DNA from: Vitrella brassicaformis CCMP3155
Lineage: Eukaryota > Protista > Chromerida
NCBI GenBank assembly: GCA_001179505.1
Contig: CDMY01000310.1
Coordinates: 62,001-126,000 of the forward strand
Reading direction: 5' to 3'
Length of the DNA stretch: 64,000 nt
A program made the translations under genes and the position numbers. A model generated the notes under the pieces. That model was not told the origin of the DNA. It searched no databases and saw only the letters and a list, made by a program, of their open reading frames with translations. Positions 1-64,000 of this stretch are shown here, piece by piece (the first letter of the stretch is position 1; every line of letters begins with the position of its first letter).

Positions 1-10
1 CGTTTGTCAG

Positions 11-527
11 TGCGTGTGTGGAAACGATCAACCAGGTGTGGAGGAGCCCGAGGCGTGTTCATCAACATGACGGCCATACCCACAGCCATCTACTACGGTA
101 CTGACACACACGTACTTACACGCAGAGAGTGGCTGACGTGTGTGTTTGTATGTGTGTTTGTCGACAGGGTGTATCTTGACCCCCTGACGGGTCTGCCCCG
201 TGTGCTGTTGCATGCCGATCTAGTCAAAGATGCAACGGTGGGCTGTGTGGACGACCTGGTGCTGAGTGGTGGCGGTGGGGGTGAGGAGGGCCGAGCGCAG
301 GGTTTCAAGAGTGAGAGTGGGTCCACATGGCTGGTGCCTTTCATCCTCAAGAAAGCCAAAGGGAAGCAGGTGCTTGTTCAGCAGGTAAGTAAGCCAGGCA
401 GACTTACACGTGTGCCACCTACATAATTAATTTGTTGTTGAATTTTGTGTCCCCTTGTGTGGTGTTTGTCTGTCAGCTCTTGTCGCGTCCCTTTGGCGCG
501 TCTACCTTACATTTGTCATCGCTGTGA
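11..527 (+). CDS. 3' exons of a gene entering from the left edge; last two exons paralogous to the C-terminus of the MYND gene (8422-8800)
   Basis: Exons 11-97, 168-384 and 477-527 joined by GT-AG introns keep one frame: ...HLLR|VYLDPLTGLPRVLLHADLVKD...QVLVQQ|LLSRPFGASTLHLSSL*. The same peptide is encoded on the minus strand at 8422-8800. Confidence 0.6.
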
Positions 528-1670
528 CGGTCTCTTGCCAGTCAATAGTCAGTCGTGTCTGCAATGTCGATGTCTGTGTCGGCCTGGCTTGCACTAGTCG
601 ATCTGGTCTGTCAGTCAGGTCAAGAAGGCAGTCAGTCCGTCCGTCAGGGCTGAGGCTGGCCTTGTGCAAAGGCAACAGGCGGTGGTGCCATCGGTGCCAG
701 TGGCCAACTGCACACACACACACACACACACGTATTCAGGTGTGGGTGTGATGTCATTTTGTCTGTCTTACTATTGCTGCTGCATCACTTGTGGCTGCTG
801 CATGAACTGAGGTGCCTGGTGCAATGGCATAGACCACATTCATTCATGTGTGTGTTTTCGGTTGCTTTGTGGCTTCCGCTCACTCACCATGAGCGGTGCA
901 TTCGGTGCATTGTTGTTGAAGACTGGCGGTGATGCCATCAGTGTCTGCGGCAACTGCTGCTGCTGCATCGACTGTCGCCAATTCGCCAACACGCTGAGCG
1001 ACAGAAAGATATACACGAGACAAGAGTCAGGGATTTCATTGGCTGGCTGGCTCATTTACTTGTTGATGTGCGTCTTGTCTGCGTCGGAATTCGGTCTCTG
1101 ACTCAGAGCTGACTGCACCAATTGCACCTGCACAACACACACACACGCACACACATCCGTGCAGTGCACCACTCTCTCCGCTCTCTGTGTATGTTATGTG
1201 TGTGTCTCATTTCTATGCCAGTCGTGACGGAGTCATTGTGTTGCCGTTGTTGTTGTGCGAAGGGTCATTGGAGAGCAGCAATGAGGCAATCTGGCCGAGT
1301 GCATCGACTGACTCAGTGTTGAGACCGGATAAAAGCGTGCCTAGCTCGCTCAAAGCTCGCGACTCCAGAACAACCCGGCAGTTGCGTGTCGTCGTTTGAT
1401 GGTGCGTGAAAGACATGGGACTTGGCCGTCAGGCCGCTTAGGACATTTCGTGAAACCGCTCTCTCTCTCAGAACAACCCGACAAGCCTTCAGATCCGTAC
1501 ACACACGCATCAGGTCATCCTGCTGATTTGAGCGGGGAGTGGCGTCGTGCTGCTGATGGGTGGCTTGTGTGAATTGTGGAAGAAGACCTGCACACACACC
1601 GATGGATGGATGGATAGATGTGTGTCAGACTCTCTGTCTGGCTGGCTGTCTGTCTGTTTCTCTTTGCCGC
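156..1670. repeat. Inverted segmental duplication, arm A (partner ~7385-8812)
   Basis: Reverse complement aligns by eye to 7385-8812 across exons and introns, e.g. 168-420 vs 8540-8800, 960-1140 vs 7760-7940, 1504-1600 vs 7460-7555. Confidence 0.93.
644..1587 (-). CDS. 3' part of a paralog of the secreted hypothetical protein at 7050-8267; 5' exons unresolved
   Basis: Conserved exons with only in-frame indels relative to the other copy (PQTLMASPP vs PQTQQLMASPP; YWPLAPMAPPPVAFAQGQPQP* vs YWPPMAPMPSWPVVAFAQGQPQP*). Stop TGA at 644-646. Confidence 0.55.
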
Positions 1671-1796
1671 CGTCTTTGCCCTGTGGCGTGTTCGCTTGCT
1701 CTTTGCCCTCTCGCGATGTGGTGTGACAACTCGAGTGACTCGCTACGCCGTTCTCTCGGCCGAATGCGTCACACGGCCGCATCGCCTCACCTCGTA

Positions 1797-1832
1797 GGGT
1801 TCAGGGTATCAAACCCTGCACCCACAAACCCT
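1797..1832. promoter_or_regulatory. Telomere-repeat-like hairpin GGGT-T-CAGGGT-ATCAA-ACCCTG-C-ACCC followed by AAACCCT
   Basis: Direct reading. A similar hairpin lies at 61452-61494 upstream of the paralogous protease. Function inferred only. Confidence 0.35.
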
Positions 1833-2068
1833 GTCTGTGACCGAGGAGCCATGGCACCCACAAACTCTGCCGCTGCTGGTGGTGCTAGCTCGTTGACCTC
1901 TCTCTGATCTGTCCATCTGAGCATCGAACGAGGTGAGCAGCACACAGATCTGTGAGCAGAAATGCTCGATGGACATAATCCTCTGTCTGTCGGCTCTGTC
2001 GCTCTGTGCAGCCTCTCGTCGAGCGCCTCACTCATCTGACCGTCTTGGCCCATCCATCTCAGGGCTGA

Positions 2069-3707
2069 GAGATGATTCAGGCGTGGACGACGTCTTGCCT
2101 CTCGAGGAATGGTGGGGGGGATCAGCGAAGTGAGTTGATGAATCTGTGTGACGTCTTCCAGTCCGACGAGGACCATTACGGCAAGGGGCTGATGCTGAAG
2201 ACCAACACTGACGAGCTCTATGTGATCACCGCCGCACACGTCGCCGTTGGCGCGACGAAGGTGAAGACCGACATCGGCAACAAAGAGCAGGAAATGGCCG
2301 TCAAGATGGCGTGGATGCACGAGGGCTACCTCGCTGATGGACACCCAGATCTCGCCCTACTAAGGATTGAGCACAACGACATCGTCCGCGCCGCACTCCG
2401 CGCCAAGCCACTTATTGCAGCCGACAATGTCAACCTCCGGCACGAGCTGTGTTCTGTCGACAAACAGCGGTTCTTCAAGGGCGAGATCACGGAGATCCGT
2501 TCAGAGGCGCCATCGTGTGTGGCTACCGCGGCGGCAGCGGGTTCTACGGCTGGCGCAGTGGGCCCTACGGCTGGGGCACCGACTGCCGGGTCGGACCCCA
2601 GACGCATGTTGTGGCTGCTGCTCTCGGGCATCACGTCAATGCCAGGCGACTCGGGAAGCCCTATGGTGACTGCCGACGGATATCTCGGTGGTGTCGTCCA
2701 CGGCGTGTCCCCACAGACATCCAAGAGCAAACGGCACATGAGCAGCACCACCAACTCTGTCACTGTCCGAGCTCACCACCCCCTCCTCTACATCGCTCCC
2801 CTCGATTCTCTCCGTTCGCCCAGCGAAAGTTTCGTCGCAGTCCCTCGTAAGGAGGACAACAAGCATCTCTACGAGGCCCTGGAGCTGCTCGAGCTGATGC
2901 CGCCCACCTTCTCCATCAAGAAGAATCCGATGATGACCATTGCCGGCTACAAAACAAGCTACGTCACGCCGGCGGAGTCGCAGCTCCAGGAGGGGGATGA
3001 GGCCGATGAACCTTGGATGAAGGCTCTCAACCGACTTGAGATCCGCCTCAGCAAGCAGATCAGCCGCGTGAGCGAGCAGATCAACAGCATGAGAGGGTAT
3101 GAGAAGGGCGAGATGGCCACAGAAGCGAGCTTCAAGAGCCTGCGAGAGCACCTCATGCAGCACTTCGACATCGCCGAGGCGGACATTGACTCGATGACGG
3201 TCACGGATCTCTTCATGAAGCTCTTCAATGAGCTCGAGAAGGACCCCTTTCCCGAGGTGCGCACACAGTCAACACACATGTGCGCCCACCCGACACCGAG
3301 CCGCGACGCTTTCTGAGTGTTGTGATGTGTTGTGCTGTGTCTTGTCTGTGTGTAGTGGGTGATGCTACAGTTGCAGTTCTCGAAAGCTGCTCATGTGCCC
3401 CCACCGAAGCTGCGGCACGGCGGCTGATTGAGTGAGGTCGCTGGTTTAGCACGTCTTTGGCTGCATCAGAGGGTCGCTGTTGGCAGCCACTGGAGCATCA
3501 GACACGTTTCAGACCTATCAGCTAGAAGCGCCACTGCGTTTGCGTTGTCCTTCACTTGTCGACTGATGGCTTGATGGTGAAGCCTGAATGGTCTCTGGCA
3601 TTTCGTATCTATCGCATGTCGAAATACACGCACCCCACCGAGCATGTCAGTAAGGAGGCTGCTGGTGTGCTGTGTCTGGCTGATCCGAGAGGTGCAAGAT
3701 CTGCAGC
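2069..3707. repeat. Long-range inverted duplication, arm A (partner 59776-61420)
   Basis: Protease CDS, its intron, terminal exon and about 280 bp of 3' flank align in reverse complement with 59776-61420. Confidence 0.95.
2072..3427 (+). CDS. Trypsin-like (PA clan/S1) serine protease with C-terminal helical region and terminal LRHGG*
   Basis: Catalytic motifs VITAAH (His 2237-2239), DLALL (Asp 2348-2350), PGDSGSP (Ser 2651-2653). Phase-0 intron 3257-3355. Terminal exon 3356-3427 encodes WVMLQLQFSKAAHVPPPKLRHGG*. Start codon uncertain (2072 or 2138). Confidence 0.88.
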
Positions 3708-4847
3708 TTGACCTTTCAGCACACACACGTCTGTCGCCCACACACGAGGGTCCATCACTCCGCTCACTTGCAGTAAGCAGTCAGCCGGGCCGCGAGGGTG
3801 GATGTGCAGACAAACAGATAGACTCGGGCCTCATCCATCAGATACAACGCAGACACCATACATGCATCCCGGCCACGTTTGGTTCGGTTGTGTGACAAAG
3901 CCAAGGACAAGACGCGTGCCAAGCCCTTCGTGGGGTGTGCACGGATCTCATCCTCGACCATGCCATGCAAACCAACCGAACGGCGACACATCCATCCATG
4001 CACATCGAACGAACCATCCGGATCTCTCTTAGTGTCCATGTCTGTCTGTCTGAATGTAGGTCTGTCGGTCGGTCGGTCGGTCGGTCCGTGTTGATGCCTC
4101 TCTGACAGGTAAGTGAGACAATACTTGCGATGTGTGAATCGCCTCGTTCGTCTCGTGCCGCGGCAGTGAGGCGGAAACACACACCGACCGACAGACAAGA
4201 CGCTCTCCCCTCTCTGTTCGCTGGTAGGGACTGCACAGAGAAATGAAAAACACAGCTGCTGCTCATCCCGTTGCACCCTACCCCTCCTCTCGCTTGTGGG
4301 AAAAACGTGTTGCTTCCATCCATCCATCTCGCTCTCTACAAGTGCGTGCGTGTGCGTGCCGCCGACCCGCCAAAAGGAACATATCGACATCTGTCCTGCC
4401 TGCCTTCCCCGCGAGTCACGTCAACACTACTGACACGACTGGCTACATTCGTCTGGCTCTCCATGCACACATGCGTGCTAACGTGCCGCCGTCATTGCCC
4501 ACATCAAAGCTCACCCGTCGATCAATCATCGGTAGTGATGTAAAACGCTCACCACCAAGTGAGTACGAAAGACTTCATTCGGAATGAATGGAATAGACAG
4601 AAGAAGCCGAGAAAGCCACCCCCAACCCCACTCCACCCCTCCCCACATGCAAGAATGCATACATGGGCCCCTCCCTCCCCCTATGCCAATTAGTAGCTAG
4701 TGGTGGTGACTGAGTGATAAAATCGTGGATGCTCTCTCCCACGTGCTGTGTTGGGTGCGTGTGCGTCGCTCACTCATTCACGAAAACTGCGCCCCCGCCG
4801 CTTGAAAGTGTGTGTACGTGTGAAGGTGTGTGGCCCTGCCAGTGTGT

Positions 4848-6488
<1,641 letters not shown>

Positions 6489-6501
6489 GATCGTGTCGTC
6501 G

Positions 6502-6755
6502 CTGGCAGAACAGAGGGGTGGTGGTCTTGGGTTGGGTTGGTCTGCGTGGGCGAGGCAACAAGCTCCCTTGCTTGCGTTACCAAGCTAGAGGTTCGAACGG
6601 TGTAGATCTCAGCCGGCGCAGCTCCTGTGAGCACACCAGCACCCGCGCTTGTGCCGAAAAGCCAAAGATTCTCGAAGGTGGTTTTGTGGTAGTCGCGGTT
6701 AAGCTCGCGGATACCCTGATCGCTCAAACCCGGCACAATTCCTCTCTACGCTGAC
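6502..6755 (-). promoter_or_regulatory. Putative 5'-UTR intron of THI4 containing the riboswitch
   Basis: Pyrimidine tract plus CAG acceptor (ccctctgttctgccAG, AG at 6503-6502) 14 nt before the ATG. Candidate donors GTCAGC at 6755 and GTATCC at 6714. The donor choice is inferred. Confidence 0.6.
6554..6655 (-). ncRNA. TPP (thiamine pyrophosphate) riboswitch aptamer
   Basis: Minus strand reads GGCACAAGC-GCGG-GUG-CUGGUGUGCUC(ACAG)GAGCUGCGCCGG-CUGAGA-UCUACA-CCGU-UCGAA-CCU-CUA-GCUUG(GUAACG)CAAGC-A-AGG-GA-GCUUGUUGCC. P1-P5 all pair, and the conserved CUGAGA, GAACCU, GUAA loop and AGGGA elements are present. It lies 66 nt upstream of the THI4 ATG. Confidence 0.95.
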
Positions 6756-7049
6756 TGTGCGTGTTATCTGGTGCCAGGCATGCCTTTTCGGCGATTCCAT
6801 TGCAAGCAGTCGAGGCGATTCATCATTCATACGGGTTGGGAAGGATTAGGAAGGATGGGAAGGATGTCCATCCACTTCAGGCAATGCACCCCTTTTTCGT
6901 GATTCATCACTCGCTCATATACTGTACTACATATGATTGTCCGCCCGTACATATACATACGTGTATATGTCCACACACACACACAGAGAGAGATACAAGG
7001 ACAGGAAGCTGTGCTGTGCGTGTGACTCCTCTCTCTCTGACGCGCAAAG

Positions 7050-8267
7050 ATGGTGGCGATTCTCGTGGCTGTCTTGCTGTTGCTTGCACCAGCGAGCGGT
7101 GCCGAGATGAGGCTGCCGCGCAAGTCACGATTTGTTCAGCATGGCGCTGGTGGCGGCATGGGCACTGCGGTGAGCTCGAGTGACTCAGAGTCGCTGAAAG
7201 CCATGATGGACGACTCTTTAAAGCCATGTGAGCAACCAGACAGACAGACAGACAGACAGAGGCAGAACGATCACTGTCTCTCTTTGCATGTGCGTGTGTT
7301 GCAGTGAAGAGCGAGATTCGCAAGATAGAGAGCGCACTGAACATCAACGACGCAGGCACACAGTCAAGTCAGTGTCTCCCACGGAGAGAGAGAGACAGAC
7401 AGCCAGACAGACAGAGACACACATCCATCCATCCATCCATCCATGTGTGTGTGTGTGTGTGTGCAGGTCTTTTTCCACGATTCACGCAAGCCACCCATCA
7501 GCAGCACGACGCCACCACTCCCCCCTCACATCAGCAGGATGACCTGATGCGTGCCTTCAACGCCCTCGGTCTCAACACCGAGGCAGCTGACGCACTTGGC
7601 CAGATTGCGTCATTGCTGTTCGCCAATGACCCTTCGCACAACAACGACGGCAACACAATGACTCCGTCACGACTGGCATAGAAATGAGACACACACATAA
7701 CATACACAGAGAGCGGAGAGAGTGGTGCACTGCACGCGATGTGTGTGCGTGTGTGTGTGTTGTGCAGGTGCAATTGGTGCAGTCAGCTCTGAGTCAGAGA
7801 CCGAATTCCGACGCAGACAAGACGCACATCAACAAGTAAATGAGGCAGTCAGCAGCAGGCCAGCCAATCAAATCCCTGACTCTTGTCTCGTGTATATCTT
7901 TCTGTCGCTCAGCGTGTTGGCGAATTGGCGACAGTCGATGCAGCAGCAGCAGTTGCCGCAGACACAGCAGTTGATGGCATCACCGCCAGTCTTCAACAAC
8001 AATGCACCGAATGCACCGTTCATGGTGAGTGAGGGAAAGCCACAAAGCAAACGACAAAACACACACATGAATGGAATGTGGTCTATGCACACCAGGCACC
8101 TCAGTTCATGCAGCAGCCACAGGTGATGCAGCAGCAATAGTAAGACACACAAAATGACAACACACCCACACCTGAATACGTGTGTGTCTGTGTGCAGTTG
8201 GCCACCGATGGCACCGATGCCATCTTGGCCAGTCGTCGCATTTGCACAAGGCCAGCCTCAGCCCTGA
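7050..8267 (+). CDS. Secreted hypothetical protein (signal peptide, Q/P-rich C-terminus), multi-exon
   Basis: MVAILVAVLLLLAPASGAE signal peptide. Introns 7228-7304 and 7368-7466 keep frame, and downstream exons are conserved in frame in the duplicate at 644-1587. One internal junction (about 7660-7768) is not resolved. Confidence 0.6.
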
Positions 8268-8812
8268 CGGACTGATGACCGACACCGTACAGTGTGTCTA
8301 ACTCTGCTTGCATGCGGTGAGGTGACCCTCGAGACCAGACGAGATCGATCAGTGCAAGCCAGGCCGACACAGACATCGACATGCATATACGACTGAGTAT
8401 TGACTGACAAGAGACCATCGATCACAGCGATGACAAATGTAAGGTAGACGCGCCAAAGGGACGTGACAAGAGCTGACAGACCAACACCACACACACAATT
8501 AAGGGATCGAGGGACACAAACAAAAGAAAGTCAAGAACAAATTAGGTAGGACGCACACGCGTAAGTCTGCCTAGCTTACTTACTTGCTGAACAAGCACCT
8601 GCTTCCCATTGCCTTTTTTGAGGATGAAAGGCACCAGCCATGTGCACCCACTCTCACTCTTGAAACCCTGCGCTCGGCCCTCCTCACCCCCACCGCCACC
8701 ACTCAGCACCAGGTCGTCCACACAGCCCACCGTTGCATCTTTGACCAGATCGGCATGCAACAGCACACGGAGCAGACCCGTCAGCGGGTCAAGATACACC
8801 CTGTCGACAAAC
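7385..8812. repeat. Inverted segmental duplication, arm B (partner ~156-1670)
   Basis: See arm A. It spans the convergent 3' ends of the 7050 gene and the MYND gene. Confidence 0.93.
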
Positions 8813-11800
8813 TGGACGCTGTCCACGGCAGCCCGCTCAATCGCCGACATGGACATTGAGTGCTTGGTGACATCCTCTCCTCCCCGCCGCTGAAGGTGCA
8901 GCCAGGCCGTCATTCTCTCACGCGCGTCGGGGCCCCAGAAGAGGGCCACACACGGCCGCGCATCTGGAGGCAGGGGAGATTTGGGCGGCAAGATGAAGGT
9001 GGAGTACCTGACCGACACGCAGTATGCCCCATGCAACGAATGCCTCTCACGCTCACCCATCTATCTCGCCTTAACTAACATTCCTTCCTTACGCATGGTG
9101 CTTGGCTGGGGCAGCAAGGGTCACACTCTTCTCCTCTGCTCCCTGCTGGCTGCTGCCATTGCCTTTGTCTCCATTATCCTCGATCGCCCTTAACACCGGC
9201 TGCTGCTGCCGATCCATGACGGCCTTCCGCAACGACGACCAATAGTGCGTGGCCGTCAGGTGCAGACACACACGGTGAGCCGACGAGAGGGACTCCGAAG
9301 CTAACAGGTCATACAGAGCACCGCGGATGAGCTTGCGCAGCGGGTGCAGCCTGACCGAGAGCCGCAGGAAGAGACGGAGGAGGGTCAGGGAGGGCGCCAT
9401 GACGGTCGATGTTGGGGCGGGGAGAAGGGATGACGGGGGCAGGGAGGGGCTGCCTGTGGCTAGGAGGGAGGGGGCGAGGGTCAGCATCTGGTGCCGCAGG
9501 TCGTCGACTGAGTGGCTGTGAAAAGCAACGAAGGCCTCGGTCAGCGGGACGAGGTTCGGGCACTCGAACATATCGTGCTGATGGATGGCACCAACACCAG
9601 CACAAAGAGGACAGATGTGAAGACATCTGCTGCTAGACACAATCGACTGCACCTACCTGTAGTCTGTGTGCCTCTCGGCAGTCGATGCTGCAGTAGCTCA
9701 CCTGACCGCACCGCCCGCATGTGAGGGTCGGGTCTTGCTTCCACGGCAAGGTCACAGCTCGGCAATACGGCACATTGGCGCACAGCCTCGACGCAAAAGG
9801 AAGAGCCTGCATGAGCAGCACAACACACTCACTCAATCGAAACATAGCTGAATGGGCGTGATGGTGTCGTGTCTCTCGCTGACTGACCGTCATGTTCCTA
9901 AGCCTCAGACACCTTGGCCCATACCACTCGCCCCCCTGCCTCCCCCGCAGCAGCCCCCTCTTTCTCTCCCTACGGCTCTCGGCAGACACCCCCCCACCAT
10001 CATCGCCGCCATGACGACCCACCGGATCCAACAGCCTCTCCACGCCCTCCTCCGTCCCACACCACAGCAGCACCTCCTGCTGTCTCTCAAAGCTTCCACC
10101 ATCACCACACAGTGTCACGCCCATCGACGGCCAGCAGGCCTCTCCGTCTTCCATCACATGAAGGATGGTGTCATAGGGCGATAAATGCAGCTCAGTGAGG
10201 GTAGATTTGGGCCGTGTTGGGTCGGCCTGGATGAGGTGCTCGATGGGGATGTCTGGGTGCGGGGGCTGCGCGTGGGGCGGGGGCGTGATCAGACACGTGT
10301 GGTGGGGCAGCGACCGACGCAGCTCGCTCTCCAGAGAGGGGGGGACGGGCGGGGCGTGACAACTGCAAAGACACACAGACGCACACACACCAAGACAGAA
10401 ATGCGGCAAACACCTTTCCACTTTTCTTTAGCTCACCGGAAGTGCGTGTGGTGCAGTGGTTCCGCACTCGGCAGCATACCCAGCAGCACGCCCATCTGCA
10501 TGGGCGTCCAGTCGAACCCCTCCTCTCTCACTCCCCCCACCTCCCGATGCACAAGCGCGTCCCACAGCTCCGACTTCGCCGTGTAAGGCGCCCGAGCCAT
10601 CCCCACCTCTGCCTCCCCTTTCCCTTTCAACGCCTTTCCTTTCACTCGCGCACCATCTTTGCCTCTCGGCCTGTCCTCTAAGGCCAGCAATGGGGCGGGG
10701 GAGGGCCCCTCGTATCCCAATCGGTTGCAGAATGGCGCCAGCTGTCCTGCCCCCTGGATCGGCATCAAGCGGAGAGAGAGGAAGAGGGAGAGGTCTTGTG
10801 AGGGCAGAGTGTGTGTGTGGGTGAGGGGAGAGACGAGGGGGGCGGGCATCCCATGCTGCACGCGCTTGGCGATCTGGTAGTGCGCTGGGTCGTAGGCCTT
10901 TGTTCTTCTCGTCCTTCGCGTGTCTGTCTCCTGGGGCTGCTCGCCCTGTGTTTCCATCTTGACGAGGGGTAGGGACAGCTCAGTGGACTGCACCTGATGG
11001 TGTCTCCCTCCCCCTCTCACAGAAGGAGAGGGCAGGCCTTCCCTGTCTGTTGCGGGGTCCGTCTCCATCGCCGTGATGAAGAAGGACGGCTGCTCGTCAC
11101 CTTCCCCGACTTCACCTCCCTCCACCGTCAGTGGCTCCGATTGCCAACCCGTGCTCATGCTGATGCTGAGATGGCGGGCTCGGTGTGACCGAGTGAGGTC
11201 CTCAAAGGACGGCACCATTGACCTCTTCCGCCCCCTCTCCCCTCGCCCCCTCTTCTGCTGTGGCTGCTGAGTGCCGACTGCAGCAGCCGGGGCGGAATCG
11301 TGTCTCACGGGCACTCGCCGATGAGAAGCCACCCGCAACACACGGGGTGTCTCCGGCAACTCCAAGGGCAACGGCAACGGCAACGGCAGAGGGAAGGGTG
11401 GCGCTTCCGGCACCCTCGTCGTGCTTTCCGCGGATGCAGGCATAGCACCAGACATGGCCAAGGCCGCCTCCCTCCCTCGGGGAGACACCCACAGACCGTC
11501 CGTACTTCTGTGTGTGGTGGGCATCGTCGATCGAGCGCTGAATGACGGAGGGACGGGGCGGGGGGTGGAGCAGAAGACCTCCTTCAGCGGCAGCAACAAA
11601 GCCCTCTCCCTCTCCTCCGTCCTACCCACATGGGGCGTTGTGGGCTGCGTCGACCTGACGAGCCGGCTTGACCCGTGCGACCTGATCTGCCTTGCCGTCT
11701 GCACCTGCCTGAAGGTCTTGTCCATGTCGGAAAGGTCGCTTGCGAGCAGACACACAGGCTGGGGCTGAATTGTGGGTGGGAGGGCCTTCTGGACGGATGT

Positions 11801-14625
11801 TTCAGGGGACAAGGGGAGAGGGAGAGGGAGAGGTTGGGGCTGAGGTTGGGGCTGTGGCTGTGGCTGGGGGGGCAGGGCGGGGAGACATGACGGACACCCA
11901 GCCATTGGGGTCAGACACACCTACACACAGGAGGGAGCCACAGAACGTCATGGGACAGACAATGTCGGCTCGGTCTCTCTCTCTCTCTCTCTTTCACTTA
12001 CTTTATGTTGGTAGAGTTCTTCGCTCGCCGCACACGTGACGGCAGCATGAGGGGACTTGGCCTTCAGTAGTGGCTGCAGTGCCGTGCACAGCGACACCAG
12101 CCCCTCGCTAAAGAGGCTCTCCCGCAACAGGACAGCGTCGAACTGTCCCCTGCCTTTCGGGTGCAGCTGGCACTTCTGCGCCTGGTGGATGGCGTTGCCC
12201 ACCGTCACCACCACACGCACCCTGAACCACTGGCCCTCCTGCGTCATCTCGTCGAGCCAAGCGTCACCACCTCCACCTCCCCCTCCCTCTCCCTCCCTCC
12301 CACGATCTGGCAGCCACCATCTCTTCTTGAGGGCCGATGTGTCCGGGAGGAGTGCATTTGGGATGTCCCCCTTCGCCCACAGGATGAACTTGTGCAAGCT
12401 GTGGTCGAGCTTTTGATGCGCCAGCCGGTGGTGAAGCCGGAAAAGCTCGCGGGATATCCACTCGGCGGTGTCCTCGAAGTCGTCTTCATGTTGCTGCTCG
12501 ATGTCTCTCTCGTCGACGTGGTCGATGTCGTGGTGGTCATTCTCTCCCTCCTGCTGCTGCTGCTGCTGCTGCTGCTGTGCAGTGTCGCCCTGTCTCTTGA
12601 GTGTGGGAAAGAACCCCACCAGCACGCCCATCGCCCGGAGCCACGCCTCCATCCTCTCGCTCGCCACACCCAACACGTTCAGCCTTCCCTCGGCAACACG
12701 CCCCTCCTCACCCTCGTTGCTGGCATGGCAGCAGTGAGCGTCCACCGGGCCGCACGGCAGCCATGAGACCATGCGTGGCGAGACGGACTTGAACCCCTCC
12801 CTCTGTTTGAGCAAATGCCGTAGGGACGAGTGGTGCGACGATGGGATGATCGGGGGTGGGGGGGATGACGACGTTTGGGGGTTGTGTGTGTGCAGCGTGG
12901 CTGCGCGTCGGTAGAGAGTCGGTGCGAAGGTTGCGAAGAGGTCGATGGGGACTGAGGGGTTGAATGTGTGTGAGAAGGGCCGCAGGAAGAGTGGATTAGC
13001 TGAGGGGGGGTTGGGGGGGTTGGGGGCTCTCGATCGGTTGTCACCATTGTCAGAGGCGGCGAAGAGACTAAACCAAAAGAGAAACAAGGAGACACAGAAA
13101 GGGGCGATGAGTGAGTGACTTCGCTTGCAAGAGGACACCCTGACCTTCTCAGCTGCCTGAAGGCCTCACGGAAGATCCGCAAACCAAAAGACGACACAAA
13201 CGAAGAAGACCTCTTCCCGTCCCCACAACCGTCGCCCTCCTCACCACCATCCACCGGTGGCGGCTCATTACGATTCCGCTTCCTTGCGCCCGCATCGCGG
13301 CCCCCCTCCCTCGATCTCTCCAGCACACGGACCGTGCTCATCCTGGGGGGCGCCAGCGCACCCAGCAATCCCCACAGCTGACGCTGAGACAAGTCACGGA
13401 CAGCCTTGTCTGCGTCTCCTCCGTTGCCATTCCCTCTTTCTTCCATTAGGTAAGACTGGAGCACGGGGCAGGGTGCCCTCAGCAGCCACGCGTCCAGCAG
13501 GGCATTGGTCTCTTCCCCCAGCATATGTCGCCTGAACCTCTCGAGCACACTCTCGTGCACCTCTGCCGCCTTCTTTCGGTGCTCCCCTGCGCCTCCACCA
13601 GTTTCCACAGTCATTGTGGTCTCCAAGCTCCTTCTCGCGTCGTGCACATCAGCGGTTTTCAGCCGGCGGATGAAGGCGACGATCCTTGTGGGCAGCTGGT
13701 GGGCCGTGGCGGGCTGTAGAGGGCTCTTGAAGAGCCGCTCCTTGGTCTCTTCCAGGAGCTTCACTCTGAAGTCCGCCAGCTCTGCCACCACACGTGGGGA
13801 TCGCCAGCCGAGCCAGATGTGCTTGAGGCGGGTGAGGAGGGTGGGTGTGGAAGAGACACTGGCACTGGCACCGTCTGTACTGTCTGCTAAGTGTTGGTCA
13901 TCGGTGTTGTCAAGGTCTAAGGCGCTCGCGAGGTTGCGCTGCTGCATAAGGGGGTCCTGGTACGCCGCCTGCACGGTTGTCACTCGTGTGCTTTCGTGGT
14001 TGTTGGTCTCATTGGCTTGCTTTGGGAGGGAGGAGGGCGTGTCGGGCGAAGGGGTGGACGGCAGCAAGTCCAGCCACGGAAACAGCACACAGAAGCTGGG
14101 AGGGTGGTCGGCAGCCGCAATCAGGTTGGTGAGAAGGTAGTCGACAGCTTGCTGCTGCTCATCGCTGAGCGTGCAGTGGCCGAGAAGGCTCACACCCAGA
14201 TGAGTCCAGAATGCACCCAAATCCCGAGAGGCACCCTCTCGTAATACCTCAGCCACGGCGCGTTCTCGCGCGACCGCCCAGTAGACCATCATGCGCGCCA
14301 GTGAAGGCACGTCTGGCGCCTGGATGAAAAGGTTGAGGGGCCTGAGCTGGGACGAGAGGAACTGGAAGGGGTGGAGGCGGCGGTACACCTCGCCCCGGCG
14401 GCGGACGTTGTCCAGCTGCGAGTAGTGAGTAGGGTTGATGAGAGACAAGACATGCATCCAACAACATCATCATTGGGTTTTAGGTTTTCCCTCAAGTTAC
14501 CGTGGCAAAGAAGTCTATCGGGTTTGTGGTGTCGAGAAAGAGCAGCGACAAGCCGGGGTCCTCCTCACCCAACACACTCTTGGGACCCCTCTCACGCTCA
14601 AACAATATGCTGTCTTGCAACCCTG

Positions 14626-14658
<33 letters not shown>

Positions 14659-16306
14659 AAAGGAGACACCGTGCATTGCTGTGCTGTGTGTGTGGCAGAC
14701 CATCCCCCCCATACCAGCAGTGAGGTCCATAGGCCAGGGCACATTCACCGTCTCCGCCAGCCGACGCGCGTCGCATACACACCCACACTCGCCATCGTCC
14801 TCCTGCCCATGCCATACAATGCACCAAAGAGAGGGACACAGAGAGACAGACAGGAGAGGAAAAGATTGCTTTGGTGTGTTTGTGGGGGGGTCGGTGCATA
14901 GCATGCGCACCATGGGCACTGTAATGTGGCAGCAGTTGGACGGCGTCAGCCGGGTGGCGCGGAGCTCCTCTATCCGCCGCAGCCCCTCGCGAATCAGTGC
15001 GTGCTGGCCCCTCAGCCACACTTCGCCCCCCCTCTCGTCGGGTGCCTTCATGCAGTGCAAGGCCGCTCTGATGCCATGGAAGCAAGCGATGGAAGGACAG
15101 TGGCTTGTGGGTGGGTGCTGGATGTCTCACCTGAAGGCCGTCTCCGCCCTGTCGACCTGGTCGAGGAACACACTCGACGACTTGACCATCCCCCTCCCGC
15201 CGCTCCTTCCCCCGCCCAGCCCACCCGCCGCACCACTGGTGGTCGGCGTGGCCCGTCCTGACCGATTCGCCTCACCACCTGGTGTGGCTGTGCCCTGCCC
15301 CAGCAGATGGGTGGAGGCCTTGACGAGCCGGCGCACAATAATGTTGCCCATCAGGGTATAGGCGTACACCGTTGCTTTGCGGCCGCTCAGCCATGACGAC
15401 TGATGAGAGGGAGAGGTGGGGGTGTGGTGACGCGAGCGGTTGGAGAAGAGGAAGAAGGTCTCCAGGCCTCGCAACGCCGCTTCATCCTGGTGGATGGCCT
15501 GCAGTGCGGACGCCCGGAGAAGGTGCATGGCGGGGTCGGTCCACCGCAGCGATGTCCGCTCGAACAGCCGGTCGATCTCCAGGATGACCTTCCTGTGCTC
15601 CCCTGCCCCGAGCCACCCCTCCAGCTCCTGAGTTGTCAGGTCGTTGCTGGCCTTTAGGAAGGACAGGAAGCGGCTGAGGGCCTCCCTCTCCTCCCAAGGT
15701 GCACACGCGCCATTAGCATCTCCTGTGAAGGCACCCTGCCTGGCCACATCTCTGCAGGACCGATTGAAGCTCGTCAGCACCCTGGCGCAGAAGGACGAGT
15801 GCGCCACGCAGAAGTGCACCATCGGGGGGGTGATGACGCTCTCGCCCGCCATCGAAAACGCCTTTGTCCATTCCACCACGTTCTCGGCTGACATGGCGAC
15901 ACTCGAGCTGACTGCATGACATGGAGGGCAAACAAGATGTATGTATCGGCCGTCCATAGTGCTTACTCTTTTTCAATGCAGCGAGGTGCGCCTCCCTCTC
16001 CGTGTGGTGGATGCACACCCGGTACATGATGTGCTTCCACTGCACAGTCAAAGAAACCTGCCGAGCGTCGAGGCCTCTCGCCAGCTGCCCCAGGGGTGTG
16101 TCCTCCCTCTCCATCTGCAGGAGGGCAGCCGCGGGAGCGTTCTCGATGAAGGTGGCCATTTGGCAGGGATGGATGCTGGACCAGGGGAAGGGGCGCATGG
16201 TTGCCGTGGCTTCTGCTGCTGTTGTCGGTGACGGGGAACTCTGGGGAAGGTCATTGGAGAATCTCCGCGTTGTTGCAGTGCCGCCGAGTTGGTCCGACAG
16301 GTGCAT
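8422..16306 (-). CDS. Very large multi-exon protein with a MYND zinc finger near the C-terminus (may be more than one gene)
   Basis: MYND motif CANVPYC...CGRCGQVSYCSIDCREAHRLQ|HDMFEC at about 9560-9785. A chain of long minus-strand exons with GT-AG boundaries runs from ATG 16306 (ORFs 15713-16339, 15127-15957, 12679-14457, 11948-13138, 10433-11920, 9633-10421, 9089-9652, 8542-9060) to stop 8422-8424. Confidence 0.6.
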
Positions 16307-16639
16307 GTTGTTTGTTGAAGATCGTGTGTCAGCTGCCACAGTCAGTGCGCTCGAATGAGGCCAGACCCTCAGCTTTAGGTGATCATGATGGCTTATAGCT
16401 GCACGATGTTCAAACTTGTCGCTCGGTGCTCGTGCAGTGCATTGGCAGTGCGGGACCCCCAGGAGCCCCCATGTGACGCAAGCTCGAAATCGGCTGGATC
16501 TTCAGAGCTGCTTGTAGCACTGCACGACCTGGTGTGAACACACAAGCTGCCTTGCAGTGATGAATAGAGTGGAAACACTCAAACGATCCCTGCCTCGAGT
16601 GCGAGCTTGGACACTTCACCACGAGGTATCCCCTTAGTG

Positions 16640-18413
16640 ATGCATTCCCACCATTCTGGCCATAGTTATCGTGGCGGTCGTTACTTCGACGAGCGTGAGA
16701 GGCGTGAGAGGCACCGCGACGCCGACAAAGACCTGCAGCGCGGCAGTTGGCGGCACAGCAGGCGTGACGGCGACTACCAGGAGGGGCCGCAGAGGATACA
16801 CAACCCCTCACAGAGAGGTCAGGTGCCTGCCAACACAACACAAGGGAGGGTGCTGTGCCAGAGCAGACCCTGTGTGGATTGGATGTGTGTGTTGCCGTGA
16901 CGTCCGTGTCTGTCATCAGTTGAGACAGATCCCGCCCGTCTGAAGGCGCGGCGGCGGCAGATAGAGATCGGCAAGAACACCAATGGGTACGAGAGGTACC
17001 GTGCGGCGGTGCCCAAGGACAAGAGGGACCCCACCAAGTCCTTCTCCGTACACCCCGTCACACCATCCATCCACGAGGTGAGCTGGGCAGGGCAGTGTGT
17101 GACTGACACGCAGACAGGAAGGGCCTCGTTTCCACAGACACCACGGCTACTCTCTGTGTGTGTGTGTGTATGTGTGTGGAGGAGGCGAGCAAGCGTGGGT
17201 TTGATGGCCGCATTCGCGCTTGGAGGCGGCTGCTGCACCAGTGGGATGACGTAAGCAAGCAATCATGACCAACCAAGCAACCACACACACACAATGAGAC
17301 CTTGGCCATCCGCCTCTCTGTCTAACTGTCTGTGTGTGCGTCAGGACGCCAAGCCTTTCCCCAGTGGGTCGCCCAAGGACTCCAACCGCCCCTCTCCCGC
17401 ACCCTCCCCCTCCCCACCCCCCACACCCACACCACCAGAAGCCCACCAGCAGCAGCAGCCAGCGATGGACGACCAGCGGTCTCGGCCCGCTGCTGCAGAC
17501 AGGGGCGGCAAGGCTGGTGTGGATAGCTTCGACTTTGAGAGGGGGTGCCGATCGCTGAGGGAGGCCATTGGGGAGGCCTGGAAGAGTCGGAACTCGTTGA
17601 CAGAGGTCGACTACCCGCTGCCAATGATAACGGTAACAGCTAAACCAGACGGACAGACACTCACGCAGCCACTATCTCTCTCTCTCTCTCTCAGCAAGTG
17701 GAGGGCTCGCCGTCTACCAGTGAGATGCTGGTGCTGCCGCCCCCCGCGTGTGAGTCGTCTGTGCCCATCCGGTGGGTGGCTGACATCCCGGTGCAGCCTG
17801 TTGTGTTCATCCCGGTGGAGTATCGAGACTCGAGCGGCAAATCATTCCTCACCACGTACGTATGTGCGTATGTTCCTCTGAACCACACACACACACACAC
17901 ACACAGTGTTTTGCTTTGCTCCATTGATGTCTGTGGGTGTGTGGGGTGTGTGTTCAGTAAGCGTCACGTGAAGGTGACGGACTTCCAGAAAGCTCTGCAG
18001 GACCACAAGCAGACCATAGGTGCCCTGCACGCCCACCACTCAACACACACACGTGTGTATCTTCCCTCCCTCTCTCTCTCCCTCGCCATGCTATGCCATT
18101 CCATGCAGATCGCTTCCACGATCTGATGGAAGGCCCCTCCCTCCTCAACGGCTACAAACGACTATCACAGCACACCCCCACCCCTGACGACCGCTTCACG
18201 GCCAGCAAGCGGCGCAAGCTGGAGAGTGACGAGAAGCAGCGGCTCAAGGAGGAGCAGGAGGCAGCCGCACTGCCCACCACTCTGACAGTGTATGTGAGCG
18301 ATGGGCTTGGGGGTGGTGGTGGTGGTGGTGGGCGTGACGGAGGGGGGCTGACGCTCGTCAGTGCGACGAGGGGGAAGGAGGGGAAGAAACAGCTGAGGCG
18401 GAAGCGCTTCTGA
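16640..18413 (+). CDS. SLBP: Histone RNA stem-loop binding protein (SLBP)-domain protein
   Basis: Exons at about 16920-17077 and 17180-17250 encode ETDPARLKARRRQIEIGKNTNGYERYRAAVPKDKR...HPVTP and SKRGFDGRIRAWRRLLHQWD. These match the SLBP RNA-binding domain pattern (L.RRQKQI.YGKNT..Y..Y...VP....R...HP.TP...S.R.WD..I..W...LH.WD). The C-terminal extent is less certain. Confidence 0.85.
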
Positions 18414-18429
18414 GAGTTTGTCTGGTCTT

Positions 18430-19370
18430 CCTGTCTGGAAGAGTCTGACGTTGATGTGGTGTGTTCTCTTTCGTCTTGCCACCCATCTGCATCTGCTCCA
18501 GTCAACGTGTACACACCGCACGTTGGCTGGCCCTGGTGGAGATGGCGAGCAAGACGGGAGAGAACACACCAACGGTCCGTCCGTGGCACGCATTCATGAT
18601 GGATGGAACAAACAAACAAATGCTGTCCGAACCAAACACTGTCTGGGAGGGTGGGGGTGGGGGGATGGAAAGTGCTGTGTATGTGAGTGAGTGTCTTTGT
18701 CTGATGTGGTGTGTTCTCTTTCGTCTTCGGTCCGTCCTCGCTCAGCTCCAGGCAACACGCGTACACTGCATGTTGGCTGGCACTGATGGGGGAGGGACTA
18801 AGGACGAGAGAGGGCGCACCAAAGGGTGGCACCTGCTNNNNNNNNNNNNNNNNNNNNNNNNNNNNNNNNNNNNNNNNNNNNNNNNNNNNNNNNNNNNNNN
18901 NNNNNNNNNNNNNNNNNNNNNNNNNNNNNNNNNNNNNNNNNNNNNNNNNNNNNNNNNNNNNNNNNNNNNNNNNNNNNNNNNNNNNNNNNNNNNNNNNNNN
19001 NNNNNNNNNNNNNNNNNNNNNNNNNNNNNNNNNNNNNNNNNNNNNNNNNNNNNNNNNNNNNNNNNNNNNNNNNNNNNNNNNNNNNNNNNNNNNNNNNNNN
19101 NNNNNNNNNNNNNNNNNNNNNNNNNNNNNNNNNNNNNTGGGAGGGTGTGTGTGGAGGAAGTGTGTATAGTCGAATGAGTTGTCTGGAAGAGCGTACAACG
19201 TGTTTCTGTGTTCATGAGCGCCTTCGTCTGATGCGCGACGCTGCACATGGACAGTTCATCATGGTGTGTCTTCTCCCGTATTGTTGAGCAGTTCGAACAG
19301 GCCCAGGCAACATGCAGTGGTCGCACGTTGCCTGGATCTGATCGAGCTGGCCTATGATACGGGAGAAGAC
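18430..19370. repeat. Degenerate tandem repeat (3 visible copies of a ~150-270 bp unit) interrupted by an assembly gap
   Basis: Related segments at about 18430-18570, 18700-18830 and 19240-19370 share atg(t)ggtgtg(t)tct(c)tt...cgt and cacgttg/catgttggctgg. Confidence 0.55.
18838..19137. other. Assembly gap (300 N)
   Basis: Run of N. Confidence 1.
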
Positions 19371-19552
19371 ACACATAGCAACCAACACACGGACCGATTA
19401 AATGAACACTCTCTCAAAAAAATCATTACCACAAACCAAAATACCAAAGGAGACCGTAGACGCAAAGCAGCCTGACCGGAAAGCCCGCGACCGACCATCC
19501 TACGCGATGTGATGCGATCCATTGCTACGCCCCCTTGCCCTCCGCAATGGCA

Positions 19553-20535
19553 CTATTTATTGTGACTCTCTATCCACTCGACCGCTTTGGCGAAGTTGTC
19601 CACCACAGCTGTCGGCTGGGGATCGAGCTTCGCCTCATCTCCGGCACGATACTTGCCAGTCTGCACACAGACAGGACAGCTCACTCAGGCAGAATGATGC
19701 AACCAACATATGCGCTCAACAAGACAGACGCCCACCTTGACGAGAATGCCTCGAAGCCCGCATGCAACCGCCCCCTGCACGTCGTCCGTCGCATCTGATG
19801 GATGGATATGACACAACCAACACAACGAGCGCCCGCATCCATGCGTGTGTGAATCTTTCCTCCGTCCTTCCGTCCCGCACTCACTGACTCACCATCTCCG
19901 ATCATGACGACGCTCTCCTCCCCAATGCCATCGCCCAGCGTCCGCATGGCCCCCCGAAAAAACCCCGCACTCGGCTTCCCCACCACCTCGGCCGTCAGCC
20001 CAGTGGCATACTCCAACGCACACGCAAACGGGCCCACACTCATGGCCAGGCCGTCGGATCTCATGAAGTAACGGCTCTTGTGGATCGCCACCAGGGTGGG
20101 GGGGATGCCCGGGGAGGGGGTCAGGAGGAGCCGCATCGCCTTGGTCATGGTGTCGTAGTTGAAAGAGTCTGGTGCTAGGCCCACCACCACGCACGGATCA
20201 TGCTCCTCCTCCTCGCCACCTTGTCCATCGACCACACACGCCCCAGCCTCCCGGAAGTCCTCTTTGGCGCTCTCAGAGAGCATTAGGAAGGGCCGCTCCA
20301 CGCCCCTCTCCTTGATGAGCCGCACAGCAGCCGACAGCGACGAGAAGATCTCCGATGAGTCGATGTCGAAGCCGATCGCCTTGAGCCTTGCCATGAGCTG
20401 CCGCTGGCTCTCCTTGGTCGTGTTGGTCACGAACCGGACTCCCTTGACGAGCGAACGAAGCTTCGTCAGTGCTGCAATGGCGTCGGGCGTCGGCTCACTC
20501 TCAATGTGCAGCGTGCCGCTGAAAACGAAAAACAG

Positions 20536-20569
<34 letters not shown>

Positions 20570-20884
20570 GAGGCATCGCATATTGATGACTTTGTGAGCA
20601 CCAGGGCTGCCGCGTGTGCCCGTGCTCGCCCACCTGAGGTCGACCAATGCGTATTCGATGGGCTTTTCGCCCACTGCAGACGACGTCGACATGCTAGTGG
20701 TCTGGCCGGTCCCAGGCCGGTGTTGATGGTAGTGGCGGCGATAACGCAGAGATGCAGATCTTCGAGGCGCCTTCAGGCCACAGGAGCTGCAGAAAGCCGA
20801 CAGGGCCACTGTGGGTGAGGGACGGTGACCGCCGATGGAGCGTGCGAGGATGAATGCAGCTGCAAGCAGAGATCCTTGAAGCAT
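19553..20884 (-). CDS. HDHD2: HAD-IIA hydrolase, HDHD2/LHPP family
   Basis: YALVDL|SGTLHIE, FVTNTTKES, VVVGLAPDSFNY, IHKSRYFMRSDGL, EYATGLTAEVVGKPS, VMIGD|DATDDVQGA, GILVK|TGKYRAGDE. Introns are consistent with frame. Alternative ATG at 20692. Confidence 0.9.
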
Positions 20885-21217
20885 TGGCCGACCTGTGAAG
20901 CCTTGCCTTCTCAGTCAAACGCACGAAAACCAAGACTGCGCATATGTTCGCATAGCTCGCGGAGTGGGCTCGCGATCGGGAGGGAAGGGAGAGCATCTGC
21001 CGCATGTGAGAGCCTCCCTCGGTCAACAGCAGCGTCATCCGGCAGCGAGATCCGCTGATCATCTGGTCATCACGAGAAAAGCTGCAGAAGGCGGAGCCAC
21101 AATCGTTTGTGAGCCGCTCTCAGCAGACAGACAGCTGCATTGCATTCGATTCGTCCGTTCGTCATCCGGCAGACCTAAATAGGCAGACAGATCCGGCAGA
21201 GCGAGATCGGCGCATCG

Positions 21218-22635
21218 ATGCCGCTGTGGCTGCTATCGCTGATTCTGCTCATCGCGTTGGCCTTGTGGCTGCTGCCCGGCATCATCTTCGTCAGGCGTGA
21301 CCAATGGGCCATATGGCGTGTGCCGTGCAAGCGGCGGATGCAGACGGCCGCCGTGGCCACGCTGTATGGGTGTTTCGCGCTGCCGGTGCTGTTTATCGGC
21401 GTGGCGGCTCTGTATCGGGTCAACTGGTGGTGGATTGTGCCGTATGTGGTGTATCTGCTGAGCGATCGGAGGTCGACCTACGGCAACTGGCGGTCTCACT
21501 GGTTCAGATCTCTCTCCTGGTGGAAACACTGCCGAGTGAGCGTTGTGCATGCTTGAAGGCCTCCTGCAGGGAGGATCCGAGTCTCTCTCTCTCTCTCTCT
21601 AATGGGATCAGGATTATTGGCCGGTAGAGTTGAAGCGGCAGGATCCTTCTGTGCCTCTGAAGAAGGACCGGCCGTATCTGGTGGGTGTCCATCCGCACGG
21701 CCCTTTGCTGCCCATATCGATGGTCAACTTCTTCACCGAGGCCACACACATCACTGACGTCTTCCAGGGCACCCGCATCTCACCCACGACCCTCAACGCC
21801 ATCTTCATGCTCCCCGTCTTCAGAGAAATTGTCCTTCTCTGCGGCGCCGTAAGCGAGCCAAGCAATCGCGTGTGTCACACACACAGAGAGAGAATGAACC
21901 CTGCCCTCTCCTCTCTCTCTCTCTGTGTGTGTGTGTGTGGTTGGTTCTAGGTATCTGTGGCGCAGAAGTGCATCGAGTCTGTGTTGAGGAAAGGCGGCGG
22001 GCACGGTGTGTCTATCTATGTGGGCGGTGCGCGTGAGGCGAGTCAGACAAGCGACAGGTACACTGTGCTGGTGTACCGGCGGAAGGGCTTCTTTCGATTA
22101 GCGCTGCGATACGGCGTCTACCTCTTCCCGGCATTCACTTTCGGAGAAAACTATATCTACAGGTAGGGACTTGTCTGTCTCTGTGCCTGCCTTCCTGCCG
22201 ATGCCTGTGTGTGTGTGTGTGTGTGTGCAGGTATAGGACACCCAAGACCGGCACAATGTACTACCGAATCAATGGTCAGTCCCCCCAGTAGTCAGTCCCA
22301 CACCACAGACGTCATTCTTTGACCTCCTCCAAATGCCCGTGTGCATTGGATGGACTGTGTGGTACATAGAGCTGGCAATGAGGTGGGTGGGGTACGCGGT
22401 GCCCTTTCTGGTGGGCCGGGGGATCTTCCAAAAGTCCTTCGGCCTCCTGCCGCAGCGGCACCGACTGGTGACCATCATTGGCAACCCCATCGAGTGCCCG
22501 CAGACTGACAACCCCACTGAGGAGCAAATCAAGCACTACCAGGACCTCTATGTGGCGGGGCTCAAACAGGTCTTCGAGCAATTCAAAGACAGCTACGACC
22601 CGGAGGGCAAAGCCAAGGAGCTGGCAGTCGGATAG
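21218..22635 (+). CDS. DGAT2: Diacylglycerol/monoacylglycerol O-acyltransferase, DGAT2 family
   Basis: N-terminal hydrophobic helices; YLVGVHPHG motif; YVGGAREA; RKGFFRLALRYG...PAFTFGENYIY; LVTIIGNPI; YVAGLKQVFE. Confidence 0.92.
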
Positions 22636-23147
22636 CACCACCGTCGAGAGATCGAGAGAGCGCCTCCCTCAGACAGGGGTTTTGGTGGGTGGGGGGAGGG
22701 GGGGTGCGGTGGTTTTGACGGAGAGATTGATTGAGGGACTCAGTGAGCGCTTTATGGCGTGAGTCTTTTTGGTTTGTGAGCGGCTGGCTGCATTTGGTGT
22801 TGCCCTGTGTGTGTGGGGGAGGGGAGGGGAGGATCTGATGGGCAGACGACCATATCTATCTAAGCAGAAGGCGCCTCCTCATCTGTGTGAACAATGTTAG
22901 CGTGCATTGCAAGCACCCGGTCAGTCCACGCACATCATCACATGGTGGGTCTGACGACATCAGGCAGGCTATGGTACAATGGTGGATACACATCCCTTCC
23001 CACTCCTCTCCTGCGCCACCACATGCTAGCAAACCAAACTGACCTATCTTATCTGGCACACACAGCTGCGTCTGACTCGTCATGCACCATCCCATCCCTG
23101 CACGCAGCAACCCTTCAATCCATCCACAAATCTGTCTGCCCGCCCCC

Positions 23148-23573
23148 TCAAGCCACAAGTCGCTTCCTCAGCTGCTTCACTTCGGCATCGGCCCGTTCCA
23201 CTCTTGCCACCTTCTCCTTAACCGTCGTGCTGTTGTCGCTGAGAATCTCCTCCCTCATGTGATCCCAGGCGCCCTCGTCCAGCTCAGCTATCAGCCGCAC
23301 CACGCCCTTCAGTCGCTTCAGCTCGGCTTTGTCCGCCACATCATGGGTCTTGATGGTGTCGATCTCCTTCCCGAGCAAAAACGCTTCGCGTGAGGTTCCG
23401 ATGAAGCATCCAAACAGGATGGCCCACAAGAAGACCACGAGGCAGACGGCCCCACAAGCGCACGGCATGATGGCGTAATCAATCTCCGCTACCCTGGTCT
23501 TGAGAGTCTGCAGCTCCGCATGGGTGTCAGCCGGCGGGGCGGTCGGGGCCGAAAGCTCTTGGTACGCACCCAT
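23148..23573 (-). CDS. Small single-exon hypothetical membrane protein with coiled-coil C-terminus
   Basis: MGAYQELSAP...; hydrophobic stretch CACGAVCLVVFLWAILFGCFIG; heptad-like tail; microsatellite-free coding-like sequence. Confidence 0.5.
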   Translation of the reverse strand: MGAYQELSAPTAPPADTHAELQTLKTRVAEIDYAIMPCACGAVCLVVFLWAILFGCFIGTSREAFLLGKEIDTIKTHDVADKAELKRLKGVVRLIAELDEGAWDHMREEILSDNSTTVKEKVARVERADAEVKQLRKRLVA

Positions 23574-23830
23574 CGAACGATGATCTCTCTTGATCTCTCT
23601 CACTGGGGCACCTGCACCGCTGGGAACATGGCAATGATGAGAGATTTAGCGAGAGAGGTTTGAGGTTTGGCTGTCGCTGCAGCAATGCAGATCTCTCAGC
23701 GCTCGGCTCTCACCTTTCCTTCTCCTTTCCCCGATCCGCTTTTGCGAGCTTAAAGGTGCAGTATGATTGGGATCTGTCAATGAAGCTGGGCGTGATGGCA
23801 TCTGCTCTCTTCGGCTATCTTCCCTCAACG

Positions 23831-24727
23831 ATGACCTTCACCCTTGTTGCTGTGATCATCCTGCTGCTGCTGTCGGCAGCTGCAGCTGCTTTCGTTGCGT
23901 CAAGTCCATCAGCTGGCAATGGCATGCTCTTCGGCAGCAACGTGGGTGCGAACAGGAGGAGGGCATGTGATTCATCGCTGCTGCACCGGCTTCAATTGCG
24001 GGCTGCACAAGTGCGGGCGCATGCGAATGAGGGAGAAGAGCTGAGCGGCGCGCCTGGCCAGCCACCGTCAACTGTCATAGTGGGTGAGAAGATCAGCACA
24101 CCGAAACACAAACCGATGTATGTGTTTGCCTCTTTCTCTGTGTGTGGTTAGGTGGTGGTCCGGCGGGCTACGCGACGGCCATCATGCTTGCGAGGAGGGG
24201 GTGGGCCAACATCACGGTGCTCGAGAGGCGGCCCCCGCTCCCACCGCCCAACTCGGACAGCTGGGGCGACCCCGACCGGTCCTACAACATGGGCATCAAC
24301 GGCCGGGGGCAGCGGCTGCTCAAAGACATACAGTGCATCGACGTGAGTGAGCCCGCGAGCGAAATGCCCTGGGCACTCGCTCAGTATGTGTGTGTGTGTT
24401 GGGTGTGTGTGCACACAGCGGCTGTATCGGTACTCGGTGCCTGTGCGTGGTCGCTTCACCTGGTCGGAGGGCAACAAGACGGCGCTGAGGATATTCACCG
24501 ACCGGACGGCCACTTCGAGAATCATTCAGGTGCGGGTGGGTGTGGTTGTGGGTGTGAATGGGCACACGCGTGAGTGTGTGTGTGGTGTGTGGTGTGTGGT
24601 GTGTGGATGGGCAGAGGGACCGGTTGGCTTCGCTGCTCTATGAGGAGATCACCGACAAGTACCCACAGCAGATACAGTGAGTGAATGAGTGAGACCCACA
24701 CACACTGACCTGACAGACACACATGGA

Positions 24728-24758
<31 letters not shown>

Positions 24759-25399
24759 TCAACAAGGGTGGCCTTCAACACCACCTGCACGAACCTCGAG
24801 GCAGCCAATGACGGCCGTCTGCTCGTCCAGGTCAACAACAGCACCGCCACACACATCCACACACATTTCGGTACACAACAGCCTCCTCCCTCCCTCCCTC
24901 CCTCCCTCCTCCCCCCCCCCCCCCCCCACACACCCCACTGCAGTGCACCTTTCCCTCCCATCTCTCTCTGGCTCTCTGTGTCTCTCTGTGTGTGCGTATG
25001 GCGTGACAGTGGTGGGTGCGGACGGGGCCCGGTCGTTTGTGCGTGACGGTCTGGGGTTCAGTGCCGTCAGGTTCCCCGAGAGCAACACGCGTGTGTACAA
25101 GATCATGCCGCTCAAGCTGCCCAAGGACATGAGAATGGACCTCGACTACATCGCTGGACGACCGGTGGGTGCCATTCCACACACACACACACACAGACAG
25201 AGAGAGAGAGAGAGGGGGGGGGAGGGGGGTTACACCAAAGTGTTGTGTCGATTAGGATGGTGTGGCGCTGGACGCCCTCCCCACTCCCGAGGGCAATATG
25301 ATCGGCGTCGTCCTCTTCAGGCCGGAGGACACACAAGTGGCCTCCCTAAACACCGGTACTCATACAGCACACGTGTGTGCGCCACGCATCTCTCTGGCC

Positions 25400-25435
<36 letters not shown>

Positions 25436-26412
25436 CTGTGTGTGTGTGTGTGCAGCTGAATCGGTGCGGCGGTATGTCCGTGAGAGGTTCGCCGCCGTGG
25501 TGCCTTACATAGAGGAAGAGCAATACGCCCTCTTCGCGAAGCGGAAGACGTGTAGGTTTGACGCACACACTGAAGGCGTGTACACCCACCTCCACCTCCA
25601 CACACACTGACACACAGACACACACACACACACACAGAGAGAGAGAGAAGGCGCACCATCTATCCATCCATCCATCCGTGTGTGTGTGTGGCTGCATGGC
25701 ATGCAGGCTCTCTCCCCAGCTTTTCCTACGCAGCCGGCCCTCTGCACAGAACCGACCCTGCTCCAGTGGTCTTGCTAGGTGACGCCATCCACTGCGTCAA
25801 GCCTTATTTCGGCCAGGTGTGTGTGTTGACGCGCACCGACACCTTTGACGTGCCATGCATGTGTGTGACCCACAGGGTGTAAACAGTGCCTTTGAGGATG
25901 TCGAGGTGCTGCAGCGATGTCTGCAGGAGTGGTCGGTGGGCACCACACACACACACACAGACAGACAGACAGGGGAGGGAGGGAGGGAGGGAAGGGTCGC
26001 TCTCATGTGTGCGTGTGGGGGTGAGTGGCTGGTTGGTGCAGTGGCGATGATCTGCGTAGGGCCCTCCCTCTGTACACTAAGCGAAGGGCGCCGCAGGCCA
26101 AGGCACTTGTGGAGCTTTCCAGGTCTCACACACACACACACACACAGACACAGAGAGAGAGAGAGAGAGAGGCAGAGGGACACACACAAACAGTCACGTG
26201 TGTATCGTCCCGCGTGTGTGTGTGCAGGTCGTTCGACAAGGACCCGAGGAGCCCATCAGGTTTCCTGCTGTTCGTCCTGCCTCTGATCCTCGACGGCATC
26301 TTCCACAACCTGATGCCCCGGCTCTTCGCCACCAACCCCATCGCACTCATGCAAAACGACGGTCAGTCTGCCCTGCCTGTTGGCATCACACCATCACACA
26401 TCTCACATGCCC

Positions 26413-26453
<41 letters not shown>

Positions 26454-26604
26454 TGTGTGCGGCGTAGATCTGACTTTTACGGGCATTCGACGGCGGAAGA
26501 GGCTAGACAGGCTGGGGCAAGTGGCACTGATGGCAGCTGTGGTCACGGCAGTCGGCAGGACAATCACACTAGGCCTCAAGACACTACTCTTCATGACCGC
26601 TTAA
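23831..26604 (+). CDS. FAD-dependent monooxygenase (kynurenine 3-monooxygenase-like, class A) with predicted bipartite plastid-targeting leader
   Basis: VIVG|GGPAG Rossmann motif; RSYNMGINGRG; VVGADGARSFVR; VLLGDAIHCVKPYFGQ|GVNSAFED. N-terminus MTFTLVAVIILLLLSAAAAAFVASS is followed by an R/S-rich transit-like region. Confidence 0.88.
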
Positions 26605-26710
26605 TTACACTAATGGCCAGGCCTTGTGGACATTGTCTCTGTGTCTCTATGTGACGGATCGACCCAAGTCATGGTCATCAGGATATCGTGACGGAGGAGG
26701 CATCCATCAT

Positions 26711-28195
26711 TCAATCGGCTTCGACGGCAACCCCACTCGCCTGGAAGCTGGAAAACCCGGCGGCACACTTGGGCTCTTCCGGACCGATGCACTGCTCCTT
26801 CTTCCTCTCTTCCACCGACATGGCAGAGACCTGCGCCCAATAGTGCTTGGCCAGTATCTCGGCAATTCCGGGCTGCTGCTGCCACTTGCCGACGGTGAAC
26901 TCGCCCTCTGCGCACCGCACATCAGTGAGACGGCCGGCTATCAGCTGGCTGTGGAGGTATCGGAGGGTTTGCATGAGCTGCCCGTCCTGTGGGAGGGAGG
27001 GAGAGAGCGAGACATACACTTGTGGAGTGGGGTGGGGCTTCATTTATATTGGCAATGTTTGCTGCGCACGTACCGACTCGAATGGGTCGTTGGTGTCGTA
27101 GCGGCCAATGAATGGCGGCACGGGCAGGAAGTTCTGTGGCTGGCAGAGCCCTTGTTGCACCCTGCACCGCACACACACGCACACGTCTCTCGCTCTGTGT
27201 GTGTGTAAGGCAGGCGCGTACATGTCATCGATGAGGACAGTGTGTGAGACGTCTCCCTTGGTGGGCAGCCCACTCCAGCCGAGGTCCTTCAAGCCTGCGG
27301 CGGTCTCTCGCATGTCGCTGTAGTAAAAACTGCGTGCCGACACACACACACACACACAGAGAGGGAGGGAGGGAAAAGAAGACATGTCTTTATGACGAAA
27401 CAAGCAGATGCGTATGCAGACCGGGCGAAGAAGAGCTCTCTAGGGGTGAAGCCTGCGTCCGTCTCGAGCCGGTCAATGATCGGGTCTACCCAGTCGGCCA
27501 CGCCTGCCGACCACACCAGCATCCGCACCCCAATGCCCTTCAGCTGTTTCAAAAACGATATGATATGCGGGCGGACGAGCACCTGCACACACACACACAC
27601 ATACACGCACAGAGAGAGAGAGGGATGCAACTCTTGGTGCACATGATGGATTCTGAAAGGGGTGACCGTTCTGTGTGTTGTGTCTGGAGTCCATGGGTGT
27701 TGGAAGTAGGTGACCCCTCTGTCGATGGGCCCGCTCTTCATGCCGTGAATCATGGTCTCGTCCACTGTGTTGACACACAGACAGGCACACCTCTCTCTCG
27801 CTATCTCTCTCTCTCTCTCTGTGTGTGTGTGCGTGTGTGCGTGTGTGCGTGCGTGTTCCTGCAGCCTGGCAGTGTTTGTTTGTCTGTTTGTCTGTCTGTC
27901 TGTCTGTGGTGTCTGTGCTGTGTCTCGCCTACTGTCCCAGACGATGGTCAGCCCCCCTGCACACAGGCACAACAGACAATGCCGGCCAGCCACGTACAAC
28001 GCCTAGCCTGCCTGCTGGCAGTGCGTGCGTACCATGATGGTTGGATGCGGTGGCCGCCGCCGTCTGTGTGTCCAGGTCGGCCTCTGTCGCCTCGCTGTTT
28101 ATGTCATGATGATGCTTCAGGTGCCACCTTGGCCGACCGCTGGACAACAGGGATAGCTGGGCAGACACACAGGCAATCGCCAGAAGAATACGCAT
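26711..28195 (-). CDS. Signal-peptide FCP1/SCP (NIF)-like HAD phosphatase
   Basis: MRILLAIACVSAQLSLLSSG signal. Spliced IVWD|MDETMIH (DxDxT); VLVRPHIISFLKQL...MLVWSAG; GLKDLG...VSHTVLIDD; NFLPVPPFIG. Confidence 0.82.
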
Positions 28196-28308
28196 GGCTG
28201 GAGGGCCACACTTTCTCCCAAATGGTTGGGGGCCGCATGCATTCGCATGCAGGGGCCCCCGACTTGGAGTGAGACGCGGCGTCTCAACACGACCTGAAAC
28301 GGGCCAAA
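28196..28308. promoter_or_regulatory. 113-bp bidirectional promoter with perfect dyad TGAGACGC-G-GCGTCTCA (28270-28286) and two GCATGCA motifs (28235, 28245)
   Basis: Lies between divergent ATGs at 28195 and 28309. Motifs read directly; function inferred. Confidence 0.5.
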
Positions 28309-29773
28309 ATGCAGCCCCTAATTATCCATTCGGTCGTCCTTTTCTCCCTCTGCTTGTCGACAAGTGCTCGGCCGGCAGTGCATCGCGTTCCCTCACGTCA
28401 TGATGCCCGTGCTGCCGAGGAGATCGGCGTGGATGTGGAATCGGAGGACCTGGCGGCCAATGCAACGACCCAAAGCGGTCTGGTTGTATACTTTGACATG
28501 GACGAGACTTTGGTCTACCTCGGTAGGTAACCGCACCCATTCGGCAGGTGGTGATGCATGTGTGCGTGTGTGTGTCATGCCTTGTGTGTGTGGGTAGAGA
28601 GGAAGAGGGAGGGCATCGTTGACGAACGCCTGCACACTTTTGACCACATATATAGTAGTCGCAGTCTCGTAGACGAGGAGGATATCACCGGCCCCGCGGC
28701 CCGGGTAGGTCAGACAACAGTTATCATAACACGCAGACAGGAACACCTCATTGTTGCAGGTCGGCGTGCGCAAGGATGTGATACCCTTCTTGATGCGTCT
28801 CAAGCACATGGGCGTCCGAATGATGATCTGGACGGCAGGTACTTTTCATTTGTGTGGATCTGATCCGTCTCCTTGTGGCCGTGTTTCTCACCTTTGCAGG
28901 AACGATGGATGTGAGCGGAGCCTTCAATCTGCATCGATCATGACACATGCATGTCAGACTCTCCCTGTCTCGTGTCTCAGTATGCGGACTACATCCTTGA
29001 CGCACTAGAGTGGATGGCTGGTGGTCACACAGTCTGGTGAAAAGCACTTCGAGCACCGGTGACCAAACCCGCCCATCAGCGGCGAAGGCATTCCGGTGTG
29101 TGCGTGTGTTGACAGTTACTACCGTGACACAGTGGCGACCATGCCAAGCAAGACCAAGGACCTCGTCGTTGCCACAGGGGGAGACATCTCGCATGCTGTC
29201 TTGGTCGACAACAAGTACAGTACACAGACAGAGACACAGACAGACATTCATGTGTATGGCGCGTGGATCTCGATTCCCGATCCGCCGTGCTGTGCAGCAA
29301 GCAATCCGGCCTGTGTCATCAAGAGAACTTCATTTGGGTGCCAGATTTCGTCGGACAAGTGGATGACCTCTTCAACATTGAGGTAAACATAGGGGGCGGA
29401 CGCATGGCGCACGCATCCATGGTGTGATGGCTTGACTTCTTTTGTCTGCCCACGTGCGGTGCGCAGACCGGCCCCCTTTTCAAACACCTCATCTTCGAAC
29501 TCCACAACCGCCTGCTGAACAGTGAGCACACACGAAAACACGCCAGCCGTCCGTCTGTCTGTTTGTGTTTGTGTCTCATCGGTGCAGACCAGCCCCCCGA
29601 CGTTCGTTGTCCTGGAGCCAAAAAGTTCATTCAGTTGTGGCAGAGGCACGCCCACTACCACCCGCGTCCGCCCCCAGCTACCTGCCTTCGAGCCGCCGAC
29701 CCGCAGTGCGGTGAAGAACCAATGGCATCCTGACCGAGAGACAAGCGCACCCGACTCAAAGCCAGTTTGTTGA
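28309..29773 (+). CDS. Signal-peptide FCP1/SCP (NIF)-like HAD phosphatase, divergent paralog
   Basis: MQPLIIHSVVLFSLCLSTSA signal; VVYFDMDETLV; VGVRKDVIPFLMRL...MMIWTAG; KTKDL...GGDISHAVLVDNK. 3' exon structure is less certain. Confidence 0.8.
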
Positions 29774-30021
29774 CGAGAAGAGGAGGCCATTGCACGACGA
29801 GAGAGGTCGTGCAAAGAAGGCGGTTCCTTTTCTTTTGCCATGGCCGAGACCGATCAGTCAGTCATCCGTACGTTGATTGATTCGAGGGAGAGACATCAAA
29901 CTGTGGAATGAGGGAAAAACAGAAAGAGAAACAAACCGACATTACACATCCACTTCATGAGCACGAGAGATCCTCAATGCATCCACTCCATTCCACACAG
30001 AGAGAAAATCGTGCAACACGA

Positions 30022-32700
30022 TTAATCGACCCGCTGCATGGGCTGGCCAGTGACCAGAAGTGACCCCGTCTTGCCCCTCCTCGGCGACATGATGGACGTC
30101 CTTTGCCGTGGCGATGATCCATTGATATTATGATGTGCCAGTGGCAGTGGTGGTGGGGCTGCTGATGGTGGCAGCGTGCGGAAAGCGGTCATGCTCATGC
30201 GCCTGGCGGCTGTCGCTGCTGCCGGCACCATGGTGTGTTGCCTTCTGGGTGAGGTGGGAGGATGCAGGTGGTGGGGCTTGGTGGAGGGCCGGGAGACGGG
30301 ACCACTCAGGGGGGGCGAGCTGAAAGAGGGAGAACTCCGGACGGCAGCGTCATATTCCCAATGAGATGTCTGCAGAGAGACAGAGAGACACGGAGAGAGG
30401 GAAAGAGATGGATGGATGGATGGATGCTGATCCGGTGATGGGTACCGATGAGGATGCTTCGGCGGATTTCTCTCTGCGCTCTTTGGTCGCTTCTTCGTAC
30501 CTGACGAGCGGCATGTCCAGCTGCTGACACGAATCCAGCACCCGACGCACCTCAAACTCCCTCGGCCACCTCTGCTCAGGACAACACATGCACACACACC
30601 GCCCCGCCTATCCCTAAACCCATACCACACACCCATCCCATCCCGACTCACTCACCTCTTTCTCCGATGCCTTGCTGCTGCTTGGTGTGGACGGCTCCGG
30701 CTCATACCTCAGCTGCGACGGCAGCACGAAAAGCGTTTCATCGGCTGCCTGCTGCCCTTCTCGCCTGCGGTGCGTGTGTTGGGGATGGAAAGGGCTGGGC
30801 TGGTGCACGGCCGAGCGTCGCGAGGAGGCTGACGACTGCGCGCCGTCTTCGTGTGTGCCGCCGAGGTCTGTTGAGGGTTGTTGCTGTCTGGTGGACATCA
30901 GATGGGCGTGCAGCAGCACAACCAAGGCCTCACGGTTGATCTGCATAAGTAGGGGAAGAGGGAGGAGACAGGGAGGGATATGAGTGTGTTGTGTTGTGGT
31001 GCGAGGTGGGTGGGATGGGTTAGGTACGTCGAATGCCCAGCAGAGAGCGCCGAGAAATCTGTGCACATGGGGGTCAGCACAGTCGCCCAACTCAAGGAAA
31101 CGAAGACACTGAACACACACACGAGACTCAGTACGAGACTCAGTCAGTGGTCTGTCTGTCTGTCTACCAGACATGTTTGGTGCGAAGGTAGGTTAGGTGT
31201 GTGCTCACTTCACTCACTTACTCTGCCCATGAAGAGGATGTCGACGTGCAGCCCCGCGGCCAGCTCGTAACGACACGCCTGGCTCAGAAACAACTCCCCT
31301 ACACACACAGTCAACCATGGAGGGAGGGAAGGAGATGTGTCTGTCTGTGTGTGAGTGCGATGGTGTACCTGCCTACCTCTGGTTGGGTTCCTTTCTGTGT
31401 CAGCAAGCTTGTGCAGCACCTTGTCAAACCTACACGCCGTAGGTGCACACGGACCACGAATCAACACACATCACATAGACACAGTCCCCTTTGCATTGGG
31501 TACCGAAAGGCCTGGCAGGCGGGCCTACCGACCTGACCCGACTTACCTTCGTTTTTGCCGCTTGAGGAGGAAGAGCGCCCTTTGTCGCTGACGCACCTCT
31601 GTCCCCCGCAACACAGCCTGCAGTGCAGCCAGCCACAGTAAGTAGTAAGGTGAAAGGGAGACAGGAGGGAGGGAGGGAGGGAGGGATGCTCGATGGGATG
31701 GCCGTCGCCCGCCGATTTTGCCTGTGTGACTCACTGGCCGACCATGTCTTCCTCAAATGTGGTCAGATGGCGCGGCAACAAAGCCTCTGTGCGGCGCCTT
31801 CGTGTGGATGAACATATAACGACGTTCGGATTTGTTTTCGTTGTCTGTCTGCCATGCTATGCTGCCTGCCCTCCCTACCTGAGTAGCTGGGGTCTCTCTT
31901 TCCTCTTCTGCTCGATGGCCAGCCGCAGCTGCCGCGACAGGCGGCCCTTGCATCGCTTGAAGAGCACTGCCCGCCGGTACATGACCAGCTGCCCATGCCG
32001 ACGGACTTTCTTGACACTCTCTAGAGGCGATGGCGACGGTGTGTGCAGTGCCACGGGTGGCACATTCGGTGGCACACCACTGGCATCAATCCGGCGCGCA
32101 GCGTCACTCGGTGCAGGAGAGGCGCGCGGAGCCACTGACATCACACGCATACATCCATTCATCGGATGGGGACAAGAGAGGGAGGGGAGGGGAGGGGAGG
32201 GGAGGGGCGGGGAGAAAGGGTTGGTTGGGTTCCCTACCTTTGCCTATGTCTTTTCGTGCGGCTTTATCCAACTGCTCTTTGAGCTGGTCGGCGGCCATGG
32301 CGTTGCGCCGCTCGCGAGGCGACCGCTCCTTTGCCTCAGAGGACAGCATTGACCGTCTACAGTAAGTGCGTTCGTTGCGGAGATGCATGGCATGTGTGGC
32401 ACACACAGTGCGGGAGACATGAGGCACTTTACTTTGTGGCTTTGGTGTGTCTGTCGATCTTTGGTGGGTACGTTACGTTACGTTTGTTTGGTGGAAGTGT
32501 CGCCAAAGGCATTGTTGAGCTGGACGGCCAACGATGGGGACACTTCACGCGCGGCCTGGTCGCATCGCATCCATGCCATGGACGCAGAAGGGATACATAC
32601 AGTTGTTGGTGTATGTATGTAAGTGCGTCTAAGTCGTTCGCATACTGACCTCGGCCTCTTTGTGCCGCTTGAGTGCGATCTTCCGGCGTCGCTTGGTCTT

Positions 32701-32731
<31 letters not shown>

Positions 32732-34639
32732 AGACACGTATGGGAGATGACAGGGGGCAGTGGGGCTGTATCTTACTTACATCGAGCGACTTGAGGAGCT
32801 TCTCGGTCTTGCCGCTCAGCTGCACGACACAGAAGTGGATGTGCGGATGGCCTCTTTGCTCACATCACATATGTGTGTGTGTGTACTGTGGGTATGGGTG
32901 GGAAGGGCGGGATCTCCTTGCGGGTCTGCTGGAAGGCGGAACGGGCCGAACACACATCCCTGCACTCACGAATCATACCGATCACACACTTGTTAAGGAA
33001 GACACAATTGCAAGGAAGGCTGCGGATGAGTAGTGCGCCCATGCATGGCGCAGAAGGCACCAACCATATTTGCTGCAGCATTTCCTCGTTGACCACCTCG
33101 TCACCCCCTCTGCTCCTGATGGACCGTCTTAAGCCGCTATCCACCTGCTGAGACAACGACGCACGACGGCTGCTCGGCCCTGCTGCACGCTGCTGCCTTT
33201 CTCTGTCCCGTGGCCGCAATGTGTGCCTGAGGAGGTCTGCAGGCGGCTGTTGTCTCTCTCTTTCATCGACGTCTGGCCGTCGGTCGTCTGCATCTTCATG
33301 GTTGTCTCTGTAAGAAGACGCTGCCTCATCGCCGCTTGTGGTTGTCTCTATCTCTGAGCCGCTCTGCTCGACAGACTCCTCTCTGTGCATCGCCGACTGG
33401 TCGGGCGGCAGGTGCGTCTCGATTTCTGGCCACTGGTTGATCGTCATCTGAGCGCGCAGCTCGCGAGCAGACGGCCGAGGGGCGGAAACAGCAGGAGTAG
33501 CAAAGACGTGATGGTCACACAGGGGGTGGGAGAGCCGCAGCCGCGATGGTCTCCCGCCGCTTGTGATCTTCATCGGCCTCTTTCGGCTGGCGGCCATCTG
33601 CAGCCTCTCTGCTTCTTTCTTCTTCTCAAAGGCCGCATTGGGGTTGGAGTACCGCCAGAAGGGAGGTGCAACGGGATGCTCTTCGTCGCCCTTTGTCTGT
33701 GTCTCTCCTCGTGTGGTGTCTCTCGCTCTCTCTTCTCTCCGCTGCACCGACGAATGCCGGTGCTGTTGCTGCTGCTGCTGCTGTTGTCGGAAATGGCAGA
33801 TGGAGTAGGTGTTGCGGGGGCTGCTTGTGGCTGTCGTCTGGGCGCCAGGCGATGGCATCTGAACCTTGTCGTAATCGTCGTGGAGGAGGCTGGATGGCGG
33901 ATGGTGGGCTGATGCGTTTGGAGAGAAGAGGAAGGCACTGGTGATGCCTCGAGCAAACTGTGCTGCCCCTCTCCTCCCAAACAGCAGCTTCATCTGCGAC
34001 TGGGCTGCCTGGGGAAGGGAATCAAGACCTGGTCGAGTCGGGCACACATAACATACACGACACGCGAACGTATCGCATCGATGGTGCGCGGTGCGGGAGA
34101 CGCCGCCACGTCGGTATGATGCCTCCCTACCTACCTCCCCTAGCAGCCTTGAGGCGTCTCATGCTCTCCCTGATCTCAACCATCATGCTCCTGTACCCCT
34201 CCACCAGCAGCTGCCGCTCCACATAGAAACGCGACAGATCCCTCTCCCGACGCCACACCTCATGCGCACCCATCGCCTCACTGCCGCGGCGCCTTCGCCG
34301 CTTCCTTCCCTTCTCCACATCAACGATGTTGTCTCGGTCAATGGGCGCCAGCTTGACCGGGGGAACGTGCGTGTGTGAGGGGACGGCCCCTGCTGGCGTG
34401 CGCGTGGCGGCTGCCTTTGCTTTGATGGCCATCTGCAGCTCATCGAACGGGATGATGACTGAAGGGAGAGAGGGGAGAGAAGGGAGAGAGAGAACACAAC
34501 GGATGCCAACCCCAACCTTCTTGTTTGCGTGTTCTCGAGTACCTGGCTGCCTCATCCGCTGCAACGGGTTGAGTGAGGCCGTGGACGGCCCTCCTGCGTG
34601 CAGGCTGCGAAGCGAAGCTGCCTGTCTTCTCCCCGTCAT
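30022..34639 (-). CDS. Large multi-exon hypothetical protein (low-complexity, basic/coiled-coil segments)
   Basis: More than 12 minus-strand exon-like blocks separated by microsatellite introns with GT-AG ends (e.g. ORFs 34127-34726, 32860-34047, 31875-32162, 30614-31174, 30022-30651). No recognised domain. Confidence 0.45.
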
Positions 34640-34779
34640 CTTTCTCTCTCGTCTATCTGCGGCCGTCTGTTCCTTGCCTGAGTCAACCAAGGGCCTTAAT
34701 TCCACAGCTTGTAACAAAACGTGCACCTCTTCTCGACGAAGAGCATCTCTTCATCTCAGCCACACGCGCTTTCCTCGCC

Positions 34780-37700
34780 ATGCGCGCCAAAACCCGGCCA
34801 GCGATCGCAGCACGGCAAGGGACAGGCAATAGCAGTAGCCCTATGAGTGGTCCAGGCGGCGGGAGGGGCCGCAGACGAGGCCAGAATGCACCACAGCCAA
34901 CTCCCAACATCGTTCATGAGGCTGACAGACTCCTCAATGGCGAGTACGTCCCAGGGAGCCTCCGGCGGTCCCATCGCATCGCGCGACAAGCCAACGTGCG
35001 GCGGGCCACCCTCGACAAGACCACCATTCGGCTTAAGAAGCTGTCAGAAGAGAAGCTGAATCTGCTGAAGCAGATGGAGAGGGGAAAACCACTTAGCGTG
35101 GAGGAGAAAGTGGAGCTTGAGAGGCTGGAAGCGGAGCTGGTAGATCCCAGATGGAGCAACCAAGATGAAACATGGAGTGAGTGAGTGAGTGAGCCAGAAG
35201 GTTGGGCTGATGATACATATGAGTGGGTTGGCGGTCTCTCTCCCTCTTTGTTTTGTGTGTGTGTTTTGTGTGTGCGCTGCTCATTCAGGGAAGGCCTTCA
35301 TCGACACGGGAGGCTTCCACGCGATCAAGGTAAGCATCACATCGCATCACCGGCTTCTATCCTGACTGACCATGTGTGTGTGTGTGTGTGTGAATGTCGC
35401 AGAACGAGTATCTGTTTTGCAAGGATCTGTTCCCACGTTGTGCCCTTAAGCTGCTACAACGCCTTTGGTAAGCAACACACACATACGATATGTCCGGTGG
35501 ATGCGATGGGATGCGGTTCGTTCAGGGATCATCTCACCCGGAGGGACGCGCTGCATTGCTTGGACTTGCTCGGCGACGAGGAAGGTGTGGTGGACTGGGC
35601 GCCAGCCCCAGGAGGGTGTGGAGAGATCATCAACGAATGGGTCGTCGAGTGTGAATGCATGCTGGTGAAAGTGGTCAGGCCTGGGGGCTGGCAGCCTGCC
35701 AATGGCGATGGCCTGATGGCGGGACTTGTCAAGCAGGAGCCTATAGAGGGACAGGGGGCTGACGAGGGTGAACAGGTGAGTGAGGTGGGGGTGGGGGAGA
35801 GAGGAGCATCGACACGTAAGGATTATTTATTGGGTTGGGTGGATGTCTGTGTGCGTGTGTGTGTGTGTGAACAGTTGGATGAGGGTGAGTTTGACGAGGA
35901 TCGCATCATGGACGGAGAGGAAGACGATGTGGCCATGGTCAGTGAGTGAGTGAGTGAGTGAGTGAGAGAATGAGCGACGACAGGCACATAAATGTCTGGC
36001 CACACGCGGTGCACATGCTGCTGTTCTCATTTCAGGCTGACGCGGATGCGGATGCGTCGCCCGAGGCGGAAGACAACTTGGATGAGGACACCGACCAACA
36101 GGTGGGTACAGTCCGTGTGTGGGAGGGGGGATGGATGACGCACATGTCAGTCATGTGGAAGCGTCAACGATACCAATCGCATCGCTGGTGTGTATCTGTT
36201 GGCGGGGCGGCAGGATGGTGCCCTCGTAGCCGACGTCGGCGATGGTGATGGCGATGGTGGGGCTGCTGACGACAGAATTGGCCAATCGCCACGGTTGAAT
36301 GCGGTGGGTATCACACACACACGGACAGACAGACAGACACACGGACAGACAGACAACATGGCCCATCCATCCCTCTCCCTCTGTGTGAGCCCTTCTGTCA
36401 GGCTAGTGCTGCCGCTGGTAGTGGTGCTGCTGGTGCTGCTGATGGCGCCGCGCCCGACTCACCGATGGACGTGCCCATCGTTTCCCCCAAGCAAGAGGCC
36501 GACACACCCATGGTACCCTAGACACACACACACACACACGGAGAGAGAGAGAGAGATCCATGCATCCCTCTCTCAGGAGCACCCCGACGACCACTCCACC
36601 GTGCGCATGGTGGCCACCATTCGCGACGACATCATCACCCACCCCTCCGAGAACGAGCACCTGCCCACTGTCAAGACAGAGACCGAGACAGACGCAGACG
36701 GCCGCGTCATCAGCACCACCACCACGCCCATTCCCCCCCTGGAAGAGTGCCACAGCATTGCCAAGGCCTTCTACCAGCAGCACATGCACAAAGCCTTCAA
36801 ACAGACTGGCTGGCGTGTGGCCCGGGAGATGCTGAGGTGTCTGCTTAGTGAGGACGACTTTGCCTATCACGCGTGGCGATGGGCGAGGTGGTGCCTGAAG
36901 GCGGGGCCTGGCACAGGAAAGCCCCCCGATTTCTGCCAGCTGGGGGTCTTTCGAAAGGTACGTGGGCTGACGTTTTGACGGCTGACGGACACGCGCCCCC
37001 ATGTGTGTCGTGTGGTGTGTTGTTCAGGTGGTGGTTCGATTTGAGAATGGCGAGACGCAGGTGTGGCAGCTCGATGGGGCCGAGATGGTGTACTCGCATA
37101 GCAAAAAGGGCGTGGCCGAGCTCATCGACGTCACCACACAACAGGACCAGGTGGACTTGCCAGCGGCGCACATCAAGCAGGAGCAAGAGGCCGGCATCGA
37201 GGAAGAGGGAGAGGGAGATAAAGATGACCGAGACCACGGCGAGGAGGGCGGTGGTGAGACTGGCAACGACATGGACGAGGAGGCATCACCACAGGTCAGG
37301 TTTTTAGCCGAGAAGAGGTTCATCTGGCATCATCATGCATATCCTCATGTGTGTTGTCTGATGGGTTCATGGCATGCAGGCTGGTGTGCACGGCGACCCG
37401 GTTGCCGACAACACGCCCCCTCCCCCAGACAACATCCCGCCTGCCGACCTAGGCAAGCACACCATCCACCATCCACACACACACACACAGACACTCTCTG
37501 TGTTCGTTAAGGTGCCCCAACCTCCCCCTCCCCTGCCGCCCCCCCTGCTGCTCTTCGTCGCCACGTGCGGATCAGACCCATCACCATGGACGAGTGGCGG
37601 GATAAGCACGAGCCCGACATTCGCCAGACATTCGAAGAATTCTGCAGAGGAAAGGGTGAGTGGCCACACAGAGAGAGAACCCACAGATGGATGGATGGAT

Positions 37701-40690
37701 GTGTGTGGTGTGGATGGATGCAGCCTCCTCCTCGAGCAACGCGCTTGGCGCCTACGCAGTGATGCGCTTCACCGACAAGGACATCTGGCACATTGAGCCG
37801 CAGCCCATCCCCGGCCAGCTGACAGGCAAGGACCTGGTCCATCCACACGTCATCAGAGTCACCTTTGCCCACAACGAGACCAAGACCCTCACCGATTGGA
37901 TGCGCAAAAGATCGGACGAGAAGACGTTCGAGCGGCACTTTCGCCTCGTTTTCGACCGCTGGTTCCATCGGCACAAGGCGGCCATTATGCATGGGCTGGG
38001 TGTGAATCTGCTGCCCCGTATGCCACGTGACCGGGAGATGGTGGCTCGTGCTCGTGCTGCTGCTGCTACCGCTGCCGGTGGTCATGCTGATACACCCGCC
38101 CCTGGTGCGGTGCGCACCGCACGTCTCTCATACTGGCCTCTGTGTACGTACACTGATCTGATGGATGGACATCGATCATCGGTCTGTTTTCAGGTGCTGC
38201 CGAGGTGGCCGCGCGCCATGACGACACGGCGGAAGCCGAAGAGCGGCGCCGGAAGCGCAAAGAGAGACGGCGGCTGGAGGTAAGGGCAAAACAGACACAC
38301 TCTTTCACACACGCATAAGTTGTGTGTGTGGATGTGGGTGTGTATGGTGCTCAGAGAGCACAGAGGGAGCAGGCAGAGGGTGGTGCTCCTGCGAACGGCG
38401 TGGTGCCTTTGGTGGCCGTCAAGATAGAACCAGGAGTGGAGCAAGCGGCATCGGTATGAGACAATCAGAGAGAGAGACAGGGGGGACATACATACACCCG
38501 CACGCATGTCCGTGACAACGCGTTGCATCCAGTGATCGCGTTAATTGTGTTGCGTGTGTGTGTGTGTGCAGGCGGCCTTCACGCCTGTGCCGATCAGGCA
38601 GGAGCCCACGGATGAGCACGAATATGAGCCGACGCACCACCCACAGCCGCAAGCACAGCGGCCCTTCGTGCCGATCCCACCACCCATCCCCATCCCACCA
38701 CCACAGCCACGTGAGCACATACAGCACCACACACAGCAAGCCAAACCCACTCATACGCATTATAATGGCCGTCTGTCTCATCCGCTCAGTGGTCGGCGAC
38801 GGTCTTCCCCCTCATGTGCAACCCACACCCCTGCCAGCAGGAGCAGCATCACCAGCAGCAGCAGCAGCGGACGGCTCGGAGCCATCCCCGGCCAACAGCA
38901 ACCGCAACAACGGCACCAAGCGCAAGAAGAACTTTGCGAGTGGCGTGTCGATCAAGAAGACCAAGAAAGCCAAGAAGAAGGCCGCTGCAGGGGACGGCAG
39001 AGGGGAGGGAGAGGGACAGGGACGGGGGGCCGACATTCCCGCCAATGAGGCGGCCGATGCGCCGCCTCTTCCGCCCATCAACAGCAACGGCTGGTCCATC
39101 CCGCCCCCTCCGCCTCCTCCTCTGGGGCTTCACCACTCCTATGGCCAGCTGCAGCCGCCCCCGCCCCCGTACCCTCCCCCGCCATATGCGCACAGCACGG
39201 CTGACCAATACGGCTATCAGCCGCCACCTCCACCACCCTTGATGCCGATGCCGCCCCACCAGCCCTACCAGCCACCCATGTCGCACAACGGTCCCCACAT
39301 GATGGACGGTGATGGAGAAGAGGATGATGATGATTTCGACAAGCTGTGGGCGGACGGGGCCAAGGGGCAGCCGCATGATGAGATGACTGACGCGCACATG
39401 CAGCACCAGCACCAGCACCAGCATCATCACCACCACCACCAGCAGCAGCAGGAGAGCGGTGCGGCGGCATCGGCCGCTGCCGCTGCTGGATTGGAGCACA
39501 AGGGCGAGGAGGAGTCGATGGTGGCCGAAAAGCAGGACACATGGCAGCAGCAATCGGCAGGTCAGCCCGGCCCTCAGCCCAGCAGCAAGAGGGAGGAGGA
39601 GGGCGAGATCCCCGAGGTCCCCGACCACCCACCCAGTCACACTGGGCCCACCCAAGGCGCCCCCACCACTACCGCAACCGCCAAGGTGACCCTCCGCGTC
39701 TTGGCCGAGGCCAACAGTGACCCGAGCAGCCGCTCGCCGCCGTTCGACTTGGTGAGGCTCCGGGGGGTTCTCAGCAACATCGAGCGGCGCTCGAGTGACT
39801 TCGGCTACATCAGGAAGACTGGTGACCACACTCCCACTGCAGCGACCCTTATCACCACCCTGTCCGAGTCAACGAGACGCCCAGAGATAACGGTGGGTGA
39901 GACGGTGGATGGATGGATGGATGGACATGCCTGTGTGTGTGTGTGTGTGTGTGTGCAGGTGAGCATGGAGGGCCCGATCGACAAGGTGGCAGAAAAGGCC
40001 ACCAGCCTGCTCAGCACGTTCGAGCGGGGCGTCGATGAGGAAGCCATCCCCCCCGTTGTGCTCGACGCCCAGGCTGCCAAGCAGGAGAACAAGCGACGCG
40101 GACGGATGAAGGGTGTCCACATCATGTTCGAGACGTCCCGCGAGCAGCTCATGTGCGCCCGGCTGCATCTCGAGCAACAGACGAGCAATGAGGTGGGCGG
40201 CAAGGGAGGATTTGGCAAGCAGTACAAGGATGAGGTAGGCCGCTCCATCGGCCATTACCAGGAGAATCCATCGGGCGGCTTCTCGTGGCGGGGCTCGGCA
40301 AGCTCCCTCTTCGTCAAGCTGTCCGCCGACTCCCTGGCTGCCTTCAACCCATCCATGGTGATCGGTGACGGCTTCGACGAGACCATGTGCGTCGTGCGCT
40401 TCTACGAAGCCCACGGCGTTCTTTCGGTCCCTCGTGCAGCGACGAGGCCGTGGGAGCACGTGCTGTGTGCCGGCAGCCACATGGACCACCGTCGGATCGA
40501 GGTGCGTTACGGCTTGTCCAACCCAAAGCCCGCCAACATCAAAGGAGGCACCATGAGTCACACCTGCCCCACCCTGTTTGTGAGGATGGAGGGACGGGAT
40601 TTGCTGCCGTTTTTGCTTGAGAGCTACCCTGTCGGGGAGGGGGGCGGTGTGGTGGACGTGGATATTGTCAAAGCCCACAATTGGCCGTAG
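34780..40690 (+). CDS. Large multi-exon hypothetical, probably nuclear, protein with a globular C-terminal domain
   Basis: Exons can be chained in frame through donors at 38281 and about 38711 into ORF 38558-40690. Basic NLS-like runs (KRKKN, KKTKKAKKK), P/Q/H-rich linker and repeated psi-K-x-E motifs. Confidence 0.5.
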
Positions 40691-41462
40691 CAGTACTACC
40701 AGCGATCGATCGATCGGTGCTGGTGGGTGGGTGGGTGCGCGTGGGGGGGAAGGGGGGGGTGCCAGCCTGTGTGTGTGTGATTTAGGTCTGTGTGAGTGGA
40801 TGGGATGGGTCTGCCTGATAGCGATTTGCCTGATCTGATGGATGCACGACAGATAGAGAAGACAGACAGACAGACAGGTGGATGGACGGACAGGTGTGTG
40901 GGGTCGATGAACAGCTATTCTTGGCCGAGTGTGTGTCTGGTGTGTGTTCCATTCCTCCGTGGGTGGGGACACTTGGCCGATTTGCAAGCCATTGCATGTA
41001 CCATATGTATGTACCGATGGATGCAGTCACAGTGCCTTAATTGTTGTGGTGTCGACACATGAGTGCATTGAATGCATTCGTGTGTTGTCAAGTCCCTCTT
41101 GTCGAGCAAGTGTCTCGTGCACTTGTCGCGTGCATGGGAGGCCACCTCTCCGTTAGGGGCGCCAACACGACACACGAAGGCATCATCACGTGCAAACGGA
41201 CGGACTGACCCATGTCTGCGTGAATGAAAAAATGGATGGATGGATGGAGCAGACACAAATGGATCTCTGGCTGAGAGTTGAACGGTACTAGTCCACATAG
41301 TTGACTGCCCCACACACACACAACCGGTCGGCCGGTCACCATGCCGAGGGTGTGACTGGCGGAACAACAAACGCCTCTCCACTGACTGTGTTAACCGCGG
41401 CGCCAGTGGCTCTAGGGCTTGACGTTAAATCCCACCCGTAGATCCTGCCGCATTATCTCGTG

Positions 41463-42293
41463 ATGCAGAGCTGTGCCGATCCCGTAGAGGCCTACGATGA
41501 CCCCCTCTTCTCTCGTTGCTACGACAGGATGGTGGCTGCTCTTCCGAAAAGCCTTGAGGTGGGGAAAGATGTCCAGCTTGCGGCTACGCTGCTTCCGGAG
41601 GGAGGAGCGCGCATCCTAGACGTTGCAGCAGGCAGCGGCAGGGTGGCCTTTGGCCTGGCGTCGCACTTTCCGAATCGTCCTCTGGAGATCAATCTCCTGG
41701 ACGCTTCCCAGGAGATGCTCTCTCGCGCACGGGAGCAGGAGCCTCCGCACACGGCCTGCCGCTTCTCGTATATGCATGGCGACATGAGCGATCTGGGGAA
41801 GATCCTCGCTGACGCCCCACGCTTCGACCTCATCATTCTCACTGCGGGGAGCATTCACCATCTTCTGGAGGAAGGAGAGAGGAAGGGGCTCTTTGAAGGC
41901 TTGGCCCAGCTGGTGGAGCCTCAGAGGGGACGCCTGCTGCTCACAAGGCTCGCCGATGAGGAAATTATTTGCGCGGAGGAGACAGCAGATGCCACAGTCC
42001 AGCTGGCCCCCGGCGTGACGAAGCGCATCCTGCGTCAGGAGAAGCAGGAGTGCTCTAATGGGGACGCGGTGGTGCACACGGAGTTTGAGGTCTCGGAGCA
42101 AGGGGAGGAAGAGCAGGGCAGTAGGGTCTCATGGACTCTCAGGACCATTCGTCCGGAAGATCTAGCAGCTGCCGCCACAGCACATGGCCTTCTTCTGGTT
42201 AGACGCGCTTCGGGATTTGAGAGCGCTATGTCAGGAAATACACTGGATGTCCCAGACAGGGACTCCACAGTGTTCGTTTTTTCCATTGCGTGA
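41463..42293 (+). CDS. Class I SAM-dependent methyltransferase, intronless
   Basis: Motif I ILDVAAGSGRVA; post-I LLDASQEMLSRAR; HGDMSDL; FDLIIL...SIHHL. Confidence 0.9.
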   Translation: MQSCADPVEAYDDPLFSRCYDRMVAALPKSLEVGKDVQLAATLLPEGGARILDVAAGSGRVAFGLASHFPNRPLEINLLDASQEMLSRAREQEPPHTACRFSYMHGDMSDLGKILADAPRFDLIILTAGSIHHLLEEGERKGLFEGLAQLVEPQRGRLLLTRLADEEIICAEETADATVQLAPGVTKRILRQEKQECSNGDAVVHTEFEVSEQGEEEQGSRVSWTLRTIRPEDLAAAATAHGLLLVRRASGFESAMSGNTLDVPDRDSTVFVFSIA

Positions 42294-43125
42294 TGGATGC
42301 GCTGTGTGGGGATCAGTTGGCGAGAGCCGCGAGGCGCCCGAGAGCCGGACGAGAGAAGAAAAGACTTCTCGCGTTTGTCTATCGCCCTCGCTCGTGCAAC
42401 TAGCTACTGTCTGTCTGCGTGTTGATGGGGCGATAGACAGGGAGGGGCGGGTTCGCGGGGCTGGGATGTGCGTGCTGATGGGGCATGTGAGTGTGACGGA
42501 CACACAGACGAGTGAGTGTTGCGGTGAACCTTTTTTCTATCCAGATCACGACCTGGGGTTGAGGAGTATTGATTACAACACACACACACACACCCCCATC
42601 CATCCATCCATGTATGTCTGAATGTCACTCGCGTCGGTCGCAATCAGACGCAAAAGCAGCCCATCCATCCATCCACCCTCCCGCCTCGCTGCCTCCATCC
42701 ATCCATCCATCCTGGTTAGATACTGCACTCCAGGCAGATAGAGATGGTCTGGTCCCTCGATTCGATGGGTGGATGCGATGGATGCATCCCATCCAGACAT
42801 GCACACAGGACATACATGTCCATCTGCCTGCCTGCCTGCCTGTGCATACAAATCAAAGTGGTAGTATCGCTCGTTCGCCACATGGATGGATGGATGCAGT
42901 CTGTGTGTCTGTGTGTCTGTCTGTCTATTTCATGCGTGCGAAGACCGACTGCCTGGGCCGGTCGCTCGGCAGAAATGAGGGGCCGCGAACGGACAGCTGC
43001 TCACGCAAATCGCCTACACAGACACACACAGAAACAGAAACAGACACACGGAGGGATACCCTACGCATCGATCTCCGTCCATCTGATCTGTGTGCGTGTT
43101 GTGTGTGTGTGTGTGTGTGTGTGTG

Positions 43126-44277
43126 TTATGGACCTCCTCTGGGTCCCAGGTCTTCATCGTCTTTGTTGTGTCGGCTGCCCGGCTGCGCACTCTGGTCAAC
43201 CACCGCAACCTGACGGACGGACGGACGGACGGACGGACGGATGCACCCACCCACCCACATGATCGGTGGAATGGATGGGTGTGGGTGATGGGTGAGGGCA
43301 TGTGTAGTCAGTGTACCTACCTTGATTTCGCTGGTGATGACCCCCCGTCTGCCCCTGGCCTTGAATGTGGTCTTGTTCAGCCTCGAGGCCGCCTCCTCGG
43401 CATCGCCCTTGCGCAGGAAACCCACCATCGCCGTCACGATCGGACCGCTGTCAAGCTGACACCACACACACACACACACACACGCGCACGCGCGCAAGAG
43501 AGAGAGAGAGAGAGATGGGATGTGTATCCCATCACGCACGCAGCCATGTGTGTGTGTGTGGTGTGTTTCCTTCCATGCGCATCGCATCGCATTCCGGCCT
43601 ACCTTGACAAACACCACTTCCCCGACTTTGGCAAAGGCGTCAATGACCATGTCCTTGGTCGTCTCCTTGGGCAGGTTCCGCACAAACACGTGGCTCGTCG
43701 CCTCGATACCCCGCCCGCCGCCACCAGCACTCTCGAAGTACAGATCGTGGTCCCACTTGTCGCTGCTGCTGCCGCCGACACCCACACCGATATCGAGGTC
43801 CATGCCGCCACTTCTGTCTCGATCTCGGTCTCGCTCACGAGGGCTGCTGAAGACGGCTCGCGGGGCGGAGTATGGCCCGATGACCCTGCGAGCACGCGCA
43901 GGGCGCACCGGTCCGCTCATGAAGACCTCCCTGGTCTTGCGGCCGCCGCCACTGCCCTCGGTGTCCATCCGGTCAAACACGTTGCCGCCAGCATTCAGCG
44001 CACGCACCTGTGACAGACAGACAGACACCCATCCAATCCCATCCCATCATGGCAAACCATGGGCACATGCAGGTCTGCGTGGTGTGCATGCCTATGCCTG
44101 CAGGCCTCGTGGTACCTGAGAAGAGACGCCTCCAGTGGCCTTTGGCTGCTGTCTCACCGCTCCGACAGCAGCGCCGAACAAGCCGCCCTCCTTGGTGCGC
44201 CGACCACGGTCACCGGCGCCAGAAGGAGCCATCTCGACGTCATCGCCGTTCGCTGTGCCGTTCCGCGCGTCTGCCAT
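43126..44277 (-). CDS. ALYREF/THOC4-like RRM protein with WxHD motif
   Basis: DKWDHDLYFESAGGGGRGIEATSHVFVRNLPKETTKDMVIDAFAKVG closely parallels ALYREF DKWQHDLF...[20 protein letters not shown]. The second RRM half is TAMVGFLRKGDAEEAASRLN. Confidence 0.75.
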
Positions 44278-44519
44278 CGCGCGAGAGCCTCTTTGTCTGC
44301 TGTGTGGGTGTGGAGGTTGGGAGGAGTGGTGTGTCTCGATCCGCAGGAGTGGGGTGGGATATATCAGGCCTTCTCTGGTCAGGCCGACTGCATGCCACAG
44401 CAGGCAATGCCACACACAGGAACCAACTTGTGAGCTGCCGTAAAACGGCTCTTCTCCAGGCGAGCTCTTCGGTGAAGGCGGCGATGGTGGTGTGTGTGTG
44501 GTGATGACTGATCTTCCCT

Positions 44520-45384
44520 ATGACAGACCGCAGTTGTTGTCATCTTGCAGCCCGTAGCTCTTTCCTGTTCCACCGTCTGCCGCACCCCTTTTTCCTTTTC
44601 TCCTGCCTCATCCTCGGCAGGACACTCACATTAGCACAGGCAAGCAAAGCAAACCAAAGCACACAAGCCACCACAGCTCACAGCTACATACGCGCATATA
44701 TCTTTCTCTCTGTGTTGATGTGATTGTGCAGGGCCAGATAGCCGCCTTATCAGAGGGGAGGGGGGCCGCCAACCACCAGGCCACACCCACACCCACATCC
44801 ACAGCAGCCGACACAGTGCGTCTGATATTGGCCTGGAATACCGACTCACCGGCAGCCAAGGAGAAGGCCAGGTCAGAGGTCAAGACTCTCGTCGGCGGGG
44901 CGAGTGTCGTGCTCAAGTTCGACCAGCTGCAATCGCTCAACATGGACATCATCACCGTGTCCAGGCAGGCCAGCGAGGAGGTCCTCAACGCGCTGAAAAA
45001 GAGCCCAGCTGTCAGCGTCATCGGTAAAGGCGGGATGATTGATGTCATGGGATGTGATGTGATGTGATGTGATGTGTGTGGACACTACAGACAGACATGA
45101 ATGGATGACCCACTATATGGCCATTCTCTGCCTCTCTTTCTCCCCTTCTCTGTCCTTGTGTGTGTGTGTGTGTGTGTCTAGAGGTGGACATGCCCGTGTA
45201 TGCCGTGAGGGGTGAGCAGGAGGAGGCCGCTGCTGGTGGTGGTGATGCTGTCAGTGCTGCAGGCGGTGGTGGTGATGATGGCGGTTGGATGAGGCGGATG
45301 GAGAGAGAGGGAGAGGTGCCTGTGGTCAGGGCGCACGAGGCGCACCCCCAGCACAATGAGCTGCTGCTGCTCAGGAGGCAATGA
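44520..45384 (+). CDS. Small putatively secreted protein resembling a stand-alone subtilisin propeptide (inhibitor I9-like)
   Basis: Exons 44520-44639 (GC donor AG|GCAAGC), 44732-45023 and 45182-45384 are in frame. ...EEVLNALKKSPAVSVI|EVDMPVYAV resembles the S8 propeptide end (LKKDPSVAYVEED...AY). No catalytic domain follows. Confidence 0.55.
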
Positions 45385-46924
45385 ATCAATGGGGGAGGGG
45401 ACAAGGGCGGGGGGTCGCTCGGTCTGTACGTATGGGTTAGATTTTTATCTCTGTCTGTCTGTCTGTCTGTCAAGAATAATTAACAGAGAGATAGGACAGA
45501 AGGAGAAAAAGAGAGAGGGTTCAGAGAGTGTTTTTTGTTGTATATGCCGCATGAGGCGAGTGCGTGTGACACCGGCTCGCAGCGTGGATGCAAGTGTGTC
45601 TGTCTGCAGGCGTGTTGCGTGAACCGTTCGTCGCATGCAATGCATGAGCCTGTGTGTACTGTATTGTATTGTATTGTATGTATGTCGTGCGTCTCTTTTC
45701 GGGCCTTTTGTCCCTCTAAACTCTCCCTCCCTCCCTCCCTGGCCCCCTCCCTGCCTTCGTTCCTATGTGCGTGGCGCGTGAGCGTCTCTCTCTGCGTGTC
45801 TTTTTATGTGAGAGTACGTGCCTGCCATCGCAATCTTAGTGTGTCTCTGCCGGTGCCGGTCGGGTGCTCTGCTCGCCAGGTGTTTGTGTGTAAGGGGGGG
45901 TGGGCCGGGGTTTTTGATAAGGGCCGAAGGGCGAGTTGATGTATGCCATGGGGTGTGTCGGTATGTGTGTGGATGTGATGTGTGTCGCTCTGACACGCTT
46001 TGCGAATCGTCTGCCAGCAGCTTTGCTGCGGCTGGGAGATGATTCGCTCCGCGTGTCGGCGCGGCACCGACATACACACGTGGAGAAAGGGAGAGAAAGA
46101 GATGACAAATTGAGCAAGGACAGAAGGGATAAGGCATTTTGTGCCTGCCAGTGCATGCCGATCCCTCCCTCCCTCAGTTGGATATGATACCTTGGTCACG
46201 TATGTCTTCGCTGTCTTGCTCTCGTGCATGTGCATGTGAGGCCACCAGCTGTGTGGTGCGCCGCTGCTGGCGCGGTGGTCTGCCATCGTGCTGCCAGGGT
46301 GTTCCTACGCACTCCTGCGTGGCAAGATGGCACCTGCTGAGGCAGCAGCAGCGGCACAGCACACAGCCATACATGGCCAGACGACACGTATGTGCACACA
46401 CTCGTCAGGGCGATGGCATAAACGAACGGGATAAAGGTATTGGTTGGTGCTGGCTGGTGGTGTTGGTATTTTGGTCTTTCCTGCCTGCCTGCCAGCTGCC
46501 TGTCTGTGTATGTGTGTATGTGTATTTAAGTACGCCAGACAGACAGATAGACAGACAGACCGATCGATGACCGATGGATCGCCATGGATGGACATATAGA
46601 TATAATATACGGTGTGTGTGCACTCACTGAGGGTGACTTTCCCTCTCTCTCTAGCTATGGATCTGTCTGTCTGTCTCTATGCGATCGCTTTGTGTTCGAT
46701 CCTGTGTGTCTGCCAAATGAAATGAATTCAACCCACCAATTAATCATTCTCCCCCCCATTGATCATATAACACCACAGCACATCAATCACACTTTGGTGC
46801 ACCCAGCCAGCCCACAATAAATTAAACCCAACATAAACCCAACACACACACACACGCCACGCACAACATGAAAACACCCATACAGTGAGTGAGTGCACCC
46901 CCCCTCGTGTCGTGTCGTGGTTGT

Positions 46925-49900
46925 CTACGCCTGCTGCCTCTTGCCGTACTGGGTCATGTCTACCTCTGGCACACCACCCATTGCCATTGCATACTCACTC
47001 TGCTGCTGTTTGTCTTTGGTCCTCTTGCCGCGTGCCTCTGCCGCCCTGGCCATGACCGTCGAGTAAAGATCCTCCGGCAACGCACCTTCCTCATACTACA
47101 CCACACACAGGGAGGGGAGGATCTTATGGGGTGTGTGTGGTGTCTGTCTTTGTGAGTGAGACGGACCATACCATCTGCTGGAAGAGCTTCTGATTGACGG
47201 CACAAAGGCGACTCGAAAAGGCCTCGCCGGTGTCATCAGCATGCCTATTACATGCCATGCCACACACCCATTTGTTTGTATGTGCGGGCATTGCATGTCT
47301 CTTCCTCTCTCCCCCTCTGTCTGTCTGCCTCTGTGTGTGCATTGCATTCACTGGCTCGCTCACTGTTTCTCGCTCACTGTTTTTCGTGCATCTGTGAGAC
47401 GAGTGTTGCGTCCATCTGTGCGCGTCGCTCCCGCCGTGCCGCCTCCTCTGCACGCTCCTTGGCATCGCCTGCGGCGATCTGATTGGATTGATGCCATACA
47501 CACACCACAGCGAGGAAGGAATGACAACCAACAGCAATGTGTGGGTGTTTGTTTTGGTACTTGTTGTTTCCACATAGCGGCTTGCTCTGCCATCTCTGTT
47601 CGATGCTGCTGGGCACGCTGACGCTTCTCCTGTTGGTTGATGGACAGACACACAGACCCGGAGCGTGTGTGAGCGCCACTCTCCCAAGCGTATTGTATTG
47701 TGTGGGTGCGTGAGGGTCCTTTGATCGATCCATTGATTCATTCACCTAGCTACATACCTCTTGTTGCTCCTGCAGTACTTGTCTTATCTTAAGCACAGTC
47801 GCCTTTTGACGCTCAATCTTCTCTTGAGCCTCCTGCTCACAGTCATCGACTCGACTCGACACACACGTTAGTTAGTTGTGTGGCAGACAGACCTGCCTAG
47901 CCTGCCTACCTTGTTTGCCTTTTCCTCTGCCATTTTGACGTATTTGATCATGTTCATCTCGTCCTCTCTGGCCTTCTTGTCGGCCGACTCCGCCAACACA
48001 CGACCCATCGTGTCTGCTATCCTGCAGGCACCATGGATGAATGGCAACACAACACACGGTGGGGCAATCACACACACACAGGCCTCCATTTGGGTGTGTG
48101 TGTGTGGGGGGGGGNNNNNNNNNNNNNNNNNNNNNNNNNNNNNNNNNNNNNNNNNNNNNNNNNNNNNNNNNNNNNNNNNNNNNNNNNNNNNNNNNNNNNN
48201 NNNNNNNNNNNNNNNNNNNNNNNNNNNNNNNNNNNNNNNNNNNNNNNNNNNNNNNNNNNNNNNNNNNNNNNNNNNNNNNNNNNNNNNNNNNNNNNNNNNN
48301 NNNNNNNNNNNNNNNNNNNNNNNNNNNNNNNNNNNNNNNNNNNNNNNNNNNNNNNNNNNNNNNNNNNNNNNNNNNNNNNNNNNNNNNNNNNNNNNNNNNN
48401 NNNNNNNNNNNNNNGGAAGGGGGTGGGCGGCTGGTTGCCTCTTGATTTTGGCCTGCTGTTCCTCTATCTTTGCCAGGCGCTCTCGCTCCTTCCTCTCCAG
48501 CTCTTCCGCATATCGCCTGTGAGCACACAATACATAAGACCCACATGGATGGCATGGGTGTGCTGTGTGCAGGTGTGTGTGTGTGTGTGTGTGAAGGTAC
48601 ATACAGTACCTGGCTAGTTCGATGGCCTCTTCCCTCTCTTTTTGTTTGCGCATTTCCTTCTCCTCGATGGACTTGATGACGTGCTGCTGGATCTCAGCTG
48701 AACGAGCCTTCATCGCCTCAGCCTATACATACACAGACAGCATGGGATGGATGGCATCCCATACACACATATATACAGAAATGCAATGCAACGCAATCAG
48801 TTGTGTGTTGCATCGTCTCTCTTTCCGTATATAGCCGTTGGTTGTGTGTGTCTCTCTGTCTCTCTTTCCGTGTGGTGTGCCCTGAGTAATCCTTCGTCTC
48901 TGCAGGCCTGTGTGGCTGTATCTGTCTGTGTCTCTCCCTCCTCACCCCCTCCCTCCCTCCCTCTCTGACTGCCTCACCTCACCCCACCCACCAGCATTCG
49001 TTTCTTCTCCCTGTCGGCCTCCTCGTCCCTCCGTATCCGCTCCACCATCTCATCAGCTTCCCTCTCAGCCCGCCGCCTCGCGCGATCCTTCCGCCTGTTG
49101 GCCTCCTCCTCGGCCTTGCGGCAGTACTGCACCTGCCGACGCATCTTGGCCTGACGGGCCTCACGCTCGCGGTTTTCCTGCTCTTTGTAGTCACGAATTT
49201 GCTGCTGCAGATGCTCCTGCATAGGAAAATGGGATGGATACGACTCGACGGAGGCGTGTGTTTACCTTTGTGTGTCTGTCGGTCTGTCTGTCTGTCTATG
49301 TGTGCTGGGGTGTGGTGGCTTACTCTGTCCCGGAGTATTTCGAGTTTGGTTTCCTCTTTCTGCTGGCGGTTCTTGTCCATCTGCTCCTCTACCTCCTTAC
49401 GGAAACACACTGATGACGCATCGCATCGCATACACGCAAAAGTGGGGCAGGAGGGACATACAGACACACTGTGTCTGTCTGTCTGTCTGTCTGTGTGTGT
49501 CTACGTGTCTCTGTCTTAATTACCTGCAGTTGCCCGCATGCGTGCGAATTTGTCTCGTTCACTCTCCCCGTATTTCTTGCGGTCGTACTCGGCTATCATG
49601 TCAAACGGATCCACCACAGACCGCCTGTTTATATGTACCATCCACACCACACGCCCATCCATCGGATCCCCTCCCTTTGCCTCATCATATAGTGTCTGTG
49701 TGCCTGGCGGTGTGTGTACACGTCCGTCCGTACTTGTGGCCGACATTTCTCTTGAAAAGGGGGATGTTGACGGTCGACTTGAACCTGCCACCCGCCTTGG
49801 ACGAGGCCAAAGAGTCAGACCGGTCATCTTTATCCTTATCTTCCCTTGATGTGCCGGGGAGGGGGAGGGAACGCACAGCAGGAGACACACCAGGGGCCTC

Positions 49901-50418
49901 CACTGGCCTTTGGCTGCATGATATGACGGCACACACAGACAGATATATTGCAACGACACTCACCTCGATCACACATGATGGCCGGATGCTCTGGTGGTTG
50001 TTTGTGTGTCGTGTGTATGAGTTTGTGGTACATAGCGGTCACCCACGTACCTTTCAGCAGCAGCGGCTGGTGGTCTCTCTGTGCCACCCTGCCTCCCCTC
50101 CCTCTCTGCCTTGCCCACGTTCCTGCGGTGTTTGAGCTTCATGTGCACCGCCTTCTGTATCCCGTTCAGCATCTCCCTGTCCACCAAAGCCCTCTCCTTC
50201 TCATCACCTTCACCACCCACAAGTAGCAGCCTCTCCGCCTCAGGCCGCACCACCTCCCGCACCTCATCGTCTGTGGCACCAAACTTGGTCTTGAGCTTGG
50301 TGACCAGACTGTCAACGGCCTTCTGCCTGCGACGTGACGAGAGGGCCTTGAGTGTGCTGCCGCAGCTGACGCTGCAGCTGCCGGGGAAGGGCGAGGGGGA
50401 CGAAGCTGAGTCTGCCAT
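46925..50418 (-). CDS. Long E/R/K/Q-rich coiled-coil protein, probably ciliary (trichohyalin-plectin-homology-like)
   Basis: Chain of short charged helical exons (EHLQQQIRDYKEQENREREARQAKMRRQ; ARSAEIQQHVIKSIEEKEMRKQKEREEAIELAR; RAEEAARRERRAQMDATL). Interrupted by the gap at 48115-48414. Confidence 0.6.
48115..48414. other. Assembly gap (300 N)
   Basis: Run of N flanked by G-runs. Confidence 1.
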
Positions 50419-50612
50419 CGTGAATGCGTGGGGGGAAACAAAGGAGGAACAGCGGCAGCTTCAATCACATCATGATGTTTGGATGGGGGCCTCGGGGGCC
50501 GGTGCATGAGACGGCCAGGAAGAGACTCGCCGGAGAGCCCTGGTCGAAAATGGTTCGCTCTTTTTGCACTGCCAACAGCATCTGACGTACCGTATACGCG
50601 TCGAGGGAGGCT

Positions 50613-51969
50613 ATGAAGGCGGACAGGCTCAGCTGGCAGGCGCCCCAGAAGCGCCTCCTCGACAGACATCATGATGCTCTCTTTCTGTCGACGTCGTCCA
50701 GGACGCCGTCAACAGCATCGAGCGAAGACAGCGACATGAATGACCATCACTCTCACCAACAGCTTGAGAATGTCCCCCTGCTGGCCGGGACTGAACATTC
50801 GCATGGCATTGCGACAACGCCATTGCCCATTATCGAACATTATCCCGCCTTGCTATGGAACGGGCTGTACCTGGTGGTGTCTGTGGCCGTCTCGCTCGTC
50901 AACAAGGCCCTGTTCGACACACACATGGCCCGGCTGCCGTTGGTCGGTGTGGTGGTGCTGGCGCAGGTAGTGGTGACGGTTGTTGTCTTGATGTGCCTGC
51001 ACTGCGTTGGGTGGGCGCGGCTGCCTGGCTGGAGCGGGGAGACCTTCAAGGGGACACTGATGCAGAGCTTATGGTGAGTGAGTGAGTGAGTGAGACAGAC
51101 ACACGCATGCACAATGGGTGCGTGCGTGTGTGTGTGTCAAAGTGCAGGTATGTGGGTCGCCTGTTCGGCGGTGTTGGCGCATTGCAGTTTCTCTCGGTGC
51201 CGACGACCTCTGCCTTGATGCGCGTCGGCCTGGTGGTGGCTGTGGGGCGAGGTGAGCTTATGACACAGACAGACAGACAGACACGCGCTGCGTGCTGCGC
51301 GCTGTACTGTATGTGTCTCACATTCGCTGTGTGTGCGCTGTATGTGGGACAGCATTGGCCATGCGACATGAAGTCCACCATGCGTCATTGGACGTGATGG
51401 GTGTGCTGTGGTACCACTCACTAGCAGCCATCCCCCTATGCGCCTTCATCACATGCGCCGAAACACTCATCCGCTCAGACTTCCACACGTACCTAAAAGA
51501 GACAGACAGACACACAGTCGGTCGCAGAGAGACTTGAGAGACAGACACAACAATCCGCCCTCCCTCTCTATGCTATGCAGGCTCCTGTCCCACCTCAGCG
51601 GCAACATCCCCACAATGGGTCTATTGGCGGCTTCAGGCCTCTGTGTGTGTCTGCTCAACTTGTCCCACAGCCTGGCCATGCACAACTTCCATCGCGCATG
51701 GGAGGCCTCCCGGGATCAGCTCAACAGACACCGGCTGTACGCCACATTGCAGCAGCACATTCTATGTGGGGGAGAGAGGGGGACAGCGGTGGGTGTGGTG
51801 ATGGTTGCGAGTGGGCTGGCCGTCACACATGGGCTGAAGCACGTGTTGGCCGATTTGTTGGGTGTCCTGGTGTTTCCTCACACCGTTGCTCTCAACGCAG
51901 GATACATCACAGGCACGCTCGCAGACAGACAGACATACACACCCACACCCACAGCCACACACACGAATG

Positions 51970-52003
<34 letters not shown>

Positions 52004-52218
52004 GTGTGTGTGAAGGAGTTGTGTTGTCGTGGGTGGGTATCGTCATGTATGGCAATGCCAAATTCGCCGTGCCGGTGGTCTGCACGCGCACACAGCCCCA
52101 CAGCGGGCCCCCTTCCACGAGAAGGCACAACAAACGGCGGAGACCGCATCATCATCATCAGCAGCAGCAGCAGCGGCAACATGTGTACGGCTTTGGGTGT
52201 GGGTGCAATGCCGTGTAG
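50613..52218 (+). CDS. SLC35/TPT-family nucleotide-sugar transporter-like membrane protein
   Basis: YLVVSVAVSLVNKALF (x-x-NK motif of TM1), LAQVVVTVVVL, ALQFLSVPTTSALMR, MGVLWYHSL, and multiple further hydrophobic helices. Confidence 0.75.
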
Positions 52219-52542
52219 TTGAGAGTGGGGTCAGTTAGTCAGTGCGATGGAGAGATAGATAGCTCTTCGTTTGTTGGTCCGGTCCATCCCATCGGTGGCT
52301 TCCATCGTGAGCAGTGAAGAGAAGAGTCGCGCAGACAGGAACAGAGGTAGGCCTTGGTGTGTTAGTGAATTAATGTGACGGACTGACAAGACCTAGATAG
52401 GAAACTCGTCAACAAACAAATAACAAATAAGTGGCACATAGATACAATTGCGGCGCATACGGCAGACAGACATCAGTCAGGCACACAGAGACACAGACAG
52501 ACAGACAGCCTTACTTCCTGACAGACTACTTACTGAACTCAT

Positions 52543-55161
52543 TCAGTCGTCTCTCTTGTCTGTCTTGTCTTTTCTCTTCTTCCGCACAAACTGATCCGAA
52601 GACTCATACCCCGGCTGCATGGCATGGCATGGCATGGCATGTGTGCATCGCACGCATCCGTCACACACACACGCACACGCACGAGGCGTTGCATGTGTGT
52701 CTGTCTCTGTGTGTGTCTGTGCGTACCTCGAGGTTGAAGTCGATGAGGTGTTCGTCACCCATCTCTGCCCCACTAGACAGCACCAAGTCACACTCGTTGT
52801 TGCGCGCGAAACTCGCTGACATAACGACGTGCCCACACATATGATCGATATAAGCACTCATATGCACACATATCCCCGTGTGTGTGTGTGTGTGTGTGTG
52901 GCCACCGTACATGGCCAGAAGTCGCTGCTGGGAATGTCGTTGGGCAGCACCTGCAGTATCTTGAGCGCATCGGCCACCAGCTCAGAACAGAAATACGTCT
53001 CGCTCTCACCCACTCCTACAAAGACGTACGTCTTCTCTTTGGGCATGTCTCTCTCCACCACACACAGTCTGTAGTATGTGGTGTGTCCATTGCCTGTCCA
53101 CCTGTCTGCTTTTCCCTTCTGAGCAACTTTGCGGTGGTAATGAGATACGGCTTGCCACAAGACGCCTTGACGAAGGCCTCGAGTGCGAGCAGCCGCTCGT
53201 TGGTGCGCTCGAAGGTCAGCCGACGGACTGCCAACCTGTGCGTCCATTCGCGTGTGTGTGGATGTCTCACTCATCCACGATTAGGTACTTACTTAGGGTA
53301 AAGGAGGTGCCACTTGTGGGCGATAAAGTCACGCCATGTGACCACACCCACACCCTGTAAGTAATGCATTACATGTTGCACACAGACACACATGAGTGAG
53401 TGTGTGTCTGGGTGTGTCTGTGTGTGTGTGCATTTGTTTGTTTATGCCTACCACCCCTCCCGCCGCCTCGAAGAACGCCAGCCGGCCATCGGCAAAGCGC
53501 AACACCAGCGCCACATGGTCGTAGTGAGACCCAGTGATGGCTCTCTGATTGCAGTGTCGTATGATAGATACTGCCGACCCGTGCGTGGGACTCTGACTGC
53601 CTCTAATGGCCCTGCTGACTGACTGACCTGTATCTTTGCGGCCCTGTGTGTCGAGCAGAAGAGGAGAATGTCACCCGTCTGGGCAAGAGTCTCAAACCGA
53701 CTGGGCGTGATGCGGTCGAACTGCATGACATTGTACGTACGTACGTGTGATGTGATAACACACATATATATTCTGGTTGGGGTGGGGGGCCATGGCCATG
53801 GTCTGGTCTGGTCTGGATGCTCTGCTGACTTTCCAGAACTTGGGCTGGTGTGCCAGGAGCTGCTGGTGGTCTGCAGGGGGGCGGGACGAGGCAATGTGAT
53901 ACCTATGGAGAGAACACACACACACACATACACACAGGGAGGGAGGGAGAGAGAGAGACCGACTAATGGGCCCACAGCTGCACAGCACGTTACACACACG
54001 CACGACGTCCGTAAGTACTGACTTGAGAGCGGCTACCCACAGCTGGACCTCGTCGTACGGCCCCTTGAGCTCAAACACACGGTCCACACCCTTTGGATAA
54101 ATGCGGAAGCCCACCTCAGGCAGGTGAACCGTCAGTTTGCCCCGGCAACACTGCATGGCATGCATGACTCAACACATGACCTTAGACAGACAGTGGGGTG
54201 TGGGTGCTTACCAGGTCGGTGACGGGGGTGATGCACTGTGTCCAGCCGGACTCTCGGATCAGCTGGGGGCGGGGAGGGGGCTGCTGGGGATCCCACAGAC
54301 ACTGCACACATGAATAAACAAACGAGCCAACACAGCAGACAGACAGACAGACAGACAGACTGCTTATTTACACGAAGAGAGATGGATAGAGACATACATG
54401 TCGATGTGAATGTGCAATGCAATGCCAGGATTTAAGCCAGTCAATAAATACATATGTGGTTGTAGGTAGGGTAGGTACCTACCTCAATTTGCACTTGTAT
54501 GAGGTCGGAGTCTAGCGTGCCTCGTGGTTTCCTGTCGTATTGGTGCCGGTAGTACGTCAGCTTCCTCTCACGAAGAACGAAGAACCGGGTCTGTCCGCCA
54601 CACATACACACATACATACAAGCAGTGTCAAAAGAAATGTGTCAATGATCTGCAGAATCTACGTGTACCGCCCACCCGATGAGTGAGCTCTTCTTCTGAA
54701 GGAAGCCGCGCATCTCTGTCAACTGCACTCATCCATCCATCCATCCAGGTACCAACACAAGAAGAAAACACGTACATGACATTGGTCAAGGCAAGCAGAA
54801 CGGGGTTTAGAGGGAAGGAGGGAGGGAGGGAGGGAGTGTGTGCGTGCATGTCCGTCCGTACGCTGCCCCTTCTTCTCTCCTTCGCATCCATGGTGAGGTG
54901 TATGTCGGTGTCAGACAGTGGCTCGGGAGGCTGAGCCGCACTGACTCGGTGAGGAGGGTCACCTGCAGCCAGCAATGGGCAAACGGACATTGGCAATGCT
55001 ATACACCAAGCACAGTGGGCATGACCGTACCTGATGGGGGTGTCTGTGGCTCTCCTGGCTCACCCTCGACAGCAGTGCTGCCCTCATCATCGCTCTCCGA
55101 GTCGCTCTCCTGCATGGACACACACACACACGTAGCCTGCATGTCTCTTACTCAGTCTCGC

Positions 55162-55193
<32 letters not shown>

Positions 55194-55426
55194 CTTACGG
55201 CATATTCCACAGGCTCGTCCCTCCCCCTCTGGTACACCACGGTAGCAGCAGCCCCACTCCCAGCCCCAGACCCATGATTCCCAACTCCCCCCTGCTGCGG
55301 AGAGGCGTCACTGCCATTCACATTGTCACGGACACTCCTGGAGGGAACGGGCTGCAGTGCAGCGGAGGGCGTGGTGTCTTTGAGGCGCTCGTATGTTGGG
55401 CGGGAGGGGTTCTCTTTGTGCTGCAT
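52543..55426 (-). CDS. PH domain + permuted NlpC/P60 papain-like (YiiX/YebB, peptidase C92-like) protein
   Basis: PH: MRGFLQKKSSLIGWA|TRFFVLRERKLTYY...RVFELKGPYDEVQLWVAALK. Permuted papain: QTGDILLF, YDHVALVLR...FFEA, GKPY, and YFCSELVADAL (His precedes Cys). Confidence 0.85.
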
Positions 55427-55672
55427 TGGGGGAGCGGCTCTTGTTGCCGATTGGGGGTGGGTAAATGAAATGCGTTTGTGAGTGGATGAAACAAGAAAAA
55501 TTCCCGCAGTGGCCTTGTGAGGGGAGGAAGGGAAAGAGGAACGGAAAGAGGGGGGAGGGAGGGGATCGAGGAAGGACGCGAGCTTTTTTCTGTGGATCGT
55601 TTTGGGACACCGGCAGCTTCTCCATCCTCGTGTGCGTGTACCGCTGTGTGTTGTGGATCGGTGTCTAAAGAG

Positions 55673-56075
55673 ATGGATAGGAAGGTGTCTGAGTCGACGG
55701 CGGACAGCGAGACCAGCAGTCAGAGACCACGCGTAGAGACCAACAAATGGTGAGAGGGATGGAGATGTGGCGCGAGACAGGCAGGCAGGGAGCTACCCAA
55801 CTCTCTCTTGCTGCAGGTGTTCCACTGATGAGCTTTGGACGCCTGAGGTCGAGCTCAACAGAGCAACCACCAAAGGCTCATTCAGGTAGGTGAGGTGAGG
55901 TGCACACACATCCACACATCAACATGACCCTATCTGTCTGGTGCTCACTGTTCTTGTCTGTTGCAGGAAACCCAAACCCAAGTTGAAAATCTGTGTGGCA
56001 GGTGGGGAACGGTGGACAGACAGAGAGAGGGAGAGAGATGCATCCCTGCATCGACTGGTGGATGGACGGTCTCCT

Positions 56076-56106
<31 letters not shown>

Positions 56107-58344
56107 GTGGTGGGAATGGCGGACACGTCATGGCGGGTCTGTTCGCCAGCAAGGGCCATGACGTGAGCCTCCTCGTGTCGGCACCACATCATGTTGACAA
56201 GGTGCGAAGACACACACACACACACACACACACACAGAGGGAGAGAGAGGGCACAGCTGCGAGCACACTGCGATACCCGTCTGTGTGTGTCCCTCTATAG
56301 TGGCTGAGTGGGATAGAGGCCGGTGGCTTGACGGTGCATTACGTCGAGGGCGACCGCAAAGTCAAAGGCACACCGATAACCGCCACACACAACCCTGCTG
56401 ACGTACGCCAGAAGGACAGACAGACAGCTGTACGTGATCTGCATAGCCACTCCTATGTGTGTGTGTGTGTTTAGGTGGTGCCCTACGTCGATTTGATTAT
56501 CATCGTGATCCCCGCCAAGTACCACCAACCCATGATCGAAGCCATGGCACCACACTTCAGGTACATCACGCGCACCAAACACACACACACACTCACACAC
56601 ACACACACATCCCTGTGTGTCTGTCAGGCCTGGTCAGTGGGTGTGTGCGGTCGAGGGCGCCTGGTGGGGCATCCCGCCGTCGGTCTTCGGACCCAACACG
56701 CAGCAACTCGTGTTCGCCGAGATCCAGTGTTTGCCTTGGGCGTGCAGGGCCACCGAGTAGGCTAAGCTGCCAATGCAATGCATACCAAACACCAATAGAC
56801 CGACGTCCATGCCATGCCATGCCGTATCGCATTGTGTGTGTGCGCGTGTGTGTAGGTACGGTCGTTATGTGGAGGTGTTTGAGGAGAAGGATTTGGTGGA
56901 GATCGCCGTGTCGCCGTCGAAAGACGGCAGGGAGGTCGCCCGCATACTTCAGCAACTCATGGACATTCCCTTCAAAGCACACGGTGGGCACATGGGCAGA
57001 CAGACAGACAGACAGACAGGGAGGGAGGGAGGGAGGGAGGGCCGGTGGGAGGGCTGACTGACATACACGTTTATTGTGTCACGTATTGTGTGCCTCTTGC
57101 TGGCTGGGTGGCTGGCTGGCTGCAGGATCGTTGCTGGCAATGGCGTTGAGCGCTCCGTGCAATTGGGTGCATCCCGCCGTCATGTACGGACACTTCGGTA
57201 AGGAGGAACGAACAGACACACTCACACACATAGCTGACCCGCCCCTTTATTCATGCGTCACACACGTGTGTGTGTGTGTGTGTGTGTTGTGCAGCCGAGT
57301 GGGACGGGAAGCCGTTTCCGCGTTCCAAGGTGCCGCTGTTCTACCATGACATCACCCAAGACACCGCTGACATGCTGGAGCGGCTCGACGATGAGTACCG
57401 ACAGCTGAAAACACAGCTCGAACAGGTAGGTGCCTACAGAATGACACATGAGGGAAGGCCGCCTGCATTCCTTCACACACGTACTACAAATGAGATGCTC
57501 TCTCTGTGTTGTGTGTGACGTGCCGTGACGTGCAGCGTTGCCCGTTGTTGGATTTGTCAGCCATCAAGCCGACGAAGGAGCTGCTGATGGAGTACTACCA
57601 CGGCAAGATCACCGACGAGAGCACCACCCTGTCGTGCTTCGCCTCCAACCCCGGTACGGTACACACCTTCAATGAGTGCATCAAGGAATCGAGCATGGAT
57701 TGAGATGGAGCGACGATTTATCTGTCTGTCTGTGTGGTTGCGGTGCCCATCCATTAGGTTACGACACGTTGTCGTCTCCTGTGGTTGATGTGGGCGAGGG
57801 AATGGTCGTGCCCAACTTCGACTACAGGTCAGTCACCCACCCGACAGAGACACACACACATGGCTGGCTGTGTACAGGTATCTGAATAGCGACATTCCCT
57901 TCGGGCTGGTGGTCACCCGTGGCGTCGCACAACTCGCCGGCGTGTCCATGCCGACGGTGGACTTCCTCATCCGATGGAGCCAGGAGAAGCTCGGCAAGGA
58001 ATGGCTGCTCGGCGACAAAGTAAGTCACCATACACACACACGCAGAGGCAGTGAGACATCTTTGCCTTTCTGTGTCTCAATACAGCTGTGCGGTCGCGAC
58101 ATGGGGAAGACCCGCGCGCCCCAGGTTTTTGACTGCCACACACTCGACGAGTTCGTCAAAATATGTCTCCCAGAACTCACCATACGGACCAGGTACACCA
58201 CACTCACACACTGCACACCCTGGATTGCATGATCACGCACGCCATATTCTCTCTGTCCTCAATTGCTGTAGGCGTGACAAGGAGGCCCAGAAAGAGGAGG
58301 GCGGCGTCACCCAGGAAGAGCCCCCGGCCGTGTGTGCCGTCTGA
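55673..58344 (+). CDS. Opine (octopine/tauropine/alanopine-type) dehydrogenase
   Basis: KICVAG|GGNGGH Rossmann motif, DLIIIVIPA, QCLPWACR, NWVHPAVMYG, WDGKP...PLFY, PNFDY|RYLNSDIPFGL, MPTVDFLIRWSQ. About 14 exons are in frame. Confidence 0.93.
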
Positions 58345-58912
58345 CACACTCTCACTCTCACTCACCCACCCACACAGAACAGAACAACATACACTCATTC
58401 ATTCCCACACGCTTTTTCGTTTTGTGGCTTTTGTACGTTTTGTGTCTGCATTGTGCTGTGCTGCATGTGCTGTTCATGTGGGCGGCTGAGAGCGCGTGAC
58501 AGAGGGGAAGCGGAAAGAGAGAGAGAGCACACACATGCACAGCACACGATGGGCTGGCTGATGGACAGTAGGTCCGGCAGGGGTGATTTTTCGGCCGAAT
58601 GCACATGACATGCAGAGGCCATTCATTGATGTGATGGCTGCGTGCACGGAGTTTTTTCGGTCATACTCAAGGACACCAATAGCTTATAGCTTGTCTTGTA
58701 GGAGCGGCCGATGACGAATGGATGGACCATCATGGGTGTCTATTTTTCTCCAGACATCATCACATTACGTGGTCTGATGGCTGGATGTTTCTGTTGACGC
58801 GTCTGTGGTCGTGCTTTGCTGTTTTGTCTTGTGTTGTGTTGTGTTCTGTTGTGTTCTGTCGTGTTGTGTTGCGTCTTGTGGCGTGTTCTGCTGATGTTCG
58901 TTTGTCCCCGCC

Positions 58913-59212
58913 NNNNNNNNNNNNNNNNNNNNNNNNNNNNNNNNNNNNNNNNNNNNNNNNNNNNNNNNNNNNNNNNNNNNNNNNNNNNNNNNNNNNNNNN
59001 NNNNNNNNNNNNNNNNNNNNNNNNNNNNNNNNNNNNNNNNNNNNNNNNNNNNNNNNNNNNNNNNNNNNNNNNNNNNNNNNNNNNNNNNNNNNNNNNNNNN
59101 NNNNNNNNNNNNNNNNNNNNNNNNNNNNNNNNNNNNNNNNNNNNNNNNNNNNNNNNNNNNNNNNNNNNNNNNNNNNNNNNNNNNNNNNNNNNNNNNNNNN
59201 NNNNNNNNNNNN
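58913..59212. other. Assembly gap (300 N)
   Basis: Run of N flanked by C-runs. Confidence 1.
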
Positions 59213-59775
59213 CCCCCCCTCCCACCACCACCCACCCACCCTGCTGCACACCTCTGCAAGGTTGGATGAGTGGTATGGACACACATGAGTGACAGAAGCA
59301 CATGACGCACGAATGATGTATGTTCGACATGCAGAAGTGCTTTTCCAACGCCCGGTCAGCTGCATGGTTCTGCTGTGCTGTGCCGTGCCGTGCGAGTGTT
59401 GATATGTTCCGATTCGGAGTCATCATGTTTGACTGACCTGACAAGCCCCCTGCCTGTCTGCCTGTCTGTCCCCCTGTCTGCGTGACTTGGCTTGACGTAT
59501 TGGTGTGTGTGCGACGCCTACTGGCAAGGAGAGAGAGAGATGGATGGACCGATGGATGGATGGATGTGTAGATGTGAAGAGACAGTCGTCACACTCAATT
59601 GAATTGATGCGCACGAATCCAATCCATTTCTGAGTGTAGCACTGCGAGAATGCACCCCACCCACTCAGCAGCAAACAAGCACTGAGGGCAGTAAGACACA
59701 TCCACGTGTTGTATCTCTACATCCGCATCACCATGTGTGTGTCGCCCCGCTACGACACAAGTCGCCGCGCAGATG

Positions 59776-61420
59776 GCTGCAGATCTTGCAACTCTCGGAT
59801 CAGCCAGACACAGCACACCAGCAGCCTCCTTACTGACATTCTCGGTTGGGCGCGTGTGTTTCGACATGCGATAGATACGAAATGCCAGACGCAGTCGATG
59901 ATGTGTTTACCATCAAGCCATCAGTCGCCAAGTGAAGCACAACGCACACACCAGTGGCCTCTCTAGCAGCTGATGGGTCTGATACGTGTCTGATGCTCCA
60001 GCGGCTGCCGAAAGCGACCCTCTCATGCAGCCAAAGACGCGCTAAACCAGCGACATCACTCACGCTATCAGCCGCCGTGCCGCAGCTTCGGTGGGATCAC
60101 ACGACTAGCACTCGAAAAGTTTAACTGTAGCTTCACTTCCTACATACAGACAAGACACAGCACAACACAACACTCAGAAAGCGTCGCGATTCGGTGTGGT
60201 GTGGGCGCACAAGTCTACTGTGTGCGCACCTCGGGAAAGGGTTTCTTTCTCAGCTCCTTCAAGAGGTTCATGTAGAGCTGCATGATAGTCATCGAGTCGA
60301 TCTCCGCCCTGGTGATGTTGAAGTGCTGCATGAGGTGCTCTCGCAGGCTCTTGAAGCTCGCTTCTGTGGCCATCTCGCCCTTCTCATACCCTCTCATGCT
60401 GTTGATCTGCTCGCTCACGCGGCTGATCTGCTTGCTGAGTCGATTGAGAGCCTTCATCACAGCGCCATCGGCCCCATCACCCCCCTCGCTCAGTAGGGAC
60501 GAGGGCTCCGCTGTCGAGAAATAGGCTTCCCTGTACTCGGCAATGGTCATCGTCGGATTCTTCTTGATGGAGAAGGTGTGCGGCATCAGCTCAAGCAGCT
60601 CGAGGGCCTTGTAGAGATGTGTCGTGTCCCCCTCAGGCAGAGGGACTGCGACGAAGCTCTCGCTGGGCGAACGGAGAGAATCGAGGGGAGCGATGTAGAG
60701 GAGGGGGTGGAGAGCTCGGCGGGTGAGGGAGTTGGTGGTGCTGCTCATGTGCCGTTTGCTCTTGGATGTGTGTGGGGACACGCCGTGGAGGACACCACCG
60801 AGATGTCCCTCGGCAGTCACCATAGGGGTTCCCGAGTCGCCCGGCATTGAAGTGACGCCCGAGAGCTGCAGCCACATGCGTGGCTGCGACCCGGCGGTCG
60901 ATGTCCCAGCCGCAGGGCCCATAACGCCAGCCGCTGGCGCCGCCGCGGGAGCCACACACGATGGCACCTCTGAATGGATCTCCGTGACCTCGCCCTTGAA
61001 GAATCGCTGTTTGTCGACAGAAAACAGCTCGTGCCGGAGGCTGACATTGTCGGCTGCAATGAGCGGCTTGGCGCGGAGTGCGGCGCGGACGATGTCGTTG
61101 TGCTCAATCCTTAGTAGGGCGAGATCTGGGTGTCCATCAGCGAGGTAGCCCTCGTGCATCCACGCCATCTCGACGGCCATCTCCTGCTCTTTGTTGCCGA
61201 TGTCGGTCATTACCTTCGTCGCGCCAATGGCGACGTGTGCGGCGGTGATCACATAGAGCTCGTCAGTGTTGGTCTTCAGCATCAGCCCCTTGCCGTAATG
61301 GTCCTCGTCAGGCTGGAAGACGTCACACAGATTCATCAACTCACTCCGCTGATCCCCCCTACCATTCCTCGAGAGGCAAGACGTCGTCCACGCCTTAATA
61401 ATCCACGCCTTAATCATCTC
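59776..61420. repeat. Long-range inverted duplication, arm B (partner 2069-3707)
   Basis: See arm A. Confidence 0.95.
60068..61417 (-). CDS. Trypsin-like serine protease, paralog of 2072-3427, ending LRHGG*
   Basis: VITAAH, DLALL and PGDSGTP are intact. Intron 60229-60140; terminal exon 60139-60068 encodes EVKLQLNFSSASRVIPPKLRHGG*. An additional in-frame ATG lies at 61459. Confidence 0.88.
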
Positions 61421-61451
61421 AGATACGCCGCACTTTCGCCTCTCGCGCCGT

Positions 61452-61494
61452 GGGGTCATAGGGTAACAAACCCTTTGACCCCTCGTCAAACCCT
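61452..61494. promoter_or_regulatory. Telomere-repeat-like hairpin GGGGTCA-T-AGGGT-AACAA-ACCCT-T-TGACCCC followed by CAAACCCT
   Basis: Direct reading; counterpart of 1797-1832. Confidence 0.35.
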
Positions 61495-62314
61495 CCGGCG
61501 CTTTCCGCTCGGTGCGCAGCCCTCCTGACGGCTGTGTGCTGAGATCTGTCTGTCGTTTTTTGGCGTCCACTTTGTCTTAATTGTCAGCTGAGGTCGGCGC
61601 CACAGACGCACACACACGTGGCGAGTCAGTCAGGTCAGTGCACGTGAGTGAGGGACGCCTCGAGCATCGCCATGATGTCAGACGGCCGCTCTGTTCTGTG
61701 TGCTGTGCTGTGCCGCAGATGTCTGTCTGTCTGTCTGTCTGTCTGTTGAGTGAGTGAGTGGGTGCGGCCGTCCGTCATGACGACAGGCAGACAGACACTG
61801 CTGCAGCTGAGGGCGCCGAAGTGGCTTACCGCCGACTGCACTCGAACACCGCAGCAGCGGTGCGCAGGCAGACAGCCACACACACACACACACAGATGGG
61901 GTGGACGTGACACACGACAGCACAGAGTCACCGACTGTCTGTCTGTGGTTTGTGTGGCGTTCAGGTGTGGTTGGCTGGCCGGTTTGACGACTGACGATGG
62001 CTGCTGAGTGCTGCTTGTCTGTGTGTGTGTGTGTGTGTGATGTGTCGGCCGATGTGTCGACGACTGACTGACTCGACTCACCTGAATCGCTTTGTCTCTC
62101 TCGTGGGCTGGCCGCCCTTTGTGTGTCGCGGGGATGTCTTCATTGTAACGTGTGGACTGTGTGTGGTTTTGCGTGTTGGCCGTCTGCTGCCGTGAGTGTG
62201 TGGGCCGGTGAGTGGGGGGCGGAGGAAATATGACAGACAGACAGACAGAGAATGTGTGGTGCGGTGTTCGGATTGCCGTCTGTCTGTGAGTGCCCTGTCT
62301 GGGACGTCTGCTCG

Positions 62315-63240
62315 CGAGAGTGTGTTAATCTCCCGTCGGTGCATTCGTCACACACGGGCGGCTCACAGACAGGCAGACAGGCCGACAGACACACACACAC
62401 ACACACTGATCTGTCTGACATCCTGGGCGAGTGTGTTCTGTCTGACATCGTGTCTAATGGGAGAGAGGGGCTGCGTCTGTGACAGTGCGGTTTCCCATCC
62501 TGTGTGTGTCCTCCGTCTCTCTCTGTGGGCATCTCATCTGGCGCTCCGAAACCAAAGAGTATCAGCCCTCGTCAGGTGTTGGTGCTTTGGGGTTGCCGGG
62601 CGGTGACAGAGATGCCACAGAGGGAAATGGACACACACGACGACACGTGTGAGTGGGTGTGTGGTGCGCTGGTGAGTGTACGCTAAGGGAAGAAGACAGA
62701 GAGATGGGATAGGAGCAGAAGTGAGAGAGAGAGGCACAGTGTTCACTGCGTGTCAGTGTGCTGACTGTCAGCGAGCTGAGGGTCATTCTACACAGAGCGT
62801 TGATCCTCACTCTCTGTGTGCGGTGACCGTCGAGCGGCTGACAGACACACGCAGACACAAGGGACGGTGTGGCTCATTGGCACGGCCGTCGACTTGATGG
62901 CCTAATCGATCGACTGACTGACTGACTGACTGAATGGCCGCAACTTTGTTGCCATTGCCATCACACGGAAAGTAAACAAACCCCACGAGCAGCGTGTTGT
63001 GTGGCTGACTGTATCTCTCGCGGGCGGGTTGGGTGTGCCGATAGACTGTGATGACTATGATGTGTTCCATGGCTACCATACACACGAGAGTGTCATTGAT
63101 CTCTCGTCGATGCATCCGTCACACACGCGCGGCTCATAGACAGACAGGCGGGCCGACACACACACATATTCTCGTTGTTTGTCTGTTCGCCTGGGGTCTC
63201 ATGAGTGTGTCCTCCCCTCTCTGTCTCCTCTGTGGGCATC
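62315..63240. repeat. Direct repeat pair (~62315-62533 and ~63085-63240) in a microsatellite-rich, apparently non-coding tail
   Basis: cgagagtgt..aatct..cgtcg.tgcat.cgtcacacacg.gcggctca.agacag.cagg...gccgaca and tgtgtcctcc...ctctgtgggcatc occur twice. Confidence 0.7.
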
Positions 63241-63288
63241 GCTGTTCGTCACTTTGCGCATTTCCCTTGCCTGCCTGTCTGCTTGCCG

Positions 63289-63321
<33 letters not shown>

Positions 63322-64000
63322 CATGCCACCGTCATGGCTCTCACCTGCTGTGATGATTTCATGTCGACAAACAAACATAAATAGATGTGTGCTCTGTCTT
63401 CTCTTACGAGTTCTGTGCAGTGGTTCTGTGCGCCTGTCTGTTGGGGGCTTATGATTGGTGCTGACGTGGATGAGCTCGTTCCTGTTAGGTGTGTGTTCTG
63501 GCGTACTGGTGAATGGACGCTGGATCAGCGCTCTTACGGATTTTGCGCCTTTCTCATGAGTGGGTGTGTGAGAGTGAGAGACAGAGAGATGATATATAGA
63601 TAGGATGGCAGCATGAGAGTGAGAGAGAGAGGAGAGATCAGAAGGTTTTTCCTTGGTGTGCATCGTTTGTCGGTGTGCTGTCTGTAAGAAGCATGATCGC
63701 CACGTCAGACATTAAGTAATAAGCATCATTGTCTGTGTGCGGTTGTCGTCGAGCATCTCACAGGCAGACAGACACACAGCATACTGTGTTTCTGTGTGGT
63801 ATGTGTAGATGACAGAGAGAGACTGTTCTTTTATTGCCAGCTGTCCTCTGTCTGATATTGTGTATTGTGTGTGGGTTTCATGCATTTGTCCTCCCTCCTC
63901 TTTGTGGCCATCTTCGTGAGCCTTCAGCAACGTCAGAGTATCAATTCATGTGTGGTGTTAGTGCTTTGGAGTTGCCGTTTGTCGATAGAGATGCGCACAG

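What the first reader, a model, noticed from the sequence alone, without database searches (positions are those of the whole stretch)
6554..6655. Complete TPP riboswitch upstream of THI4 in a chromerid-like alveolate
Seen: the minus strand folds into every TPP aptamer helix. P1 GGCA.CAAGC/GCUUG.UUGCC, P2 GCGG/CCGU, P3 CUGGUGU-GCUC/GAGC-GCGCCGG, J3/2 CUGAGA, J2/4 GAA, P4 CCU/AGG, P5 GCUUG/CAAGC with a GUAACG loop. It sits 66 nt upstream of a clear THI4 start codon and 51 nt upstream of a strong 3' splice site. Established: eukaryotic TPP riboswitches control splicing of thiamine genes (THI4/NMT1 in filamentous fungi, THI4/THIC in Chlamydomonas, THIC in plants). Inference: this is a functional splicing-regulating riboswitch. 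I am not aware of one described for chromerids or the apicomplexan stem lineage, but I cannot check the literature. It would show riboswitch control of de novo thiamine synthesis in the photosynthetic relatives of Apicomplexa.
Basis: partly seen in the sequence, partly recalled or inferred. Interest (0 to 1): 0.93.

Follow-up and report, generated by a model that had tools for sequence, protein, structure and literature searches.

The report
Divergent TPP riboswitch before Vitrella THI4

Summary
Minus strand 6554-6655 folds into all TPP-aptamer helices and is the only TPP-like match in the window. It scores 38.9 bits against Rfam RF00059 (window E 4.5e-4), below the curated cut-off of 54.3.

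The gene 66 nt downstream is an 8-exon THI4, 100% identical to the Vitrella brassicaformis CCMP3155 protein, so "chromerid" is correct.

The strongest support is new. Chromera velia THI4 mRNA has a canonical TPP aptamer (72.1 bits) at the same place in its 5' UTR. Between the two species all 21 model-aligned pairs stay paired, and 8 show changes on both sides.

Two qualifications apply:
- Vitrella lacks the equivalents of G60 and G78, two conserved residues of the pyrophosphate arm, so "complete" is overstated and the ligand is uncertain.
- Transcript assemblies from three RNA datasets run collinear with the genome from about 6688 to the AUG. The aptamer therefore sits in the mature 5' UTR, which has no AUG, and splicing control is unsupported.

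Alveolate TPP riboswitches were already reported (SSSP genes of Perkinsus and Karenia), but none for THI4 or for chromerids.

The scan had already noted this same stretch in an overlapping window.

The parts
6554..6655 (-). TPP-class aptamer, P1 to P5 (102 nt)
   Evidence: RF00059 38.9 bits over the full model. The MFE fold reproduces the three-way junction. All 21 model-aligned pairs are also paired in the Chromera ortholog, 8 of them with changes on both sides.
6607..6612 (-). J3/2 CUGAGA, the pyrimidine-sensing core
   Evidence: Identical to the family consensus and to Chromera. PMC3764141 lists U39-A43 as highly conserved and important for recognising the pyrimidine moiety of TPP.
6612..6640 (-). 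P3, extended to 12 bp with one bulge and loop ACAG; no P3a
   Evidence: cmscan leaves the model's P3a stem out for both Vitrella and Chromera and places inserts of different length (14 and 12 nt) in the P3 loop.
6566..6591 (-). P4-P5 arm (pyrophosphate-sensor helix), derived. C6588 plus inserted U6587 stand at the G60 position, A6569 at the G78 position, one nucleotide is lost, and C6570 (the C77 equivalent) is kept.
   Evidence: cmscan alignment compared with the canonical Chromera arm CCUGAUCAAG..CUUGCGCAGG. The MFE fold makes it a nearly continuous hairpin, CUCU/AGGG + A.A + GCUUG/CAAGC.
6489..6688 (-). Mature 5' UTR of THI4 (about 200 nt), unspliced and without AUG
   Evidence: The RNA contigs of X1 and X2 run 6288 to 6684 and 6681 without a joint, and there is no RNA depth at 6723-7307. 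L018, L019 and L020 are collinear with the genome, the longest from 6688. No ATG lies in 6722-6489.
6489..6553 (-). G-poor spacer (31 C, 10 G of 65 nt) between the aptamer and the AUG.
   Evidence: Composition. The CAG is not used as an acceptor in any assembled transcript.
6486..6488 (-). THI4 start codon
   Evidence: It is the first ATG of the transcript, and the resulting model equals P0202.
6290..6488 (-). THI4 exon 1 (coding part)
   Evidence: Joint 6198/6288 in the RNA contigs; model checked.
6151..6200 (-). THI4 exon 2
5870..6073 (-). THI4 exon 3 (dinucleotide-binding motif)
   Evidence: Pfam Thi4 E 5e-31; joints.
5695..5763 (-). THI4 exon 4
5425..5628 (-). THI4 exon 5
   Evidence: Pfam Thi4 E 5e-20; joints.
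5201..5324 (-). THI4 exon 6 (begins SCMDPN, which I read as the catalytic-Cys motif)
   Evidence: Pfam Thi4; translation. That this motif holds the sulphur-donor Cys is from my own knowledge.
5009..5130 (-). THI4 exon 7
4848..4925 (-). THI4 exon 8, including the TAA stop at 4850-4848

Best explanation
This is a genuine descendant of the TPP riboswitch aptamer. It is orthologous to a canonical TPP aptamer at the same position in the Chromera velia THI4 mRNA. It is transcribed about 33 nt from the mRNA 5' end and stays in the mature 5' UTR of Vitrella THI4, about 65 nt before the first and only AUG.

The most likely role is feedback control of this costly thiazole synthase by a thiamine-derived ligand. 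(That this type of THI4 turns over only once is established, cited in PMC9544697.) The likely site of action is the intact leader. A ligand-locked aptamer of -44 kcal/mol near the cap would hinder 43S loading or scanning, or the ligand would shift the balance between the aptamer fold and an alternative pairing of the GGGUG strand with the C-rich spacer.

Shown here: the fold, the homology, the covariation, transcription, the absence of leader splicing in the available RNA data, and the absence of uAUGs.

Inferred: ligand binding, the direction of regulation, and the translational mechanism.

The pyrophosphate arm is derived in Vitrella (G60 and G78 equivalents lost). Affinity or selectivity for TPP over thiamine or TMP may therefore differ from canonical members.

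The confidence of 0.5 is for the whole statement including the mechanism. For the identity part alone, that it is a TPP-class aptamer homolog, I would give about 0.9.
For: - RF00059 is the only thiamine-related match in the window and covers the full model: 38.9 bits, E 4.5e-4.
- It lies directly upstream of THI4.
- Chromera velia THI4 mRNA has RF00059 at 72.1 bits, E 2.6e-13, ending about 60 nt before its AUG.
- In the register of the Rfam model, 21 of 21 pairs are standard in both species, with 8 double changes, 1 single change and 0 broken. GGGUGCUG, CUGAGAU, ACCU and AGGGA are unchanged.
- THI4 of Vitrella, Chromera and one environmental sequence form a clade with full local support.
- The aptamer is in the mRNA. 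Contigs from X1, X2, L018, L019 and L020 are collinear from 6688/6684/6681 to the CDS, while all 7 CDS introns are removed.
- Five Chromera contigs from different runs have identical unspliced leaders.
- Both leaders lack AUG. Shuffle probabilities are 0.11 and 0.03, and 4-5% of genomic 200-nt windows lack ATG.
- For Chromera, the MFE of the whole leader is an alternative fold that pairs the 5' strands of P1 and P2 with the spacer. It is 5 kcal/mol better than the enforced aptamer fold, as expected for a two-state switch.
- McRose 2014 reported 5' UTR riboswitches without apparent splice forms in algae and suggested an undocumented or translational mechanism.
Against: - The score is below Rfam's gathering threshold.
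- G60 and G78 are replaced. Both are highly conserved, and G78 is described as the only base that directly contacts the pyrophosphate (PMC3764141). Engineered thiM variants mutated in the pyrophosphate helix lost their thiamine response (bioRxiv 10.1101/2025.01.21.634073).
- No ligand-binding or expression data exist.
- In diatoms, predicted TPP aptamers did not regulate (PMC9544697, abstract).
- Contig assemblies drop rare isoforms, so a minor spliced form cannot be excluded.
- In Vitrella the aptamer fold is already the MFE without ligand, so a thermodynamic switch is less obvious there.
- Covariation rests on only two sequences. An environmental relative of the clade shows no aptamer in its short leader.
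Confidence: 0.5

Rival explanations
1. One reading: the aptamer controls alternative splicing of a 5' UTR intron, as in Neurospora NMT1 or Chlamydomonas THI4. The acceptor would be the CAG at 6502. The donor would lie in or near the aptamer, for example GGGUGC at 6642, which resembles the local donors GUGCGU and GUGCGC, or GGUAAC in L5.

The unspliced form seen in databases would then be the ligand-bound state, if the cultures were grown in vitamin-containing medium. That culture condition is my assumption and was not checked.
For: - All experimentally characterised eukaryotic TPP riboswitches act through splicing (statements in PMC9544697 and PMC4260697).
- A pyrimidine-rich run ending in CAG lies 11-13 nt before the AUG in both Vitrella and Chromera.
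- Vitrella introns are 66-106 nt long with weak donors of the form GU[ACG]NG. An intron running from 6580 to 6503 (about 78 nt) would fit that range, and one from 6642 to 6503 (about 140 nt) would be somewhat longer.
Against: - No joint in the leader appears in any RNA contig from three independent Vitrella datasets, nor in five Chromera contigs.
- The donor at 6714 proposed in other first-stage notes lies upstream of the transcript 5' ends (6681-6688), and RNA depth is zero at 6723-7307.
- With no AUG in the leader, keeping or removing a leader intron cannot create or remove a decoy uORF, which is the known fungal and algal logic.
Confidence: 0.22
2. The element is a relic. Vitrella inherited a functional THI4 riboswitch, still canonical in Chromera, but mutations in the pyrophosphate arm have inactivated ligand sensing. 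What remains is a stable but constitutive leader structure.
For: - The score is 38.9 bits against 72.1 for Chromera.
- The G60 and G78 equivalents and one junction nucleotide are lost, and the arm is predicted to close into a nearly continuous helix.
- These residues are described as needed for Mg-mediated pyrophosphate binding.
- Predicted diatom aptamers are unresponsive (abstract).
- An environmental member of the same THI4 clade has no aptamer at all.
Against: - Every helix pair is intact, and J3/2, GGGUGC and AGGGA are unchanged.
- P1 and P3 are even longer than in Chromera.
- A useless -44 kcal/mol structure 33 nt from the cap of an expressed mRNA should be selected against.
- All the damage is concentrated in one junction rather than scattered, which looks more like remodelling than decay.
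Confidence: 0.22
3. The match is chance: a GC-rich hairpin cluster that happens to resemble the TPP model.
For: The score is below the gathering threshold. The fold z-score is only -2.3. The window's other sub-threshold Rfam matches are low-complexity artefacts.
Against: - The match covers the full model with all conserved blocks and lies in the leader of a thiamine-synthesis gene.
- The ortholog in Chromera scores 72.1 bits at the same position and shows compensatory changes.
Confidence: 0.02

Closest known systems
TPP riboswitch in the THI4 5' UTR of Chlamydomonas reinhardtii and Volvox carteri (Croft et al. 2007, as listed in Suppl. Table S2 of PMC4260697)
   Same: A TPP-class aptamer lies in the 5' UTR of THI4 of a photosynthetic protist. 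In the tree the chromerid THI4 groups with green-algal-type THI4.
   Different: From my own knowledge, the Chlamydomonas element works through alternative splicing that adds a uORF-bearing exon. Here the leader is unspliced and has no AUG, and the pyrophosphate arm is derived.
TPP aptamer in the Chromera velia THI4 5' UTR
   Same: It is the orthologous gene with the same position, ending about 60 nt before the AUG in an AUG-free mature leader. All helices correspond.
   Different: Chromera keeps the canonical CCUGAU...GCGCAGGGA pyrophosphate arm and scores 72.1 bits, above the gathering score. Its P3 is shorter and its leader can adopt an alternative MFE fold.
Alveolate SSSP 5' UTR riboswitches of Perkinsus marinus and Karenia brevis (McRose et al. 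2014, PMC4260697)
   Same: They are alveolate and sit in the 5' UTR. [quoted passage not shown]
   Different: They are attached to a putative transporter rather than a biosynthetic enzyme. No chromerid was examined, because no genome of a photosynthetic alveolate was then available.
Fungal NMT1/THI4 TPP riboswitches (Cheah et al. 2007, cited in PMC9544697)
   Same: A TPP aptamer controls a thiazole or pyrimidine synthesis gene from the 5' region.
   Different: From my own knowledge, those aptamers lie inside a 5' UTR intron and act by choice of 5' splice site with uORF decoys. None of those features is seen here.
Predicted diatom THIC/SSSP 3' UTR aptamers (Llavero-Pasquina et al. 2022, PMC9544697)
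   Same: These are bioinformatically predicted TPP aptamers in an alga with a plastid of red-algal origin.
   Different: They are in the 3' UTR. They were tested and found not to respond to thiamine, which is a caution against assuming function here.

Membership tests
TPP riboswitch aptamer (Rfam RF00059, THI element) | Covariance-model score at or above the curated gathering score (54.3 bits) | tested here: not met
   Vitrella scores 38.9 bits. The Chromera ortholog scores 72.1 bits.
TPP riboswitch aptamer (Rfam RF00059, THI element) | Three-way junction with P1, the P2-P3 arm and the P4-P5 arm | tested here: met
   Full-model alignment. The MFE folds of the aptamer alone and in leader context reproduce it.
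TPP riboswitch aptamer (Rfam RF00059, THI element) | J3/2 UGAGA T-loop that recognises the aminopyrimidine ring (U39-A43) | tested here: met
   CUGAGA at 6612-6607. Its role is described in PMC3764141.
TPP riboswitch aptamer (Rfam RF00059, THI element) | Pyrophosphate-sensor residues G60, C77 and G78 in J4/5 and J5/4 | tested here: not met
   C6588 (+U6587) stands at G60 and A6569 at G78; only C77 (C6570) is kept. The conservation and role of these residues are described.
TPP riboswitch aptamer (Rfam RF00059, THI element) | Helices maintained by compensatory change in relatives | tested here: met
   Against Chromera, 21 of 21 pairs are standard and 8 have changes on both sides. Only two sequences are compared.
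TPP riboswitch aptamer (Rfam RF00059, THI element) | Association with a thiamine synthesis or transport gene | tested here: met
   It is in the 5' UTR of THI4.
TPP riboswitch aptamer (Rfam RF00059, THI element) | Specific binding of TPP | not testable with these tools
   This needs in-line probing, ITC or SHAPE.
Eukaryotic splicing-type TPP riboswitch (Neurospora NMT1, Chlamydomonas THI4, plant THIC) | The aptamer lies in or next to an alternatively spliced intron | tested here: not met
   The leader is collinear with the genome in every assembled transcript, while the 7 CDS introns are removed. Rare isoforms cannot be excluded.
Eukaryotic splicing-type TPP riboswitch (Neurospora NMT1, Chlamydomonas THI4, plant THIC) | A decoy uORF or altered 3' end in the ligand-bound isoform | tested here: not met
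   There is no ATG in 6722-6489 and none in the Chromera leader.

The most novel reading that the evidence does not exclude
Vitrella carries a natural TPP-class aptamer whose pyrophosphate pocket has been remodelled: the G60 and G78 equivalents are lost and the arm closes to a helix with a single A.A mismatch. It would then sense a different thiamine-related ligand, or stop discriminating by phosphorylation state. It would also regulate a eukaryotic mRNA from an unspliced 5' UTR, that is, through translation or scanning rather than splicing. The canonical Chromera ortholog would serve as a built-in evolutionary control.
Probability: 0.2. Interest if true: 0.8.

Novelty: new variant of a known kind. 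Interest (0 to 1): 0.55.

Why it matters
It places a riboswitch on a de novo thiamine-synthesis gene in both sequenced chromerids, the photosynthetic sister lineage of Apicomplexa. The library I could search holds no report of that.

The Chromera and Vitrella pair offers something rare: two orthologous eukaryotic aptamers, one canonical and one with a rewired pyrophosphate arm. Both sit in mature, unspliced, AUG-free 5' UTRs.

That makes two open questions directly testable:
- How do eukaryotic riboswitches that are not tied to splicing work? McRose et al. raised this in 2014.
- How much of the pyrophosphate pocket can a natural TPP aptamer lose and still function?

The Vitrella element also shows that Rfam's gathering threshold misses real homologs in protists.

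Tried and rejected
- Default Rfam scan at gathering scores: no match. The match appears only with E-value thresholds.
- Exon 1 as a protein query: nothing found.
- Exon 5 as a query: only exon-sized ORFs at 74% identity or less. I fetched eight such loci, L001-L010 (two have an acylphosphatase gene beside THI4; their organisms were not identified), and none has a TPP match at E 0.01 or better. This was a dead end.
- The 50%-identity representative library: no close relative of the Vitrella protein.
- MAFFT alignments of single exons to a full-length scaffold were unstable. I used A2 despite two misplaced pieces, and it still retrieved the Vitrella and Chromera proteins.
- MAFFT put the two aptamers out of register. 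I therefore compared pairs in the register of the independent RF00059 alignments, by coordinates.
- Metagenome scan for the Vitrella-type arm: no match.
Only 30-34%-identical prokaryotic Thi4-like genes lay nearby.
- The environmental THI4 clade member P0209 and its cluster mates: leaders are 54 nt or shorter and carry no aptamer.
- The donor at 6714 suggested in other first-stage notes lies outside the transcript.
- The shared spacer motif CCCAACCC: I judged it compatible with chance in two C-rich spacers and dropped it.

Full report
**1. What is in the sequence**

Read on the minus strand, 6655-6554 forms:
- P1, 9 bp with one bulged U
- P2, GCGG/CCGU
- P3, extended to 12 bp and capped by a tetraloop
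- the invariant CUGAGA at 6612-6607
- P4, CCU/AGG
- P5, closed by GUAACG

An unconstrained fold of the 102 nt gives exactly this architecture (-44.5 kcal/mol, z -2.3). It survives when the whole 253-nt leader context is folded.

Infernal against all of Rfam 15 finds nothing at gathering thresholds. With E-value thresholds, RF00059 (TPP) matches 6547-6656(-) over the complete model at 38.9 bits. E is 4.2e-6 in a 601-nt search and 4.5e-4 for the whole window on both strands. The curated cut-off is 54.3 bits. The other sub-threshold hits in the window are microRNA models on GT-rich low-complexity DNA.

**2. The gene and the organism**

Downstream lies an 8-exon gene: 6488-6290, 6200-6151, 6073-5870, 5763-5695, 5628-5425, 5324-5201, 5130-5009 and 4925-4848. 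Exons 3, 5, 6 and 7, the four conserved exons I tested, match Pfam Thi4.

The 349-aa product carries SCMDPN, which I read as the sulphur-donor cysteine motif of single-turnover THI4 enzymes (own knowledge). It is 100% identical to a protein named for Vitrella brassicaformis CCMP3155. The genomic record is CDMY01000310.1 of GCA_001179505.1.

**3. Is the aptamer transcribed, and is it spliced?**

Contigs of two RNA runs (X1, 1409 nt; X2, 1422 nt) remove all seven CDS introns exactly as modelled. They then run without any joint from 6288 to 6684 and 6681. RNA depth is zero from 6723 to 7307, while a DNA run covers that stretch evenly.

Three further transcript assemblies that encode the identical protein (L018, L019, L020) are base-for-base collinear with the genome from 6688, 6681 and 6633 to the ATG. 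L018 and L019 may be assemblies of the same RNA samples as X1 and X2, so I count three independent RNA datasets in all.

From this I conclude:
- Transcription starts at about 6685-6690.
- The aptamer begins about 33 nt from the 5' end and stays in the mature mRNA.
- The CAG at 6502 is not used as an acceptor in any assembled form.
- The leader 6722-6489 has no ATG, so there is no uORF.
- The donor-like GGUAUC at 6714, invoked in other first-stage notes, lies outside the transcript.

**4. Comparative evidence**

Close relatives were hard to reach; section 9 lists the searches that failed. A profile made of a metagenomic THI4 plus the Vitrella exons retrieved the Chromera velia CCMP2878 protein, which is 74% identical to the Vitrella protein. 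In a tree of 124 THI4 sequences, Vitrella, Chromera and one environmental sequence form a fully supported clade.

Twenty Chromera RNA contigs encode this protein, and I inspected five. They carry RF00059 at 72.1 bits, E 2.6e-13, at L011:61-167, with the AUG at 218. That is the same position relative to the start codon as in Vitrella. Their leaders are identical and free of AUG.

I compared the two species in the register of their independent alignments to the Rfam model:
- All 21 pairs of P1-P5 are standard pairs in both.
- Twelve are identical, one differs on one side, eight differ on both sides and none is broken.
- GGGUGCUG, CUGAGAU, ACCU and AGGGA are unchanged.

Four of the eight double changes are in P1. 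A one-base shift of register there would reduce them to one, so the conservative count is five. This is the pattern expected of a structure kept by selection in both lineages, and it removes chance as an explanation.

**5. What is different in Vitrella**

All the score lost relative to Chromera comes from the pyrophosphate-sensor arm.

| | 5' strand | 3' strand |
|---|---|---|
| Chromera | CCUG-AU-CAAG | CUUG-CG-CAGG (canonical) |
| Vitrella | CCU-CUAG-CUUG | CAAG-CA-AGG |

In Vitrella the G60 position is C6588 with an extra U6587, the G78 position is A6569, and one 3' junction nucleotide is missing. C77 (C6570) is kept. The MFE fold turns the arm into CUCU/AGGG, an A.A mismatch, then GCUUG/CAAGC, a nearly continuous helix.

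PMC3764141 lists G60, C77 and G78 among the most conserved residues. All three contact a metal ion that coordinates the pyrophosphate, and G78 is given as the only base with direct contact. A 2025 preprint (10.1101/2025.01.21.634073) randomised A61, C63, C77 and G78 and recovered switches that no longer respond to thiamine.

The pyrimidine pocket is therefore intact, but pyrophosphate recognition is doubtful or works differently. Genome and transcripts agree on every base, so this is not an assembly error.

**6. How it probably works**

*Shown.* A conserved, transcribed TPP-class fold sits near the cap in an AUG-free leader of a thiamine-synthesis mRNA, in two species, with no leader splicing in the available data.

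*Inferred.* The fold senses a thiamine-derived ligand and reduces THI4 output. The arrangement fits control on the intact leader best. Either a ligand-locked structure hinders 43S loading or scanning, or the ligand shifts an equilibrium with an alternative fold.

For Chromera, the MFE of the full leader is such an alternative. GGAAG and GGGUGCU of P1 and P2 pair with CUUCC and AGUACCC in the spacer, at -59.7 kcal/mol against -54.7 for the enforced aptamer. In Vitrella the aptamer fold is already the MFE (-62.6), and the best alternative reaches -56.4.

McRose et al. noted that many algal riboswitches sit in 5' UTRs of genes without splice forms, and suggested an undocumented or translation-type mechanism.

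*Rivals.*
- A splicing switch whose ligand-free isoform is absent from the cultures that were sequenced. Whether those cultures received thiamine is my assumption and was not checked. GGGUGC does resemble the local donors GUGCGU and GUGCGC, and both species have a pyrimidine run ending in CAG just before the AUG.
- A relic that no longer binds ligand. Diatom aptamers that fail to regulate are a precedent (PMC9544697, abstract).

**7. Literature**

- McRose et al. 2014 (PMC4260697) reported alveolate TPP riboswitches only in the SSSP 5' UTRs of Perkinsus marinus and Karenia brevis. They stated that no genome of a photosynthetic alveolate was then available.
- The chromerid genome paper (PMC4501334) lists thiamine synthesis among chromerid pathways and does not mention riboswitches.
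- A 2024 THI1/THI4 survey searched only plant sequences for riboswitches.
- Searches joining riboswitch with Vitrella, Chromera or chromerid returned nothing relevant.

Within the reach of this library, the THI4-linked chromerid riboswitch is undescribed. I could not inspect Rfam's own full hit list, which may already hold the high-scoring Chromera element.

**8. Verdict**

The element is a real, conserved TPP-class aptamer on THI4 in a chromerid. It has a derived pyrophosphate arm and shows no evidence of splicing control.

I file it as a new variant of a known kind and score interest at 0.55. It is incremental as a taxonomic extension. The natural pair of a canonical and a rewired ortholog in unspliced leaders is what makes it useful.

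**9. Dead ends**

- A protein search with exon 1 found nothing.
- Eight loci fetched from exon-sized ORF hits had no TPP element.
- Two metagenome pattern scans returned no relative.
- The environmental clade member has a leader of 54 nt or less and no aptamer.
- MAFFT could not align the two aptamers.

Noticed in passing
window 6602 (run X2): One RNA contig matches the window upward from 6602, which is the aptamer's 5' half. On the other side it continues for 212 nt with unrelated sequence (the 30 nt nearest the window read ACTCCTGG...GCCGTAGA). That sequence is absent from the window. It is either an assembly or template-switch chimera at a short GTAGA repeat, or a second transcript that shares the P3/J3-2 sequence.
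   Followed up: partly
window 5425-6381 (run X3): A sediment metatranscriptome holds correctly spliced THI4 exons that are about 96-100% identical to Vitrella (0 to 4 differences per piece). A Vitrella-like organism therefore lives, and expresses THI4, in that sediment. There is no coverage of the leader, so its aptamer is unknown.
   Followed up: no
window 7472-8000, + strand: A neighbouring gene is transcribed divergently from about 7470, with a GT..AG intron at 7836-7912. The region 6690-7470 in between has no RNA coverage and is presumably a shared bidirectional promoter. The depth of THI4 relative to this neighbour differs about 25-fold between runs X1 and X2. Contig depth is a poor measure of expression.
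   Followed up: no
L011:1262-2707 (Chromera velia THI4 transcript contigs): The Chromera THI4 mRNA contigs continue about 1.4 kb past the stop codon and contain a further 128-aa ORF (2146-2532). This could be a long 3' UTR, read-through into a neighbouring gene, or a bicistronic assembly.
   Followed up: no
L016, L141-L144 (environmental THI4, clade with Chromera and Vitrella): Metatranscriptome contigs from several samples encode a THI4 that groups with the chromerids. The true start is an upstream in-frame ATG (L016:55), not the one the gene caller chose. The 5' UTR is 54 nt or shorter, and no TPP aptamer is found anywhere in the 1.2-kb transcript.
   Followed up: partly
L080, L051, L048, L118, L070, L120 (metagenome contigs): These prokaryotic contigs match the GGGTGCTG...GGCTGAGAT...AGGGA aptamer pattern and carry Thi4-family genes on the same contig, 30-34% identical to the Vitrella protein. 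In L080 the pattern lies about 730 nt upstream on the same strand; for L051 and L048 the coordinates do not show adjacency or a shared strand. I read them as TPP riboswitches near prokaryotic Thi4-like genes, which are known from bacteria and archaea.
   Followed up: no
window 5131-5200, 5325-5424, 6074-6150 and others: Vitrella THI4 introns are short (66-106 nt). They have weak donors (GU followed by A, C or G, then N, then G) and (GT)n or TG-rich tracts before the CAG/TAG acceptor instead of a polypyrimidine tract. The same repeats produce spurious microRNA-family matches elsewhere in the window.
   Followed up: no
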